Source: a virus. Taken from it: a stretch of DNA of 42,182 nucleotides. The position numbers and the translations under genes are program-made. The DNA is taken from IMG/VR virus record IMGVR_UViG_3300028602_000033, positions 1 through 42,182 of that record. One strand, written 5' to 3'. The notes beneath the pieces are model-generated. The model searched no databases. It was not told where the DNA came from and saw only the letters and a program-made list of their open reading frames with translations. Each line of letters opens with the position of its first letter. The stretch's first letter is position 1. This document shows, in pieces, positions 1 through 42,182 of this stretch.

Positions 1-101
1 ATTACATCAACTATGTTTGGATCAATTGTAGCATCCATTGTATCAATAATTTCGCCTATGTTTGTTGTGATGTAATGTGATTCACTGGTTGTCAGTGTCA
101 T
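1..101 (-). CDS. Partial hypothetical protein running off the left edge (MTLTTSESHYITTNIGEIIDTMDATIDPNIVDV...)
   Basis: ATG at 101 preceded by cAGTGA-tact SD-like site; frame open to the window edge; continues the tail gene block. Confidence 0.6.
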   Translation of the reverse strand, partial: MTLTTSESHYITTNIGEIIDTMDATIDPNIVDV

Positions 102-124
102 AGTATCACTGTGGTGTATGCACT

Positions 125-2038
125 TTAAAATGAATGATTCAACGTTTCAACGTTTGCAGTAGCAGGGAAATTATTTGCGCCGGTCAAGGAGAATTTCGTA
201 CCTGTCATCCCTTTTGCTACATTTCCAATTAGAACATTATAATTACTGGTCCCGGCGGTCTTTATCGCAGAACCGCCATACCCATTCATGTCATTGACAA
301 AATTATTTTCCAGTAGCGCGTTCGATATATCTGTGATCAGGATGCCTGTATATGTTGAATTTGCCGTGTTCGGATTGACAATCGTATTTCCAGAAATTGT
401 TACTGTGTCCGGTGTCTGCGTGGATGCAACGTGGGTATTATCTCCGGTGGATACTGTGTTATTTGTAGCATTGATGGTGATTGCATCGTATTTTGTACCG
501 TTGATGTAATTATCCTGAATTATAATATCACTCCCGTCACCGTTCAGGATAAGTGCAATTGCATTGCTATTCACGGCTTTAAACTGGTTTTTCTGAATAA
601 TCAAAGATTTGAACGCCTCTGACCTGTACGCATCGTCTATAAATGATATTCCGTAATTGCAACCGTTTACCGTGTTCCCAATAAACACCAGATTCTCATC
701 ATTTGCAAAATATCCAGCTCTGTAAAAATAGGCAGCATTACCACCCTCCATATAATTATTCTTGATAACGTGCATACCACCATCCACTGACCCCCTACGC
801 TCGATTGCAGCGGCATAATGAGATACGAAACCGCCTGAGATAGTATTGTCGCAGAACACTGAATTATATGAGCCATCCCAGAAACCACCATGCGCGCCTT
901 CTGGAATTATTATATTGTTGTTTTCCACACGGATATCTATTACCTGATTGTGAGTGTCCACCGCGAAAGAAGAGTCATTCGTTGGGGACGGGATCATGGT
1001 ATTGTGATGGATGTTAATGCCCCTGAGTAACGAATTCCGCTCATCAGTATTGCAGGTAATACAGTGCCTACTGTTTTCAAGATGATTTGAGAACACTTCG
1101 GCATGTGCTATACCAGACCACAAACCAATACCGTACCCACTCCCCGGCAGTATATTATTATATACTTTATTATTATACAACTTCACATTATACGAAGAGT
1201 AAAACGAAATTCCAGCCAGCCCCGAATCCTTTACCCAACAGTCAGAAACAGAACTGTTTATGCAGTATCTCAGGGAAATGCCCTCATGGATCTCGGCTGA
1301 ATCATAATCTTGGATTTTTATATTTTCGATGTGTACTTCAATAGGGCGATAAACATTTATCTTTACGGTGTCAGAAGAATTATACTCTCTGATCAAGTTC
1401 TCTGTCAGGGCGACATCGTTCCCGCTAACACTTTTAACGCAATACATTTCACCGGTGTACTGGTCTGGATAGTCAGCCGGACACCACTGAACCGCTTTCC
1501 ATATTTTTATTATGTCACCGGGGTGTATAAGTGCCCCACTCGATACGGTTATTACACTCGCACCTTTTGCTGCGGTGCTTACCGTGAGATTTGTTGCGAT
1601 TATTCGCCCCTCTAGGTATATTCCATTCGCTGATCCAGGTGCTACCTGTTTTGTAATCGTAACGTCCCCGATTCCGATTATATTGAGGGACTTGTACTGC
1701 TGAAATATTCTAGCCGCGATATAATAATGCCCTGGTAGCACATAGATCGTCGTGCCGCTCACTGCGGCAGCAAGAGCCTGATTAAACTGCACCTCGTCCC
1801 GGTCACCGTCGCAAATGTAATCTGCTCCGCTTCCGGTTCTCCCGATATAAATTCCAGGCTTGAACACGCTTCCTGAAGCCGTAGGAGTCGTCCATGCTCC
1901 GTTTCCATTCAAGTAGACAGATGCCGATCCTGGCAACACTATGTCAGTAATATCTGAAAGAGTGTGATCGTGATTAGTTACTGCGGCTAATCTAGTTGAG
2001 ATCTGCTCGCCCGTATATGGTAAAGTATAAGTTGTCAT
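125..2038 (-). CDS. Tail spike/receptor-binding protein with right-handed parallel beta-helix (pectate-lyase-like, PbH1), putative glycan depolymerase
   Basis: 637 aa; repeated Asn/Gly-rich beta-helix rungs (NVKLYNNKVYNN, IGNTVNGCNYGI, LENNFVND); N-terminal GSGADYICDGDRDEVQFNQAL motif; last in the fibre cluster. Confidence 0.75.
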   Translation of the reverse strand: MTTYTLPYTGEQISTRLAAVTNHDHTLSDITDIVLPGSASVYLNGNGAWTTPTASGSVFKPGIYIGRTGSGADYICDGDRDEVQFNQALAAAVSGTTIYVLPGHYYIAARIFQQYKSLNIIGIGDVTITKQVAPGSANGIYLEGRIIATNLTVSTAAKGASVITVSSGALIHPGDIIKIWKAVQWCPADYPDQYTGEMYCVKSVSGNDVALTENLIREYNSSDTVKINVYRPIEVHIENIKIQDYDSAEIHEGISLRYCINSSVSDCWVKDSGLAGISFYSSYNVKLYNNKVYNNILPGSGYGIGLWSGIAHAEVFSNHLENSRHCITCNTDERNSLLRGINIHHNTMIPSPTNDSSFAVDTHNQVIDIRVENNNIIIPEGAHGGFWDGSYNSVFCDNTISGGFVSHYAAAIERRGSVDGGMHVIKNNYMEGGNAAYFYRAGYFANDENLVFIGNTVNGCNYGISFIDDAYRSEAFKSLIIQKNQFKAVNSNAIALILNGDGSDIIIQDNYINGTKYDAITINATNNTVSTGDNTHVASTQTPDTVTISGNTIVNPNTANSTYTGILITDISNALLENNFVNDMNGYGGSAIKTAGTSNYNVLIGNVAKGMTGTKFSLTGANNFPATANVETLNHSF

Positions 2039-2047
2039 AATACCTCA

Positions 2048-3703
2048 TTAAAACTTTATAAGATGTGATGTGTTTTCAATATATTTATATTTAGACAATG
2101 TATAATAATTAGAAACCTGTACATCTGAAAAAGCAGTACTGTGTAAAGTTATTTCTCCATACTCACCGTTAAAGAATCTTTCATATATACCATTAGTTAC
2201 AGAACAACCAATATTAATATTATTCGAACTACTAAAATTAGTTATACCAGTAAGTGCAAACGTTCTAACATACACGCCATCTTTATAAATTAATAAATTA
2301 GCATCGTTTCTAACAATTGTAACCAGATGCCATTGTCCATCGTTTATTGTAGTAGGACTATATGATCCGCCTAATGTAATATTAGAGTCAGCATCTTGTA
2401 CATATAAGCTAACTTCATTAGCAACAATTCTGAAATACCATCTATTAGCAGTTGCTCCGGTTGCATCACTAAGTAATACTACCCACGTAGAAGGATAATT
2501 TCCAATCTGTCTAAGCCAACAATGTAATGTAAATGTATCAGAATTAAATAAATTCAAATCTGTAGCATTGGTTAACACGCCACGAGAATTAATACCATCG
2601 AATAATGTACTATTATTAGATCCATTAAATCTATCAACAGTTTTTAAAGTATTATATGTAGTTAATGTGTGTTGATCTGTAATATCTCTAGTCATATCTG
2701 GAATATTTAACGTGCAGTTATATAGTATATTATAATAATTACTTTTTAATGGTGATTTATAAACAGTATTTATGTTTAAGCTAGTGGTTGCGGTTAATGT
2801 ACCTAAACTAGATGCAGGAATTTGAATCTGATAATCTCTTAATTCTTCGCATGTATTATTTTTAACTACCACTTTATATATAGTAGATGACTCACCAGCA
2901 TCCTGTGTTACTAAGGTTTCACTACCACTTGTTTGAAGTATAACACCATCAGTTGCAACTAATTCGGCATTACCAACCATAGTTTCAGTCGTTACAACTA
3001 CAGTAGGCTCTATTTCAGCATATCTTCTAATTTTGAAATTATCCCAATATCCAGCATCTCGAAACGATCTTTGTCCAAAATATATAGAATTTTGTGCTTT
3101 GTAATCATATCGAAAAAATCCAGATTCAGCTAACAGCGTAGATGATGAATTAAGTAACTGAACTTTAACACCTGCATGAGTTTCGATAATCCTCATTTTA
3201 TACCAGGTATCAATGGATATAGGAGTTGTATAAGACCACCTGAGTGCCCAAGCACCATTTATTCTAGTCCAAAATCTAAGATATTTGCTGCTATCCCAAT
3301 ATAAAAACCAATTAGCTAATTCACTACCATCTATATAATGCGACGTGTACCCCATTCTGCAAGCTTCACTAGATGCTCCGCTAATTTGTACATCATATTC
3401 AACCATATAGTTTCTTATATATAGTGGAATTGCTGACACAAATCTTGGATATTTGTTAGCTAATAGCGAAACTACGTGAGCATATCCGCCAGCAGTTTCT
3501 TCTATTACACCAATACCATCTGTAAACCATTTGTTTGGATCGATGGTTTGATCATTAAAATTATCAATAAAATCAAAAACAGCTAAATCGTTTGGTGAAT
3601 ACCCACTTACTTTTTGTACAGTATATATATTAGTTCCAAATGGTGCAATGTTATCCTTTATCCATAATGTTGTAGTGTTTTCAATATAGTATGGAAGAGG
3701 CAT
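2048..3703 (-). CDS. Tail-associated adhesin with DUF2341-like segments and C-terminal LamG/concanavalin-A-like domain
   Basis: LPYYIE..LWIK and VF.F.DNF motifs; C-terminal FTLHCW...DGQWHLVTIVR...IYKDG...IG...FFNG pattern typical of LamG. Confidence 0.65.
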   Translation of the reverse strand: MPLPYYIENTTTLWIKDNIAPFGTNIYTVQKVSGYSPNDLAVFDFIDNFNDQTIDPNKWFTDGIGVIEETAGGYAHVVSLLANKYPRFVSAIPLYIRNYMVEYDVQISGASSEACRMGYTSHYIDGSELANWFLYWDSSKYLRFWTRINGAWALRWSYTTPISIDTWYKMRIIETHAGVKVQLLNSSSTLLAESGFFRYDYKAQNSIYFGQRSFRDAGYWDNFKIRRYAEIEPTVVVTTETMVGNAELVATDGVILQTSGSETLVTQDAGESSTIYKVVVKNNTCEELRDYQIQIPASSLGTLTATTSLNINTVYKSPLKSNYYNILYNCTLNIPDMTRDITDQHTLTTYNTLKTVDRFNGSNNSTLFDGINSRGVLTNATDLNLFNSDTFTLHCWLRQIGNYPSTWVVLLSDATGATANRWYFRIVANEVSLYVQDADSNITLGGSYSPTTINDGQWHLVTIVRNDANLLIYKDGVYVRTFALTGITNFSSSNNINIGCSVTNGIYERFFNGEYGEITLHSTAFSDVQVSNYYTLSKYKYIENTSHLIKF

Positions 3704-4839
3704 TAATATAATACCTCCAAACAGACAGAAACATCTGCTGTATTTCCAGTTTGTGTGACATATGCTCTGAGTACATCTCCAGGTGCTAAAGATACTTGTG
3801 CAGCATCTAAAATGCCATTAGTAACATATACACCATTTGTAAGAGAGGTATTCGTGCCTAGGATCATAGGTGTGTCGGCTGTGAAAATTGAGTTGGTTGT
3901 AGCAGTACCATTCTTTCTAATATCTACCATAAGCGATTCGCCAGATGGTTTTGTACTAGAAATCACAGTAGCAGATAAAATTGTACCTGCTCTTGGGTTA
4001 TATATACGTAGTGAATCGCCTACTACAACTTCACCTACAAATCCACGTTCTAATACTGTAGACAAACCTGACTGATTAAGATTATTAGAATCTATAACTT
4101 CTGAAGATGCATTAATTAAAGCTACAATTTCTTCAGCTGTAAGATCTGCAGTAGCACCTTCTTCAATTCCGGTTAATTTAGCGAGCTGGTCTGGAGTAAG
4201 ACCTGATCCAGAAATATCAATATTATCAGCATCTATAGTAAATTCACTTGCATTTATAAGTGCTACAATTTCTTCAGCTGTAAGATCTGCAGTAGCACCT
4301 TCTTCAATACCATATAACTTAGACTGCTGTTCAGGTGTTAACCCAATAGCTGCTACTGTAAGTGTATTAGCATTATCATCATAAGTTAAAGTAACATTAG
4401 AACCTGCAGTCAGCATACTTGAACAGACATCCATAATTTCCTCGTCTGTCCTATAGTTATGTGAAGCTGAACTGCCATGTGTAGCATCACCATTAACAGC
4501 AGCGAGTGCCTCTGCATCTGTATACTTAGCATGGTGTGCTGATGCGTTTGAAGCATGTGTGGTTATATCAGCGTCAATTTCAGACGATATGTTGGCATAA
4601 CTTTTAGGCGATTCTCCATTAGCCAGAGTATCTGCAATTTCTGCAGAATCTACTTTACCATCTTCATCTGGATCATATGTTACAGTTTGCATATATGCAA
4701 ACATATCTGGTATCGATTCTACTGCAGCCTGTATTTCATCTAATGCTGTATGTGCATCTTCAATACCCTGCTCCATATGGTTTAATTCACTGGTGTTTAT
4801 AGTTTCACGAGTAGCCCAAGTTTTTTTATCATATGCCAT
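3703..4839 (-). CDS. Tail fibre-like protein with internal tandem repeat
   Basis: KL.GIEEGATADLTAEEIVALINAS occurs twice; YDPDEDGKVDSA motif; start placed at ATG 4839 after the GGTGA SD (ORF track starts at 4848). Confidence 0.6.
   Translation of the reverse strand: MAYDKKTWATRETINTSELNHMEQGIEDAHTALDEIQAAVESIPDMFAYMQTVTYDPDEDGKVDSAEIADTLANGESPKSYANISSEIDADITTHASNASAHHAKYTDAEALAAVNGDATHGSSASHNYRTDEEIMDVCSSMLTAGSNVTLTYDDNANTLTVAAIGLTPEQQSKLYGIEEGATADLTAEEIVALINASEFTIDADNIDISGSGLTPDQLAKLTGIEEGATADLTAEEIVALINASSEVIDSNNLNQSGLSTVLERGFVGEVVVGDSLRIYNPRAGTILSATVISSTKPSGESLMVDIRKNGTATTNSIFTADTPMILGTNTSLTNGVYVTNGILDAAQVSLAPGDVLRAYVTQTGNTADVSVCLEVLY
4121..4308. repeat. 47-nt identical direct repeat (4121-4167 and 4262-4308), period 141 nt, inside the fibre gene
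   Basis: gctacaatttcttcagctgtaagatctgcagtagcaccttcttcaat is present twice. Confidence 0.95.
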
Positions 4840-4851
4840 ATACATCACCGA

Positions 4852-6300
4852 TTAAAACATTCTATATCTGATATGGTATCCACCGCCATATGTATCTTGA
4901 CTTGAACCTGGACCAAATGTGCTGCCTGCTCGAATAATAAATACTACTCCTGCTGGTATATACATAAGCGGGCATGTCCAAACACGTATATTACTTCCAT
5001 GTGATGAGGGTGCACGCATCATTGGTGGACTGGTCAAACACGTATTCCACGTACCACCATTATTCGTAGAATATTGTAAATACCCATACTCAGTTGTAAC
5101 GTAACCTGCACCACCGTATAACATAGCTGGTCCGGTAAACGAATTCCATACAGAACCTGGATTTGATGGTGAAAAATAAGCTTGTGTAGCTATATTATTA
5201 GTAGCATCTCTCCAAGAAGCCGAACATCGTTCGACAGGTAAATAATTATGTGGAATTACACCAGATGCATTTAATGTAACTGCGCCAGCCCAAGGAGTAG
5301 TACCATTTGCTAGTTTACTACTTCTAACATTAGACACTTCTGCTGATGTAAATGCATCTGCAGCGGGTTTATTTCTCAAATTTGTGTATGAATGGTACGC
5401 TGTTATATCGTGGTCAGAATCAGTGTTAATAGCACCTATAGCTTCTGCATTTGTGTATCGAGTATGATGTGCTGAGGCATTATCTGCATGTGTTGCTATA
5501 TTTGATGCAATTTGACTTAAAATACTAGACCAAGTTTTCTGAGTAGTGCCTGACATTATAGCATACGCTTTGTCAACTACTCCGTCGTTATTAGAATCGT
5601 ACACAGCTTTAGTCATATCACCTGCGCCAAGTCCAGTTACATCGCTTAATGTGGCAAATCTATTAATAGCAGATGCTGTGGGTGACGCATCCATAGCAGC
5701 TCTCTGATTAGACGACACATGTCGGTTATCATTATTAACATGTATATTATACGCATTTATAAAATTATTAAGCGAAGTTTGCAACGATGTAATAGACGCA
5801 TCTGGTGTATCAGACCAGTTGGTCTTACCATTTATTCTATGTATCTGATATCTAAGATTTTTAAGTTCATCTAAAAGATTTGTACAATTTGTTAATAGGG
5901 CACTCGGTGTGTTACTATAAGTTAATTCTGTACCTTTAATAGATGTTTCGGGATGCATCGCAGATAATGAGGTGGTATTCTTATGTGCATCAATAGTTGC
6001 AGTTAATTCATCTTCTAAAACAACACTGTCTGCTAAATTATTAGCATCTATTTTTAAATCACTTGCATTAATAACTGGTACAACATCAACAGCTTCAATC
6101 GCACCTAATTCTGTTAAATCTATTTGGTCTAATTTAGTAAACGCTGCTTGTAAAAGAGCTAAATGCGAATCTAAATCTGCTAAAATTTGATTTAAATCAG
6201 CATCCACTTTAGCAGATTCAATTGTTGTATCTGGTATATATCCTTCGGCTGAACCTTGATTTGGTCCAATAAATGTATTTGCATTAATTGTTGTCGTCAT
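4852..6300 (-). CDS. Tail fibre protein
   Basis: 482 aa directly after the baseplate wedge genes; MTKAVYDSNNDGVVDKA and H..ADNASAHHTRYT fibre motifs; beta-rich C-terminal tip. Confidence 0.6.
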   Translation of the reverse strand: MTTTINANTFIGPNQGSAEGYIPDTTIESAKVDADLNQILADLDSHLALLQAAFTKLDQIDLTELGAIEAVDVVPVINASDLKIDANNLADSVVLEDELTATIDAHKNTTSLSAMHPETSIKGTELTYSNTPSALLTNCTNLLDELKNLRYQIHRINGKTNWSDTPDASITSLQTSLNNFINAYNIHVNNDNRHVSSNQRAAMDASPTASAINRFATLSDVTGLGAGDMTKAVYDSNNDGVVDKAYAIMSGTTQKTWSSILSQIASNIATHADNASAHHTRYTNAEAIGAINTDSDHDITAYHSYTNLRNKPAADAFTSAEVSNVRSSKLANGTTPWAGAVTLNASGVIPHNYLPVERCSASWRDATNNIATQAYFSPSNPGSVWNSFTGPAMLYGGAGYVTTEYGYLQYSTNNGGTWNTCLTSPPMMRAPSSHGSNIRVWTCPLMYIPAGVVFIIRAGSTFGPGSSQDTYGGGYHIRYRMF

Positions 6301-6306
6301 AAGTAA

Positions 6307-6780
6307 TTAACTCCATTCTGAATCTGCACTATCCCAATTAGCATCGTCCCAATAAGTACCTGAATAATAAATTCCAACATAAACTCCTGCAGATACTGAT
6401 CTATATATAATATCTTTTATATCGAGATCGTATATCTCAAATTCAGGTGGTAGCTGTACAATAATATAATTAGGTACAGTTTCACGAACAATTACTTCTG
6501 ATTCTTCTATACGTAAGTAATTAGATAGCAATTGACGAATAGCAGTTTTTGTACCTGCTATAGTGTTAATGTTAATAGTGTTAATCAATCCATTTCTATA
6601 TGATTCATCAGTCTCGTTAATTGATCGTTCGAAATCTAATAATACACCGATATTATCTAACGACATTCCTCTAGCTGTATACACATGTATAGCTTTTTTA
6701 ACATCTGTAATAGCTGTATACAGTTCATCTAGTTCTGGAGTTATAATGTTTAAAACTTTTTGATAATTAGTACCGGTCAT
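6307..6780 (-). CDS. Baseplate wedge subunit (P2 gpI/Mu gp48-like)
   Basis: G.SLDNIG.L....R...ETDESYR..L and GTK.AI motifs; position after baseplate J. Confidence 0.7.
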   Translation of the reverse strand: MTGTNYQKVLNIITPELDELYTAITDVKKAIHVYTARGMSLDNIGVLLDFERSINETDESYRNGLINTININTIAGTKTAIRQLLSNYLRIEESEVIVRETVPNYIIVQLPPEFEIYDLDIKDIIYRSVSAGVYVGIYYSGTYWDDANWDSADSEWS

Positions 6781-7653
6781 TTATAATCTCCTGAAAATTC
6801 TAGGGAACATATTCTGCATTTCGTGTTGAAAATCTAATCTATAATTAGCTATAATAGAAGTTACAGTGGGTCCAACTTCACCAAGATTAATTAATTCTCC
6901 ATCACTTGTACAAAAATCAGCATTTGTAACTGTTCGTAAATAAACTGGATCTACTTCTAAATCTATTTTAAATTGAAAATATCTATTCTTATGACCAGAA
7001 TATACAAAATACCTTGAAATATATTTAATAATAGTGACAACATTATTATCAGGTAGTGGATTCTTTAGAACTATAACATTATTAACTGTAGCAGCATCTT
7101 GTGCGTATATTGTTAAAGCTTCACCATCATTATCAGTTTTAGCAAAATCTACAACAGCATCGTCAACTACACCAGACCACAGCGACGAGTACCTCTCATC
7201 TTCAGGGTCAACGTTATCAAGTGTACTCAAATAGATGTCTCTTAAATTTGTAGCAAGCGTATGGAATGCATAATCAGTACCGTAGTAAATATTTGTTAAC
7301 GATTTTATATCGTAATCTGCAACAATTCTTGACGTTGTTAAAGATAGAGTATACTCTATTCGTTGTTCAGGCTCATTAATAAGCTTCCAATCAGTCCATG
7401 TATCTTCTGTGTATTCTTCATACCAACCTGAACGAATATATAAGAGGGCACTGCTCCCTGTAGGAATGTTGATTATTGGTATAATTTCACCATAATCGTG
7501 TATACGAGAAGTCGAATCTCGTATATCTGATAGTATAGATCCTGTAATTGCATTGTCAAGCATTACAGTGTTATTGATAATTTTACAACCAGTTAGTGTG
7601 CAATAATCCCAATCGTTTTTACAATCCCAAACGTGAGTAGCTGCCAAGATCAT
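6781..7653 (-). CDS. Baseplate/tail-associated structural protein
   Basis: 290 aa, coupled to the J-like and wedge genes; YFQFKIDL motif; no clear family. Confidence 0.5.
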   Translation of the reverse strand: MILAATHVWDCKNDWDYCTLTGCKIINNTVMLDNAITGSILSDIRDSTSRIHDYGEIIPIINIPTGSSALLYIRSGWYEEYTEDTWTDWKLINEPEQRIEYTLSLTTSRIVADYDIKSLTNIYYGTDYAFHTLATNLRDIYLSTLDNVDPEDERYSSLWSGVVDDAVVDFAKTDNDGEALTIYAQDAATVNNVIVLKNPLPDNNVVTIIKYISRYFVYSGHKNRYFQFKIDLEVDPVYLRTVTNADFCTSDGELINLGEVGPTVTSIIANYRLDFQHEMQNMFPRIFRRL

Positions 7654-9251
7654 CCCACCGCACGCTGTAATACAATGTTGCGAGCAACGAGTACCTCCAT
7701 ATTACCACCCTGGATATATGAACTTAAAATGTTCATATCAATATCATTCATTTTCCAGTTAGTTATCTGGGCATCCACGATATCGTTATGAGAGCCTATT
7801 GCAAGCTGTAATATTTTATTTTTATAAATTTTATCCTGCAAAGTTAGATCGTTAATATAATCAGTAATATAATCCTGAACTTCTATGAGAATAACTTCTT
7901 TCTCAGAATCACTTAATGGACTGCTTGAATCGAAGTACACAGTCATTGCAATATCTATAGCTGCATTATTCGGTCTATAAAACCATGAGAACGGCGCTGA
8001 AGGACTACCATATGCAGATGAGTCATCTGTATCATACCCTACTGCTTGAATACCTGCAGCTCGTGTAGATTCTATTGCATAAACTATAGTATCTTCTGTA
8101 AGTTCATTACCAGTTTCCCCGCCTTCAACGTAGATTTTAATTTTACCAGGCACTGTATATAAATAAGTTACAACAAGCGTTTCAGCCACGTTTGTTTCAA
8201 CTGTTACTGTAACTTCCCCAGACTGTGCATCAAAGCTATCTATAGTATAAATTCCATTGATAGATCCAATTATACTGGATATATTATATATTGGTGCATA
8301 TGGAATATAGAACGATAATGTACCGTTACCACTTATCTCAGCCACTGCATTTACACGTAGAGGATCTTCTATAATAACGTTCTTTACACCAGTAACATTA
8401 CCTATATAATATTTTAAAGCGTTAGTAGTAGCTTTACCTATAGATTGAGTTGCACCAATAATTTTATTTCTAAAATGTGAATCTGATTCTACATCTGACC
8501 CCGAATCAATACCATTTTCATTTGAAATATATGTGACAAAATCAATAGGTGTATCCAATACAGTTATTGTGTTAGCAGCGACATTAGAATCTGCGCCAGG
8601 TTCAAGTGCTATGACAGGCGCAGTTATACTGAGTGGTTTATAACTGATATATAAAATTGTACCTGCATCGATTTGTTCAGTAAATGTAACTGTACGTCCA
8701 CTAAATGTAGCACTATTAAGATAATTTGTGTTGTTATTATCATACAATGCTTGTATAGAGTGAATAACATTAACTGCATCAAACGAGTATATAGGATCAT
8801 CCACTACGTGTTCTTCTGCAGTTATAGCTGGCTGAAAATACACTGAATTGCTTGTAATATATTCTTTAGGTCTAATCTCTGATGTAGCTATCTTAGTACC
8901 CTTTGGCACTATTCTTGGATTTGAAGATGTTAAAGCAGTGGTTCTAAAAAAAGTTACCTCACCTGTAGCATATGTACTCGGTGTACGAATAGCTCCAACT
9001 AATTGACCAAGATTGTCTAATGCATATCCTGTAGCAGTATTTAAAAAAGCTGAATTATAAGTGGCTTCTAACTGTGACCATAATCCTACTATTTCTATTG
9101 CAAATAAATCTATTAATATTTTTACTGGAGATCCTGGTGTTAAATCCAGGTCTGATCCAAACATACGTTTAGCGTTATTATGTGAACTATCTATAACAAC
9201 TGAATAAGGTTTCTTTTTAAAACCTGTATCTGTAACACCATATCTTGCCAT
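7650..9251 (-). CDS. Baseplate J-like protein (Mu gp47 family)
   Basis: ATGYALDNLGQLVG..R, A.G.VTF, A..PGADSNV.ANTIT, G.D.ESD..FR motifs. Confidence 0.9.
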   Translation of the reverse strand: MARYGVTDTGFKKKPYSVVIDSSHNNAKRMFGSDLDLTPGSPVKILIDLFAIEIVGLWSQLEATYNSAFLNTATGYALDNLGQLVGAIRTPSTYATGEVTFFRTTALTSSNPRIVPKGTKIATSEIRPKEYITSNSVYFQPAITAEEHVVDDPIYSFDAVNVIHSIQALYDNNNTNYLNSATFSGRTVTFTEQIDAGTILYISYKPLSITAPVIALEPGADSNVAANTITVLDTPIDFVTYISNENGIDSGSDVESDSHFRNKIIGATQSIGKATTNALKYYIGNVTGVKNVIIEDPLRVNAVAEISGNGTLSFYIPYAPIYNISSIIGSINGIYTIDSFDAQSGEVTVTVETNVAETLVVTYLYTVPGKIKIYVEGGETGNELTEDTIVYAIESTRAAGIQAVGYDTDDSSAYGSPSAPFSWFYRPNNAAIDIAMTVYFDSSSPLSDSEKEVILIEVQDYITDYINDLTLQDKIYKNKILQLAIGSHNDIVDAQITNWKMNDIDMNILSSYIQGGNMEVLVARNIVLQRAVG

Positions 9252-9255
9252 AAAA

Positions 9256-9624
9256 TCACCACGATAAAGAATCTCTAAAATCTAAAATAGCTCCACTATA
9301 CGATGTTACCTGCATACTAATGTTTAACGTTCTATTGATTCGTTCAAGTGTTATTTGATCAATTGATTTTATTCTAGGATCTCGTATAATAGCGTTACTA
9401 ATTGCGTGTTTAATATTATCGTCAGATATATTTTTATCTAATAGTTGTGGTATATCAATACCAAAAGTAGGAAATGTACGAATTTCACCAAGCATTACTT
9501 TTAATATAAGTTTAATAGCTTGAACAACATTATCTTCACCTGATACAAGTGCTAATGTATTTCTATTAGGATCAAATGTAAAATCAAACATATCATTTAA
9601 TAATATAGTTTTACCGTATGTCAA
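9256..9624 (-). CDS. Baseplate sheath initiator (gp25/W-like)
   Basis: L.SGEDNV.QAI..IL....GE....P.FG; I..DPRI..I motif; position before J. Confidence 0.8.
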   Translation of the reverse strand: MTYGKTILLNDMFDFTFDPNRNTLALVSGEDNVVQAIKLILKVMLGEIRTFPTFGIDIPQLLDKNISDDNIKHAISNAIIRDPRIKSIDQITLERINRTLNISMQVTSYSGAILDFRDSLSW

Positions 9625-10140
9625 TTAATCATCTCCGGTTTCATCTTCAGATAGATCTTCGCCATTGGCTGAAATGAACGGTCCTGTCATAGTTATACCG
9701 GAATCACTGATAATTAGTGTAGAAGTCCCGTTAGTAATTGTAATTTCATTGTTATTTAATGTTATCTTACAATCACCATCTACAAGTCCTACTGTATTTA
9801 AATCCATAGGTATTGATAACGGTTGTGTTAAGGCTGCTCCTAAAACAATAGGTTGCCCTAAATTAAATTGTTTAAATCCTACGATAACAGTAGAATTTAT
9901 TTTAAAATTTGGATAAATGATAGACGATTCAGATGAACATGGTAACATAATTTTGCAATTTTCAAACGACGCGTCGTTCAAATCTGGTATTCTAACGGTC
10001 AATAATCCATTGTCAAGGTCTATACCTTCAACTATACCGTCATAAATAGAAAAGAAATCCCTATTAAACACTCGTCTAATACGAGATTCAATTAGGGCTA
10101 CCCCTTTAGTATACATAGTTTCTTTAGATCTTTTTTCCAT
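9625..10140 (-). CDS. Baseplate central spike (gpV/gp45-like)
   Basis: N-terminal OB-fold-like G.V...D...G...V and P....V.VGF, followed by beta-helix-like repeats; position. Confidence 0.7.
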   Translation of the reverse strand: MEKRSKETMYTKGVALIESRIRRVFNRDFFSIYDGIVEGIDLDNGLLTVRIPDLNDASFENCKIMLPCSSESSIIYPNFKINSTVIVGFKQFNLGQPIVLGAALTQPLSIPMDLNTVGLVDGDCKITLNNNEITITNGTSTLIISDSGITMTGPFISANGEDLSEDETGDD

Positions 10141-10145
10141 ATATA

Positions 10146-11165
10146 TCACTGTGTTTTCGTAGCATAAATTTTCATAATATATCCACTGGATAATGTAATA
10201 TTATGCTCAATTTCGTTAGCAGTATAATATGCCGATTCAGCTTCAAGATAACTAGGAACTTCATCTGCATTTATGTGAAAGACTATACCAGAAACTAAAG
10301 TAGGAATGCCGAATGTATTAACTATGTATCCTGTATCGTTTGGCGTGTATTCTAATAAATCATTATACTTTATAGAAGGTACAGCAATTTTAAAATATTC
10401 GTTTAAAATTCGTCCTCCTAAATCTGAATCTTTATATAATAATATAGTTTGACCATTTATAAATTTCCAATGACATGGATCATCTTTAGACACACTATCG
10501 GTAATCTGTTTGCAAACTTCTTCTAATATAATACCAACACTTTTGCCTCTTGTAAATATAGGTGTAGGCAGCACAGTATCGTTATTAAATCCTGTTACCA
10601 TAGGTACAAAATTAAAATTCAATTCATTTTCAATAAAATCCTTTACATCAGAATAAAAATGAAGTTTAGGATACTTTTCATATATAGACCAGTTATACAA
10701 AATATTTTGATTAACGACTTCACCTTTAGCTGTAATAAGTAAATCGGCACTGGATCTTTTAGCTTTTATATCCTTTATAACACCATGATATGATGTGTAA
10801 TGCTCTGGATCAGATTCCCAATAGAATTTAAAAAGCAAATAATCACCAGAAAATAATACTGTATTGTTTGGTAAATTCCATACCTTAAATACAAAATTAT
10901 CACTGGCATCTTCAGTACTATCAATAATTTTAAGTTCACAATTTAGCTGAGTATTGTCAAATTGTAATTTAATTACGAGATCAGCATCATTACCTAAACG
11001 CATATCATCTCTAAAATATGTTAACAAATCAGTGGATGAACTGTTATATAAGTCAAAATATTTAGTAATCTCTTTAACATTATGGAATTTATCTACCATT
11101 GATGAAAATGTTTGAAGTGAATGGATGATAGTTACTTCTAATTTACAAAAATCAAGATCAACCAT
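10146..11165 (-). CDS. Baseplate hub protein (Mu gp44/P2 gpD-like)
   Basis: 339 aa between the tube-initiator-like gene and the spike; F.VWNL..., G.I..I...R.G.D pattern. Confidence 0.6.
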   Translation of the reverse strand: MVDLDFCKLEVTIIHSLQTFSSMVDKFHNVKEITKYFDLYNSSSTDLLTYFRDDMRLGNDADLVIKLQFDNTQLNCELKIIDSTEDASDNFVFKVWNLPNNTVLFSGDYLLFKFYWESDPEHYTSYHGVIKDIKAKRSSADLLITAKGEVVNQNILYNWSIYEKYPKLHFYSDVKDFIENELNFNFVPMVTGFNNDTVLPTPIFTRGKSVGIILEEVCKQITDSVSKDDPCHWKFINGQTILLYKDSDLGGRILNEYFKIAVPSIKYNDLLEYTPNDTGYIVNTFGIPTLVSGIVFHINADEVPSYLEAESAYYTANEIEHNITLSSGYIMKIYATKTQ

Positions 11166-11174
11166 TGTATCACA

Positions 11175-12608
11175 TCAGACGCTTGAATTTATTTTATTTT
11201 GGTTAAATAATGTTGGGGAGAAAAGATATAATTGTAACATTGCACCTAATGTAACTGTTACTAAGTAAATTTTATAATTTGATGAAAACAAATTATTCCA
11301 TATATCCTGGTAGGATTCATTAGATACGGCTGCGGTAAATCCACTATTTTGTGTAGTCAACTCAAACGTGTCAATTTTAAGTGCACCATCTGGTATTAAT
11401 TGTTTACTAAATGAACCATATGATACGGTATATTCATATCTATCCGAGATCTTATATGTATATACATATCCATTTTTTAATATGACAGACCCTGTAGTTA
11501 ACGCATTATCGTCACTAGAAAATTTATGATTATTATAGCATTTATATAAATACTCTATTAATTCACCATTACCAGCTATATAATCAAATGATTTAGAAAC
11601 TGTAAAATCTGGATATGTGTCTGCAAAATCATATGGGTATGAACAGGTTGGTGATGAATTCTTAATGCGCTGTACATCTCTACTATTTGCACGAGAAATT
11701 AACATGAAGTTATATATATCAGCTACAACATTGTCATCTAAATACAACTTTATAGGAAAATTATCAACAAGATCTACACTCTTTTGTGTGATATTGACAA
11801 CAAAAGTTCCTAAACTTACTGTGTAATCTGGTTCATCTGAACCAGCTCCATATCTAGATTTAAACGAACACTCACAATTATATGCACGAGTACCTGCTGA
11901 CATATCTATTGGGGTACCTAGCTTATAATAATAACTATCTTCATTAAGTGGAACTGCATCCTCAATAGAATTTCTTATATGCCTATTAACAGGCATATCT
12001 TTATATCCAGATATATCACCAAGTCTAGTAAACAATGCACTAATAGCATTATTAGATAACTCAAAATCAGTATCAGTTACTCCTGCTACAAAATTCATAT
12101 TTGTTGTTTTAGCTGCTTCTTCTGCGTTAGTAAATATTTCTTTACCAAATATTTCAATTGAACTTGCAAGCTTCCAAGTTAAGTCAATTAATTTTACCTG
12201 GACACAATTAACAACAGCTACAACTCTATCTCTACGTGCAGCTTCCCTTGAGTAACTTATATTTTCTATCACAAGATCAGCTAAGAATCTAGACTCCTCA
12301 GCTTCCTGTGTAGTTGATAAATTAAATTTAATACGATTCTTTTTTAGATATTCTAACTGATCGATTGATTCACTAACATCTAAAGTTTCTTCACCAAATT
12401 TACCATTTTCTAACCACGCAGTAAATGTAACTTTTAATGCATTTCTAATTACATATTGATTTCTAAATTCACCTGTGATAGTAGGTTTACATGGTATAGC
12501 AGTATTGTCTGGAATAGATAAAGATTGAATAGTTGGTAACACAAGTGTTTTTGCTTTACCATCTAAATTTTTATAATAAATAGTAGAGTAGTTATTACTC
12601 AATGTCAT
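11175..12608 (-). CDS. Tail tube initiator/distal tail-like protein
   Basis: Directly after the tape measure; N-terminal domain with V.F...L...L..L..N...F.L..L.I..IS pattern; start uncertain (12602-12623). Confidence 0.5.
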   Translation of the reverse strand: MTLSNNYSTIYYKNLDGKAKTLVLPTIQSLSIPDNTAIPCKPTITGEFRNQYVIRNALKVTFTAWLENGKFGEETLDVSESIDQLEYLKKNRIKFNLSTTQEAEESRFLADLVIENISYSREAARRDRVVAVVNCVQVKLIDLTWKLASSIEIFGKEIFTNAEEAAKTTNMNFVAGVTDTDFELSNNAISALFTRLGDISGYKDMPVNRHIRNSIEDAVPLNEDSYYYKLGTPIDMSAGTRAYNCECSFKSRYGAGSDEPDYTVSLGTFVVNITQKSVDLVDNFPIKLYLDDNVVADIYNFMLISRANSRDVQRIKNSSPTCSYPYDFADTYPDFTVSKSFDYIAGNGELIEYLYKCYNNHKFSSDDNALTTGSVILKNGYVYTYKISDRYEYTVSYGSFSKQLIPDGALKIDTFELTTQNSGFTAAVSNESYQDIWNNLFSSNYKIYLVTVTLGAMLQLYLFSPTLFNQNKINSSV

Positions 12609-14946
12609 CAACCTCAAACGCACTTATAAAGTCTTCTAATCCAGTGCCTTCACTGCTAATAGTTGCATTATCCATATTAATGTAATAATTTTTATTAACA
12701 GTACTACCTGTACCAATCTGATTAGCCATATCAGTTAATCTAGCATCACGCTTCATGGTTTCAATCTGATTATACATTATAGCTTCGTAAGCTCCAAAAG
12801 CTCCTAATGCAGCAACTCCAGATGCCACTGGTCCTAATACAGCAGCAGCTTTAGCCGCACTGTATGCAAGCCATAGTGCTGTTAAATGTCCAATTACATA
12901 TGCTTCTGAAAACATCTGCTTCTGCATAGCCGATGCTGACATAGTATAACCTATCATTGCACCAGTTATACCCATCATTACAGATCTAAGATTAATCTTA
13001 GACAAAGTTAATGATTTAGTTGCAGTTGCTGCTGCAGTGGAATTTACTGTAGTTGCTTGTAATGTTGTATTATAAGATTTACCAGCAAAAACTATACCAT
13101 ATAATTCCATTGCCAATTCTTTAAGTGCATTACGCCAACCTTTAGTAGCAAGTATAATAAGTCCCTGATGTAACTGTAGCTGTATCAGAGTTCCAGTAAT
13201 GATAGCAATAGCACCGACTGCACCTATAATTGTAAATGTGACGGCTGCAAACACAGTTGCTAGAATTATAGCTGCACCTATAATCTTTTTAATCCATGAT
13301 GGTAACGCTATAAATGCTGTAGTAAGTGCAGTAAAAGCATCAGCTACAAACTTTATACCTGGACCTACAACTTCACCTAGCTGTGCCATCCAGATATCAA
13401 AGTTAACCTTAATTCTTTGAATTGAATCCGCTGTATTATCTGTAATTTTATTATAAAGATCCTGAGTAGATCCGGTAGCATTAACAGCATTAGTAACCTG
13501 ATTCCATAGTTCAGGTTCTGACATAAGCAAGTTGTTTAATGCCTGTTGTGCATTTGCTTTACCACCAAGCAGTCGAGTAATCTCTAATGTTGCAGCTTTC
13601 TGATCATCTTGAGATCTAACGTAATCTCTCATATCAAGAATCAATTGATCTACATTAGCAAAACTTTCATCATTTATCCATGAAAATTGATCTTTCATCT
13701 TAGATTGAATGTCTTCTTTAGATAACTGCAAGAACAACTGACGCATGGCTGCACCAGTATTCGGAGTACCTGTAGATGCTAGTATACCAAGATATGCAGA
13801 CAATTGTTTAACATCAAGTCCTGCTTGGAATGCACTCGACGCTGCATATTCAAACCACTGAACTAAGTCGTCTAATTCTGCAGTTGATGCGTTAGCTGAA
13901 TTAATTAAAGCATCTGTAATAATAGTAACGTCTTCGACGTTCATATGCATTGCCTGCATGGTTCTGATTACACCATTGGCGGCTTCATCATAATCCATCT
14001 GAGCAATAGTAGCAACTTGCATCACAGACGTGAGTGCCTGTTGACTTTTAGCTACATCAACACCTGATGCTGCGAAACGTTCAGCTGCAGATGCGGCGTC
14101 TAATATACCATATGTCTGCCCAACCGAAGAAGAATAAAAGTCTGATTTATTAAGCCATTCACCATACTCTTCTGATTTTACCATATAGTCGGTATATAGC
14201 TTATCAAATTCAGCATAAGTGGAAATCATTTTAGACGTTAGTTTTTCTAACGCATATAAAATAGGGGCTAAATATATTTGAACTATATGAAGTCCGAATC
14301 CGGTTTGAATTAACGATCTAGATTTTTTAGCTAAATCTTCTAAATTACCATCCTCATTTTCATATATATTATTAGTATAATTTATTCTATTCTTATACAA
14401 ATCTTCATAAATCTTAGCAGATCTGTTTACAACGTCGAGTTGTCTATTCTTCATGTCAAGAACTTTCGACTCGGTTGCCAACATTAAATTCTGCGGAGTA
14501 CTTGATATCCTTTTTATATTGTTACTATCTAAACGTTTAGTACCAATATCATCTAGATTACTACCCACCCATTTCGGATTAAAATTAGCAAACTGTCTAT
14601 AAATATAATCAGATTGTATAGCAGTAGATCGTGTAACCTGTAACTGATTACGTTTGATTTCAAGTATACTTGCTTCATTGGCGAGTGCCTTTGTAGATGA
14701 AACGATTAAACTTTTACCAATATCATTATTAATTTTTTGAGTTTCAGTTGCCGCATTTTTAAGATCATTTGCGATATTATTAACATTAAAATTAGGAGTG
14801 GATTCAGATCCACTAAAATTAACAGTCATATTACTTAATTTCTGCTGTAATTTAGTGGCATCTGTAAGTAACGATTGCAGTTGCTTTTTAACAGTAGCAT
14901 ATCCATTGAGCTTTATAGACAAATTCAAACTACGACTTATAGACAT
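12595..14946 (-). CDS. Tail tape measure protein
   Basis: 783 aa, Ala/Leu-rich helical; TP901-type core (AERFAASG...VMQVATIAQMDYDEAA...DALINSANASTAELDDL); hydrophobic C-terminal segments. Confidence 0.9.
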   Translation of the reverse strand: MSISRSLNLSIKLNGYATVKKQLQSLLTDATKLQQKLSNMTVNFSGSESTPNFNVNNIANDLKNAATETQKINNDIGKSLIVSSTKALANEASILEIKRNQLQVTRSTAIQSDYIYRQFANFNPKWVGSNLDDIGTKRLDSNNIKRISSTPQNLMLATESKVLDMKNRQLDVVNRSAKIYEDLYKNRINYTNNIYENEDGNLEDLAKKSRSLIQTGFGLHIVQIYLAPILYALEKLTSKMISTYAEFDKLYTDYMVKSEEYGEWLNKSDFYSSSVGQTYGILDAASAAERFAASGVDVAKSQQALTSVMQVATIAQMDYDEAANGVIRTMQAMHMNVEDVTIITDALINSANASTAELDDLVQWFEYAASSAFQAGLDVKQLSAYLGILASTGTPNTGAAMRQLFLQLSKEDIQSKMKDQFSWINDESFANVDQLILDMRDYVRSQDDQKAATLEITRLLGGKANAQQALNNLLMSEPELWNQVTNAVNATGSTQDLYNKITDNTADSIQRIKVNFDIWMAQLGEVVGPGIKFVADAFTALTTAFIALPSWIKKIIGAAIILATVFAAVTFTIIGAVGAIAIITGTLIQLQLHQGLIILATKGWRNALKELAMELYGIVFAGKSYNTTLQATTVNSTAAATATKSLTLSKINLRSVMMGITGAMIGYTMSASAMQKQMFSEAYVIGHLTALWLAYSAAKAAAVLGPVASGVAALGAFGAYEAIMYNQIETMKRDARLTDMANQIGTGSTVNKNYYINMDNATISSEGTGLEDFISAFEVDDIE

Positions 14947-15213
14947 TTAGTACCCTCGCATACGTTCTTTCATAAGGCTTAACTTTTCTTTAATAACATC
15001 AGGTTCATCGTTATCGGTAATTTTTAACGAACTAGTTGTAGTTTGACTATTTTTTGTCATAGCGTCAATCATATCACTCTGTTTCTTTGCAATCAAGTAA
15101 TGACAATGAATTTGAACTTGTGTAAGATCACAAAGGTTTGAAGATAATCTATATCCTGTAGTTTCATGTGCTATTAAGAACGCTACTTGGGTTCCTTCAG
15201 GGCTGTTCAGGAA
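14947..15213 (-). CDS. +1-frame extension of the tail assembly chaperone (gpGT-like), not in the ORF track
   Basis: 88-codon open frame (FLNSPEGTQVAFLIAHETTGYRLSS...KERMRGY*) from TTC at 15213 to a TAA abutting the TMP ATG; reachable by a +1 slip at TTT-C. Confidence 0.7.
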   Translation of the reverse strand, partial: FLNSPEGTQVAFLIAHETTGYRLSSNLCDLTQVQIHCHYLIAKKQSDMIDAMTKNSQTTTSSLKITDNDEPDVIKEKLSLMKERMRGY

Positions 15214-15676
15214 AGGATTCTACTTCTTCAAGAGTCTCCTTATCTTGACCTGAAATTTTCATAATTTCATCAGCAAATTCACGAATACCATCTAATTTTT
15301 TAAGATCATTTTCATTAAAATCGTCTGTGAAATCAATCATAGCTAGATAGCACACATGAATCGCATGATTTATCATCGCTTTATACAATTCAGCTAAATT
15401 CACTTCTGGAGGAAACTGTGATGCATTCTCTTCCTGATCAAGTACTTCATTAGCTTTATCTAGTTCATTTTTCTCAGCCAACGAAAAAAGGTACTCACGT
15501 GTTGGTATGTCATTGATAGAACCAATCATTATAGCCTGAGCTTCCTCTGCCTCTAATTGTGAAATTGGACGATATAGTACTTCTCCTACAGGAAGTTGAT
15601 ATTTTCTTACATCGTTAATGCCTTTTGCGATTAAAGAGTGTATATTAAAATAATTTTTTCTAGTTGATTTAGCCAT
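15197..15676 (-). CDS. Tail assembly chaperone (gpG-like)
   Basis: Between tube and TMP genes; acidic; ATG 15676 after an AAGTGA SD. Confidence 0.75.
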   Translation of the reverse strand: MAKSTRKNYFNIHSLIAKGINDVRKYQLPVGEVLYRPISQLEAEEAQAIMIGSINDIPTREYLFSLAEKNELDKANEVLDQEENASQFPPEVNLAELYKAMINHAIHVCYLAMIDFTDDFNENDLKKLDGIREFADEIMKISGQDKETLEEVESFPEQP

Positions 15677-15701
15677 GTTTATCACTTAATAAATAAAAAT
15701 A

Positions 15702-15720
15702 TAAGTGGAAAATCCACTTA
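15702..15720 (-). terminator. Hairpin terminator after the tail tube gene
   Basis: Minus strand TAAGTGGA-ttt-TCCACTTA followed by TATTTTTATTT. Confidence 0.6.
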
Positions 15721-16200
15721 AGTTAAACTACCAGATCCACCACCAGTGTGGTTTGTGGTCAAAACAGTTCCATCATTTGACACGGAAACGTCGAGAGCTA
15801 CTGCCTGGTATTTAAGGGTAGGTACTCCGCCAGTGTTATCAACTGTCTGTGATACGTTAGTAATCATACAATTAGTTATTTCAACTGAGTCAAGATACCA
15901 ATCGTCACTTAATCCAGTTACAACACCCATTCCTACAGAGAATCTGGTTCTTTTCCTAAATGAACTATAGATCTGTCTAAATACTTTCATATTGACAGCT
16001 TTCACTTCAAAACTAAACGAATACCTTGGGTTTCCAAAAGAGTAACCAAGATTATGTGCATCAATAGAGTCCATAATATCTACAGTATCTTCTTCATTAA
16101 GTTCCATATTATTAATAGGATGCACTATAGATGAAGCTCCACCGGCTGGTTTGTACGAAACACAGAGTCTGCTATTCCAATTCATATCTTCTGCAGTCAT
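15718..16200 (-). CDS. Tail tube protein
   Basis: 160 aa immediately after the sheath gene; beta-rich. Confidence 0.75.
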   Translation of the reverse strand: MTAEDMNWNSRLCVSYKPAGGASSIVHPINNMELNEEDTVDIMDSIDAHNLGYSFGNPRYSFSFEVKAVNMKVFRQIYSSFRKRTRFSVGMGVVTGLSDDWYLDSVEITNCMITNVSQTVDNTGGVPTLKYQAVALDVSVSNDGTVLTTNHTGGGSGSLT

Positions 16201-16210
16201 TTAAATCACC

Positions 16211-17290
16211 TTAAGCTACAATGTTAACATCAAGATTAATTGTGTGCAGTACACCAGCATAGCTAATCTGTACAGTACCACTAATAGCTCTGCTTGTTCT
16301 AGCCGTAGTTATTAGAAGAGCTTCAGCAGTTGATCTAGATGATTCATCTTTAGACAGCGCATTCAGCACTGGTAAAGTTATATTATAATCTTCAATTTCA
16401 CCAACATTAACACATGTCTGTAAAATACCAGATAGCCTATTAATAAGAGTGGCAAGACCAGTTTTATTAATTCTAACTTCTCCGATAATATTTGGATCTG
16501 TTAAACCGGCTTTAAGCTTATACGCGATGTCATCAATTACTCTTCGAGTGTCTATAAAAGAAACACCACTGGTAGGAGATCCCATAACAAAGTCAGAACC
16601 AAGTACATAACCTTCTCCTGTAATGTAAATTGGATCAACCAGTACATTTATCTGAGCAGTTTCAAGTGCAGCGATCTGAGCATTTGTAAACCCTATAGTC
16701 TGCACAACACCGGTTATTCCTTTAAGCAGAGGACTTTCCCAAGGTTTAAGTTTAGAAATCAGTCCAGCCACAGCACATGCAACTTCTGATGTACTGTTAT
16801 GTGCAATACCAAACATTCTAGACTTATTTGCTGTTAACATACCAGTAATTGCAGTTGGAACTGTAGTAATATCTTCTTCTGCACCAAGTTGAAACACACC
16901 TACACGTTCTGTCGCAGCAGCGTAAACGTGATCACATAACGCATCTGAAATATATGCATCATCTGCAGTTTCAACAATTCCTGCCAGAGCAACTACCTGA
17001 ATATCATACCCTTCAAGAGACTCTAACGCAGATGTTACACCCTGAAGTGTTGGTGTACCGCAATCAACAGCCCATACTTTGGATGCGCCGTTAAGCAGGG
17101 CTGCTCTAACACCATTACCTAGTGCAGTAGTACTAAACGTTGCTGTCGCTTCACTATACGACCCAATTTTCACCGGAGTTGTATTAGAAGTTCCACCATT
17201 GCCAACAACTGCTACAGTGCCATAATCTCTGGTACTAGTAGTATATAGACCAGTAGTTGACACATTAATATTAACAAATTCGACTCCCAT
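16211..17290 (-). CDS. Tail sheath protein (compact, 359 aa)
   Basis: C-terminal sheath-domain motifs (Q...LE.AQINVL, FI.TRRVID.I...LK..L....IG). Confidence 0.85.
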   Translation of the reverse strand: MGVEFVNINVSTTGLYTTSTRDYGTVAVVGNGGTSNTTPVKIGSYSEATATFSTTALGNGVRAALLNGASKVWAVDCGTPTLQGVTSALESLEGYDIQVVALAGIVETADDAYISDALCDHVYAAATERVGVFQLGAEEDITTVPTAITGMLTANKSRMFGIAHNSTSEVACAVAGLISKLKPWESPLLKGITGVVQTIGFTNAQIAALETAQINVLVDPIYITGEGYVLGSDFVMGSPTSGVSFIDTRRVIDDIAYKLKAGLTDPNIIGEVRINKTGLATLINRLSGILQTCVNVGEIEDYNITLPVLNALSKDESSRSTAEALLITTARTSRAISGTVQISYAGVLHTINLDVNIVA

Positions 17291-17314
17291 TGTATCATTC
17301 CATAAATATTATAT

Positions 17315-18079
17315 TTATTTACTAATAGTACCGACATTGATTTCATTTACGTATAGATCTAGATCAATCTGTGTAGCTGTAACAGCATCTTCACTTAAGA
17401 TAGAAGTAGTCCATGTAAATGGATATGTAATAACAATATCAAAAGAAAACGCACTTAACGCATCATTAGCATAAATGTCAGAAATATCCACAACACCTTT
17501 AGATTTGACGACATTAATTTTATATGTGGATAATAAATCAAATACGCGTCCACGAACATCTTTCATTAAATAATCTAATAGTTGATGACTGATGTATAAT
17601 CCTGAATTAATCCAATTATATGTAACTGTAAAGTTAGCATTGGCAGATGGTTTATTACCAATCCATTCTATTTCATCTCTATCATTGTTTAACTTATAAT
17701 CAACATCTTTAACAAATGTTGGTATACTAACTATATCTTTGACTGGCACTCCTGCCAGTACATAACTGTTGACACCATTTAAATATTTTATAGATTGGGA
17801 TGCGGAAATCACTTTATCTGTAGCAGCAACAGTGTATCTTAATGTACATGTATACGTATTTTGATATATATTTAGAGTATTATTAAATATGTGTCCGTCA
17901 TCGAAAGACCTATAGAATGGAGTACCTTCACCTATAACTTTTAAATTCACTGTAGGTAAAGTTAAACTGTTTAATGGTGTAGACCCAAATGTTCTTAAAA
18001 TAGTAAAGCTGTGCCCATCTATAGCTAGTGTGGACGGAATTTCTCTTAATAGCAGTTTTTTAACATCTAAATTTAACAT
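17315..18079 (-). CDS. Tail terminator/completion protein
   Basis: Position between neck genes and sheath; TAATG coupling with the upstream gene at 18079. Confidence 0.55.
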   Translation of the reverse strand: MLNLDVKKLLLREIPSTLAIDGHSFTILRTFGSTPLNSLTLPTVNLKVIGEGTPFYRSFDDGHIFNNTLNIYQNTYTCTLRYTVAATDKVISASQSIKYLNGVNSYVLAGVPVKDIVSIPTFVKDVDYKLNNDRDEIEWIGNKPSANANFTVTYNWINSGLYISHQLLDYLMKDVRGRVFDLLSTYKINVVKSKGVVDISDIYANDALSAFSFDIVITYPFTWTTSILSEDAVTATQIDLDLYVNEINVGTISK

Positions 18080-18666
18080 TATGTGTCCCACCTAAATTCA
18101 AAATCTGAACCTGATATAACTATTCTACCTGTACGAGATTCAATTGGTACAACTGTACTGGCAGTTATTGTGGTACTCTGTATTTTATCCCACGCATCTT
18201 TTATGATAACATCTATGGTAGAATCCATTGTTAGTTCGCTAGTTGCAAACAAAGCTCTGGAGGGTATTAATTCATCGTCACCGTACTCATTAACTTTAGC
18301 AACATATGCTGGAGTTACACTACCGGAGTGTCCTATTTTAGTAGACTCATCGAATACGCCCACTTCAAGTGTATCATAGGTTTTATGCTGAGTAAGTCTA
18401 AATTCAATATAAGTAATCCATTCACCAGTTTCTAATAGAGGGTAATCAGGACCAAGGATACTTTCTTGTCTGGATGTTCTACGTTTGATTGTCTTTTCGC
18501 TCAACGGAGGAGAAATATTACGAGTTAATAGCATATCTATTATTTCATTAGCCCATGCTTCAGTGACATCGATGGTTGCCTGATGTAAAAAAGTTTGACC
18601 TATATTATTAATAAGATCTTCAGTTTCCTTTATCAGGGAATTAAACACATCATCAATTTCAGACAT
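18079..18666 (-). CDS. Neck/tail completion protein (virion morphogenesis family)
   Basis: PPLS..TI.R....PL.ETG and A.VNEYG....IPSR.LF motifs. Confidence 0.7.
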   Translation of the reverse strand: MSEIDDVFNSLIKETEDLINNIGQTFLHQATIDVTEAWANEIIDMLLTRNISPPLSEKTIKRRTSRQESILGPDYPLLETGEWITYIEFRLTQHKTYDTLEVGVFDESTKIGHSGSVTPAYVAKVNEYGDDELIPSRALFATSELTMDSTIDVIIKDAWDKIQSTTITASTVVPIESRTGRIVISGSDFEFRWDT

Positions 18667-19035
18667 TTAGCCATCCGGTAGAATTTTACGAGTTAATATA
18701 TATTTAACATAGTTACCATGTTCTCGCCAATCAATAAGCTTACCGCCATCAGCTAAAGTAACCCATTCAGCACCATTTGAATCTACAATAATATCATTTT
18801 CAGTTAACAAATCTTCGGAACCAGAAGTATAGAACGACTGCTTACCGATGGGTGAGTGCCCAAGTGCTATTAACTCTTCTCTATCTTCTGTGGTTATTGG
18901 TATCATTAAACCATTTACAGTAGATGATGTGGATGTATCATCATAGGTTATACCAGAGTATGTGAATTTATTTACTGTAGTTTTAGTAAATTGTGATGAA
19001 TATGATGCTATTACTGCACCTAAATCAGCTATCAT
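18667..19035 (-). CDS. Head closure/stopper protein
   Basis: 122 aa, beta-rich; position after the adaptor. Confidence 0.6.
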   Translation of the reverse strand: MIADLGAVIASYSSQFTKTTVNKFTYSGITYDDTSTSSTVNGLMIPITTEDREELIALGHSPIGKQSFYTSGSEDLLTENDIIVDSNGAEWVTLADGGKLIDWREHGNYVKYILTRKILPDG

Positions 19036-19898
19036 CAGTTCACCCTGATAAATCCAGTTTTAAAGTTAGTCATTAAAAACTTATACTTGGCTGACATTTT
19101 ATTTGCTAAATCAACTATAGCTGTCACACTTGTCCCTGCTGTCGAAGATGAGCCGTTCTCAACACTGATATCACCTATCTTAACCTTTGCAAAAGGACTG
19201 CTTGCTGCTGTAGTTATTGATGCATTAGCAAGATTTTCAAAGTATACTGATGCTATTTTATATGCCACTAATTTAATAAGATACTCTGGTTTAAGTTCTC
19301 TGGTTGTGTGATAGAAGCATAATTTTAATATTTCAGTTCGTTCTAAAGGAGCAACTTTAAGATAAAATTCGTTAATGTCGATTTCTAAAATTTCAACTGG
19401 AACCTTCTCTGTATATGGATATATAGGAGTAGCTTGTTTAAATGCTTGAAAATCTAAAACAGAAACAGCTCCACCATAGTTAGAATCAAAGTACCAGCGT
19501 TTTGGTATTTCGTAATATCCTCTTTCTTGCAATTCATATATTTGGACTCCGTAATTATATTTCACTACATCCATTTGAATTGCTAATTTAGCCTGATCTA
19601 GCAGGTAAGAAACATCAACATCAGGCAATGCAGTTGCACTTACTTTACATTCTACACGTATTGCGCTAATTACTTTCTGTGCGAACGATTGGACGGGTAT
19701 CAATTCAGATTCGATCGTTCCATCATACCACGCGACTTTGTAGTATTTTGAATAATCCCCATCCGAATCTTCATACTCTAATAGTATAGGGTCAATAGTA
19801 TCTATTAGTGTATAAACACCGGTTGAACTATCAGCTCTATATATTCTAGCATAAGAGTACCCGCCATCATTTGTCGGTAACAATATGATAGCAGACAT
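19035..19898 (-). CDS. Head-tail adaptor protein
   Basis: First large gene after the MCP; C-terminal KVKIGDISVE motif typical of adaptors. Confidence 0.65.
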   Translation of the reverse strand: MSAIILLPTNDGGYSYARIYRADSSTGVYTLIDTIDPILLEYEDSDGDYSKYYKVAWYDGTIESELIPVQSFAQKVISAIRVECKVSATALPDVDVSYLLDQAKLAIQMDVVKYNYGVQIYELQERGYYEIPKRWYFDSNYGGAVSVLDFQAFKQATPIYPYTEKVPVEILEIDINEFYLKVAPLERTEILKLCFYHTTRELKPEYLIKLVAYKIASVYFENLANASITTAASSPFAKVKIGDISVENGSSSTAGTSVTAIVDLANKMSAKYKFLMTNFKTGFIRVN

Positions 19899-19908
19899 CT
19901 AATCTACC

Positions 19909-20169
19909 TTATTTAAAAGTTTTAAGCCCTACAATAAAGGTTTTAATTGCACGAATAGTGTCAGCATCATCGACAGTAACGTCGTCAACGACAGACTCTA
20001 TATTAGCTAAAGTCGCTTTATAGTCTGCAATACCTTCGTTTATAGAACACGCGATATCAGTTGACTGATACCCATCTTTTTTTACATTAATGTTAAATCT
20101 ACGAATAATAAATCCAGCAATAGTGCCTATTATCAATAGAACAAATACAAGATCAAAATAAGTAACCAA
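19909..20169 (-). CDS. Small membrane protein (N-terminal TM helix)
   Basis: TTG start; LVFVLLIIGTIAGFII hydrophobic stretch. Confidence 0.6.
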   Translation of the reverse strand: MVTYFDLVFVLLIIGTIAGFIIRRFNINVKKDGYQSTDIACSINEGIADYKATLANIESVVDDVTVDDADTIRAIKTFIVGLKTFK

Positions 20170-20203
20170 AAAATTAATTATGACAGAAATAATAACACCT
20201 CAA

Positions 20204-20446
20204 TTATTGTATATAATACATTAAAGTTCCAAGTGCCGTTATAAGTGCGCCAAGAAAAATCAATGCTCCCCTATACATGTTTAATGTGCTATTGATTTTT
20301 TCAATAGCTATGTTTAAAGCATCAATCTCCTTTTGATACCTTTCATTAGAAAACTTAATTTCATCTCTCAAATTCGTCAACCGCTCATTTAACAAGATTA
20401 ACAACTCTCGATCAGTAAGCGACGAATTAACCTCATCCACAACCAC
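20204..20446 (-). CDS. Small coiled-coil protein with C-terminal TM helix (holin-like)
   Basis: Heptad-rich N-terminus then GALIFLGALITALGTLMYYI. Confidence 0.6.
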   Translation of the reverse strand: MVVDEVNSSLTDRELLILLNERLTNLRDEIKFSNERYQKEIDALNIAIEKINSTLNMYRGALIFLGALITALGTLMYYIQ

Positions 20447-20461
20447 TATAACACCCAGAAA

Positions 20462-20489
20462 AGAATAATGGGGGGTTAGCCATTATTCT
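20462..20489 (-). terminator. Hairpin terminator after the major capsid gene
   Basis: AGAATAATGG / CCATTATTCT 10-bp inverted repeat followed by a T-run on the minus strand. Confidence 0.7.
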
Positions 20490-20507
20490 GCAAACGACAA
20501 CACCAAT

Positions 20508-21572
20508 TTAAGTGGTGTTAATAGCAATGATTGCACCGCTGTTAATACGTTTTGCTTTGTACATGGATGTTATATATACATAATGCATTCTTTTAGACGG
20601 CTTGTACTCAGTTTCAACAGTAACAAGACGCTTGATTACAAGGGCAAGGGCTGCCGTAGAGTCAAGCATAAGCGCCTGGTATCCACGAGTGTCCCCATCA
20701 GCACACTTCAGCAGAGGCAGGTTCTGAGACTTATAAACTTTGAGGTCAAAGAAGTCGCCGACCTGTCCGGTCTTAAGTACACTTCCATCACCTTTCTTAG
20801 ATGCATCGATGAACTGTGGGTTTCTCTTAAGGTCAGCAAACTGTTTTGGCTGAATAACAAGAGTATCCGCTTTAAAGCCAGCTTCTTCCATAAGAACATC
20901 CTGAGCTTCAGTAATTACTCCGAGATCCAGCACGTCACCAGCAACAAGATTAGTCTGAGTAGCTGCCCAGAGAAGACGCTTAGGTCTTCCAGCCGTAGTA
21001 GTTGCAGCAGAAAGAGCACCAGCCTGTGCAGCAGTCCACTTTCCGTTAACGTAGACGTCAGAATCCTGGTTTGCTTCGACATATGTGATCTCTTCATCTT
21101 CAGTGGTAGCTACAGCTTCACTGATAATATCAATATCTTCCTTCTGGGCAACAGCTTTACCAAGCTTCAGAAGCAGGTCATCAATGATTGATACCATTGC
21201 TTCATCAATTGCCTGTTTGGTGATAGCACCAGCAATTGCGACTTCAGTAGGAGTAACAGTGATAGTGTCGTAAGTAAGCTCTGCATTTGGCACAATTTCT
21301 TCGAGATCGTTAGCAATGTCTTTAGGACCATATGTGTCATAGTCTAAGATTGCTTCTCTTGGGATCTTAACAGTGTCACCAGCCCTGTTTACAAGATCCA
21401 TGTTAATTTTACAGAAGTTTCTAAAGATTCTAACTTTATCGGCTTCGTTCTCAATTGTAGCTGCCCATACTTCAGGGATACGTGCGGTAATATCAGCGTG
21501 AGAAATCTCATCGCCATCGGCAAGACTAACATTAGCAGTCTTTGTCATAAGGTCTTCAATAGTTTCAGACAT
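20508..21572 (-). CDS. Major capsid protein (HK97 fold)
   Basis: IPEVWAATI, GDTVKIP, LGKA.AQKED..I, G.VG.FF...V..S, VETEY motifs; strongly biased codon usage; follows the protease/scaffold. Confidence 0.9.
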   Translation of the reverse strand: MSETIEDLMTKTANVSLADGDEISHADITARIPEVWAATIENEADKVRIFRNFCKINMDLVNRAGDTVKIPREAILDYDTYGPKDIANDLEEIVPNAELTYDTITVTPTEVAIAGAITKQAIDEAMVSIIDDLLLKLGKAVAQKEDIDIISEAVATTEDEEITYVEANQDSDVYVNGKWTAAQAGALSAATTTAGRPKRLLWAATQTNLVAGDVLDLGVITEAQDVLMEEAGFKADTLVIQPKQFADLKRNPQFIDASKKGDGSVLKTGQVGDFFDLKVYKSQNLPLLKCADGDTRGYQALMLDSTAALALVIKRLVTVETEYKPSKRMHYVYITSMYKAKRINSGAIIAINTT

Positions 21573-21602
21573 AGTATATAATTCCTAATAAATTTAAATT
21601 GG

Positions 21603-22061
21603 TTAATTTGATACACGAGCTAAACTAGCATTCAATATAGTCAACTGATCTGGTGTAAGCATATTAATAAAGTCAGAATCAATATCAGGATCAATAGATT
21701 TTATTGACGCTACTAGAGATTTAATTTCTTCATCTAATTTGAATTGTACATTCTCTTGTTCGAGCGATGTACATTTACCTTCAAGTATAGCAATAGTAGC
21801 ATTCAAAGTTTCAACTAATTCTTTCAACGATGTAATTTCATTATCTTTTGCAATTAAATCATCACTTAACGAATTGATTGCAATTTCAAGTTCACTAACT
21901 ATAGCGTTGGCTGCCTCTAGTTCAGCCATAGAATCAGTAGAAATGTTAAAAGCTTCATCTTGAACTTCAGTAGTGTTTATAGCACACGTTGTGGTTCCAG
22001 TAGAAGCATTATAAATAATACCTTGAAGATTATCATTAGATGTATTAGAACCAGTAGTCAT
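21603..22061 (-). CDS. Coiled-coil scaffold-like protein, paralogous to the C-terminus of the upstream protease/scaffold
   Basis: IKSIDPDIDSDFINMLTPDQL versus IKVLDPDVDINLITSMSTVQL in the upstream gene. Confidence 0.6.
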   Translation of the reverse strand: MTTGSNTSNDNLQGIIYNASTGTTTCAINTTEVQDEAFNISTDSMAELEAANAIVSELEIAINSLSDDLIAKDNEITSLKELVETLNATIAILEGKCTSLEQENVQFKLDEEIKSLVASIKSIDPDIDSDFINMLTPDQLTILNASLARVSN

Positions 22062-22065
22062 AAAA

Positions 22066-23385
22066 TCAGGTTCCAAAGCTAGAATAAGTATTCTTCTGTC
22101 TCTGCTTTAAAAATGGAACTATTCCGCTAGCCACATCATGTCTGTCAAACGTTGCATGATCTTTTGGAGCAGACAGTTCGACTATTTCATCCGCTTTAAC
22201 AGATTTTCGTTCACCAGCTATCATACTTTTAGAAACAAACCTATCAACAGTAGATTTATACGCAGATAACTGTACAGTAGACATAGACGTAATCAGGTTA
22301 ATGTCAACATCAGGATCAAGTACCTTTATCTCTGACATAATTTTATTACGTTCTGCTTCTTCTGCGGTTTTAATCTGTTCTTGAAGCTTCTCTATAGTTT
22401 TTTTATATACTTCAGCTTCCTGTCTAACTGCAGATAATTCTTCTTTAGTAGAAGATAACTCCGCTTTAGCAGAAGATAAAGCAACTTCCATTTCTTTAAG
22501 TTTGACAGAGGCACTCTGTAGCTGCAGCGACACCGCTTCCATTGTTGATGTAGCTGTAGACAACGCAACTTTAATTTCAGCAAGGTCTGCTATATATTCT
22601 ACAGGAGGCACTCCTGGTGTGGCAGGTTCTTCAATCGCCTCTGTATCTGCAGACATAATAACATCCTCTGGAGGTGTCGCTTCTGTCACAGATATAACAT
22701 CTTCAATTGCGGCAGTCTCTAAATTAGAAATTTCATCTTCAACTTCCACTGTAGGTTCAACTTCTTCTATCACTTCTATCGGCTTAGATGCATTTTCTTC
22801 AACTGCATCTATACTAGACATTATAACAGAATCAGTATCGATTCCACTTTCATCATCATCGGGGCGAGTGCCCTCTTCAATTATTTCTTCAGACATAGCA
22901 ACAATTCCTTCTGGTGTACCTCTGTCTATGTAAATATGCTCAATTCCACACACTTTACACGCAGGATTGGAAACCAATGAAATATTTTTAGCTTGAGTAA
23001 TTTTTCTTGCTATCAAACGGATTTCGTCGTATGTAAAAACCCCCTCAATAGAAAATCCAGTTTTATCACCAGATAATATAGCATCAATACTTTCCTGATG
23101 TGTAACTACTGCATCAACAATTCTAAAACCTAGACGAGTAACTTCAACTTTATTCACTAATCCAATTTCTAGTCCTCTATGTTCACATACTAACGGTACA
23201 CCATTAAAAAGCGGACACGCTTCTATTAACACATCACGAGGAAAAAATATAGGAGGACTGCCTGTACCAGACCATACTCCTTCTTCAATAGCAGGACCGT
23301 CTATGAATAAACGTTGTGCAATTTTATCGTAAGTATAATTTCCAGGCAGTATTGGTATACTTAATGTAATTGTATCTTCGATCAT
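22066..23385 (-). CDS. Prohead protease fused to acidic/coiled-coil scaffold
   Basis: PLVCEH (His), GFSIEG (Ser) and ISLVSNPA motifs; long Glu-rich coiled-coil C-terminus. Confidence 0.8.
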   Translation of the reverse strand: MIEDTITLSIPILPGNYTYDKIAQRLFIDGPAIEEGVWSGTGSPPIFFPRDVLIEACPLFNGVPLVCEHRGLEIGLVNKVEVTRLGFRIVDAVVTHQESIDAILSGDKTGFSIEGVFTYDEIRLIARKITQAKNISLVSNPACKVCGIEHIYIDRGTPEGIVAMSEEIIEEGTRPDDDESGIDTDSVIMSSIDAVEENASKPIEVIEEVEPTVEVEDEISNLETAAIEDVISVTEATPPEDVIMSADTEAIEEPATPGVPPVEYIADLAEIKVALSTATSTMEAVSLQLQSASVKLKEMEVALSSAKAELSSTKEELSAVRQEAEVYKKTIEKLQEQIKTAEEAERNKIMSEIKVLDPDVDINLITSMSTVQLSAYKSTVDRFVSKSMIAGERKSVKADEIVELSAPKDHATFDRHDVASGIVPFLKQRQKNTYSSFGT

Positions 23386-23494
23386 GATATTGGTAAATTG
23401 TAAAGGAAGAGATAGAAAATACCATATTTAAAAAAGAATTTATCAGTAGTGTATATTTAGTTCTCTTCCTGTATATGCTAAAATTTTTCACATA

Positions 23495-23546
23495 TACACT
23501 ATATATAAATCTGAGAATCACTATGTAGTATATAAACCTTTCGGTA
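23495..23546 (-). promoter_or_regulatory. 52-bp repeat copy A, putative late promoter for the head genes
   Basis: Minus strand taCCGAAAGG-TTTATATA (BRE+TATA) followed by conserved GATTCTCAGATTTATATATAGTGTA; 110 bp upstream of the protease gene. Confidence 0.75.
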
Positions 23547-23555
23547 TACTAGTGA

Positions 23556-23780
23556 TCATTTCCATAATCGTTCTAGAAAATGTGCATTAACTGTAGCATT
23601 TGCCAAATTATATTTATCTTTAGGAAACAATGCTGATTGTATTCGTAAAGATCCATCTTGACATTTTCCAACGATTATACTGTATCCATAATCTGTGGAT
23701 ACAGTTCTAAGATCTAACATATCAGAAGATGGTCTAAATGTTGCACGGTAATAATTAAGCTGAATAGACATGTGCGGCAT
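23556..23780 (-). CDS. Small hypothetical head-module protein
   Basis: 74 aa directly coupled to the portal stop codon. Confidence 0.6.
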   Translation of the reverse strand: MPHMSIQLNYYRATFRPSSDMLDLRTVSTDYGYSIIVGKCQDGSLRIQSALFPKDKYNLANATVNAHFLERLWK

Positions 23781-25127
23781 TTATTCCTCCACTTCTTCTG
23801 ATTTGTCTACTACCTTTTCTTCTTCTTTCTGCACGCTATTGTTAACATCTCCTGTGGATTTTCTAGATTTTAGTATATCATCAGTATATGGTCCAAACAC
23901 TTGAGCTTTAGCAAGTATTTCTAAAGCTATGTCAGCACTAATGGCATTTGATTGTACGGCGTACCCTACATTAGTAAGTAGTTCAGTAGTGTCTAGTGTA
24001 GCCGGACTATTAAATTTAAAAGATACTCCATCTGGGAATATTTTATTAAACACTTTACGTTCAAATATAGATGCAATTAATTTCTGACGCATCTTGATGT
24101 GGTCTATCCATTCAGCATACCTATCGTTAAAATCATCTGCTTTGAGGTACTCTGTGGCTGCCAACATCTCTATTGGCATACTGAATGCAGCTGCTATTTC
24201 AGATAAAGTTGGTTCCATGAATCTGAAAACATCTATGTCATTTCGTGGCATACTGTTTTCAATATTGAACCTTTCTGAAGTTACATAGACAGTGCGCGCT
24301 GTAAATTTAGTACCAACTGCCGAAGTTACTTCAGAAATATCTTCAGGGGATGCCCCATCTATTACTATATGACATACAGGAAGACTTCTAATAAAACTGT
24401 CAGAAATAGATGATCTTATATGTCCATATTCAGTGGCAGGATATAGTACAGACTGTATGCCTGGTATACCATCTATATATCCACCTAGTGTGCGGTTTTT
24501 GAACACAACTATACGTTTAGCATCTTCACCTTGCCATATAGCTATATCTTTACCATCTCGCTTCTGGACATACCCTTGTGGTTCTCCTGTAGTTTTATCA
24601 TATAGGATGTTATTTGATTTATCTCTAAGATAGTCCATCTCAGTTGGAGGTAGAATTTCAAACTTCCATGTTTTAGTTTCTTTATCATGGTATATCTCCA
24701 ACATTGGTTGACCATATAAACCAATGAAGCGATTGATATCCCGGATGATTAGGTCTAGATCATTGTATTTGATGATATTGTCTATCTCGGCTTGGTCAGA
24801 AGAATTAGTAGGAGTAATGGAGTATCCATTACGAACTATAGCATCTGATTCAGTATCTAATCCACGGGCTATGTATGAGTTAGTAAGGTAGAGGTACTCT
24901 GCGTTGTCTTCGGATAGAAATTCTGCAGTACCTCTATATCTACGACCTGGTGTAGTTTTCTTAGTGCCTTTTACTGCAGGTTTTGCAAGAGTAAGTTGCT
25001 TATCTAGGTTTACAGCGCCTATATATGAACTTAGACTGAACTGGGATTCTGCTAATGAGGTACTAGAGGAACCTGCACTCTGTGCCTGTTGTGATTGTTT
25101 AGCTTGTTTGACTTTAATTCTCGACAT
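23781..25127 (-). CDS. Portal protein
   Basis: 448 aa directly after TerL; LYG...LEI, Y.G.P.IQSV.Y, I.AAF..P.EML pattern. Confidence 0.8.
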   Translation of the reverse strand: MSRIKVKQAKQSQQAQSAGSSSTSLAESQFSLSSYIGAVNLDKQLTLAKPAVKGTKKTTPGRRYRGTAEFLSEDNAEYLYLTNSYIARGLDTESDAIVRNGYSITPTNSSDQAEIDNIIKYNDLDLIIRDINRFIGLYGQPMLEIYHDKETKTWKFEILPPTEMDYLRDKSNNILYDKTTGEPQGYVQKRDGKDIAIWQGEDAKRIVVFKNRTLGGYIDGIPGIQSVLYPATEYGHIRSSISDSFIRSLPVCHIVIDGASPEDISEVTSAVGTKFTARTVYVTSERFNIENSMPRNDIDVFRFMEPTLSEIAAAFSMPIEMLAATEYLKADDFNDRYAEWIDHIKMRQKLIASIFERKVFNKIFPDGVSFKFNSPATLDTTELLTNVGYAVQSNAISADIALEILAKAQVFGPYTDDILKSRKSTGDVNNSVQKEEEKVVDKSEEVEE

Positions 25128-25168
25128 AGTTGCTCCTGGGAGTAGTGCAGTAACCAGTGCCTCCCTTG

Positions 25169-26557
25169 TTATACAAATACTGATGAATTGTACCCCTTTG
25201 ATAATTCTACTTTAGATCCAGTGAGGATGCCCTGGCTAGAGCCTATAGTTAATCCGCCTGCTTTGGTAAAGATGTTAGCTGCACGAATAGCAAGGGCTAT
25301 TGCTATTGGGATGTCGTCGTGTGCATTTTCTCCATTTAACTTTAAATGACCTGTAGTTGGATTTTCTTCATAATAATATGAAACTAATTCTTCTCTAGTT
25401 TGATCATCATCTGGTAATTGTAAAATACCAGTACACATTGCTATATTTAAGTCTGTCATAAGAGGAACTTTGCTAGTACTTGTAAACTGAAATCCGTTAA
25501 ATCGTTTATTTGGGTATTTAATTTTAAGTTGGCTAACTATAGCTGAACCGATATTCCCTTCGTCTATGAGAACGTTGGTTGGATTAAATGCTAAGACTAA
25601 TTTATATAATTCAGTCATTATTTGGTCTGGTGATTTACCATTAAATCTAACTATATTTACAACTTTTAAGTTAGTTTTATCTGTATAATCTAACACAACA
25701 AAAACTGTGAAGTCATGTTTAACAGCAAGATCAGCTGAAATTACATATTTATGTTCAGGTATAGCAAACTTTATTTGTTCAAGTTCTGGGCGAATTGAAC
25801 GTTCTACACCCTCCATATCAAAGAAAGCTCCTTCGGAATTTCCAAATTCTGCTAGATGTTCTCTTTTGAATTTAGCTGTATCGCGTCCACCACATAATTG
25901 TGCAAACATTTCTACTTCTTCTTCTGGTACTTGAAACGTCCCATCGTCATATACTGCATCCTCATATTTCATGTGGAATGTTGTATATCTAGATCCTGGT
26001 TGAAATGCTTTATAAAATTCTCCTGAATAAGATCGAGGCGTTGAAATAAGAACAATTTTTCCTATATTTTTATTTCGTACATTCATAATTGTAGGATAGA
26101 TAGCTGAAAACATATCATCGGATATATATGCAGCCTCGTCTGCCAAAATAAGGTTAATAGAGGGTCCCCTTAACGAATCGGGGTTTCTTCCTGGGACAGA
26201 TTCGATAACCGAGCCATTAGAGAATTCTATTCTACTTTTAGTATTACGTGTTAATGTGTTTACTAGAATAGAATTAGTTATGATGGAATAAATTTTTTGA
26301 AATAATTCATCTGCTTGTCGTTTAGATTTCGATATACAAACTATTCTACAATTATTGTTAGTAGCAGCCATATGTGCGGCATAAACAGCGAAACAATATG
26401 ACTTGCCAAAACGACGTCCAGCTCTGCAAGCAATGAAGCGGTCTTTACACTCTAAAATCTGTTTCTGACCCTTATGAAGCTCTAATTTTAAAACCCTTTC
26501 CGCAAAAACCACAGGACTTTCTTTAAGCTCTATAAGTTCTTTAACAGTTATAGACAT
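25169..26557 (-). CDS. terL: Terminase large subunit
   Basis: Walker A GRRFGKS, Walker B LILADEAA, ISTP coupling motif, RNase H-like ISADLA..D and HDD motifs. Confidence 0.95.
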   Translation of the reverse strand: MSITVKELIELKESPVVFAERVLKLELHKGQKQILECKDRFIACRAGRRFGKSYCFAVYAAHMAATNNNCRIVCISKSKRQADELFQKIYSIITNSILVNTLTRNTKSRIEFSNGSVIESVPGRNPDSLRGPSINLILADEAAYISDDMFSAIYPTIMNVRNKNIGKIVLISTPRSYSGEFYKAFQPGSRYTTFHMKYEDAVYDDGTFQVPEEEVEMFAQLCGGRDTAKFKREHLAEFGNSEGAFFDMEGVERSIRPELEQIKFAIPEHKYVISADLAVKHDFTVFVVLDYTDKTNLKVVNIVRFNGKSPDQIMTELYKLVLAFNPTNVLIDEGNIGSAIVSQLKIKYPNKRFNGFQFTSTSKVPLMTDLNIAMCTGILQLPDDDQTREELVSYYYEENPTTGHLKLNGENAHDDIPIAIALAIRAANIFTKAGGLTIGSSQGILTGSKVELSKGYNSSVFV

Positions 26558-26619
26558 ACATCTTCACCTGCTCTCAAATCTTCTCAATTCATCTAGTAAA
26601 AACTCATCAGTATACTTTC

Positions 26620-26922
26620 TCATACAATCTCCCCACTAAACACCACGTTTTCCACTGGTAGTTTCTTAAACAACTGTCTAGGACAAGCTTCTGGAAACTC
26701 TACTATAACTCTACTATAACTAGCAGGGAGGCACTCGACGCTGTGTGAGTGTGTTATTAACAATTCAGAACCATTTACATTTAAAGAATTCTTGTCTATC
26801 TGAGTAGCTAATTTACTTAATATAAAACGGTCATACAACAATTTCGCTTCGTGTTCATTGGGTGTTATAACAATAACAAGTTTATTAGGTTCTAGTAAAT
26901 TCAATACATCAACAATTTTCAT
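26620..26922 (-). CDS. Hypothetical protein resembling a degenerate terminase ATPase subdomain
   Basis: VIVITPNEHEAKLLY..NGSELLI..RVIVEFPE aligns by eye with TerL IVCISKSKRQADELF..NGSVIE..LILADEAA. Confidence 0.5.
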   Translation of the reverse strand: MKIVDVLNLLEPNKLVIVITPNEHEAKLLYDRFILSKLATQIDKNSLNVNGSELLITHSHSVECLPASYSRVIVEFPEACPRQLFKKLPVENVVFSGEIV

Positions 26923-27105
26923 AAATACACATCTTCATTTCATGATTTACTCCGCTGAATTTTATAGAGCGTTATTTATAAAACATTCTTTATAAAAATG
27001 AGTAGTATATTATAAAGTAATAACTAATTCGGGAGGATGTTCATTCGCCAAATCTCACTGTCATTCTTCCAGATCATGCGGCATTAACATGCCTTGAGAA
27101 TTGGA

Positions 27106-28011
27106 TCAATCATCCAATTCTATGTCAATTATTTTATCTTCATCAATGTCAGATCGAATAGGACCACTTAATACATTCAGTAAATTAATAGTACCATTGA
27201 CGTTAACGTTTCTACCTTCCCGAGCAGCTTTGCTAACAGCCAATTCTTTTAACCATGCTTGAACTCTTTTATCTAATGAATCTACAACATTTGATATTGG
27301 ATTTGGTTCCTGCCATGTTTCATACGAACCATCTGGTGATGTACGTGTACGTTCTACTAACTCACCATTAGCTGCCAATATCTTATTACCGCGTGCCCTT
27401 CTTACTATAGCCATAGCAAGACTGTCTAACATCACCTGGTCTGCCACATCATCAAGTGCATATTCTTCTTTAAACTTATCCTGAATAGCATCGTAAATCT
27501 GCTGTTCTGGCAAACATCTCGGTACAGTAGAACCATATCTATCTACATTAACCAAAGTTTCTCTAAATGGACACGAATTAGCTATAACACATGTTTTAGT
27601 GCAAAATAATATTTCAGATACATTAAAACCATTTGTAATTGAAAGTGCTCTCATTTTATGAGAATGCTCTTTAGTAAGTTTCTTATCACCAGCATGTGCA
27701 TGACATGTTTCTGCTATAGGTTCTGCTATATTTTGACATCGACCAAATCTATATTCGGTTGAACCACATTCTGGGCATTCTGATTTTTTACAATGGTATT
27801 TAGTATCACAAACTGCACAATATTTATGATAAATATTTTGAGCAGCACACTGTCTAGCTGGTTTACCTTTAAATTCTTCACCTTCGTGTACCCAACCTTC
27901 TTCATTTGGCTGTCCAGCATATGTAGCGGTTGTGTGCGCAGATACATTACGCTTTGAATACTGAGCTTGGTCTCTTTTATTATTTCCCCTTCCGTTTACA
28001 CTATATGTAAT
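27106..28011 (-). CDS. Putative terminase small subunit with N-terminal zinc-binding region; true start probably non-canonical (ATT 28011)
   Basis: Frame open for 123 codons upstream of ATG 27654, encoding CAVC/CPEC and RCQN...TCHAHAG motifs; helical C-terminus (LDKRVQAWLKELAVSKAAR); upstream of terL. Confidence 0.6.
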   Translation of the reverse strand: MTYSVNGRGNNKRDQAQYSKRNVSAHTTATYAGQPNEEGWVHEGEEFKGKPARQCAAQNIYHKYCAVCDTKYHCKKSECPECGSTEYRFGRCQNIAEPIAETCHAHAGDKKLTKEHSHKMRALSITNGFNVSEILFCTKTCVIANSCPFRETLVNVDRYGSTVPRCLPEQQIYDAIQDKFKEEYALDDVADQVMLDSLAMAIVRRARGNKILAANGELVERTRTSPDGSYETWQEPNPISNVVDSLDKRVQAWLKELAVSKAAREGRNVNVNGTINLLNVLSGPIRSDIDEDKIIDIELDD

Positions 28012-28023
28012 GTCAACACTTCC

Positions 28024-28665
28024 TTATGAAATATAAGTATAATAATATAATTTTTGAATTTGTTTAGTCGTTAAGTGTTCGTTAAACACCATAAAATTTT
28101 TAATATATCCGGTAAATGTATTAGTAGTACTACCTGTAGCAGAATTACCTATTAATTTTGTAGAGTATGTAGTAGTTGGTAATGATACTGATGCAACTGT
28201 ATTAATGCTAATACCATTCACATACAATGTCAATGCGGTAGGAGTACCTATACAAACTATATGATACCATTCATTATTGCTTAAAGCAGTACTAGATACT
28301 GTATAAGTAGTGCCTGAATGAGTAGCACTAAATCTAAGTATATTAGAATTATCTATTCTAACTTTAATTGAAGATGTAGAATTTGAATTATGAGCTGTAA
28401 ATAGATAAGCGCTTGCACTAGATGATGGTGGAGTAACTGTCTGATTATACCACATGGAAATAGTAAATGTAGAACCTAATGTAAAAGTAAGATCAGACAT
28501 ACTTGAAGCACCGTTTAGATAAAGTGCTTTAGTTCCATTTACTAGTATATATGGTGTAGCTGTACCGTTTATTGTATAATCTAAATTGGTAATCTTATCC
28601 CGCACCTGTGGGAAAGATAACCATGAAACACAATTGTTGTATTTTAGAAAATCTGTGAGGGACAT
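28024..28665 (-). CDS. LamG/concanavalin-A-like domain protein
   Basis: FTISMWY, NNEWYHIVC, LYVNG, FTGYIKNFMVFN motifs; start moved to ATG 28665 because the track start lies inside the promoter repeat. Confidence 0.8.
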   Translation of the reverse strand: MSLTDFLKYNNCVSWLSFPQVRDKITNLDYTINGTATPYILVNGTKALYLNGASSMSDLTFTLGSTFTISMWYNQTVTPPSSSASAYLFTAHNSNSTSSIKVRIDNSNILRFSATHSGTTYTVSSTALSNNEWYHIVCIGTPTALTLYVNGISINTVASVSLPTTTYSTKLIGNSATGSTTNTFTGYIKNFMVFNEHLTTKQIQKLYYYTYIS

Positions 28666-28689
28666 AGGTATACCAAAATTATGTGAGTA

Positions 28690-28741
28690 TACACTATATA
28701 TAAATCTGAGAATCAACAGGTAGTATATAAAGCTTTCTATT
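28690..28741 (-). promoter_or_regulatory. 52-bp repeat copy B, putative promoter heading the late operon
   Basis: GAAAGC-TTTATATA plus the same conserved 26-bp block; 25 bp upstream of ATG 28665. Confidence 0.75.
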
Positions 28742-28780
28742 GAATTTTAGAAATAGTCGTGATATTGAGTGAACGAAGTT

Positions 28781-28810
28781 CTACTGTAGGCTACTGTAGG
28801 CTACTGTTGG
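28781..28810. repeat. Tandem 10-mer x3 (ctactgtagg, ctactgtagg, ctactgttgg)
   Basis: Directly visible. Confidence 0.9.
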
Positions 28811-29728
28811 AGCGAACTAAGCGCGAACGAAGTGAGCGCAATGAATACTAAGAATAAGTAGATAAAGTTAAAGGGCACTCGGTGCGTTGATTGAAATTTG
28901 ACAATTTTGGCTATACTGATTAGGGCTACCCTGTATTTTTATAATATTCCTAAAATAAAATGGGGGGGATATAGTACACTATAGTATATACATGGCATAA
29001 GCAATGATGTATAATGTATCTCATTAATGAACTATCTTAGTATATGTTATGTAAAGTATATACTAATGTGTATATGATGTGATGATTAGATTATAATGTA
29101 TATTATCTTAAACGAATGGTGTATAACGGATTGATTAAACTACACTGTAAAATGCATACTATAAAATGATTAGATCTTATTGCATATGATTGATTAGATG
29201 TATTGAAGTGTATTATATGTGCCGAGTATCTCTAGCTTTATAAAGCTTTATAACTCTTTATAAATATAATTAAAGCTTTATAAAGCTTTATCTAATGTCA
29301 ACTCTATGTATAAATATGTACTATTAACCGGTTAACTAATGTATTATAATGTACTATGATTATATTAATTAAATTAACCATCATAGTATATACTATTTGA
29401 GTGATAAACATAAACATTCGTATATCCTTATAATAATGATTGACTGCTTATAATCGGTATGCGTTGACATTAAAAATTTATTATACTATTGTGATATGTG
29501 TATAATAATGTTTAATAATCTTATACTATAGTGGTCATTAAGTAAGACTATATTAATTCACATAGACGTATATTATTGACTAGATTTAATTGATTAACTA
29601 ATGTGCTAATTTGTACTATGAAATTTTAAGTTAGAAATAATTCTACTAATTATTATCTAATGTGTTATATTATATTGGATAGCATACTATTTCAATCTTT
29701 AGACTTTTTAATTATTTTATATGTGTAA

Positions 29729-29853
29729 TGTTTGTGCAATTTTTCCACTATACTATACTATCTGGTCAACTATCTGCCAACTATTTTCCACTATACTATA
29801 CTATCTGGTCGACTATCTGTTTGTGCAATTTTTCCACTATACTATACTATCTG
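29729..29853. repeat. Iteron-like direct repeat cluster
   Basis: 36-bp tgtttgtgcaatttttccactatactatactatctg at 29729-29764 and 29818-29853; core ttttccactatactatactatctg also at 29784-29807. Confidence 0.9.
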
Positions 29854-30732
29854 TCTACTATTTTTGAGTTATGCATAATTATGCAAAAACCCTAACCATG
29901 TCATCCGATAGCGTTTTTAGATATGTAGTGTTTTGACTACATATGTATTGTTAACGCTACATATGTATCTAAAAGGTTAACAATGGTGGCAACTATAAAC
30001 CAATAACAGTAAACACTATATGTTAAAAGAACTTTACATTTTATTAGAATTAGTTAACAATTGGCTAGTATAATGTGGTTAATTTATGTGTATTTTTTGA
30101 GTATTATAAATCATATTATAATATTGAGGCAACAAATAAAAAGCCTCTTGATATTGATTATTCATTTTTAGACAGTCAATTGTTAACCATTGCGTTTATA
30201 TACTTAAAGGTAGTTTTAAAAGTATCCGATTTATGGCAATGGCGAAGCGGAAACTGTAAAAAGCAAAATAGCTAGATTCGTACTAAAATCTATTTAGTAG
30301 CTCTTTAATACGAATCCATAGTTTCCGACGGATTTTTTATTACCGATCCGCCATGTATGAAGAATCGGAAACATGAATATCCTAATGAAAATTAGGATAC
30401 GATGCAAGCCTATTTTTGACAGCAAAGAGCTGTCTCTGGTTATGAGAAGTAAAAACATTGCCGGAAACTTTGAACCTATGGTATTTTAGGCTTTTACACG
30501 CTATCTGGGAAAAATCTTACTATCTTTTCAATAAGTGAGATATGAACCTATCATAACTTTTTCTGTCAACTATCTTTTTCAAGAGATATACAGAAAAAGA
30601 CTAACATTATACTATTATCCGACAAATAATATATAATGTGACCGATTGAAATGATAATAAAGATGATTACCATTAACCTAATTTTAAATTTGTACAGCTT
30701 TATAACTAACAAAATTAAATAGGTGAGATAAA

Positions 30733-31599
30733 ATGTCAACAATAGTTGAAACTTTAAATGGTTCTGGCTATGGCTCAACTGTAGCTAGTAAAGTAACATT
30801 CGAAGACTTTAAAGAATGTGTCGTAGATTCTAAATTTAAAGAATCTGTATTGATTGAAAAGTTCGACTTAAAGCTTAATGAAGTCGAAAAAGAAGGTAAT
30901 CTTCAAAAATATGAGGAAACCTTAAAAAACGATAAAAAGCTTGAAATGGAAAAAGTAACACTTTGGAGAATGTTATCAACTCCCTATGGAATCAATAAAG
31001 AAAAATGGGATAACGTTTTTAAAGCCAAATTTTCCAAAACTACTTTTAAACCCAAACCGGAAGAATATTTAGATAAAGTAAGAGATGTTAAATCACCTAC
31101 GGGTTATAGGGAAGTAACCAAAGTTCGACTTTCTAATAACCTTAAAACATGCTCTGAACTGGAATTATCGCATGTAATAACCTTCATGCTAGAAAATTTT
31201 GATGTTACCGAAGAACTTAAGACAGAATTTAATACAGTTCTCTCTGAAATGGAATCCGTCGAACATGAATCCAAAGAAATTAAGACAGATAAGCAGAATA
31301 AGCTTATCAATGGACATGTAATTAAAGCAAATTCAGAAAATTTTAACATTGCTTCCGAATTTATGAAAAATCGGTTCAGAGTAAGAGAACTTGAATTAAA
31401 GAACATCGTTAATAAACATGAGATGTCAATCAATTTCCTTACATGGAAACTTAAGAGAATACAGATAAGAAAAAATAAAACCAATATCATTGAAGGTAAC
31501 AATAAAGCTATCGATATGAATGTAAAACTCATGGAAAAAGCAAAAAAGAATACTAACTTCGCAAGCTTAATGAATATAGCCAATAAATGGAATCTTTAA
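30733..31599 (+). CDS. Hypothetical Lys/Glu-rich helical protein; first gene of the plus-strand block
   Basis: AGGTGA SD before the ATG; 288 aa; followed by a T8 tract. Confidence 0.8.
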   Translation: MSTIVETLNGSGYGSTVASKVTFEDFKECVVDSKFKESVLIEKFDLKLNEVEKEGNLQKYEETLKNDKKLEMEKVTLWRMLSTPYGINKEKWDNVFKAKFSKTTFKPKPEEYLDKVRDVKSPTGYREVTKVRLSNNLKTCSELELSHVITFMLENFDVTEELKTEFNTVLSEMESVEHESKEIKTDKQNKLINGHVIKANSENFNIASEFMKNRFRVRELELKNIVNKHEMSINFLTWKLKRIQIRKNKTNIIEGNNKAIDMNVKLMEKAKKNTNFASLMNIANKWNL

Positions 31600-31612
31600 C
31601 TAGATTCCAATA

Positions 31613-31620
31613 TTTTTTTT
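31613..31620 (+). terminator. Oligo-T (T8) archaeal terminator
   Basis: 14 nt after the stop codon at 31599. Confidence 0.5.
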
Positions 31621-31739
31621 CAATTCTTAACTGTCTTAACTTTTATAGACAGTTACACAATATTAATACGTTATTCTATACCTTACAATTACCTTTTTTT
31701 AGTATAGAATTTTCTACACAAATTTATAGGATGATTATT

Positions 31740-32297
31740 ATGGTAGTGACTACTATAAACCCTAAAAAACCGAGCAAAAACCGAAACAGAAAAGAAAAGC
31801 GGGCACAAATAGCTAAAGAGCTTAAACAATTAGGAGAAAAAACGTCTATAAAGCCCGTTTACTATAATTCCCCCAAAGACACGTCCTGTAGTATAAAAAC
31901 AGAACAAAAAGAGTTACTACTACGGAGAAAAATGGATATCGTAGCTTATAACGCTATGATTAGTCCTAAGCATACATCAGGTTTGGGAAACTCTCCCCGC
32001 TCAACATGGGATAAACTCCAGACAGAACATAAAGTAGCTCAGGATAAATATACCTGCACTAATATAGCCGATTATGAGAAAAAAAATGCCAGATATAAAT
32101 TTAATCACGGGACAGATATGCCAGTTAAAAGAAAATCAGCTTTAGCTGGTGTTAGTAGACCTGATTCTAGTTTTTTGCAAAAAGCAAGAGAAAAAGCTGA
32201 AGCTTATAAAAAAGGTGAAAAATATACAGAAATAGACGAAACTCAGATAAGAATGGGTTCAACGTTAGAAACGTGTAATAAACACGAACTTAAATAA
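31740..32297 (+). CDS. Hypothetical basic protein
   Basis: ATG 31740 after a GGATGA SD-like site; the track start at 31587 crosses the terminator and is probably over-extended. Confidence 0.7.
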   Translation: MVVTTINPKKPSKNRNRKEKRAQIAKELKQLGEKTSIKPVYYNSPKDTSCSIKTEQKELLLRRKMDIVAYNAMISPKHTSGLGNSPRSTWDKLQTEHKVAQDKYTCTNIADYEKKNARYKFNHGTDMPVKRKSALAGVSRPDSSFLQKAREKAEAYKKGEKYTEIDETQIRMGSTLETCNKHELK

Positions 32298-32392
32298 TAT
32301 CTAAAACTTTCACGATAAACGTGGTTAGTGTATTCTACCTCCTTATACACTAACCTATTTATATAATCCCAAATCACTCTAAGGTGATTATT

Positions 32393-32473
32393 ATGAAATT
32401 CCAATTCAAAACAATCTTGTTAGTATGTTTTGTCCTCCTTAACATACTAACATATTTTTATTTCTTGAGGTGA
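32393..32473 (+). CDS. 26-aa hydrophobic micropeptide (MKFQFKTILLVCFVLLNILTYFYFLR)
   Basis: AAGGTGA SD 5 nt upstream; single TM-like stretch. Confidence 0.45.
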   Translation: MKFQFKTILLVCFVLLNILTYFYFLR

Positions 32474-32479
32474 ATAAAA

Positions 32480-32581
32480 ATGTGCGAACTTAAAGAACAA
32501 TTCTTAGAAGATCTTCTTATATACCAGAAGGTCTTTAATATTACCCGAGCATACCTACATCAAGGTGAACTATATGCCTGA
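32480..32581 (+). CDS. 33-aa hypothetical protein
   Basis: GAGGTGA SD upstream; overlaps the start of the next gene. Confidence 0.45.
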   Translation: MCELKEQFLEDLLIYQKVFNITRAYLHQGELYA

Positions 32582-32774
32582 GTTCAACGATATATTCCTT
32601 ATACAATATGAGGAATATCTAATAAAAAAGCATAATTATCGCTCAGATTTGAAACTAAATCTGCAATGTTATAAAGAAAACTTTAGCATATACTCTTTTA
32701 GAGCTAAAGTTCAGGAATTTCTCTATAATGTGGAGCATATCGTAGACTATGTTTTGCATTATGGGATATTGTAA
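32574..32774 (+). CDS. Hypothetical protein
   Basis: AAGGTGA SD 5 nt before ATG 32574. Confidence 0.55.
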   Translation: MPEFNDIFLIQYEEYLIKKHNYRSDLKLNLQCYKENFSIYSFRAKVQEFLYNVEHIVDYVLHYGIL

Positions 32775-32870
32775 GATATACCTAAATTTCTTACTTTTTT
32801 CAGGTATAATCCTACTATATTCCTATTATAAAGTTAAAGGGCACTCCACTGTGTTCAACGATGTCCTACA

Positions 32871-32930
32871 ATATAGTAGAATATAGTAGAACATAGTAAC
32901 ACACCGAGTACCTCTTAGGAATATAGTAGA
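32871..32930. repeat. Tandem 10-mer atatagtaga array with degenerate copies
   Basis: Exact copies at 32871, 32881 and 32921. Confidence 0.85.
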
Positions 32931-33200
32931 ATTAAGTAACTATAGTAAAAATAATATTAATATAATTACCCCTATAGTCCCCAAAACGCAACCCTTAGAC
33001 TCGCTCAATCTATCTTGAGAAAGTCGATAGCTACCGCTATCCAGTGCCAGTTAGCTGGACTTTGTGCGTGATAATGATAATCCCCTTGGATCACCAGATA
33101 GATCTAATCAGTCGCGACAACGAAAGTAATTTATTATGTGTATATGTACCTATCCAATCTATATACATATACATATACAGTTATTATGAAATTAATCTTA

Positions 33201-33252
33201 TACACTATATATAATCCCAAGAATCAACAGGATATATATAAAGCTTTCGGTA
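33201..33252 (-). promoter_or_regulatory. 52-bp repeat copy C
   Basis: tacactatatataatcccaagaatcaacaggatatatataaagctttcggta; BRE/TATA on the minus strand. Confidence 0.7.
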
Positions 33253-33386
33253 CATACGTTCCCGAACTTATACTGAAGTATATGTAGTTCTTACTATATA
33301 TACTTAACTGAGTTCAGTAACATTGATATACATTAACTCCTATATATAATAGTGATTGTACGAATACAATCAGGAGTCGATCTAAT

Positions 33387-34133
33387 ATTAGACGTAGATA
33401 TAGAACATATGATACTAGTTGTACATATACGCATGAAGATTTAATACAGATTATAAGAAATTATTATAATAGCTTTGGTAAAATACCTACAGCATACGAT
33501 CTTGAAAAATATGGTTATCCAGATATTACAGTATATCAAGAACATTTTGGATCTTATGAAAACGCTTTAAGTTGTGCTGGATTAATACCTACAACTACGG
33601 CAATTTACCCGTGCGTGAAGCATAAAATTACGAATACCGGTTTTAAAACCTGTAAAAATTATATTGAATGTGTTAACGATTCTATGCATATTAAAGGTAT
33701 TCTAAATCCAGAATCAAGTATTGGTGTTGGTACAATATCTGAGCACATTGTTACTGAAGTTTTACAAGATTGTATTAATTATAATCAGATAACTTTTAAT
33801 TCACCGTATGATTTAATTTCACAGCAATACGGTAATATTAATGTAAAATCATCAAAAATATATAAGAATAATGTGTTCAAATTTTGTAAACATCTGAATG
33901 CATTCATACCCGACTATTATATTTGTCTAGGGTTTGATGAATATAGAACAAAAATTATTAAAGTGTTTATTATACCAGGTAACGCTTCAGTAGTTCACAA
34001 TTATGGAATATTTATTACAAACACATCTAAAGGTTTAGCTAAAGTATCACAATATGAAACTAATTGTGATCCATATAATACTATTTATCAAAATTTAAAT
34101 TTAACTGATATTCACGAATTTAAATCATTGTAA
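33387..34133 (+). CDS. Homing-endonuclease-like protein: N-terminal homing-endonuclease-associated repeat plus PD-(D/E)XK-like nuclease; start uncertain
   Basis: In-frame upstream extension YTHEDLIQIIRNYYNSFGKIPTAYD...YPDITVYQEHFGSYENALSCAG; C-terminal SEHIV...PYDL....INVKSS. Confidence 0.6.
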   Translation: MRRRYRTYDTSCTYTHEDLIQIIRNYYNSFGKIPTAYDLEKYGYPDITVYQEHFGSYENALSCAGLIPTTTAIYPCVKHKITNTGFKTCKNYIECVNDSMHIKGILNPESSIGVGTISEHIVTEVLQDCINYNQITFNSPYDLISQQYGNINVKSSKIYKNNVFKFCKHLNAFIPDYYICLGFDEYRTKIIKVFIIPGNASVVHNYGIFITNTSKGLAKVSQYETNCDPYNTIYQNLNLTDIHEFKSL

Positions 34134-34146
34134 TCGGTTTATACAT

Positions 34147-34267
34147 GTGAGTAAATAATCCACTCACTGTTTTTTCGTAAATAGTACCATGTTACTTACA
34201 TAACAAGTGGTACGTACTATTTACTGCCCTGTCAAGCAGATTTGCCAGCAGTCCTGAAATTTTCAGA
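34147..34267. ncRNA. Candidate structured RNA or bidirectional terminator region
   Basis: Four adjacent hairpins, including the perfect 11-bp inverted repeat gtaaatagtac/gtactatttac (34177-34187, 34214-34224); immediately downstream of promoter copy D on the minus strand. Confidence 0.35.
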
Positions 34268-34269
34268 AC

Positions 34270-34321
34270 TACACTATATATAAATCTGAGAATCAATAGG
34301 ATATATATAAACCTTTCGGTA
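34270..34321 (-). promoter_or_regulatory. 52-bp repeat copy D
   Basis: tacactatatataaatctgagaatcaataggatatatataaacctttcggta. Confidence 0.7.
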
Positions 34322-34373
34322 TGTGATACATAACATGAAATACCTTCTAACAGGATAAAGGAGCTGATATCAA

Positions 34374-34502
34374 ATGCCATCATTCGAAGAACTAGACCGA
34401 CAATTTACCAAACTCAATGTATCAATAGCACCAAAACCAGCACCAATTGTCAGAAAATCCAGAAGAACTAGAAAAGGAGCGAAAACATGCTACGTAAAAT
34501 AA
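34374..34502 (+). CDS. 42-aa basic hypothetical protein
   Basis: AAGGAG SD; Arg/Lys-rich C-terminus. Confidence 0.55.
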   Translation: MPSFEELDRQFTKLNVSIAPKPAPIVRKSRRTRKGAKTCYVK

Positions 34503-34627
34503 TTAACTTCTTTTCAAATAAATGTGAATACCGACACACCTGCGAACTATACACAAACTGTGATACATGCATCAAGGATTGCATGTCCTGTGGAATTTAT
34601 AAAGCAATTAAACGGGATGAACCATGA
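34487..34627 (+). CDS. 46-aa Cys-rich protein
   Basis: AAGGAG SD; 6 Cys including two CxxC; ATGA coupling to the next gene. Confidence 0.55.
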   Translation: MLRKIINFFSNKCEYRHTCELYTNCDTCIKDCMSCGIYKAIKRDEP

Positions 34628-34779
34628 GTACCAGTAAAATAGTAGGCTGTGAATACTACGACAATGATGCGCATGAATGGATAGCTGATTTCTGTGAAAC
34701 ATGTCCATTTAGTGAAGATAACGTTGGATGTGATGAATATCGCACAGAATTAAATTGTAAATTTATACACGAAGAATAA
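34624..34779 (+). CDS. 51-aa acidic Cys-rich protein
   Basis: ATGA coupling; 5 Cys including CETC. Confidence 0.55.
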   Translation: MSTSKIVGCEYYDNDAHEWIADFCETCPFSEDNVGCDEYRTELNCKFIHEE

Positions 34780-34794
34780 AAGGAGAACTACCAC

Positions 34795-35517
34795 ATGATC
34801 AACGAAAACACCCAAGACCTAATAGAGACCGTCCGTACAGCCCTAAAATCACGCTATGAATTCCCATACTACAGTCTTGTTCGTATAACAACAAGACACT
34901 ACGGTACAATCCATATACCCGCACCAATGTTCAACGGGATGTCAAAAAGAGCAGTATGGGCTGGAAACCTGCCAATTTCTCAGGATAAGAGGAATGGAAA
35001 ATATTACGAATGTTCGTTCTGTGGAGAGAAGAGTTTCTATGCTGGTGTTTGCCAGGATTGCCGGCGAGAAATGTACGGTGAACTCCCTATGGAGTACCGG
35101 AACCACGAAGCCATCAAGAATGCAGTGAAAGAAGAGTTTCTCAGGAGACTTGATTCAGGTCTTGAACTCGGAATAATTTCCGCAGAAATCGTTCTTTCAG
35201 ATGGTCCGCATGACCACTGCGAAACTCAATCACCCTTCCTGAAGAGAAGTGAATACAGAGCAGAAGAAGCGATCAATTATATAGATCGCGTCATAAGATC
35301 CCATGTCCGCCATCAAGAAAGGGAAGAGTATGAGAAAGTGATCCGAGAGTATGTCCCTGATGGTATCCCTATCGATTACATAGAAGGGGAAGAAATCGAA
35401 GTTGAAGGCTCAGAAGAGCTTCGCAGACATATTAATGGAGTCTGGCAGCATAAACACCCTGAAGACGGGTATGATTACTGGCATCCAATGGGGAGAGTGC
35501 ACAAGGTGGATAGGTAA
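34795..35517 (+). CDS. Hypothetical protein with zinc ribbon
   Basis: CSFC...CQDC; AAGGAG SD; visibly higher GC than neighbours. Confidence 0.75.
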
Positions 35518-35523
35518 GATACT

Positions 35524-35718
35524 ATGGCATGTGGAGAGTTCACAAGGAAAGAAAGATCTACCCGCTTTGTAAACCTTCAAAAAACGATAATAAGAACGAT
35601 AGTAAAAGGAGAAACCAAATGGAAAGTAAATATTGTTCATCCTTACGTAGGATATGAGAAAGTTGAATTATTCATTGATATAAAGGAGAGAGATCGATGT
35701 ATACAAAACCGATTCTAA
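35524..35718 (+). CDS. Hypothetical protein
   Basis: Fits the operon spacing. Confidence 0.55.
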   Translation: MACGEFTRKERSTRFVNLQKTIIRTIVKGETKWKVNIVHPYVGYEKVELFIDIKERDRCIQNRF

Positions 35719-36005
35719 ATATGCAACGAGCGGAGTGCCTCCCTCAGGAGAATACAACGTGGAATTATATATGGAATTGGATTGATATGGTGACAACAAG
35801 AGGAACTATGATAGATCTACAAAATATGAGCGACTTCGAATATAAATCAGGCAAATTTACATACAATGTTTACGCTGGAGAGTCTGCGCACTGTGCAATA
35901 CAAAACATGAAGATACTCGCAAAAGCGTTTAACATCGAAGTCACAGCAGTATTTAACTACAATATTGTGACAGTATATCCAAACGAGACAGTTAAAATAA
36001 CATGA
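35697..36005 (+). CDS. Hypothetical protein (start uncertain)
   Basis: Fills the operon gap; A..M..LA......V...FN pattern common in phage proteins. Confidence 0.55.
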   Translation: MYTKPILNMQRAECLPQENTTWNYIWNWIDMVTTRGTMIDLQNMSDFEYKSGKFTYNVYAGESAHCAIQNMKILAKAFNIEVTAVFNYNIVTVYPNETVKIT

Positions 36006-36047
36006 ATTTGTGATTTAAAAATTAAAATAAAAAGGAGATAAGATAAA

Positions 36048-36341
36048 ATGACCACGGAAATAGACAACATTGTATCAAAACTCGATGAAGGTAGTCTTAG
36101 TTCTAAAGAAGTTGTAACACTATTTAATTTAGTAGGATACAACTGTATAGGATTTACACAACACGGTGAATTTTACTGTCTACACAGAGATATCGGAAGA
36201 CTTTTGCCGCTATTCCAGCATATTAAAAATTCAGACACACTTGAAAAAGCTAATGAAGTGCAGCATATGATAGTTTTTAAACCATATGGCATAACGTTGG
36301 CTGATGTTGAAAGAGTGTGGAACGCTTTCCATAACAAATGA
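36048..36341 (+). CDS. Hypothetical protein
   Basis: AAGGAG SD; 97 aa. Confidence 0.65.
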   Translation: MTTEIDNIVSKLDEGSLSSKEVVTLFNLVGYNCIGFTQHGEFYCLHRDIGRLLPLFQHIKNSDTLEKANEVQHMIVFKPYGITLADVERVWNAFHNK

Positions 36342-37137
36342 AGGTGATACTACGTTAAAATTAGTTAAAACAAAATCGTTTGCTAATGGAAATGTGTACG
36401 CATTTCGTACAGAAGATGGTTTCTTAGTTGAAACTACAGACACATTTCTTCCATTCTACACACAGGATTCGTTAAATAGAAAACATAATCTTTTAGATAA
36501 TGATAATCTTGGTGATAGATCTGAACGTTGGATGATTGGTGTGTCTGTAATGTCTGGATGCCCTGTTCGTTGTAAGTTTTGTGCAACCGGACAGATGAAA
36601 AAATGGCGTAATTTGACAACGGAAGAAATTGTAGAACAAGTGGAATTTGTAGTAAACAGTAGATCAGAAAAGTTCATCGATGCAGAGGAACACAAGATAA
36701 ATTATACACGCATGGGAGAACCCTTTCTCAATATTGATAATGTAAAACGCGCTATCCGTATTATAAGCGAAAACTATCCAGGTACACATCATTATGTATC
36801 TACGATAGGAATTAAAAATTCTGATTTCTCGTGGATCGATGGCAACATCACTTTACAAGTATCACTTCATTCGTTGGACGAAAAGAAGCGTAATTGGTTA
36901 ATACCTTATAATGATAAATTAACTATCGAAGAACTTGGACAGGTCAGAACAAATAGTTTCAGAAAAACTACACTTAATATGACGCTAGTAGACGAAACTG
37001 ATTTTAATATAGATACGCTAAAGAAATATTTCGATAAAGACTATTTTTTTATAAAATTAAGTCCTATAAATACCAACATAATATCCGATAAAAACGATTT
37101 AGGTAGCGGAGTTATTAAATACACTAACAGGAGGTGA
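36304..37137 (+). CDS. RlmN/Cfr-like radical SAM protein, N-terminal (large) part
   Basis: VET motif, SVMSGCPVRCKFCATG (CxxxCxxC), RMGEP, VSTIG and LQVSLHS motifs; lacks the C-terminal AACGQL. Confidence 0.85.
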   Translation: MLKECGTLSITNEGDTTLKLVKTKSFANGNVYAFRTEDGFLVETTDTFLPFYTQDSLNRKHNLLDNDNLGDRSERWMIGVSVMSGCPVRCKFCATGQMKKWRNLTTEEIVEQVEFVVNSRSEKFIDAEEHKINYTRMGEPFLNIDNVKRAIRIISENYPGTHHYVSTIGIKNSDFSWIDGNITLQVSLHSLDEKKRNWLIPYNDKLTIEELGQVRTNSFRKTTLNMTLVDETDFNIDTLKKYFDKDYFFIKLSPINTNIISDKNDLGSGVIKYTNRR

Positions 37138-37141
37138 AGAA

Positions 37142-37264
37142 ATGGATGCAATATTTGAGAAACTTCAGGAAAATGGATATGACTATGCAGTAGCAGTTGC
37201 AACTGAAGCTGAAGTTCAGGCTGGAGCTGCATGTGGACAGCTCGCTATAGTAATTGAGGAATAA
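37142..37264 (+). CDS. 40-aa peptide matching the last alpha/beta unit of RlmN, with the AACGQL methyl-carrier Cys motif
   Basis: MDAIFEKLQENGYDYAVAVATEAEVQAGAACGQLAIVIEE; perfect AGGAGGTGA SD overlapping the upstream stop codon; not in the ORF track. Confidence 0.8.
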   Translation: MDAIFEKLQENGYDYAVAVATEAEVQAGAACGQLAIVIEE

Positions 37265-37266
37265 AT

Positions 37267-37527
37267 ATGCGAGTATACATAACTAAAGTGTGTAAAGCAT
37301 ATGACGACAATGGGAGGGAATTCCCTCCTACTACCGACTGTCTTTACGATGACGTTAAAAAGCGTTGGTACACAGAAAATCACACCGTAGAAGAATTAAT
37401 ATCTCTTTTTAAAGATTGTGTTGTATCAGCACCAGGTGGAAGTATGGAATACTGTGCCAATGTTCGTAAAAGATTTCAGGAAGATTGGTTTATAATAGTA
37501 TATAATAATTTTGTAGAATGGGGATAA
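37267..37527 (+). CDS. Hypothetical protein
   Basis: Tightly packed between the peptide gene and NAMPT. Confidence 0.65.
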   Translation: MRVYITKVCKAYDDNGREFPPTTDCLYDDVKKRWYTENHTVEELISLFKDCVVSAPGGSMEYCANVRKRFQEDWFIIVYNNFVEWG

Positions 37528-37528
37528 T

Positions 37529-38890
37529 ATGAACAGTTTAAGTCTTACCGATTCCTATAAAGCTAGTCATTTCCTACTATACCCGCCAAATACCACAGAA
37601 ATCTCAGGGTATTTTGAAGCTAGAGCAAGCTCAAAGTTCGATCATATTTCGTTCTTTGGGTTACAATACTATATTAAAAATAAATTGTTGCCTTTTATAG
37701 AAAACATGGATATAGAAGAGGCAGAGCGAACATGGAATAAGCACGGTTTACCGTTTAATAGAAAAGGATTTGAAGCTCTGAAAGAACTTGGATACTTACC
37801 TATAGAAATTCAGGCAGTACCTGAAGGTATGTATATACCAAAAGATAACGTTCTTTTACAGATGAAAAATACACATCCAGATTTCGCATGGTTAGTTACA
37901 TGGCTTGAAACATCTTTAGTACAACTCTGGTATCCATGTACTGTTGCAAGCTTGTCTAAAAAATGCAAGATTATGATGAAAAAGTACCTTGAGGAAACTG
38001 GCTGCGAAAATATCGAGTCCGTACTTCTGTTCATGCTACACGATTTCGGATGTAGAGGAGCTTCTTCTATGGAATCAGCTAGTATAGGTGGAGCAGCGCA
38101 CCTCACTAATTTTATGGGTACAGATACGTTTATAGCGCTGGATTTACTACGTGAATATTATAATATGGATATGGCTGGTTATTCTATTCCAGCTATGGAA
38201 CATTCCACTGTAATTGCTTGGGAAAACGAAGATGATTCATATCAAAATATATTAGATATGTATTTGAAAGAAAACGCTATATTAGCTTGTGTATCCGATT
38301 CAACTGACTTTAAAAGAGTTAACAGCAATTGGGGCACTCGGTTCAAGCAGCAGATAGAAACTTCCGGTGGACGCGTTGTTGTTCGGCACGATTCTGGTTC
38401 GCCTCTGTATAACTCTATAGATGCTATTAGAACGTTGATGGATAATTTTGGTTCCACAATCAATACTAAAGGATATAAAGTGTTACCGAACTATATCAGA
38501 TTTATATGGGGAGATGGTGCTGATTATGCTATAATCGATCAGACATTACATGCACTAATTGGTTTTGACATAGCCTCTGAAAATATTGTTTTCGGCATGG
38601 GAGGAGCACTTTTACAAAGAGTTGATCGAGATACTTGCTCGTTCGCTTTTAAAATAAACGAAGTTGTTCAGAATAATACAAGACGTGCTGTATATAAGCA
38701 CCCTGTAACTGGAAAAGGTAAAGCGTCAAAACCTGGAAGACAAGCCCTAATATTCGAAAATGGACAGTATAGAACTATACCTGAAATAGAACTACATGGT
38801 AGAGAAAATATACTTAGAACAGTATTTAAAGATGGAAACCTACTTATTGATGAAACCTTTGAAACTATAAGAAAAAGAGCAGACGTATAA
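37529..38890 (+). CDS. nadV: Nicotinamide phosphoribosyltransferase (NAMPT)
   Basis: TDSYKASH, HDFG.RG, SIPAMEHS, VSDS, R.DSG, GDG and FGMGGALLQ.V.RDT motifs. Confidence 0.9.
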   Translation: MNSLSLTDSYKASHFLLYPPNTTEISGYFEARASSKFDHISFFGLQYYIKNKLLPFIENMDIEEAERTWNKHGLPFNRKGFEALKELGYLPIEIQAVPEGMYIPKDNVLLQMKNTHPDFAWLVTWLETSLVQLWYPCTVASLSKKCKIMMKKYLEETGCENIESVLLFMLHDFGCRGASSMESASIGGAAHLTNFMGTDTFIALDLLREYYNMDMAGYSIPAMEHSTVIAWENEDDSYQNILDMYLKENAILACVSDSTDFKRVNSNWGTRFKQQIETSGGRVVVRHDSGSPLYNSIDAIRTLMDNFGSTINTKGYKVLPNYIRFIWGDGADYAIIDQTLHALIGFDIASENIVFGMGGALLQRVDRDTCSFAFKINEVVQNNTRRAVYKHPVTGKGKASKPGRQALIFENGQYRTIPEIELHGRENILRTVFKDGNLLIDETFETIRKRADV

Positions 38891-38910
38891 ATAATAAAGG
38901 AGAAATATAA

Positions 38911-39258
38911 ATGCCCAAAAGAAACGTAATATCAGACGCAGATTCGAGAAACATCAAGCCACTTGACATTGTAATTACACCAAAAGGTGCTTATGCTTAC
39001 GTAGAAGAAGTAAATATACCAAGCAATAAAGATGAATACCCAGAAGTTAGCATTGGTTACTTCGGAAAATACGTTGGTGATAACTCTATGTACGGAGAAC
39101 ATAACGCATGGTGGAATGCTAGAGATTTAGTAATAATCGACAATTTTGCATCAATTTTCGCAAGATCTATGTGTCATCCATTTGGTAGTGGTAAATCGCC
39201 AGCTTTAACTGCATATCCACGACCTAATATTGAGCGTACAGATAAGGAACGAAATTAA
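38911..39258 (+). CDS. Hypothetical protein
   Basis: AAGGAG SD; 115 aa. Confidence 0.7.
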   Translation: MPKRNVISDADSRNIKPLDIVITPKGAYAYVEEVNIPSNKDEYPEVSIGYFGKYVGDNSMYGEHNAWWNARDLVIIDNFASIFARSMCHPFGSGKSPALTAYPRPNIERTDKERN

Positions 39259-39283
39259 TAAACGAAAAATATAGGATGATAAT

Positions 39284-39469
39284 ATGAGCAACTTATCTAT
39301 AAAAGATTCACCATTGCATAAACCGGCTGAATGTGAGTATTACATACTATGTGAGTCTCAATATGGGACTCAGCAATGTTCGATGAAGAGAGCAGACTGT
39401 CTGAAATGTAACAGGAGACTATCCTACGTCAATGAAAACGCCGGAACTGAAAGGCACTTTACGGAATGA
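39284..39469 (+). CDS. Small Cys-rich protein
   Basis: AGGATGA SD; 5 Cys. Confidence 0.55.
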   Translation: MSNLSIKDSPLHKPAECEYYILCESQYGTQQCSMKRADCLKCNRRLSYVNENAGTERHFTE

Positions 39470-39513
39470 AATAACTGTGGGCACACGATATTGTGGGTAA
39501 AAGGTGATAACAA

Positions 39514-39663
39514 TTGGAACTCGATAAATTTGAAGTTTTAGCTCAAGCTATTTATATACTGTTGTTGGTACACTACGCAACTAGTCGTAAAGAGCCAAGC
39601 TTAATCGAAATGTGTGTGGTTCTATACACGCTAATAATATTTTTATATGCTATTTGGATATAA
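39514..39663 (+). CDS. 49-aa two-TM membrane protein
   Basis: AAGGTGA SD then TTG; MELDKFEVLAQAIYILLLVHY...VVLYTLIIFLYAIWI. Confidence 0.5.
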   Translation: MELDKFEVLAQAIYILLLVHYATSRKEPSLIEMCVVLYTLIIFLYAIWI

Positions 39664-39867
39664 ATAATACAGAGGAATCTCGTATATAATACAATATTAA
39701 TACTTTTAATTCTCCCATTCTTATTTTTCCCATGTGTCACAGGCACTGTGCCTCCTAGCTATAGGAATATAGTTTCAATCACTATATGTGACAGCACGAC
39801 AAATCGGATTTCATCCGATGTATAGAACAACACAAGAAACACAACAATCCTATAGGAGAAATATAAC

Positions 39868-40482
39868 ATGACAGAAATTGTAAACGCAGAAATGGGTATC
39901 GCAGAAGAAAACAAGAAGTGCATCAAAGTAGGAGCACTCAAATCCTCAAACGCAAAATTTGTAACCATCGATAAGACTAAAATATACCTCATCGCAGATA
40001 TAATCGAAATGGCTGGATTTGCAGTCCCAGAATCTGTTCGCACAAATGCCGGACCGATTGACTCTACTGCAATACTGCCAGAAAACTGCAGTATAATTGC
40101 ACTAGGCATCACCAATGTGAAAGCTGGCTGGTACAACTATGAAGATGAAGATGATGAATACTACGATGGGGATGAGGATGAGGAAGATGAAGATGAAGAT
40201 GAAGATGATGAACCAACCATCGTATCTTCACCTGTAAATGAAGAAGTTCCATGTGAATTCAGAAGGTGTATCAAAGTAGGAGCACTTAAATCCTCCAACT
40301 CTGTAACAATCACTATCGACAAGCGTAAAATCTACACCGTAGCTCAGGTAATTGAAGCTGCAGGATTCGACGTGCCAGAGTCAGTAAGAACCGACGCAGG
40401 TCTGATTGAGGCGAGTGCCCTCCTGCCTGAACGCGCTAAAATCATTGCTCTAGGTATTACTAAAGTAAAGGCTGGACTTTAA
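39868..40482 (+). CDS. Tandem ubiquitin-like (beta-grasp) precursor with acidic linker
   Basis: Two highly similar ~70-aa repeats (CIKVGALKSSN...EAAGFDVPESVRT.AG...IIALGIT.VKAG), ending VKAG-W and VKAG-L. Confidence 0.75.
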   Translation: MTEIVNAEMGIAEENKKCIKVGALKSSNAKFVTIDKTKIYLIADIIEMAGFAVPESVRTNAGPIDSTAILPENCSIIALGITNVKAGWYNYEDEDDEYYDGDEDEEDEDEDEDDEPTIVSSPVNEEVPCEFRRCIKVGALKSSNSVTITIDKRKIYTVAQVIEAAGFDVPESVRTDAGLIEASALLPERAKIIALGITKVKAGL

Positions 40483-40485
40483 TTG

Positions 40486-40510
40486 AAGTGGTGACTTTCA
40501 CCACTTTTTT
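40486..40510 (+). terminator. Hairpin terminator/attenuator between Ubl and E2-like genes
   Basis: AAGTGGTGA-ctt-TCACCACTT followed by TTTT. Confidence 0.65.
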
Positions 40511-40528
40511 AATTTAATAGGAGGAATT

Positions 40529-41560
40529 ATGCGAGATAATATAAAGATAGAGATGATAAAATCAGATTTAAATAAACTATGTCCACCTGAAAATCCACAA
40601 ACAAACTTCGAAGACCTTCTAGAAATATTAGAAGAAGATCCACGTATTAAAAGAGTATCAGCGACAGGAGATATGCTAGAAATATACACAGCTCCTATTA
40701 TTATAAATCAAGATGAAGTGCATGTAAAACCTAGTCTATGCCGTATAACCGCGGATCGACATAAAAAACTCAATTTCGGAGAATTTCTAATTCTAATAAA
40801 GCCAGGTTTTATACCTACGGCTATACCTTATAACGTTAGTGAATATAACGTGCCACCCATGTATAGACGATATGTTATGAATACATATAACGATGAAGAA
40901 ATGGAGAAAGGATTTAGTGTTGACTCCTGTAACAGTTCGCTTGGTCTGTATGCTTTACAAGTATATGGTTGGTATACAGCGCCAGTTGGCAAAGCTCTCG
41001 GATGTGGAAAAATTGAAAATAACTACCGATCGCATAACACATATACAATTTTAACTCCGCATCCACATGTCGATTCGGTAGGACATATATGTTACGGCAA
41101 CATAGGATCTATGATATATGAGGCGTATGAAGCTCATGAAATTGGATTTATCATAGAGTTAACATTAGAAGTTCTTTTCAGCTATTCTGATGAAAATCCA
41201 TACTATGAACTATGGAAACCAGATCCATGTGCCGCCTGTCCAGATGCGAATACAAGTATATGCAATACATGTGGGTGTTATTCATGCGACAATCACGAAC
41301 GATGTTTAAAATGTCATAATTTTAGAAGTATATCATTAAGTACACTTAAACGTATGAGTATCACTATAGAAAAAGTACGAGCAGCTGACTTAAATATACC
41401 GCACGGGGAGCGTATTAGTGTATTTAAAGAGAAATTGAATGCCTTTATAGAAGAATATATGGATAATGACGGGTATCTATCGAAGGAAGATCTTCTATAT
41501 GCACTAGAAAACGGAAATGCAGATGATATTCTACGTGACGACTTTGATCCTTATGTATGA
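40529..41560 (+). CDS. Prokaryotic E2/UBC-like protein with C-terminal Cys cluster
   Basis: HPHVDSVGHIC matches the UBC HPxV...GxIC active-site motif (Cys codon 41090-41092); 8-Cys cluster follows; lies between Ubl and JAB genes. Confidence 0.7.
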   Translation: MRDNIKIEMIKSDLNKLCPPENPQTNFEDLLEILEEDPRIKRVSATGDMLEIYTAPIIINQDEVHVKPSLCRITADRHKKLNFGEFLILIKPGFIPTAIPYNVSEYNVPPMYRRYVMNTYNDEEMEKGFSVDSCNSSLGLYALQVYGWYTAPVGKALGCGKIENNYRSHNTYTILTPHPHVDSVGHICYGNIGSMIYEAYEAHEIGFIIELTLEVLFSYSDENPYYELWKPDPCAACPDANTSICNTCGCYSCDNHERCLKCHNFRSISLSTLKRMSITIEKVRAADLNIPHGERISVFKEKLNAFIEEYMDNDGYLSKEDLLYALENGNADDILRDDFDPYV

Positions 41561-41569
41561 GGTGGACCC

Positions 41570-42182
41570 ATGTTGATAAATCTTTCACAACTAAGTATGC
41601 TTAAATTACTTGCTCTGAGTAAAGCATCCGGTTCGGATGAGATAGGAGGTATAATGATTGGATATGTGGATTCTGATCAAATTGTTGTAACTGATATAAC
41701 AGTACCAAAGCAGGAAGTTACAGCTGCTTCTATAAGTTTTGATGACACATCTCTTAATGATCAGATAAGCGAACTATTTTTTGCAGAATCTGATTCATAT
41801 CTAGTTGGTTGGTGGCATACGCACGGAGATACGAAAGTTTTCTGGTCATCCACAGACCAGAACGACGGAATCAATAAATTCTTAAAACCACTAATTGAAA
41901 ATAAAGATACGCCTATCAATGATAAATGGCTTGCTTCTATTGTAGCCAACTCACATGGAGATATTTTAGGGCGTATTGATTATTACAGTGAAACCCCATT
42001 TGGTAGCCATATAAATACACTAAATGATGTACCTGTAGTTTGTTTACCCCAAGTAACTGAAGCACATATTTCTGCCGCTAAAAAGGAAATTAAAGCTAAA
42101 GTTACTAAACCTAAATACACAAGCACATATAAAAAGGGAAAATGGTGTGGTAAAGGTGCTTATAAATATATGTGGAGTTATT
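41570..42182 (+). CDS. JAB/MPN+ metalloprotease (3' end outside the window)
   Basis: ATG 41570 after a GAGGTG SD; EIGG, then HTHGDTKVFWSSTD = exact JAMM HxHx7Sx2D; absent from the ORF track because it is open-ended. Confidence 0.9.
   Translation, partial: MLINLSQLSMLKLLALSKASGSDEIGGIMIGYVDSDQIVVTDITVPKQEVTAASISFDDTSLNDQISELFFAESDSYLVGWWHTHGDTKVFWSSTDQNDGINKFLKPLIENKDTPINDKWLASIVANSHGDILGRIDYYSETPFGSHINTLNDVPVVCLPQVTEAHISAAKKEIKAKVTKPKYTSTYKKGKWCGKGAYKYMWSY

Follow-up and report, generated by a model that had tools for sequence, protein, structure and literature searches.

The RlmN/Cfr-like radical SAM enzyme encoded in a 42,182-nt stretch of DNA from a gut-type phage (IMG/VR virus record IMGVR_UViG_3300028602_000033, positions 1 to 42,182; hereafter the window) is divided between two genes, one for a core that stops before the last unit of the barrel and one for a 40-aa peptide that consists of this unit, and the division is a real and conserved phage design, common to many lineages. 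RlmN and Cfr methylate by way of a methyl-cysteine and a covalent enzyme–substrate intermediate, which a second cysteine is needed to resolve. To judge from its sequence, the system described here is a phage variant of this design, without the second cysteine and with the first on a separate peptide. We regard a two-subunit architecture of core and peptide as highly probable and, by analogy with RlmN, think it probable that the two perform RlmN-like methyl-Cys radical chemistry; that the two-subunit architecture and a catalytic RlmN-like chemistry hold jointly, whatever the target, has in our judgment slightly less than an even chance. Our literature search retrieved no paper about an RlmN-like enzyme of phages that is split or lacks Cys118.

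Core and Peptide Genes

The genes and sequence elements of the pair are as follows:

36304..37137, + strand: core subunit gene, RlmN/Cfr-like radical SAM protein, 277 aa from ATG
36538..36540, + strand: Gly codon (GGT) in the column of E. coli RlmN Cys118, the resolving cysteine, within the conserved MIGVS
36559..36582, + strand: CxxxCxxC [4Fe-4S] cluster motif (Cys86, Cys90, and Cys93 of the 277-aa ORF)
37129..37137, + strand: Shine-Dalgarno AGGAGGTGA of the peptide gene, 4 nt before its ATG and including the core stop codon
37142..37264, + strand: peptide subunit gene, 40 aa, homolog of the RlmN C-terminal helix, strand, and Cys355 loop (GYDYAVAVATEAEVQAGAACGQL)
37232..37234, + strand: Cys31 codon of the peptide, by alignment the counterpart of the methyl-carrying RlmN Cys355 and Cfr Cys338

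A preliminary description of the window had reported a core with VET, CxxxCxxC, and MGEP that ends before the last barrel unit, this unit with its AACGQL as a separate ORF in another frame with its own perfect Shine-Dalgarno (SD), and a Gly instead of RlmN Cys118; the motifs, the stop, the second ORF, and its SD were all recovered from the sequence, and the Gly from an HMMER alignment to E. coli RlmN. The core reads VET, SGCPVRCKFCATG, and TRMGEP, and also SLH; SGCPVRCKFC and TRMGEP, the cluster and SAM-binding GEP motifs, are invariant between lineages. The second mechanistic cysteine (RlmN Cys118, Cfr Cys105), seven residues ahead of the first cluster Cys, is a Gly in the window, where the stretch MIGVSVMSGC aligns with LAVSSQVGC of the 4pl1 chain, itself a C118A mutant. 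The core terminates at a TGA (37135–37137) that follows the strand FFIKLSPIN and precedes the final helix–strand–Cys-loop unit, and its homologs of about 260 aa (n = 2,086) have their termini at the same position. We rejected a recoding of TGA to W, as the frame then meets many more TGAs and never gives AACGQL. At the other end, homologs begin 16 codons downstream of the ATG of the window and, because the window codon there is ACG, the likely start is ATG 36304 or TTG 36307; the first 16 residues, Cys5 among them, show no conservation, and the conserved part comprises 261 aa from 36352.

The peptide ORF is in the +1 frame relative to the core and carries AGAACGQL. It is homologous over its whole length to the C-terminal structural unit of the RlmN family and is conserved throughout, with no division into a leader and a variable core, and its Cys31 is invariant in the peptide alignment as well as in lineage representatives. 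In the window, the SD match is 9 nt long for the peptide versus 3 nt for the core start; across lineages, it is longer for the peptide in 20 and shorter in 9. A promoter and terminator scan of 34500–39600 gave nothing over shuffled expectation.

In Pfam, the core ORF matches Radical_SAM (8.6e-13) and, under its cut-off, Fer4_12; no RRE, SPASM, or twitch domain was found. The nearest solved structures by sequence are those of RlmN (6fz6, 2.2e-13; 4pl1, 5hr6, and 3rf9) and Cfr (9p0p, 3e-9). Likewise, the eleven top PDB fold matches of the AlphaFold model of the core (pLDDT 87.8) are all RlmN (TMq 0.72–0.64) or Cfr (0.58), the next being TYW1 (0.49). Given that RlmN and Cfr are nearest in both sequence and fold, and that VET, the cluster, GEP, SLH, and AACGQL are all kept, the pair could be an ordinary RNA C-methylase in two pieces, which makes m2A or m8A on a tRNA or rRNA of host or phage and has some other residue, or water, in the role of Cys118, the split being mechanistically meaningless; genes of tRNA repair (RtcB and PNKP) adjoin it in a few lineages. 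However, the core scores far under the family cut-offs (80 bits against 290 for the RlmN model TIGR00048 and 51.6 against 550 for the Cfr model TIGR04432). Its match spans just positions 102–249 of the RlmN model (length 355) and starts at PDB residues 97–117; the RlmN N-terminal RNA-binding domain is thus absent, and ahead of the barrel the core has the beta-extension alone. The Cys module is strongly acidic (median net charge −5), whereas RlmN/Cfr-type tails are neutral to basic (median +1). No nucleic-acid target is indicated. Moreover, both mechanistic differences from RlmN are fixed over a deep divergence, cores being merely 34–49% identical between lineages, and the family falls in a separate Cys118-less clade of the tree described below. 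We therefore hold an ordinary RNA C-methylase to be rather improbable.

Conservation of the Split

Whether the split and the Cys-to-Gly change are conserved in homologous gene pairs, a question raised with the preliminary description, was answered in the affirmative. None of the 212 Gly-type loci, which represent 41 lineages, has the Cys unit fused C-terminally to the core, and a peptide gene lies nearby in about 205 of them (160 of the 166 loci from viruses or GenBank and 45 of the 46 split-type loci from genomes). The Cys118 column is a Gly in every one (166/166 and 46/46, respectively). Its recurrence at every related locus examined puts the design far beyond chance. The core family counts thousands of phage sequences, including those of human-gut crAss-like phages, and carriers of the pair include the cultured phages Kehishuvirus tikkala, Pectobacterium phages Arno18 and Wc4, Yersinia phage P778, and Vibrio phage D479.

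The preliminary description had also pointed out that the +1 frame is open from 37103, which is the case; a single indel could consequently fuse the two ORFs in the window, and the split might then be an artifact or the mark of a decaying gene, that is, a 1-nt error, a pseudogene, or a programmed +1 frameshift giving a fused RlmN-like protein. Against this, an independent assembly (L175), 99.64% identical over 2,474 nt, has the identical junction and not a single gap, and in a relative that is 72% identical (L176) the peptide lies in the core's own frame, behind a TAA and one codon. The core–peptide gap varies among loci from −17 nt to 5.7 kb, in any frame, and the peptide sometimes lies upstream of the core. 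Because relatives thus have the peptide in the +1, the +2, or the same frame, upstream, or 0.4–5.7 kb away, neither frameshift nor readthrough can explain the split. Both ORFs are also under clear purifying selection, and the peptide has a perfect SD of its own, so that the probability of an artifact or a decaying gene is, in our opinion, negligible.

A fusion of core and then peptide in a single ORF, which was sought as a refutation, was not encountered in the 41 lineages. Candidates for fused forms among homologs of near length (P0082, P0092, and P0036) proved to be N-terminal miscalls, longer at the start and with the same C-terminal end. Nor does another Cys offer itself as the resolving residue, a second possibility that was checked: in all 27 lineage representatives, the conserved Cys columns are just the three cluster ligands of the core and the single Cys of the peptide.

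In a quick FastTree phylogeny rooted at midpoint, the clade of the window comprises 31 rows with tails on a separate gene, 27 of them with Gly in the 118 column, and it groups with cellular Cys118-less clades whose tails are fused, opposite the RlmN/Cfr clade that has Cys118 (bipartition support 99). Since the tails of these Cys118-less cellular relatives are fused, the loss of Cys118 on this tree extends beyond the split.

Predicted Docking and Fate of the Peptide

Co-folding of the two chains, which had been suggested as a check, gave a peptide predicted to dock as the missing barrel strand, with ipSAE values of 0.88, 0.89, and 0.87 (best control 0.00; the ipSAE mark is reached by 58 of 80 solved complexes and by 2 of 110 mismatched pairs), a score that may be a memory of solved single-chain RlmN structures and may therefore speak for likeness rather than for binding. 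At least 90% of contacts agreed between runs, the partner pLDDT was at least 83, and the interface comprised about 150 contacts, with peptide residues 13–18 paired with core strand 232–236. This model supports insertion of the peptide into the barrel as its missing last helix and strand.

What Cys355 and Cys118 do in RlmN has been described (PMC5130265), and RlmN C118A is trapped in a covalent enzyme–tRNA complex (PMC5130265; PDB 5hr6 and 5hr7 titles). In the phage loci, where Gly is invariable and no other Cys is conserved, the peptide might accordingly be a single-use reagent, left on its target (RNA, DNA, nucleotide, or protein) via a CH2 bridge, and the pair might serve to tag, trap, or poison instead of to methylate. 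Often, no more than 2–20 nt separate the two genes; such close spacing without core-then-peptide fusion in any of the 41 lineages suggests selection for separate chains. The SD match favors the peptide in most lineages that differ, and Vibrio phage D479 has two tandem Cys modules in a single ORF under purifying selection, in which 18 of 32 codons differ by 15 synonymous and 3 conservative changes. On the other hand, the peptide is predicted as an inserted barrel strand and helix, not as a loosely bound substrate, and as an integral strand a spent peptide could be exchanged only by partial unfolding of the enzyme. Each event would cost two SAM and one peptide. Cellular relatives without Cys118 but with a fused tail (P0188, P0197, P0213, and P0252) would have to sacrifice the whole enzyme. 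P0137 is a single 695-aa ORF in which the Cys module and the core are joined to a second radical SAM enzyme, and the L106 peptide shares its reading frame with the second radical SAM enzyme there. The evidence is mixed; on balance, we find a consumed peptide unlikely and favor a peptide that serves as a subunit of a catalytic enzyme.

Against the reading that we favor stand three features that would suit a peptide used stoichiometrically better than a plain subunit, namely the strict lack of C-terminal re-fusion, the tandem modules of D479, and the peptide's stronger SD.

Gene Neighborhood and NAD+ Salvage

Two further genes follow the pair in the window:

37267..37527, + strand: 86-aa ORF, starting 2 nt after the peptide gene and ending 1 nt before NAMPT
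37529..38890, + strand: nicotinamide phosphoribosyltransferase (NAMPT), first enzyme of the phage NAD+ salvage pathway NARP2 (phrog_448, 1.4e-141)

Core, peptide, 86-aa ORF, and NAMPT thus form a block with gaps of 4, 2, and 1 nt. The 86-aa ORF has no match in Pfam, PHROGs, or NCBIfam and no usable Atlas match; homologs of 86 and 89 aa occupy the same position in the closest relatives, L175 and L176, and in L176 a NUDIX gene lies directly upstream of the core. NMNAT-Nudix was not found in the 42-kb window, the record being only about 37% complete.

Phage NAD+ reconstitution pathway 2 (NARP2) consists of NAMPT and NMNAT (bioRxiv 10.1101/2024.02.11.579819); the words "radical SAM" have zero occurrences in the text of this preprint and of the NARP3 paper. 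NAMPT or NMNAT-Nudix lies within 6.5 kb of the pair in 11 of 41 lineages, the other 30 having no such link. In seven lineages, NAMPT is within 2.5 kb (−15 to 2,463 nt from the core) and always on the same strand, and the gene order is NMNAT–core–peptide–NAMPT in L094 and L105 and NMNAT–NAMPT–core–peptide in L148. Three of the five GenBank phages with the pair have NAMPT, the frequency of which among GenBank phage records is 4%. The genomes of Kehishuvirus tikkala and Moorella phage MTATph1 contain the pair but no NAMPT anywhere, which means that the pair cannot depend on NAD salvage as an obligatory partner. In large phages, auxiliary and counter-defence genes tend to cluster, and for this reason the adjacency to NAD genes may reflect shared regulation rather than chemistry.

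A counter-defence role could take a form in which the peptide is a single-use methylene donor, welded to a target that contains adenine (for instance, an immune signal derived from NAD, a molecule bearing ADP-ribose, or an RNA of the host), beside NAD+ salvage. We judge this combination quite improbable.

Other neighbors occur in some lineages, among them ThyX and the tRNA repair genes already mentioned. A second radical SAM enzyme lies between or beside core and peptide in 12 of 41 lineages, and a small class I methyltransferase near the pair in 6 of 41. The second radical SAM enzyme is weakly similar to the peptide-modifying YydG and SkfB (E-value 1e-3 or weaker); its identification as MoaA, viperin, YydG, or SkfB was rejected, these similarities being generic and sub-threshold. 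A short peptide gene beside a radical SAM gene, the additional enzymes, and the tandem modules of D479 recall RiPP-like systems, in which the peptide would be both substrate and end product, or else would provide the scaffold for a small molecule, its Cys being modified by the core and, elsewhere, by the second radical SAM enzyme and the methyltransferase. Yet the peptide is, from end to end, a homolog of the enzyme family's own C-terminal unit, and the co-fold puts it within the barrel. The core is without SPASM, twitch, or RRE, no protease or exporter was found, and neither the second radical SAM enzyme nor the small methyltransferase was found in the window. A RiPP-like or scaffold system is for these reasons very improbable.

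Proposed Reaction and Target

In the mechanism that we favor, the core of about 261 aa would bind a [4Fe-4S] cluster and SAM, and the peptide would dock as the last helix and strand of the barrel, so that its single Cys, which corresponds to RlmN Cys355, comes to lie in the active site. The subsequent steps are those that we infer from RlmN and Cfr: a first SAM would methylate the peptide Cys, a second would be cleaved to a 5'-deoxyadenosyl radical that converts the S-methyl into an S-CH2 radical, and this radical would add to an sp2 carbon of the substrate. Because the family belongs to a wider Cys118-less sister clade of RlmN/Cfr, release of the adduct would need something besides RlmN's second cysteine. 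In our view, the enzyme most likely turns over, possibly via another base or a more acidic position of the substrate; for the replacement base, no candidate was identified. Catalytic turnover without a step of the Cys118 type seems to us nearly as probable as its opposite.

The target is presumably other than 23S rRNA A2503. The presence of the pair within NAMPT/NMNAT clusters makes an adenine or pyridine nucleotide connected to phage NAD+ salvage and counter-defence the best lead; an NAD-related target is a tentative proposal, which we consider somewhat unlikely as it stands.

Whether the two-cysteine mechanism is indispensable is put to the test by a natural family that has no second cysteine and carries the first on a peptide of its own, and either of two outcomes may be expected: a new way of resolving the intermediate, or an adduct that is itself the product. 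The repeated embedding in NAMPT/NMNAT clusters ties the pair to phage NAD+ salvage, a matter of phage–bacterium conflict, and provides candidate substrates. Because cultured phages carry the pair, its role is directly testable. If the peptide did remain on its target, the pair would also offer a compact and genetically encoded means of covalent tagging.

Comparison with Known Systems

With NARP2, the system shares a genomic setting: the NAMPT of the window belongs to the gene block of the pair, and elsewhere the pair lies between or beside NMNAT-Nudix and NAMPT, although most lineages with the pair have no adjacent NAD genes.

RlmN, the C2-methyltransferase of 23S rRNA A2503 and tRNA A37 (TIGR00048), has the same barrel, beta-extension (VET), CxxxCxxC, GEP, and SLH, and its AACGQL loop with the methyl-carrier Cys comes after the same helix–strand unit as in the phage peptide. 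Among the structures compared (PDB 3RF9/3RFA, 4PL1, 5HR6/5HR7, and 6FZ6) are the best matches of the core in sequence (2.2e-13) and in fold (TMq 0.72). The phage system differs in that the Cys355 unit is on a separate 40-aa protein, Cys118 is a Gly, there is no N-terminal domain for RNA binding, the Cys module has an acidic character, and the family forms part of a separate Cys118-less clade.

Cfr, the C8-methyltransferase of 23S rRNA A2503 (TIGR04432; PDB 9P0P), carries out class A radical SAM methylase chemistry via its methylated C-terminal Cys338, on a mobile loop (PMC3702613). Like the predicted phage complex, it is without the long C-terminal helix of RlmN; unlike the phage pair, it is a single chain, keeps its second cysteine (Cys105), and acts on rRNA. 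Its match to the core (3e-9; TMq 0.58) is weaker than that of RlmN.

The missing cysteine has a parallel in uncharacterised RlmN-like proteins of bacterial MAGs and genomes (P0188, P0197, P0211, P0213, and P0252), which have no Cys118, keep the Cys of a fused tail (...NCGQ or AACGQ), and belong to the same Cys118-less half of the tree as the phage family; some are paired with a second radical SAM gene. They differ from the phage system in being single chains and in having I, N, V, M, or T, not G, in the 118 column. Several are fused to, or adjoin, an isochorismatase-like domain. A link from this domain to nicotinamidase, as evidence for NAD chemistry, was considered and dropped: the neighbor at L173 is a generic member of the cysteine-hydrolase family, and in the fused isochorismatase-like domains of P0213 and P0252, the usual catalytic Cys, by eye, is seemingly missing.

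Finally, in having no cysteine at position 118, the phage system is the natural equivalent of a laboratory mutation, RlmN C118A (5HR6/5HR7). The mutant is an engineered dead end on tRNA or rRNA, whereas selection has fixed the phage state across thousands of sequences, and in fused cellular relatives as well, so that it presumably works productively.

A Split RlmN/Cfr-Like Enzyme

Four features of the window define the gene pair:

36304-37137 (+), core ORF, an RlmN/Cfr-like radical SAM protein of 277 aa, with the motifs VET, SGCPVRCKFCATG, and TRMGEP read in translation
36538, Gly codon at the column of Cys118, the resolving cysteine of Escherichia coli RlmN, as placed by HMMER alignment
37129-37137 (+), Shine-Dalgarno (SD) sequence of the peptide gene, AGGAGGTGA
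37142-37264, peptide ORF of 40 aa, MDAIFEKLQENGYDYAVAVATEAEVQAGAACGQLAIVIEE, starting four bases past the core stop

The core matches Pfam Radical_SAM (E = 8.6e-13), and its closest solved structures by sequence are RlmN (6fz6, 2.2e-13; 4pl1, 5hr6, and 3rf9) and Cfr (9p0p). It ends at a TGA codon (37135-37137) immediately 3' of the strand FFIKLSPIN, and the peptide is the counterpart of RlmN's last helix and strand and of the loop that bears the methyl-carrier cysteine, Cys355. In the HMMER alignment, LAVSS of the 4pl1 chain, a C118A mutant, falls opposite IGVSV of the core. Re-reading and alignment thus agree with everything that the preliminary description had read from the sequence, that is, the motifs, the split, the SD, and the Gly in place of Cys118. 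Homologs begin 16 codons 3' of the window's ATG, where the window has an ACG codon, and the N-terminal 16 residues of the core are therefore lineage-specific. The window spans a complete IMG/VR record of 42,182 nt with an estimated completeness of 37%. Of the phages in GenBank, the closest to it is Kehishuvirus tikkala (66% aa identity), a crAss-like phage of Bacteroides cellulosilyticus. A structural/packaging block on the opposite strand (23781-28716, -) encodes a portal-like protein, the terminase large subunit, and a Laminin_G_3 concanavalin-A-like lectin (3e-21), together with a weak match to the terminase small subunit.

The Split Is Genuine and Conserved

A sequencing artefact or a frameshift fusion of the two ORFs was considered and ruled out. 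In L175, an independent ENA assembly, 2474 nt align at 99.64% identity with no gaps, and the core/peptide junction is the same; in L176, a locus 72% identical to the window, the peptide is in frame with the core, after a TAA and one codon. Across loci, the two genes are spaced anywhere between -17 nt and 5.7 kb apart, all frames are represented, and the peptide gene lies 5' of the core in L092, L195, and L216. Because gap, order, and frame vary in this way, frameshifting and readthrough are ruled out as well.

A search of 5.8 billion proteins with the core gave 2086 matches at E<=1e-5, of which the top 120 measure about 260 aa, and the ones read over their whole length stop where the window core stops. 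Conservation of both the split and the Cys-to-Gly change, a check suggested by the preliminary description, is seen across the 166 viral or GenBank loci and the 46 split-type genome loci examined: Gly occupies the 118 column in 212/212, and a peptide gene was located in 160/166 and 45/46, respectively. The loci without a peptide call are a frameshifted copy, cut loci, two contigs that have no peptide gene in the surrounding 6 kb, and one AACGMM variant, which the search pattern missed and which does have the peptide.

Split-type loci in cultured Bacteroidales assemblies (L198, Bacteroides congonensis Marseille-P3132T; L180, Segatella copri HF1825; L184, Lepagella muris) point to culturable hosts. 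The L198 locus, at 926-939 kb and deep within a 1.85-Mb contig, could be an integrated or a co-assembled phage.

Family Placement and the Second Cysteine

With 80 bits for RlmN TIGR00048, where the cut-off is 290, and 52 bits for Cfr TIGR04432, where it is 550, the core falls outside both equivalogs. In the 150 top cluster representatives from 1.84 billion proteins, 32/38 full-length proteins with Cys at 118 have a fused A[AG]CGQL tail, and no full-length protein with Gly there has a tail Cys; a third group combines I, N, V, M, T, or A at 118 with a fused ...NCGQ tail. In the family tree (FastTree, tail columns excluded, midpoint root), Cys118 proteins (RlmN, Cfr, and a phage group) and Cys118-less proteins form two clades, divided with a support of 99. 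The latter clade contains fused cellular groups and the window's group (support 91), 31 rows without a fused tail, 27 of which have Gly at 118. Since the Cys118-less clade includes fused proteins, the loss of Cys118 is wider, and probably older, than the split, which therefore cannot be why the second cysteine became dispensable.

The absence of a resolving Cys, proposed at the outset, is upheld by 27 lineage representatives, in which no cysteines are conserved besides the three cluster Cys of the core and a single peptide Cys. A few lineages have an extra peptide Cys (CGQMC or C-terminal ICE), which the window's peptide lacks. It follows the first Cys by four residues (AACGQMCLV) or lies close to the C-terminus (...AIICE), is seen in L097, L093, L094, L223, and others and in L007-type and L166 peptides, and might serve there as a resolving thiol in cis.

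Several relatives show other arrangements. In a separate Gly-type clade (KIGVSL.SGC..GC.YCF; P0178, P0196, P0199, and 9 more representatives), helix and strand are still fused (...GF.YA.R) and the chain stops just short of the Cys loop. Cellular Cys118-less fused-tail relatives (L172 with P0213, the P0252 locus, and L173 with P0211) have an isochorismatase-like domain fused or adjoining, and one of them adjoins a thioredoxin-reductase-like flavoprotein and another radical SAM gene. The 601-aa core homolog P0122 carries a LAGLIDADG/Hint intein within CxxxCxxC, just before the third cluster Cys (GCPVRCAF-[intein]-CATAK); active-site insertion is typical of inteins.

Predicted Fold and Docking

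Modeled alone (pLDDT 87.8), the core resembles RlmN and Cfr most, as these fill the first eleven places among its PDB matches (TMq 0.72-0.58), with TYW1 (0.49) next. Co-folding of core (14-row alignment) and peptide (13-row alignment) with SAM and the 4Fe-4S cluster, as the preliminary description had suggested, placed the peptide as a barrel strand, with ipSAE values of 0.88, 0.89, and 0.87, whereas the best among three controls scored 0.00; the ipSAE mark is attained by 58/80 solved complexes and 2/110 mismatched pairs, and passing it may stem from likeness to the RlmN fold, because RlmN was solved as a single chain. The runs share at least 90% of contacts, peptide pLDDT is at least 83, and peptide residues 13-18 (YDYAVA) are predicted to pair with core strand 232-236. 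The model shows the peptide as the predicted missing barrel unit, and it speaks to likeness rather than to binding in a cell.

Stable Subunit or Consumable Peptide

The peptide had been proposed to be a consumable, supplying the methyl-Cys in trans and staying permanently attached to an RNA, DNA, or protein target. We consider this reading, in which the peptide would be a stoichiometric, single-use reagent, possible but rather improbable. Core-then-peptide fusion occurs in 0/41 lineages, though a spacing of just 2-20 nt is common, as would suit such a reagent, and so would the two tandem Cys modules kept by Vibrio phage D479 in a 93-aa ORF (L005:3300-3581, OZ195776.1; period 96 nt, 81% DNA identity), where 18/32 codons differ, 15 of them synonymously; a longer SD match on the peptide in 20 lineages versus 9 is weak evidence in the same direction. 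However, the co-folded interface is extensive and strand-inserting, and Cys118-less relatives with a fused tail exist. Two further cases favor a stable subunit. P0137 is a circularly permuted triple fusion, whose single ORF of 695 aa starts with a Cys module (GYEFYISTISANEKHVGAACGNL), continues with a core that has Asp at the Cys118 column, and closes with a second radical SAM domain. In L106:7124-8116, the 330-aa ORF of a second radical SAM enzyme reads in frame, uninterrupted by a stop codon, through to the Cys peptide (...RRKDMENNVEETIKKQL...AACGQLAIITE). To judge from its reading frame, the L106 peptide may be made either as this fusion or from an internal ATG.

Genomic Neighborhood

The window's gene block runs from the core through the peptide and an 86-aa ORF (37267-37527) to the NAD+ salvage gene NAMPT (phrog_448, 1.4e-141), with successive gaps of 4, 2, and 1 nt. 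The same block is found in L175 and L176, and in L176 a NUDIX gene overlaps the core start. When neighbors were clustered over all loci (41 lineages), NAMPT lay <=6.5 kb from the core in 7, on the same strand every time, at -15 to 2463 nt and sometimes overlapping the core; NMNAT-Nudix lay within that distance in 9, and 11 had at least one of the two. NMNAT and NAMPT lie on either side of the pair in L094 and L105. NAMPT is present in 2014/50,697 GenBank phage records (4%), and by a rough estimate less than one lineage would show this adjacency by chance. The link is not universal, as Kehishuvirus and a Moorella phage have the pair without NAMPT. Next to the pair, 12 lineages encode a second radical SAM enzyme that could be assigned to no family, and 6 encode a small methyltransferase; ThyX, RtcB, and PNKP also recur; none of these five is found in the 42,182-nt window. 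A JAB/MPN-domain protein (PF01398, 4.3e-10) is encoded 2.7 kb 3' of NAMPT on the same strand (41570-42181, +), open at the record end.

Comparison with RlmN and Cfr

The roles of Cys355 and of the C118A change in RlmN (PMC5130265) and of Cys338 in Cfr (PMC3702613) have been described. By homology, one SAM would methylate Cys31 of the peptide, a second would yield a 5'-deoxyadenosyl radical and then an S-CH2 radical, and the latter would attack an sp2 carbon of the substrate; release would take place without any Cys118-type residue. We favor a catalytic two-subunit enzyme whose target would be a nucleotide tied to NAD salvage or counter-defence. What the data show extends to the architecture, its conservation, the absent cysteine, the gene linkage, and the predicted docking; chemistry, turnover, and target are inferred beyond them. 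Full-text literature searches returned no description of a split, Cys118-less design, which is apparently new to the literature. The pair is a real, conserved variant of a well-studied enzyme mechanism, and it differs from the known enzymes in two further respects: the core lacks the N-terminal domain of RlmN, and the Cys module is acidic (median net charge -5), whereas RlmN/Cfr-type tails carry +1, both of which argue against an rRNA or tRNA substrate of the RlmN type.

What the first reader, a model, noticed from the sequence alone, without database searches (positions are those of the whole stretch)
39868..42182. Virus-encoded ubiquitin-like conjugation operon (tandem Ubl, E2-like, JAB protease)
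Seen: three consecutive co-oriented genes, namely a two-repeat beta-grasp-like protein with each repeat ending VKAG, a protein with the UBC motif HPHV..GHIC, and a protease with an exact JAMM motif. Established: Ubl-E2-JAB-E1 neighbourhoods define prokaryotic ubiquitin-like conjugation systems, and some bacterial ones (CBASS Cap2/Cap3, Bil) act in antiviral defence. Inference: here a lytic-type archaeal virus carries its own system in the early block, possibly to tag host proteins, redirect the archaeal proteasome, or counter host Ubl-based defence. An E1 is predicted just beyond the right edge.
Basis: partly seen in the sequence, partly recalled or inferred. Interest (0 to 1): 0.85.

Follow-up and report, generated by a model that had tools for sequence, protein, structure and literature searches.

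The report
Virus-borne ubiquitin-like protein-tagging gene cassette
An uncultured tailed virus carries its own kit for attaching a small ubiquitin-like tag to proteins (a two-copy tag precursor, a carrier enzyme of an uncatalogued family, a trimming protease and, in near-identical relatives, an extra partner protein and an activating enzyme); such kits have been tested only in cells, mostly as anti-virus defence.

Summary
Window 39868-42182 encodes three co-oriented genes with ribosome-binding sites:
- a 204-aa protein with two 71-aa repeats, each ending VKAG;
- a 343-aa protein with HPHVDSVGHICYGN and eight invariant Cys;
- a JAB peptidase with an exact JAMM motif, cut by the contig end.

Models support a beta-grasp fold for the repeats (moderate confidence) and a UBC/E2 fold for the second protein (pLDDT 85.5; its best-ranked solved structures are almost all E2s).

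The predicted E1 exists. In a 96%-identical metagenome contig the JAB gene is followed by a 217-aa orphan gene (X) and then a ThiF-type E1. A 41%-identical relative has the same order.

The E2 belongs to a large family with no Pfam or NCBIfam hit in those tested (111 clusters). In 14 of 15 IMG/VR viral contigs that carry it, a short ThiF E1 lies downstream on the same strand. In most, a small Gly-ending Ubl sits directly upstream of the E2.

A complex model places X on the E2 (0.72 against 0.00 in controls).

It is not a Bil, Bub, CBASS or PRTRC member. I found no paper on a virus-encoded version, but this scan has noted similar cassettes on other DNA. The host (archaeal?), the lifestyle and the targets remain unknown.

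The parts
39284..39469 (+). 61-aa Cys-rich ORF, first gene of the shared module (role unknown)
   Evidence: 99.5% nt identity to L001 2742-2927. Window/L001 homology begins at window 39259 and upstream DNA is unrelated. No Pfam hit.
39868..40482 (+). Poly-Ubl precursor, 204 aa, two beta-grasp units
   Evidence: ORF. AF2 model shows bb-a-bbb twice, domain pLDDT 70-80. All structural neighbours are beta-grasp/ubiquitin-like. 11 homologues have 2 or 3 units.
39916..40128 (+). Ubl unit 1, ending NVKAG (predicted JAB cut after Gly87)
   Evidence: Translation. G80, N83, V84, K85, A86 and G87 are invariant in 11 sequences.
40129..40263 (+). Acidic Asp/Glu-rich linker plus conserved (E/D)(V/I)PCEFRR lead-in of unit 2
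   Evidence: Translation. Its length varies among homologues, and it is replaced by an 11-residue linker in three-unit proteins.
40264..40476 (+). Ubl unit 2, ending KVKAG
   Evidence: Translation. V200, K201, A202 and G203 are invariant.
40477..40479 (+). One-codon C-terminal cap (Leu) masking the terminal Gly
   Evidence: Homologues carry L, SR, SSTF or a 17-residue tail after the invariant KAG.
40485..40507 (+). Hairpin followed by a T-run between the Ubl and E2 genes (terminator/attenuator-like)
   Evidence: 10-bp stem, 3-nt loop, T-run. The 46-nt spacer is 100% identical in L001.
40529..41560 (+). E2-like (UBC-fold) protein with N-terminal extension, Cys-rich tail and helical C-terminus
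   Evidence: AF2 pLDDT 85.5, pTM 0.78. In VIA-align, 16 of the top 17 chains among 48,161 are E2s and one is a UEV domain of the same fold, Z 5.2-5.7. 42 chains with Z>=5 are all E2s, best UbcH8 Z 6.3, rmsd 3.7, 102 aligned.
41060..41101 (+). Active-site motif HPHVDSVGHICYGN (H178, P179, candidate catalytic C188)
   Evidence: H178, P179, C188 and G190 are invariant in 113 sequences. The family profile aligns this motif on HPNINSNGSICL of UbcH5B/UbcH7, i.e. on the catalytic Cys (E 0.02-0.04).
41228..41314 (+). Eight-Cys region (four CxxC pairs), probable two-zinc module
   Evidence: C234, 237, 245, 248, 250, 253, 259 and 262 are invariant in the close family. Cys-rich tails are common in the wider family. 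Its fold was not tested separately.
41570..42182 (+). JAB/JAMM metallopeptidase, first 204 of about 282 codons (cut by contig end)
   Evidence: Pfam JAB 4.3e-10. The full-length 282-aa form is in L001. Best solved relatives are Caldiarchaeum Rpn11-like 4.3e-07, Rpn11, CSN5 and AMSH.
41816..41857 (+). JAMM motif HTHGDTKVFWSSTD (HxHx7Sx2D); the upstream Glu is at 41639-41641
   Evidence: Translation.

Best explanation
This is the left part of a five-gene, virus-encoded ubiquitin-like conjugation cassette: poly-Ubl, E2, JAB, X, E1. Proposed mechanism, with each step marked. (1) The poly-Ubl precursor is cut by the JAB peptidase after each invariant ...VKAG, removing the Leu cap and separating the units. 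This frees modifiers with a C-terminal Gly (inferred from the variable caps after an invariant KAG, and by analogy with BilC and Caldiarchaeum Rpn11). (2) The short, single-domain ThiF-type E1 adenylates that Gly (inferred; the E1 is seen only in relatives). (3) The Ubl passes as a thioester to Cys188 of the E2 (inferred from a UBC fold, an invariant Cys and an HP[HN] motif). (4) The E2, together with the orphan protein X predicted to bind its N-terminal face, and perhaps its own zinc tail, chooses the target lysines (inferred; X-E2 binding is a model only). The hairpin after the Ubl gene may keep the tag in excess over the enzymes. The cassette travels as a module between virus genomes. I think it most likely serves the virus itself, by modifying host or viral proteins during infection. 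The targets are unknown.
For: - Genes and motifs.
- Beta-grasp: the model shows bb-a-bbb twice. Foldseek neighbours are DWNN, SUMO, di-ubiquitin, ISG15 and a bacterial multi-ubiquitin protein. VIA neighbours are all beta-grasp, including BubA Z 5.7, multi-ubiquitin Z 5.2, MoaD Z 5.0, SAMP1 and the Bil Ubl.
- Precursor logic: homologues hold 2 or 3 units, each ending NVKAG, with caps L / SR / SSTF / a 17-residue tail.
- E2: pLDDT 85.5. Top structural matches are E2/UEV. The profile aligns the invariant Cys on the UbcH5B/UbcH7 catalytic Cys. Two distant members even read HPNV.
- JAB: exact JAMM motif, Pfam above cut-off, nearest solved relatives are deubiquitinases.
- E1: ThiF family in L001 and L003, nearest solved relatives UBA5 and MccB. 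JAB/X and X/E1 reading frames overlap by 4 nt.
- Family context: 111 clusters share the E2 core. In 14 of 15 IMG/VR viral loci with such an E2, a ThiF E1 lies downstream on the same strand; six of these have a detectable JAB between; a 76-87-aa protein ending K(V/I)xG plus 1-4 residues sits directly upstream of the E2 in 10 loci, with more divergent small ORFs at that position in two more.
- X-E2: ipSAE 0.72, best of three controls 0.00; the mark was reached by 58 of 80 solved complexes and 2 of 110 mismatched pairs. Runs agree in at least 52% of contacts and partner pLDDT is at least 72. My own shallow alignments were used, so the counts hold only roughly.
- Module: 95.6% identity to L001 from window 39259 onward, unrelated upstream.
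Against: - No biochemistry exists for any member.
- In this window the cassette is incomplete. The JAB is cut and X and E1 are inferred from relatives, so this virus's own copies are unseen.
- Structural Z-scores are middling (4.4-6.4), a range the tool says can reflect only a common arrangement. Foldseek found nothing significant for the E2, and the profile-to-PDB E-values are marginal (0.02-0.3).
- The Ubl model is only moderately confident (mean pLDDT 66).
- The Ubl ends in Ala-Gly, not Gly-Gly.
- The E1 reads NISNQ where ThiF/MoeB-type enzymes, as I recall them, have an Arg (NxxRQ). Its candidate catalytic Cys could not be checked for conservation because only one full sequence is available.
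- The purpose (pro-viral or defensive) has no direct evidence.
Confidence: 0.75

Rival explanations
1. Same biochemistry, opposite purpose. The cassette is a defence or superinfection-exclusion system carried by the virus. Like Bil, it would tag structural proteins of competing viruses, or protect a lysogen.
For: The tested bacterial systems of this kind are anti-phage, or are associated with anti-phage regulators: Bil, CBASS Cap2/Cap3 and Bub (PMC11601596, read; 10.1101/2023.09.26.559546). The cassette is a mobile accessory module with a sharp recombination boundary. It sits beside other accessory genes (NAMPT, radical SAM). At least one IMG/VR locus with a related cassette (L005) has what looks, by eye, like a serine-recombinase gene nearby (not checked against Pfam).
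Against: No integrase or repressor was seen in the 42 kb held, though not every ORF was scanned and the contig is incomplete. Related cassettes recur in many viral contigs of 17-167 kb, which fits a conserved viral function at least as well. No defence-type regulator was seen among the ORFs scanned. PADLOC finds only generic JAB and E1 domain matches.
Confidence: 0.2
2. A sulfur-carrier or adenylation-only pathway (ThiS/MoaD-ThiF type) for cofactor or RNA thio-modification, not protein tagging.
For: The E1 is short and ThiF/MoeB-sized; its best NCBIfam hit is ThiF, far below cut-off. The Ubl ending resembles ThiS/MoaD. MoaD and SAMP1 are among the structural neighbours. A radical SAM RNA-methylase-like gene lies about 3 kb upstream.
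Against: Per 10.1101/2023.09.26.559546, ThiS/MoaD pathways encode no E2-like protein. Here an E2 with an invariant Cys is the most conserved signature of the whole family. The tandem precursor units with caps, and a JAB whose nearest solved relatives are deubiquitinases, fit conjugation. No sulfurtransferase, rhodanese or thiazole/molybdopterin synthase gene is in the cassette.
Confidence: 0.05
3. A virion-assembly device like the lambda/T1 tail-assembly Ubl (TAPI) with the JAB-containing TAPK, acting only on the virus's own structural proteins. Or else a decaying, non-functional relic.
For: Phage Ubl-plus-JAB pairs in tail-assembly clusters are described in PMC1779556.
Against: The cassette lies in the opposite-strand accessory block, more than 11 kb from the tail and head genes. 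It includes E1 and E2, which TAPI/TAPK systems lack. All reading frames are intact and motifs are invariant across 40-96% identical relatives.
Confidence: 0.04

Closest known systems
Bil (BilABCD, bacterial ISG15-like) anti-phage operons, types I and II
   Same: Separate Ubl, E2, JAB and E1 genes. The JAB pre-processes a capped Ubl to expose the C-terminal Gly. There is no separate E3, and the E2 is proposed to pick targets (PMC11601596; 10.1101/2023.09.26.559546). The Bil Ubl (8tyz_B) is among the structural neighbours of the Ubl model, Z 4.5.
   Different: [quoted passage not shown] The E2 here has an HPH motif, a large insertion and a zinc tail, and gave no Pfam, PADLOC or NCBIfam hit. The Ubl is a cleavable tandem precursor with an acidic linker. 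A fifth gene, X, is present. The cassette is carried by a virus, not a defence island.
Caldiarchaeum subterraneum eukaryote-like ubiquitin operon (Ub, E1, E2, small RING E3, Rpn11 homologue)
   Same: Five genes. The E2 has a classical HPN-type motif. An Rpn11-type JAB trims the pro-Ub (function from my recall of Fuchs et al. 2018, not read here). The best solved sequence relative of this JAB is the 'N11-like protein' of entries 6fjv/6fju (4.3e-07), which I recall, not verified here, to be the Caldiarchaeum Rpn11 homologue. A paper on the cascade, PMC5654768, was listed but not read.
   Different: No RING E3 gene. Instead there is a Cys-rich tail fused to the E2 and an orphan E2-binding protein X. 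The Ubl ends AG and is tandem. The E1 resembles UBA5/MccB/ThiF-size enzymes. Sequence identity to canonical E2s is only 14-18%.
Eukaryotic polyubiquitin precursors (UBB/UBC, yeast UBI4)
   Same: Head-to-tail modifier units in one ORF, with a short C-terminal cap that must be removed. Copy number varies among relatives (2 or 3).
   Different: Units are separated by linkers (11 to about 60 residues, one of them strongly acidic) rather than fused directly. They end Ala-Gly. There is no detectable sequence similarity to ubiquitin; the fold match is only at beta-grasp level.
Operon class 6d of Iyer, Burroughs and Aravind 2006 (Ubl, JAB, E1-like, E2-like, novel alpha-helical protein); earlier notes of this scan equate it with the PRTRC cassette
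   Same: Five components including a fast-evolving extra protein, found on mobile elements (PMC1779556).
   Different: The class 6d E2 lacks the classical His; this family has an invariant HP motif before the Cys. PRTRC_A reaches 16.1 bits against a cut-off of 101.8, and PRTRC_ThiF 26.3 against 144.75. The PRTRC E2 and Ubl models give no hit.
Bub (6E) and CBASS Cap2/Cap3
   Same: E1/E2/JAB-type chemistry in prokaryotes. The JAB and E1 give weak PADLOC/NCBIfam matches to Cap3 and Cap2-type models.
   Different: Bub uses Ubl-E2 and JAB-E1 or E2-E1 fusions, a DUF6527 serine protease and oxyester (Ser) intermediates (PMC11601596). CBASS uses an E1-E2 fusion that conjugates a CD-NTase. Here all genes are separate, the E2 nucleophile is an invariant Cys, and no DUF6527 or CD-NTase gene lies in or beside the cassette.

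Membership tests
Prokaryotic Ubl conjugation cassette (Ubl + E1 + E2 + JAB in one operon) | Small beta-grasp modifier with a C-terminal Gly, exposed or capped | tested here: met
   Two bb-a-bbb units. All neighbours are beta-grasp, Z 4.4-6.4. Invariant KAG followed by variable caps. Confidence is moderate (pLDDT 66).
Prokaryotic Ubl conjugation cassette (Ubl + E1 + E2 + JAB in one operon) | UBC-fold E2 with a conserved nucleophile | tested here: met
   Model pLDDT 85.5. Top matches are all E2/UEV. C188 is invariant in 113 sequences and aligned on the UbcH5B/UbcH7 catalytic Cys.
Prokaryotic Ubl conjugation cassette (Ubl + E1 + E2 + JAB in one operon) | JAB/JAMM peptidase with E...HxHx7Sx2D | tested here: met
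Prokaryotic Ubl conjugation cassette (Ubl + E1 + E2 + JAB in one operon) | ThiF-type adenylating E1 in the same operon | tested here: inconclusive
   Not in the window, because the contig ends inside the JAB gene. Present in the 96%-identical L001 (start only) and complete in L003; Pfam ThiF above cut-off in both.
Bil (BilABCD) | E1 with inactive plus active adenylation domains and a mobile Cys domain | tested here: not met
   The E1 of L003 is 266 aa with one ThiF domain. Definition from PMC11601596.
Bil (BilABCD) | BilB-type E2 and four-gene operon in defence islands | tested here: inconclusive
   No Pfam or PADLOC hit for the E2. I do not know whether these libraries hold a BilB model. Here there are five genes on a virus contig.
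Bub (6E / DUF6527 operons) | Ubl-E2 and JAB-E1 (or E2-E1) fusions, DUF6527 serine protease, Ser nucleophiles | tested here: not met
   The genes are separate, Pfam finds no DUF6527, and the nucleophile is an invariant Cys.
CBASS type II Cap2/Cap3 | E1-E2 fusion next to a CD-NTase; Cap3 equivalog score | tested here: not met
   E1 and E2 are separate. Cap3 model scores 24.5-28.3 bits against a cut-off of 200. No CD-NTase among the ORFs scanned.
PRTRC cassette (NCBIfam TIGR03734-03742) | Scores above cut-off for PRTRC_A (JAB), PRTRC_ThiF and the E2/Ubl members | tested here: not met
   16.1 against 101.8 and 26.3 against 144.75 bits. No hit for the E2 or Ubl.
Canonical UBC E2 (Pfam UQ_con) | Pfam match; HPN motif about 8-10 residues before the catalytic Cys | tested here: not met
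   No UQ_con hit even at E<=1. The motif is HPH (HPN in two distant members), with the Cys 10 residues after the His. The fold match is moderate. It works like a UBC E2 but is not a Pfam member.
JAB/MPN+ (PF01398, PF14464) | Pfam gathering score and catalytic motif | tested here: met
   39.9 bits against 22.5 and 32.7 against 25. Motif confirmed.
Uncatalogued 'HPHV..C.GN + zinc tail' E2 family of viral Ubl cassettes | Core HPHVxxxGxxCxGN ... LxxYNxxxPY, usually a Cys-rich tail, and a Ubl-E2-JAB-E1 gene order | tested here: met
   Profile search gives 111 clusters. Motif listing. No Pfam family in 40 members. Gene order in 14 of 15 IMG/VR loci.

The most novel reading that the evidence does not exclude
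The virus runs a private, eukaryote-like ubiquitination pathway that is orthogonal to anything in its host. It would tag specific host proteins for takeover, for example handing them to the host proteasome or unfoldase if the host is an archaeon. The orphan protein X would be a new kind of E2-bound substrate receptor (an E3 in function), and the acid-tailed second Ubl would be a functionally distinct modifier.
Probability: 0.2. Interest if true: 0.9.

Novelty: new variant of a known kind. Interest (0 to 1): 0.7.

Why it matters
Ubiquitin-like conjugation in prokaryotes has so far been shown experimentally only as cellular machinery, mostly anti-phage (Bil, CBASS, probably Bub). Here the same chemistry appears on the virus side. 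The E2 family has no hit in Pfam, NCBIfam or PADLOC and almost none in PHROGs, yet it is widespread in viral contigs. The tag gene is built like polyubiquitin.

If the cassette is active, prokaryotic viruses would use protein tagging as a weapon or a tool, as eukaryotic viruses do. It would also supply a compact five-protein system (about 1,300 residues in all) for studying E1-E2-target transfer, with a candidate new substrate adaptor (X).

The E2 motif (HPH/HPN) and the Rpn11-like JAB are closer to the archaeal/eukaryotic type than to most bacterial E2-like families. This bears on the question of where classical ubiquitination came from.

Tried and rejected
- Close relatives of the E2 or Ubl were not found in IMG/VR, in GTDB species genomes or in GenBank phages by tblastn.
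- Host search failed. The tail spike against GTDB found nothing. TerL and MCP match cultured viruses only at <30% (full-length matches), with a mix of bacterial and archaeal viruses. The portal gave no match.
- The contig does not close on itself: there is no terminal overlap, and the JAB frame does not continue sensibly into base 1.
- Foldseek on PDB gave no significant hit for the E2 model; UbcH5b/7/8 appear only at E about 1.
- hhalign found no similarity between the window-type Ubl unit and the single Ubls of the IMG/VR cassettes. Their kinship rests on position, size and ending only.
- X: no Pfam, PHROG, PADLOC or NCBIfam family, only one database relative besides L003, and nothing in the Atlas.
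- In the complex job, the control that kept X but replaced the E2 scored 0.00. The job therefore gave no support for X binding the E1; this is no evidence against it.
- Alignments A4 and A6 were too diverse for locus scans.
- Rfam found nothing in the window.
- The Atlas gave only sub-threshold leads for the E2: viral and Planctomycetota clusters, some with Prok-E2_D.
Full report
**What is in the window.** The 42,182-base window is a whole contig of a tailed virus. The minus strand from 125 to 28,716 holds tail spike, baseplate J, tape measure, major capsid, portal and large and small terminase genes. The plus strand from about 30.7 kb holds mostly unannotated genes, a radical SAM enzyme and a NAMPT. 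The contig has no terminal overlap and ends inside a gene, so the genome is incomplete.

**The observation.** The three ORFs are as described.
- The 204-aa product of 39868-40482 has two 71-residue units, each ending VKAG. A 45-residue linker rich in Asp/Glu joins them, and one Leu follows the last Gly.
- The 343-aa product of 40529-41560 carries HPHVDSVGHICYGN and four CxxC pairs.
- The open-ended ORF from 41570 has Glu24 and HxHx7Sx2D. It passes the Pfam JAB and Prok-JAB thresholds.
- Each gene has an SD-like sequence. A 10-bp hairpin with a T-run lies between the first two genes.
- Against a 96%-identical contig, most codon differences in the Ubl and JAB genes are synonymous.

**The missing part of the operon.** A profile of the second protein retrieved four JGI metagenome contigs.
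- L001 is 95.6% identical to the window from 39259 to the end. Upstream of that point it is unrelated. The 61-aa Cys-rich gene, the 400-nt spacer and the cassette therefore move together as a module.
- In L001 the JAB gene is complete (282 aa). A 217-aa gene (X) overlaps its stop by 4 nt. X in turn overlaps the start of a gene with a GAGGIGS Rossmann motif, which scores as ThiF (7.5e-14) before that contig ends.
- L003 (E2 41% identical) has E2, JAB, X and a complete 266-aa ThiF-family E1 (3.4e-12). Its nearest solved relatives by sequence are UBA5 and MccB.
- L002 has the Ubl and the E2.

**The tag.** Eleven homologues of the first protein carry two or three units, every one ending NVKAG (one KVKAG). 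After the last Gly come L, SR, SSTF or a 17-residue tail. The inter-unit linker can be as short as 11 residues. An invariant Gly followed by a variable, disposable tail is the signature of a precursor trimmed to expose the Gly, as in polyubiquitin and in BilA/BilC (10.1101/2023.09.26.559546).

The AlphaFold model (11 sequences, mean pLDDT 66, domains 70-80) gives bb-a-bbb twice. Foldseek's best rows are DWNN, SUMO, di-ubiquitin, ISG15, FAT10 and a bacterial multi-ubiquitin protein, but at E 0.03-0.6. VIA-align against 48,161 chains returns only beta-grasp proteins at Z 4.4-6.4, among them BubA, the multi-ubiquitin filament protein, MoaD, SAMP1 and the Bil Ubl. I read this as beta-grasp with moderate confidence.

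**The E2.** No Pfam, PHROG, PADLOC or NCBIfam model matches.
- A profile search of 1.8 billion representatives found 111 clusters. They share HPHVxxxGxxCxGN, a helix pair ending LxxYNxxxPY and, mostly, Cys-rich tails. Two read HPNV, as eukaryotic E2s do.
- Forty of them have no Pfam family. Only three hit any PHROG.
- With this alignment the model reaches pLDDT 85.5 and pTM 0.78.
- Foldseek is not significant. In the exhaustive VIA search, 16 of the top 17 chains are ubiquitin-conjugating enzymes and one is a UEV domain (Z 5.2-5.7, about 100 of 150 residues aligned, rmsd 3.4-5.2). RWD domains and a CBASS E2 rank lower.
- In the second look, all 42 chains with Z>=5 are E2s, led by UbcH8, Ubc13 and Ube2S at Z 6.2-6.3.
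- The family profile's best hits among all PDB sequences are UbcH5B and UbcH7 (E 0.02-0.04). Their alignments put the invariant Cys on the catalytic Cys and GxFxI on the YDKGAFRIEI strand.

Each line is weak alone. Together they make a UBC-fold E2 with Cys188 as nucleophile the clear reading.

**The cassette is a family trait.** A sub-alignment of distant E2 relatives retrieved 15 IMG/VR viral contigs of 11-167 kb.
- In 14 of them a 115-240-aa homologue of the L003 E1 lies 0.6-2.7 kb downstream on the same strand (phmmer 4e-16 to 4e-06; two are cut by locus ends). Pfam ThiF scores 2e-28, 3e-25 and 1.4e-27 in the three tested.
- Six of these 14 have a JAB detectable between the E2 and the E1.
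- Ten loci have a 76-87-residue protein ending ...P-x-K-(V/I)-x-G plus one to four residues directly before the E2. Two more have more divergent small ORFs at that position.

The general order is Ubl, E2 with zinc tail, JAB, E1. The window's lineage adds tandem Ubl units and gene X. Profile-profile comparison did not link the two Ubl types.

**Protein X.** X has no family and only two relatives. It is 36% identical between L001 and L003, which makes it the fastest-evolving member.

I folded E1, E2 and X of L003 together, with X as the scored partner. The score was 0.72 against 0.00 for the best of three controls. That mark was reached by 58 of 80 solved complexes and 2 of 110 mismatched pairs. 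The runs agree in at least 52% of contacts, and partner pLDDT is at least 72. The counts hold only roughly here, because I used my own shallow alignments and three chains.

All confident contacts are with the E2: its N-terminal helices, its first strands, and residues 218-225 just after the active site. This supports, but does not show, an E2-X pair. I propose X as a cofactor or substrate receptor.

**What it is not.**
- Bil E1s have two adenylation domains and a Cys domain. Bub uses fusions, a DUF6527 protease and Ser nucleophiles (PMC11601596). CBASS fuses E1 to E2.
- PRTRC and Cap3 models score far below their cut-offs.
- Class 6d E2s lack the classical His (PMC1779556).
- The JAB's nearest solved relatives are the 'N11-like protein' of 6fjv/6fju (which I recall to be the Caldiarchaeum Rpn11 homologue), then Rpn11, CSN5 and AMSH.

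**Prior knowledge.**
- Four full-text searches found no paper describing a complete virus-encoded cassette of this kind.
- The nearest is a report of three ThiF/E1-like genes in Nidhogg viruses of Helarchaeota, proposed to hijack the host system (10.1101/2021.07.29.454249).
- The two Bil papers that I text-searched for phage-encoded versions do not mention any.
- Earlier notes of this scan report phage-encoded Ubl cassettes, polyubiquitin-like tag genes and 'E2 with zinc-finger tail' families on other DNA. The scan has therefore met this kind before. I re-derived the family and its gene order independently here, and I showed that this copy is not PRTRC-type.

**Host and purpose.** These stay open.
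- A 69-nt element occurs four times. A motif in it, AAAGSTTTATATA, is over-represented (10 matches against 2.5 expected). From my knowledge it resembles archaeal BRE/TATA promoters.
- SD sequences and the hairpin terminator fit both domains, and no close cultured relative exists.
- I favour a pro-viral role over a Bil-like exclusion role, because the cassette recurs across many viral contigs. That is inference only.

Noticed in passing
window 39259 (boundary); 39284-39469 and 39470-39867: Window/L001 homology (95.6%) starts abruptly at 39259. The shared module begins with a 61-aa five-Cys ORF (99.5% nt identity) and a 398-nt gene-free spacer (96%) before the Ubl gene. The role of both is unknown. 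No Rfam or Pfam hit.
   Followed up: partly
window 23474-23542, 28669-28737, 33180-33248, 34249-34317: Four copies of a 69-nt element. On the minus strand they read AAAG(C/G)TTTATATA...TTTATATATAGTGTA. The 13-mer is over-represented (10 against 2.5 expected). It looks like an archaeal BRE/TATA promoter, yet two copies lie in the plus-strand gene block where no minus-strand gene follows.
   Followed up: partly
window 36304-37137 and 37529-38890: A radical SAM enzyme (Pfam 8.6e-13) and a full-length NAMPT (NAPRTase 1.3e-43 plus NAMPT_N) sit just upstream of the cassette. L001 has unrelated genes at that position, so they are not part of the module.
   Followed up: no
L001 5028-5876 and L003 1345-2205 (JAB C-terminal 130 residues); window 41330-41557 (E2 C-terminal helices): Both the JAB and the E2 have helical C-terminal extensions after acidic or Lys-rich linkers. 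The JAB tail has a ...LV(I/T)(Q/K)(G/Y)... pattern that reminded me of UBA-type three-helix modules. No family model matched.
   Followed up: no
L007 4137-4823 and 5780-6439: In one IMG/VR relative, two paralogous ORFs of about 220 aa (N-terminal ...GxxFGRL(V/T)VI...), which look to me like homing-endonuclease-type genes, are inserted between the JAB and E1 genes and after the E1 gene. So the cassette tolerates selfish insertions.
   Followed up: no
window 125-2038: The tail spike (right-handed beta-helix, Pfam Beta_helix 1.1e-11) lies in the most GC-rich stretch of the contig (0.43 against about 0.33). This may indicate recent acquisition. No relative was found in GTDB genomes with the pattern scan.
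   Followed up: partly
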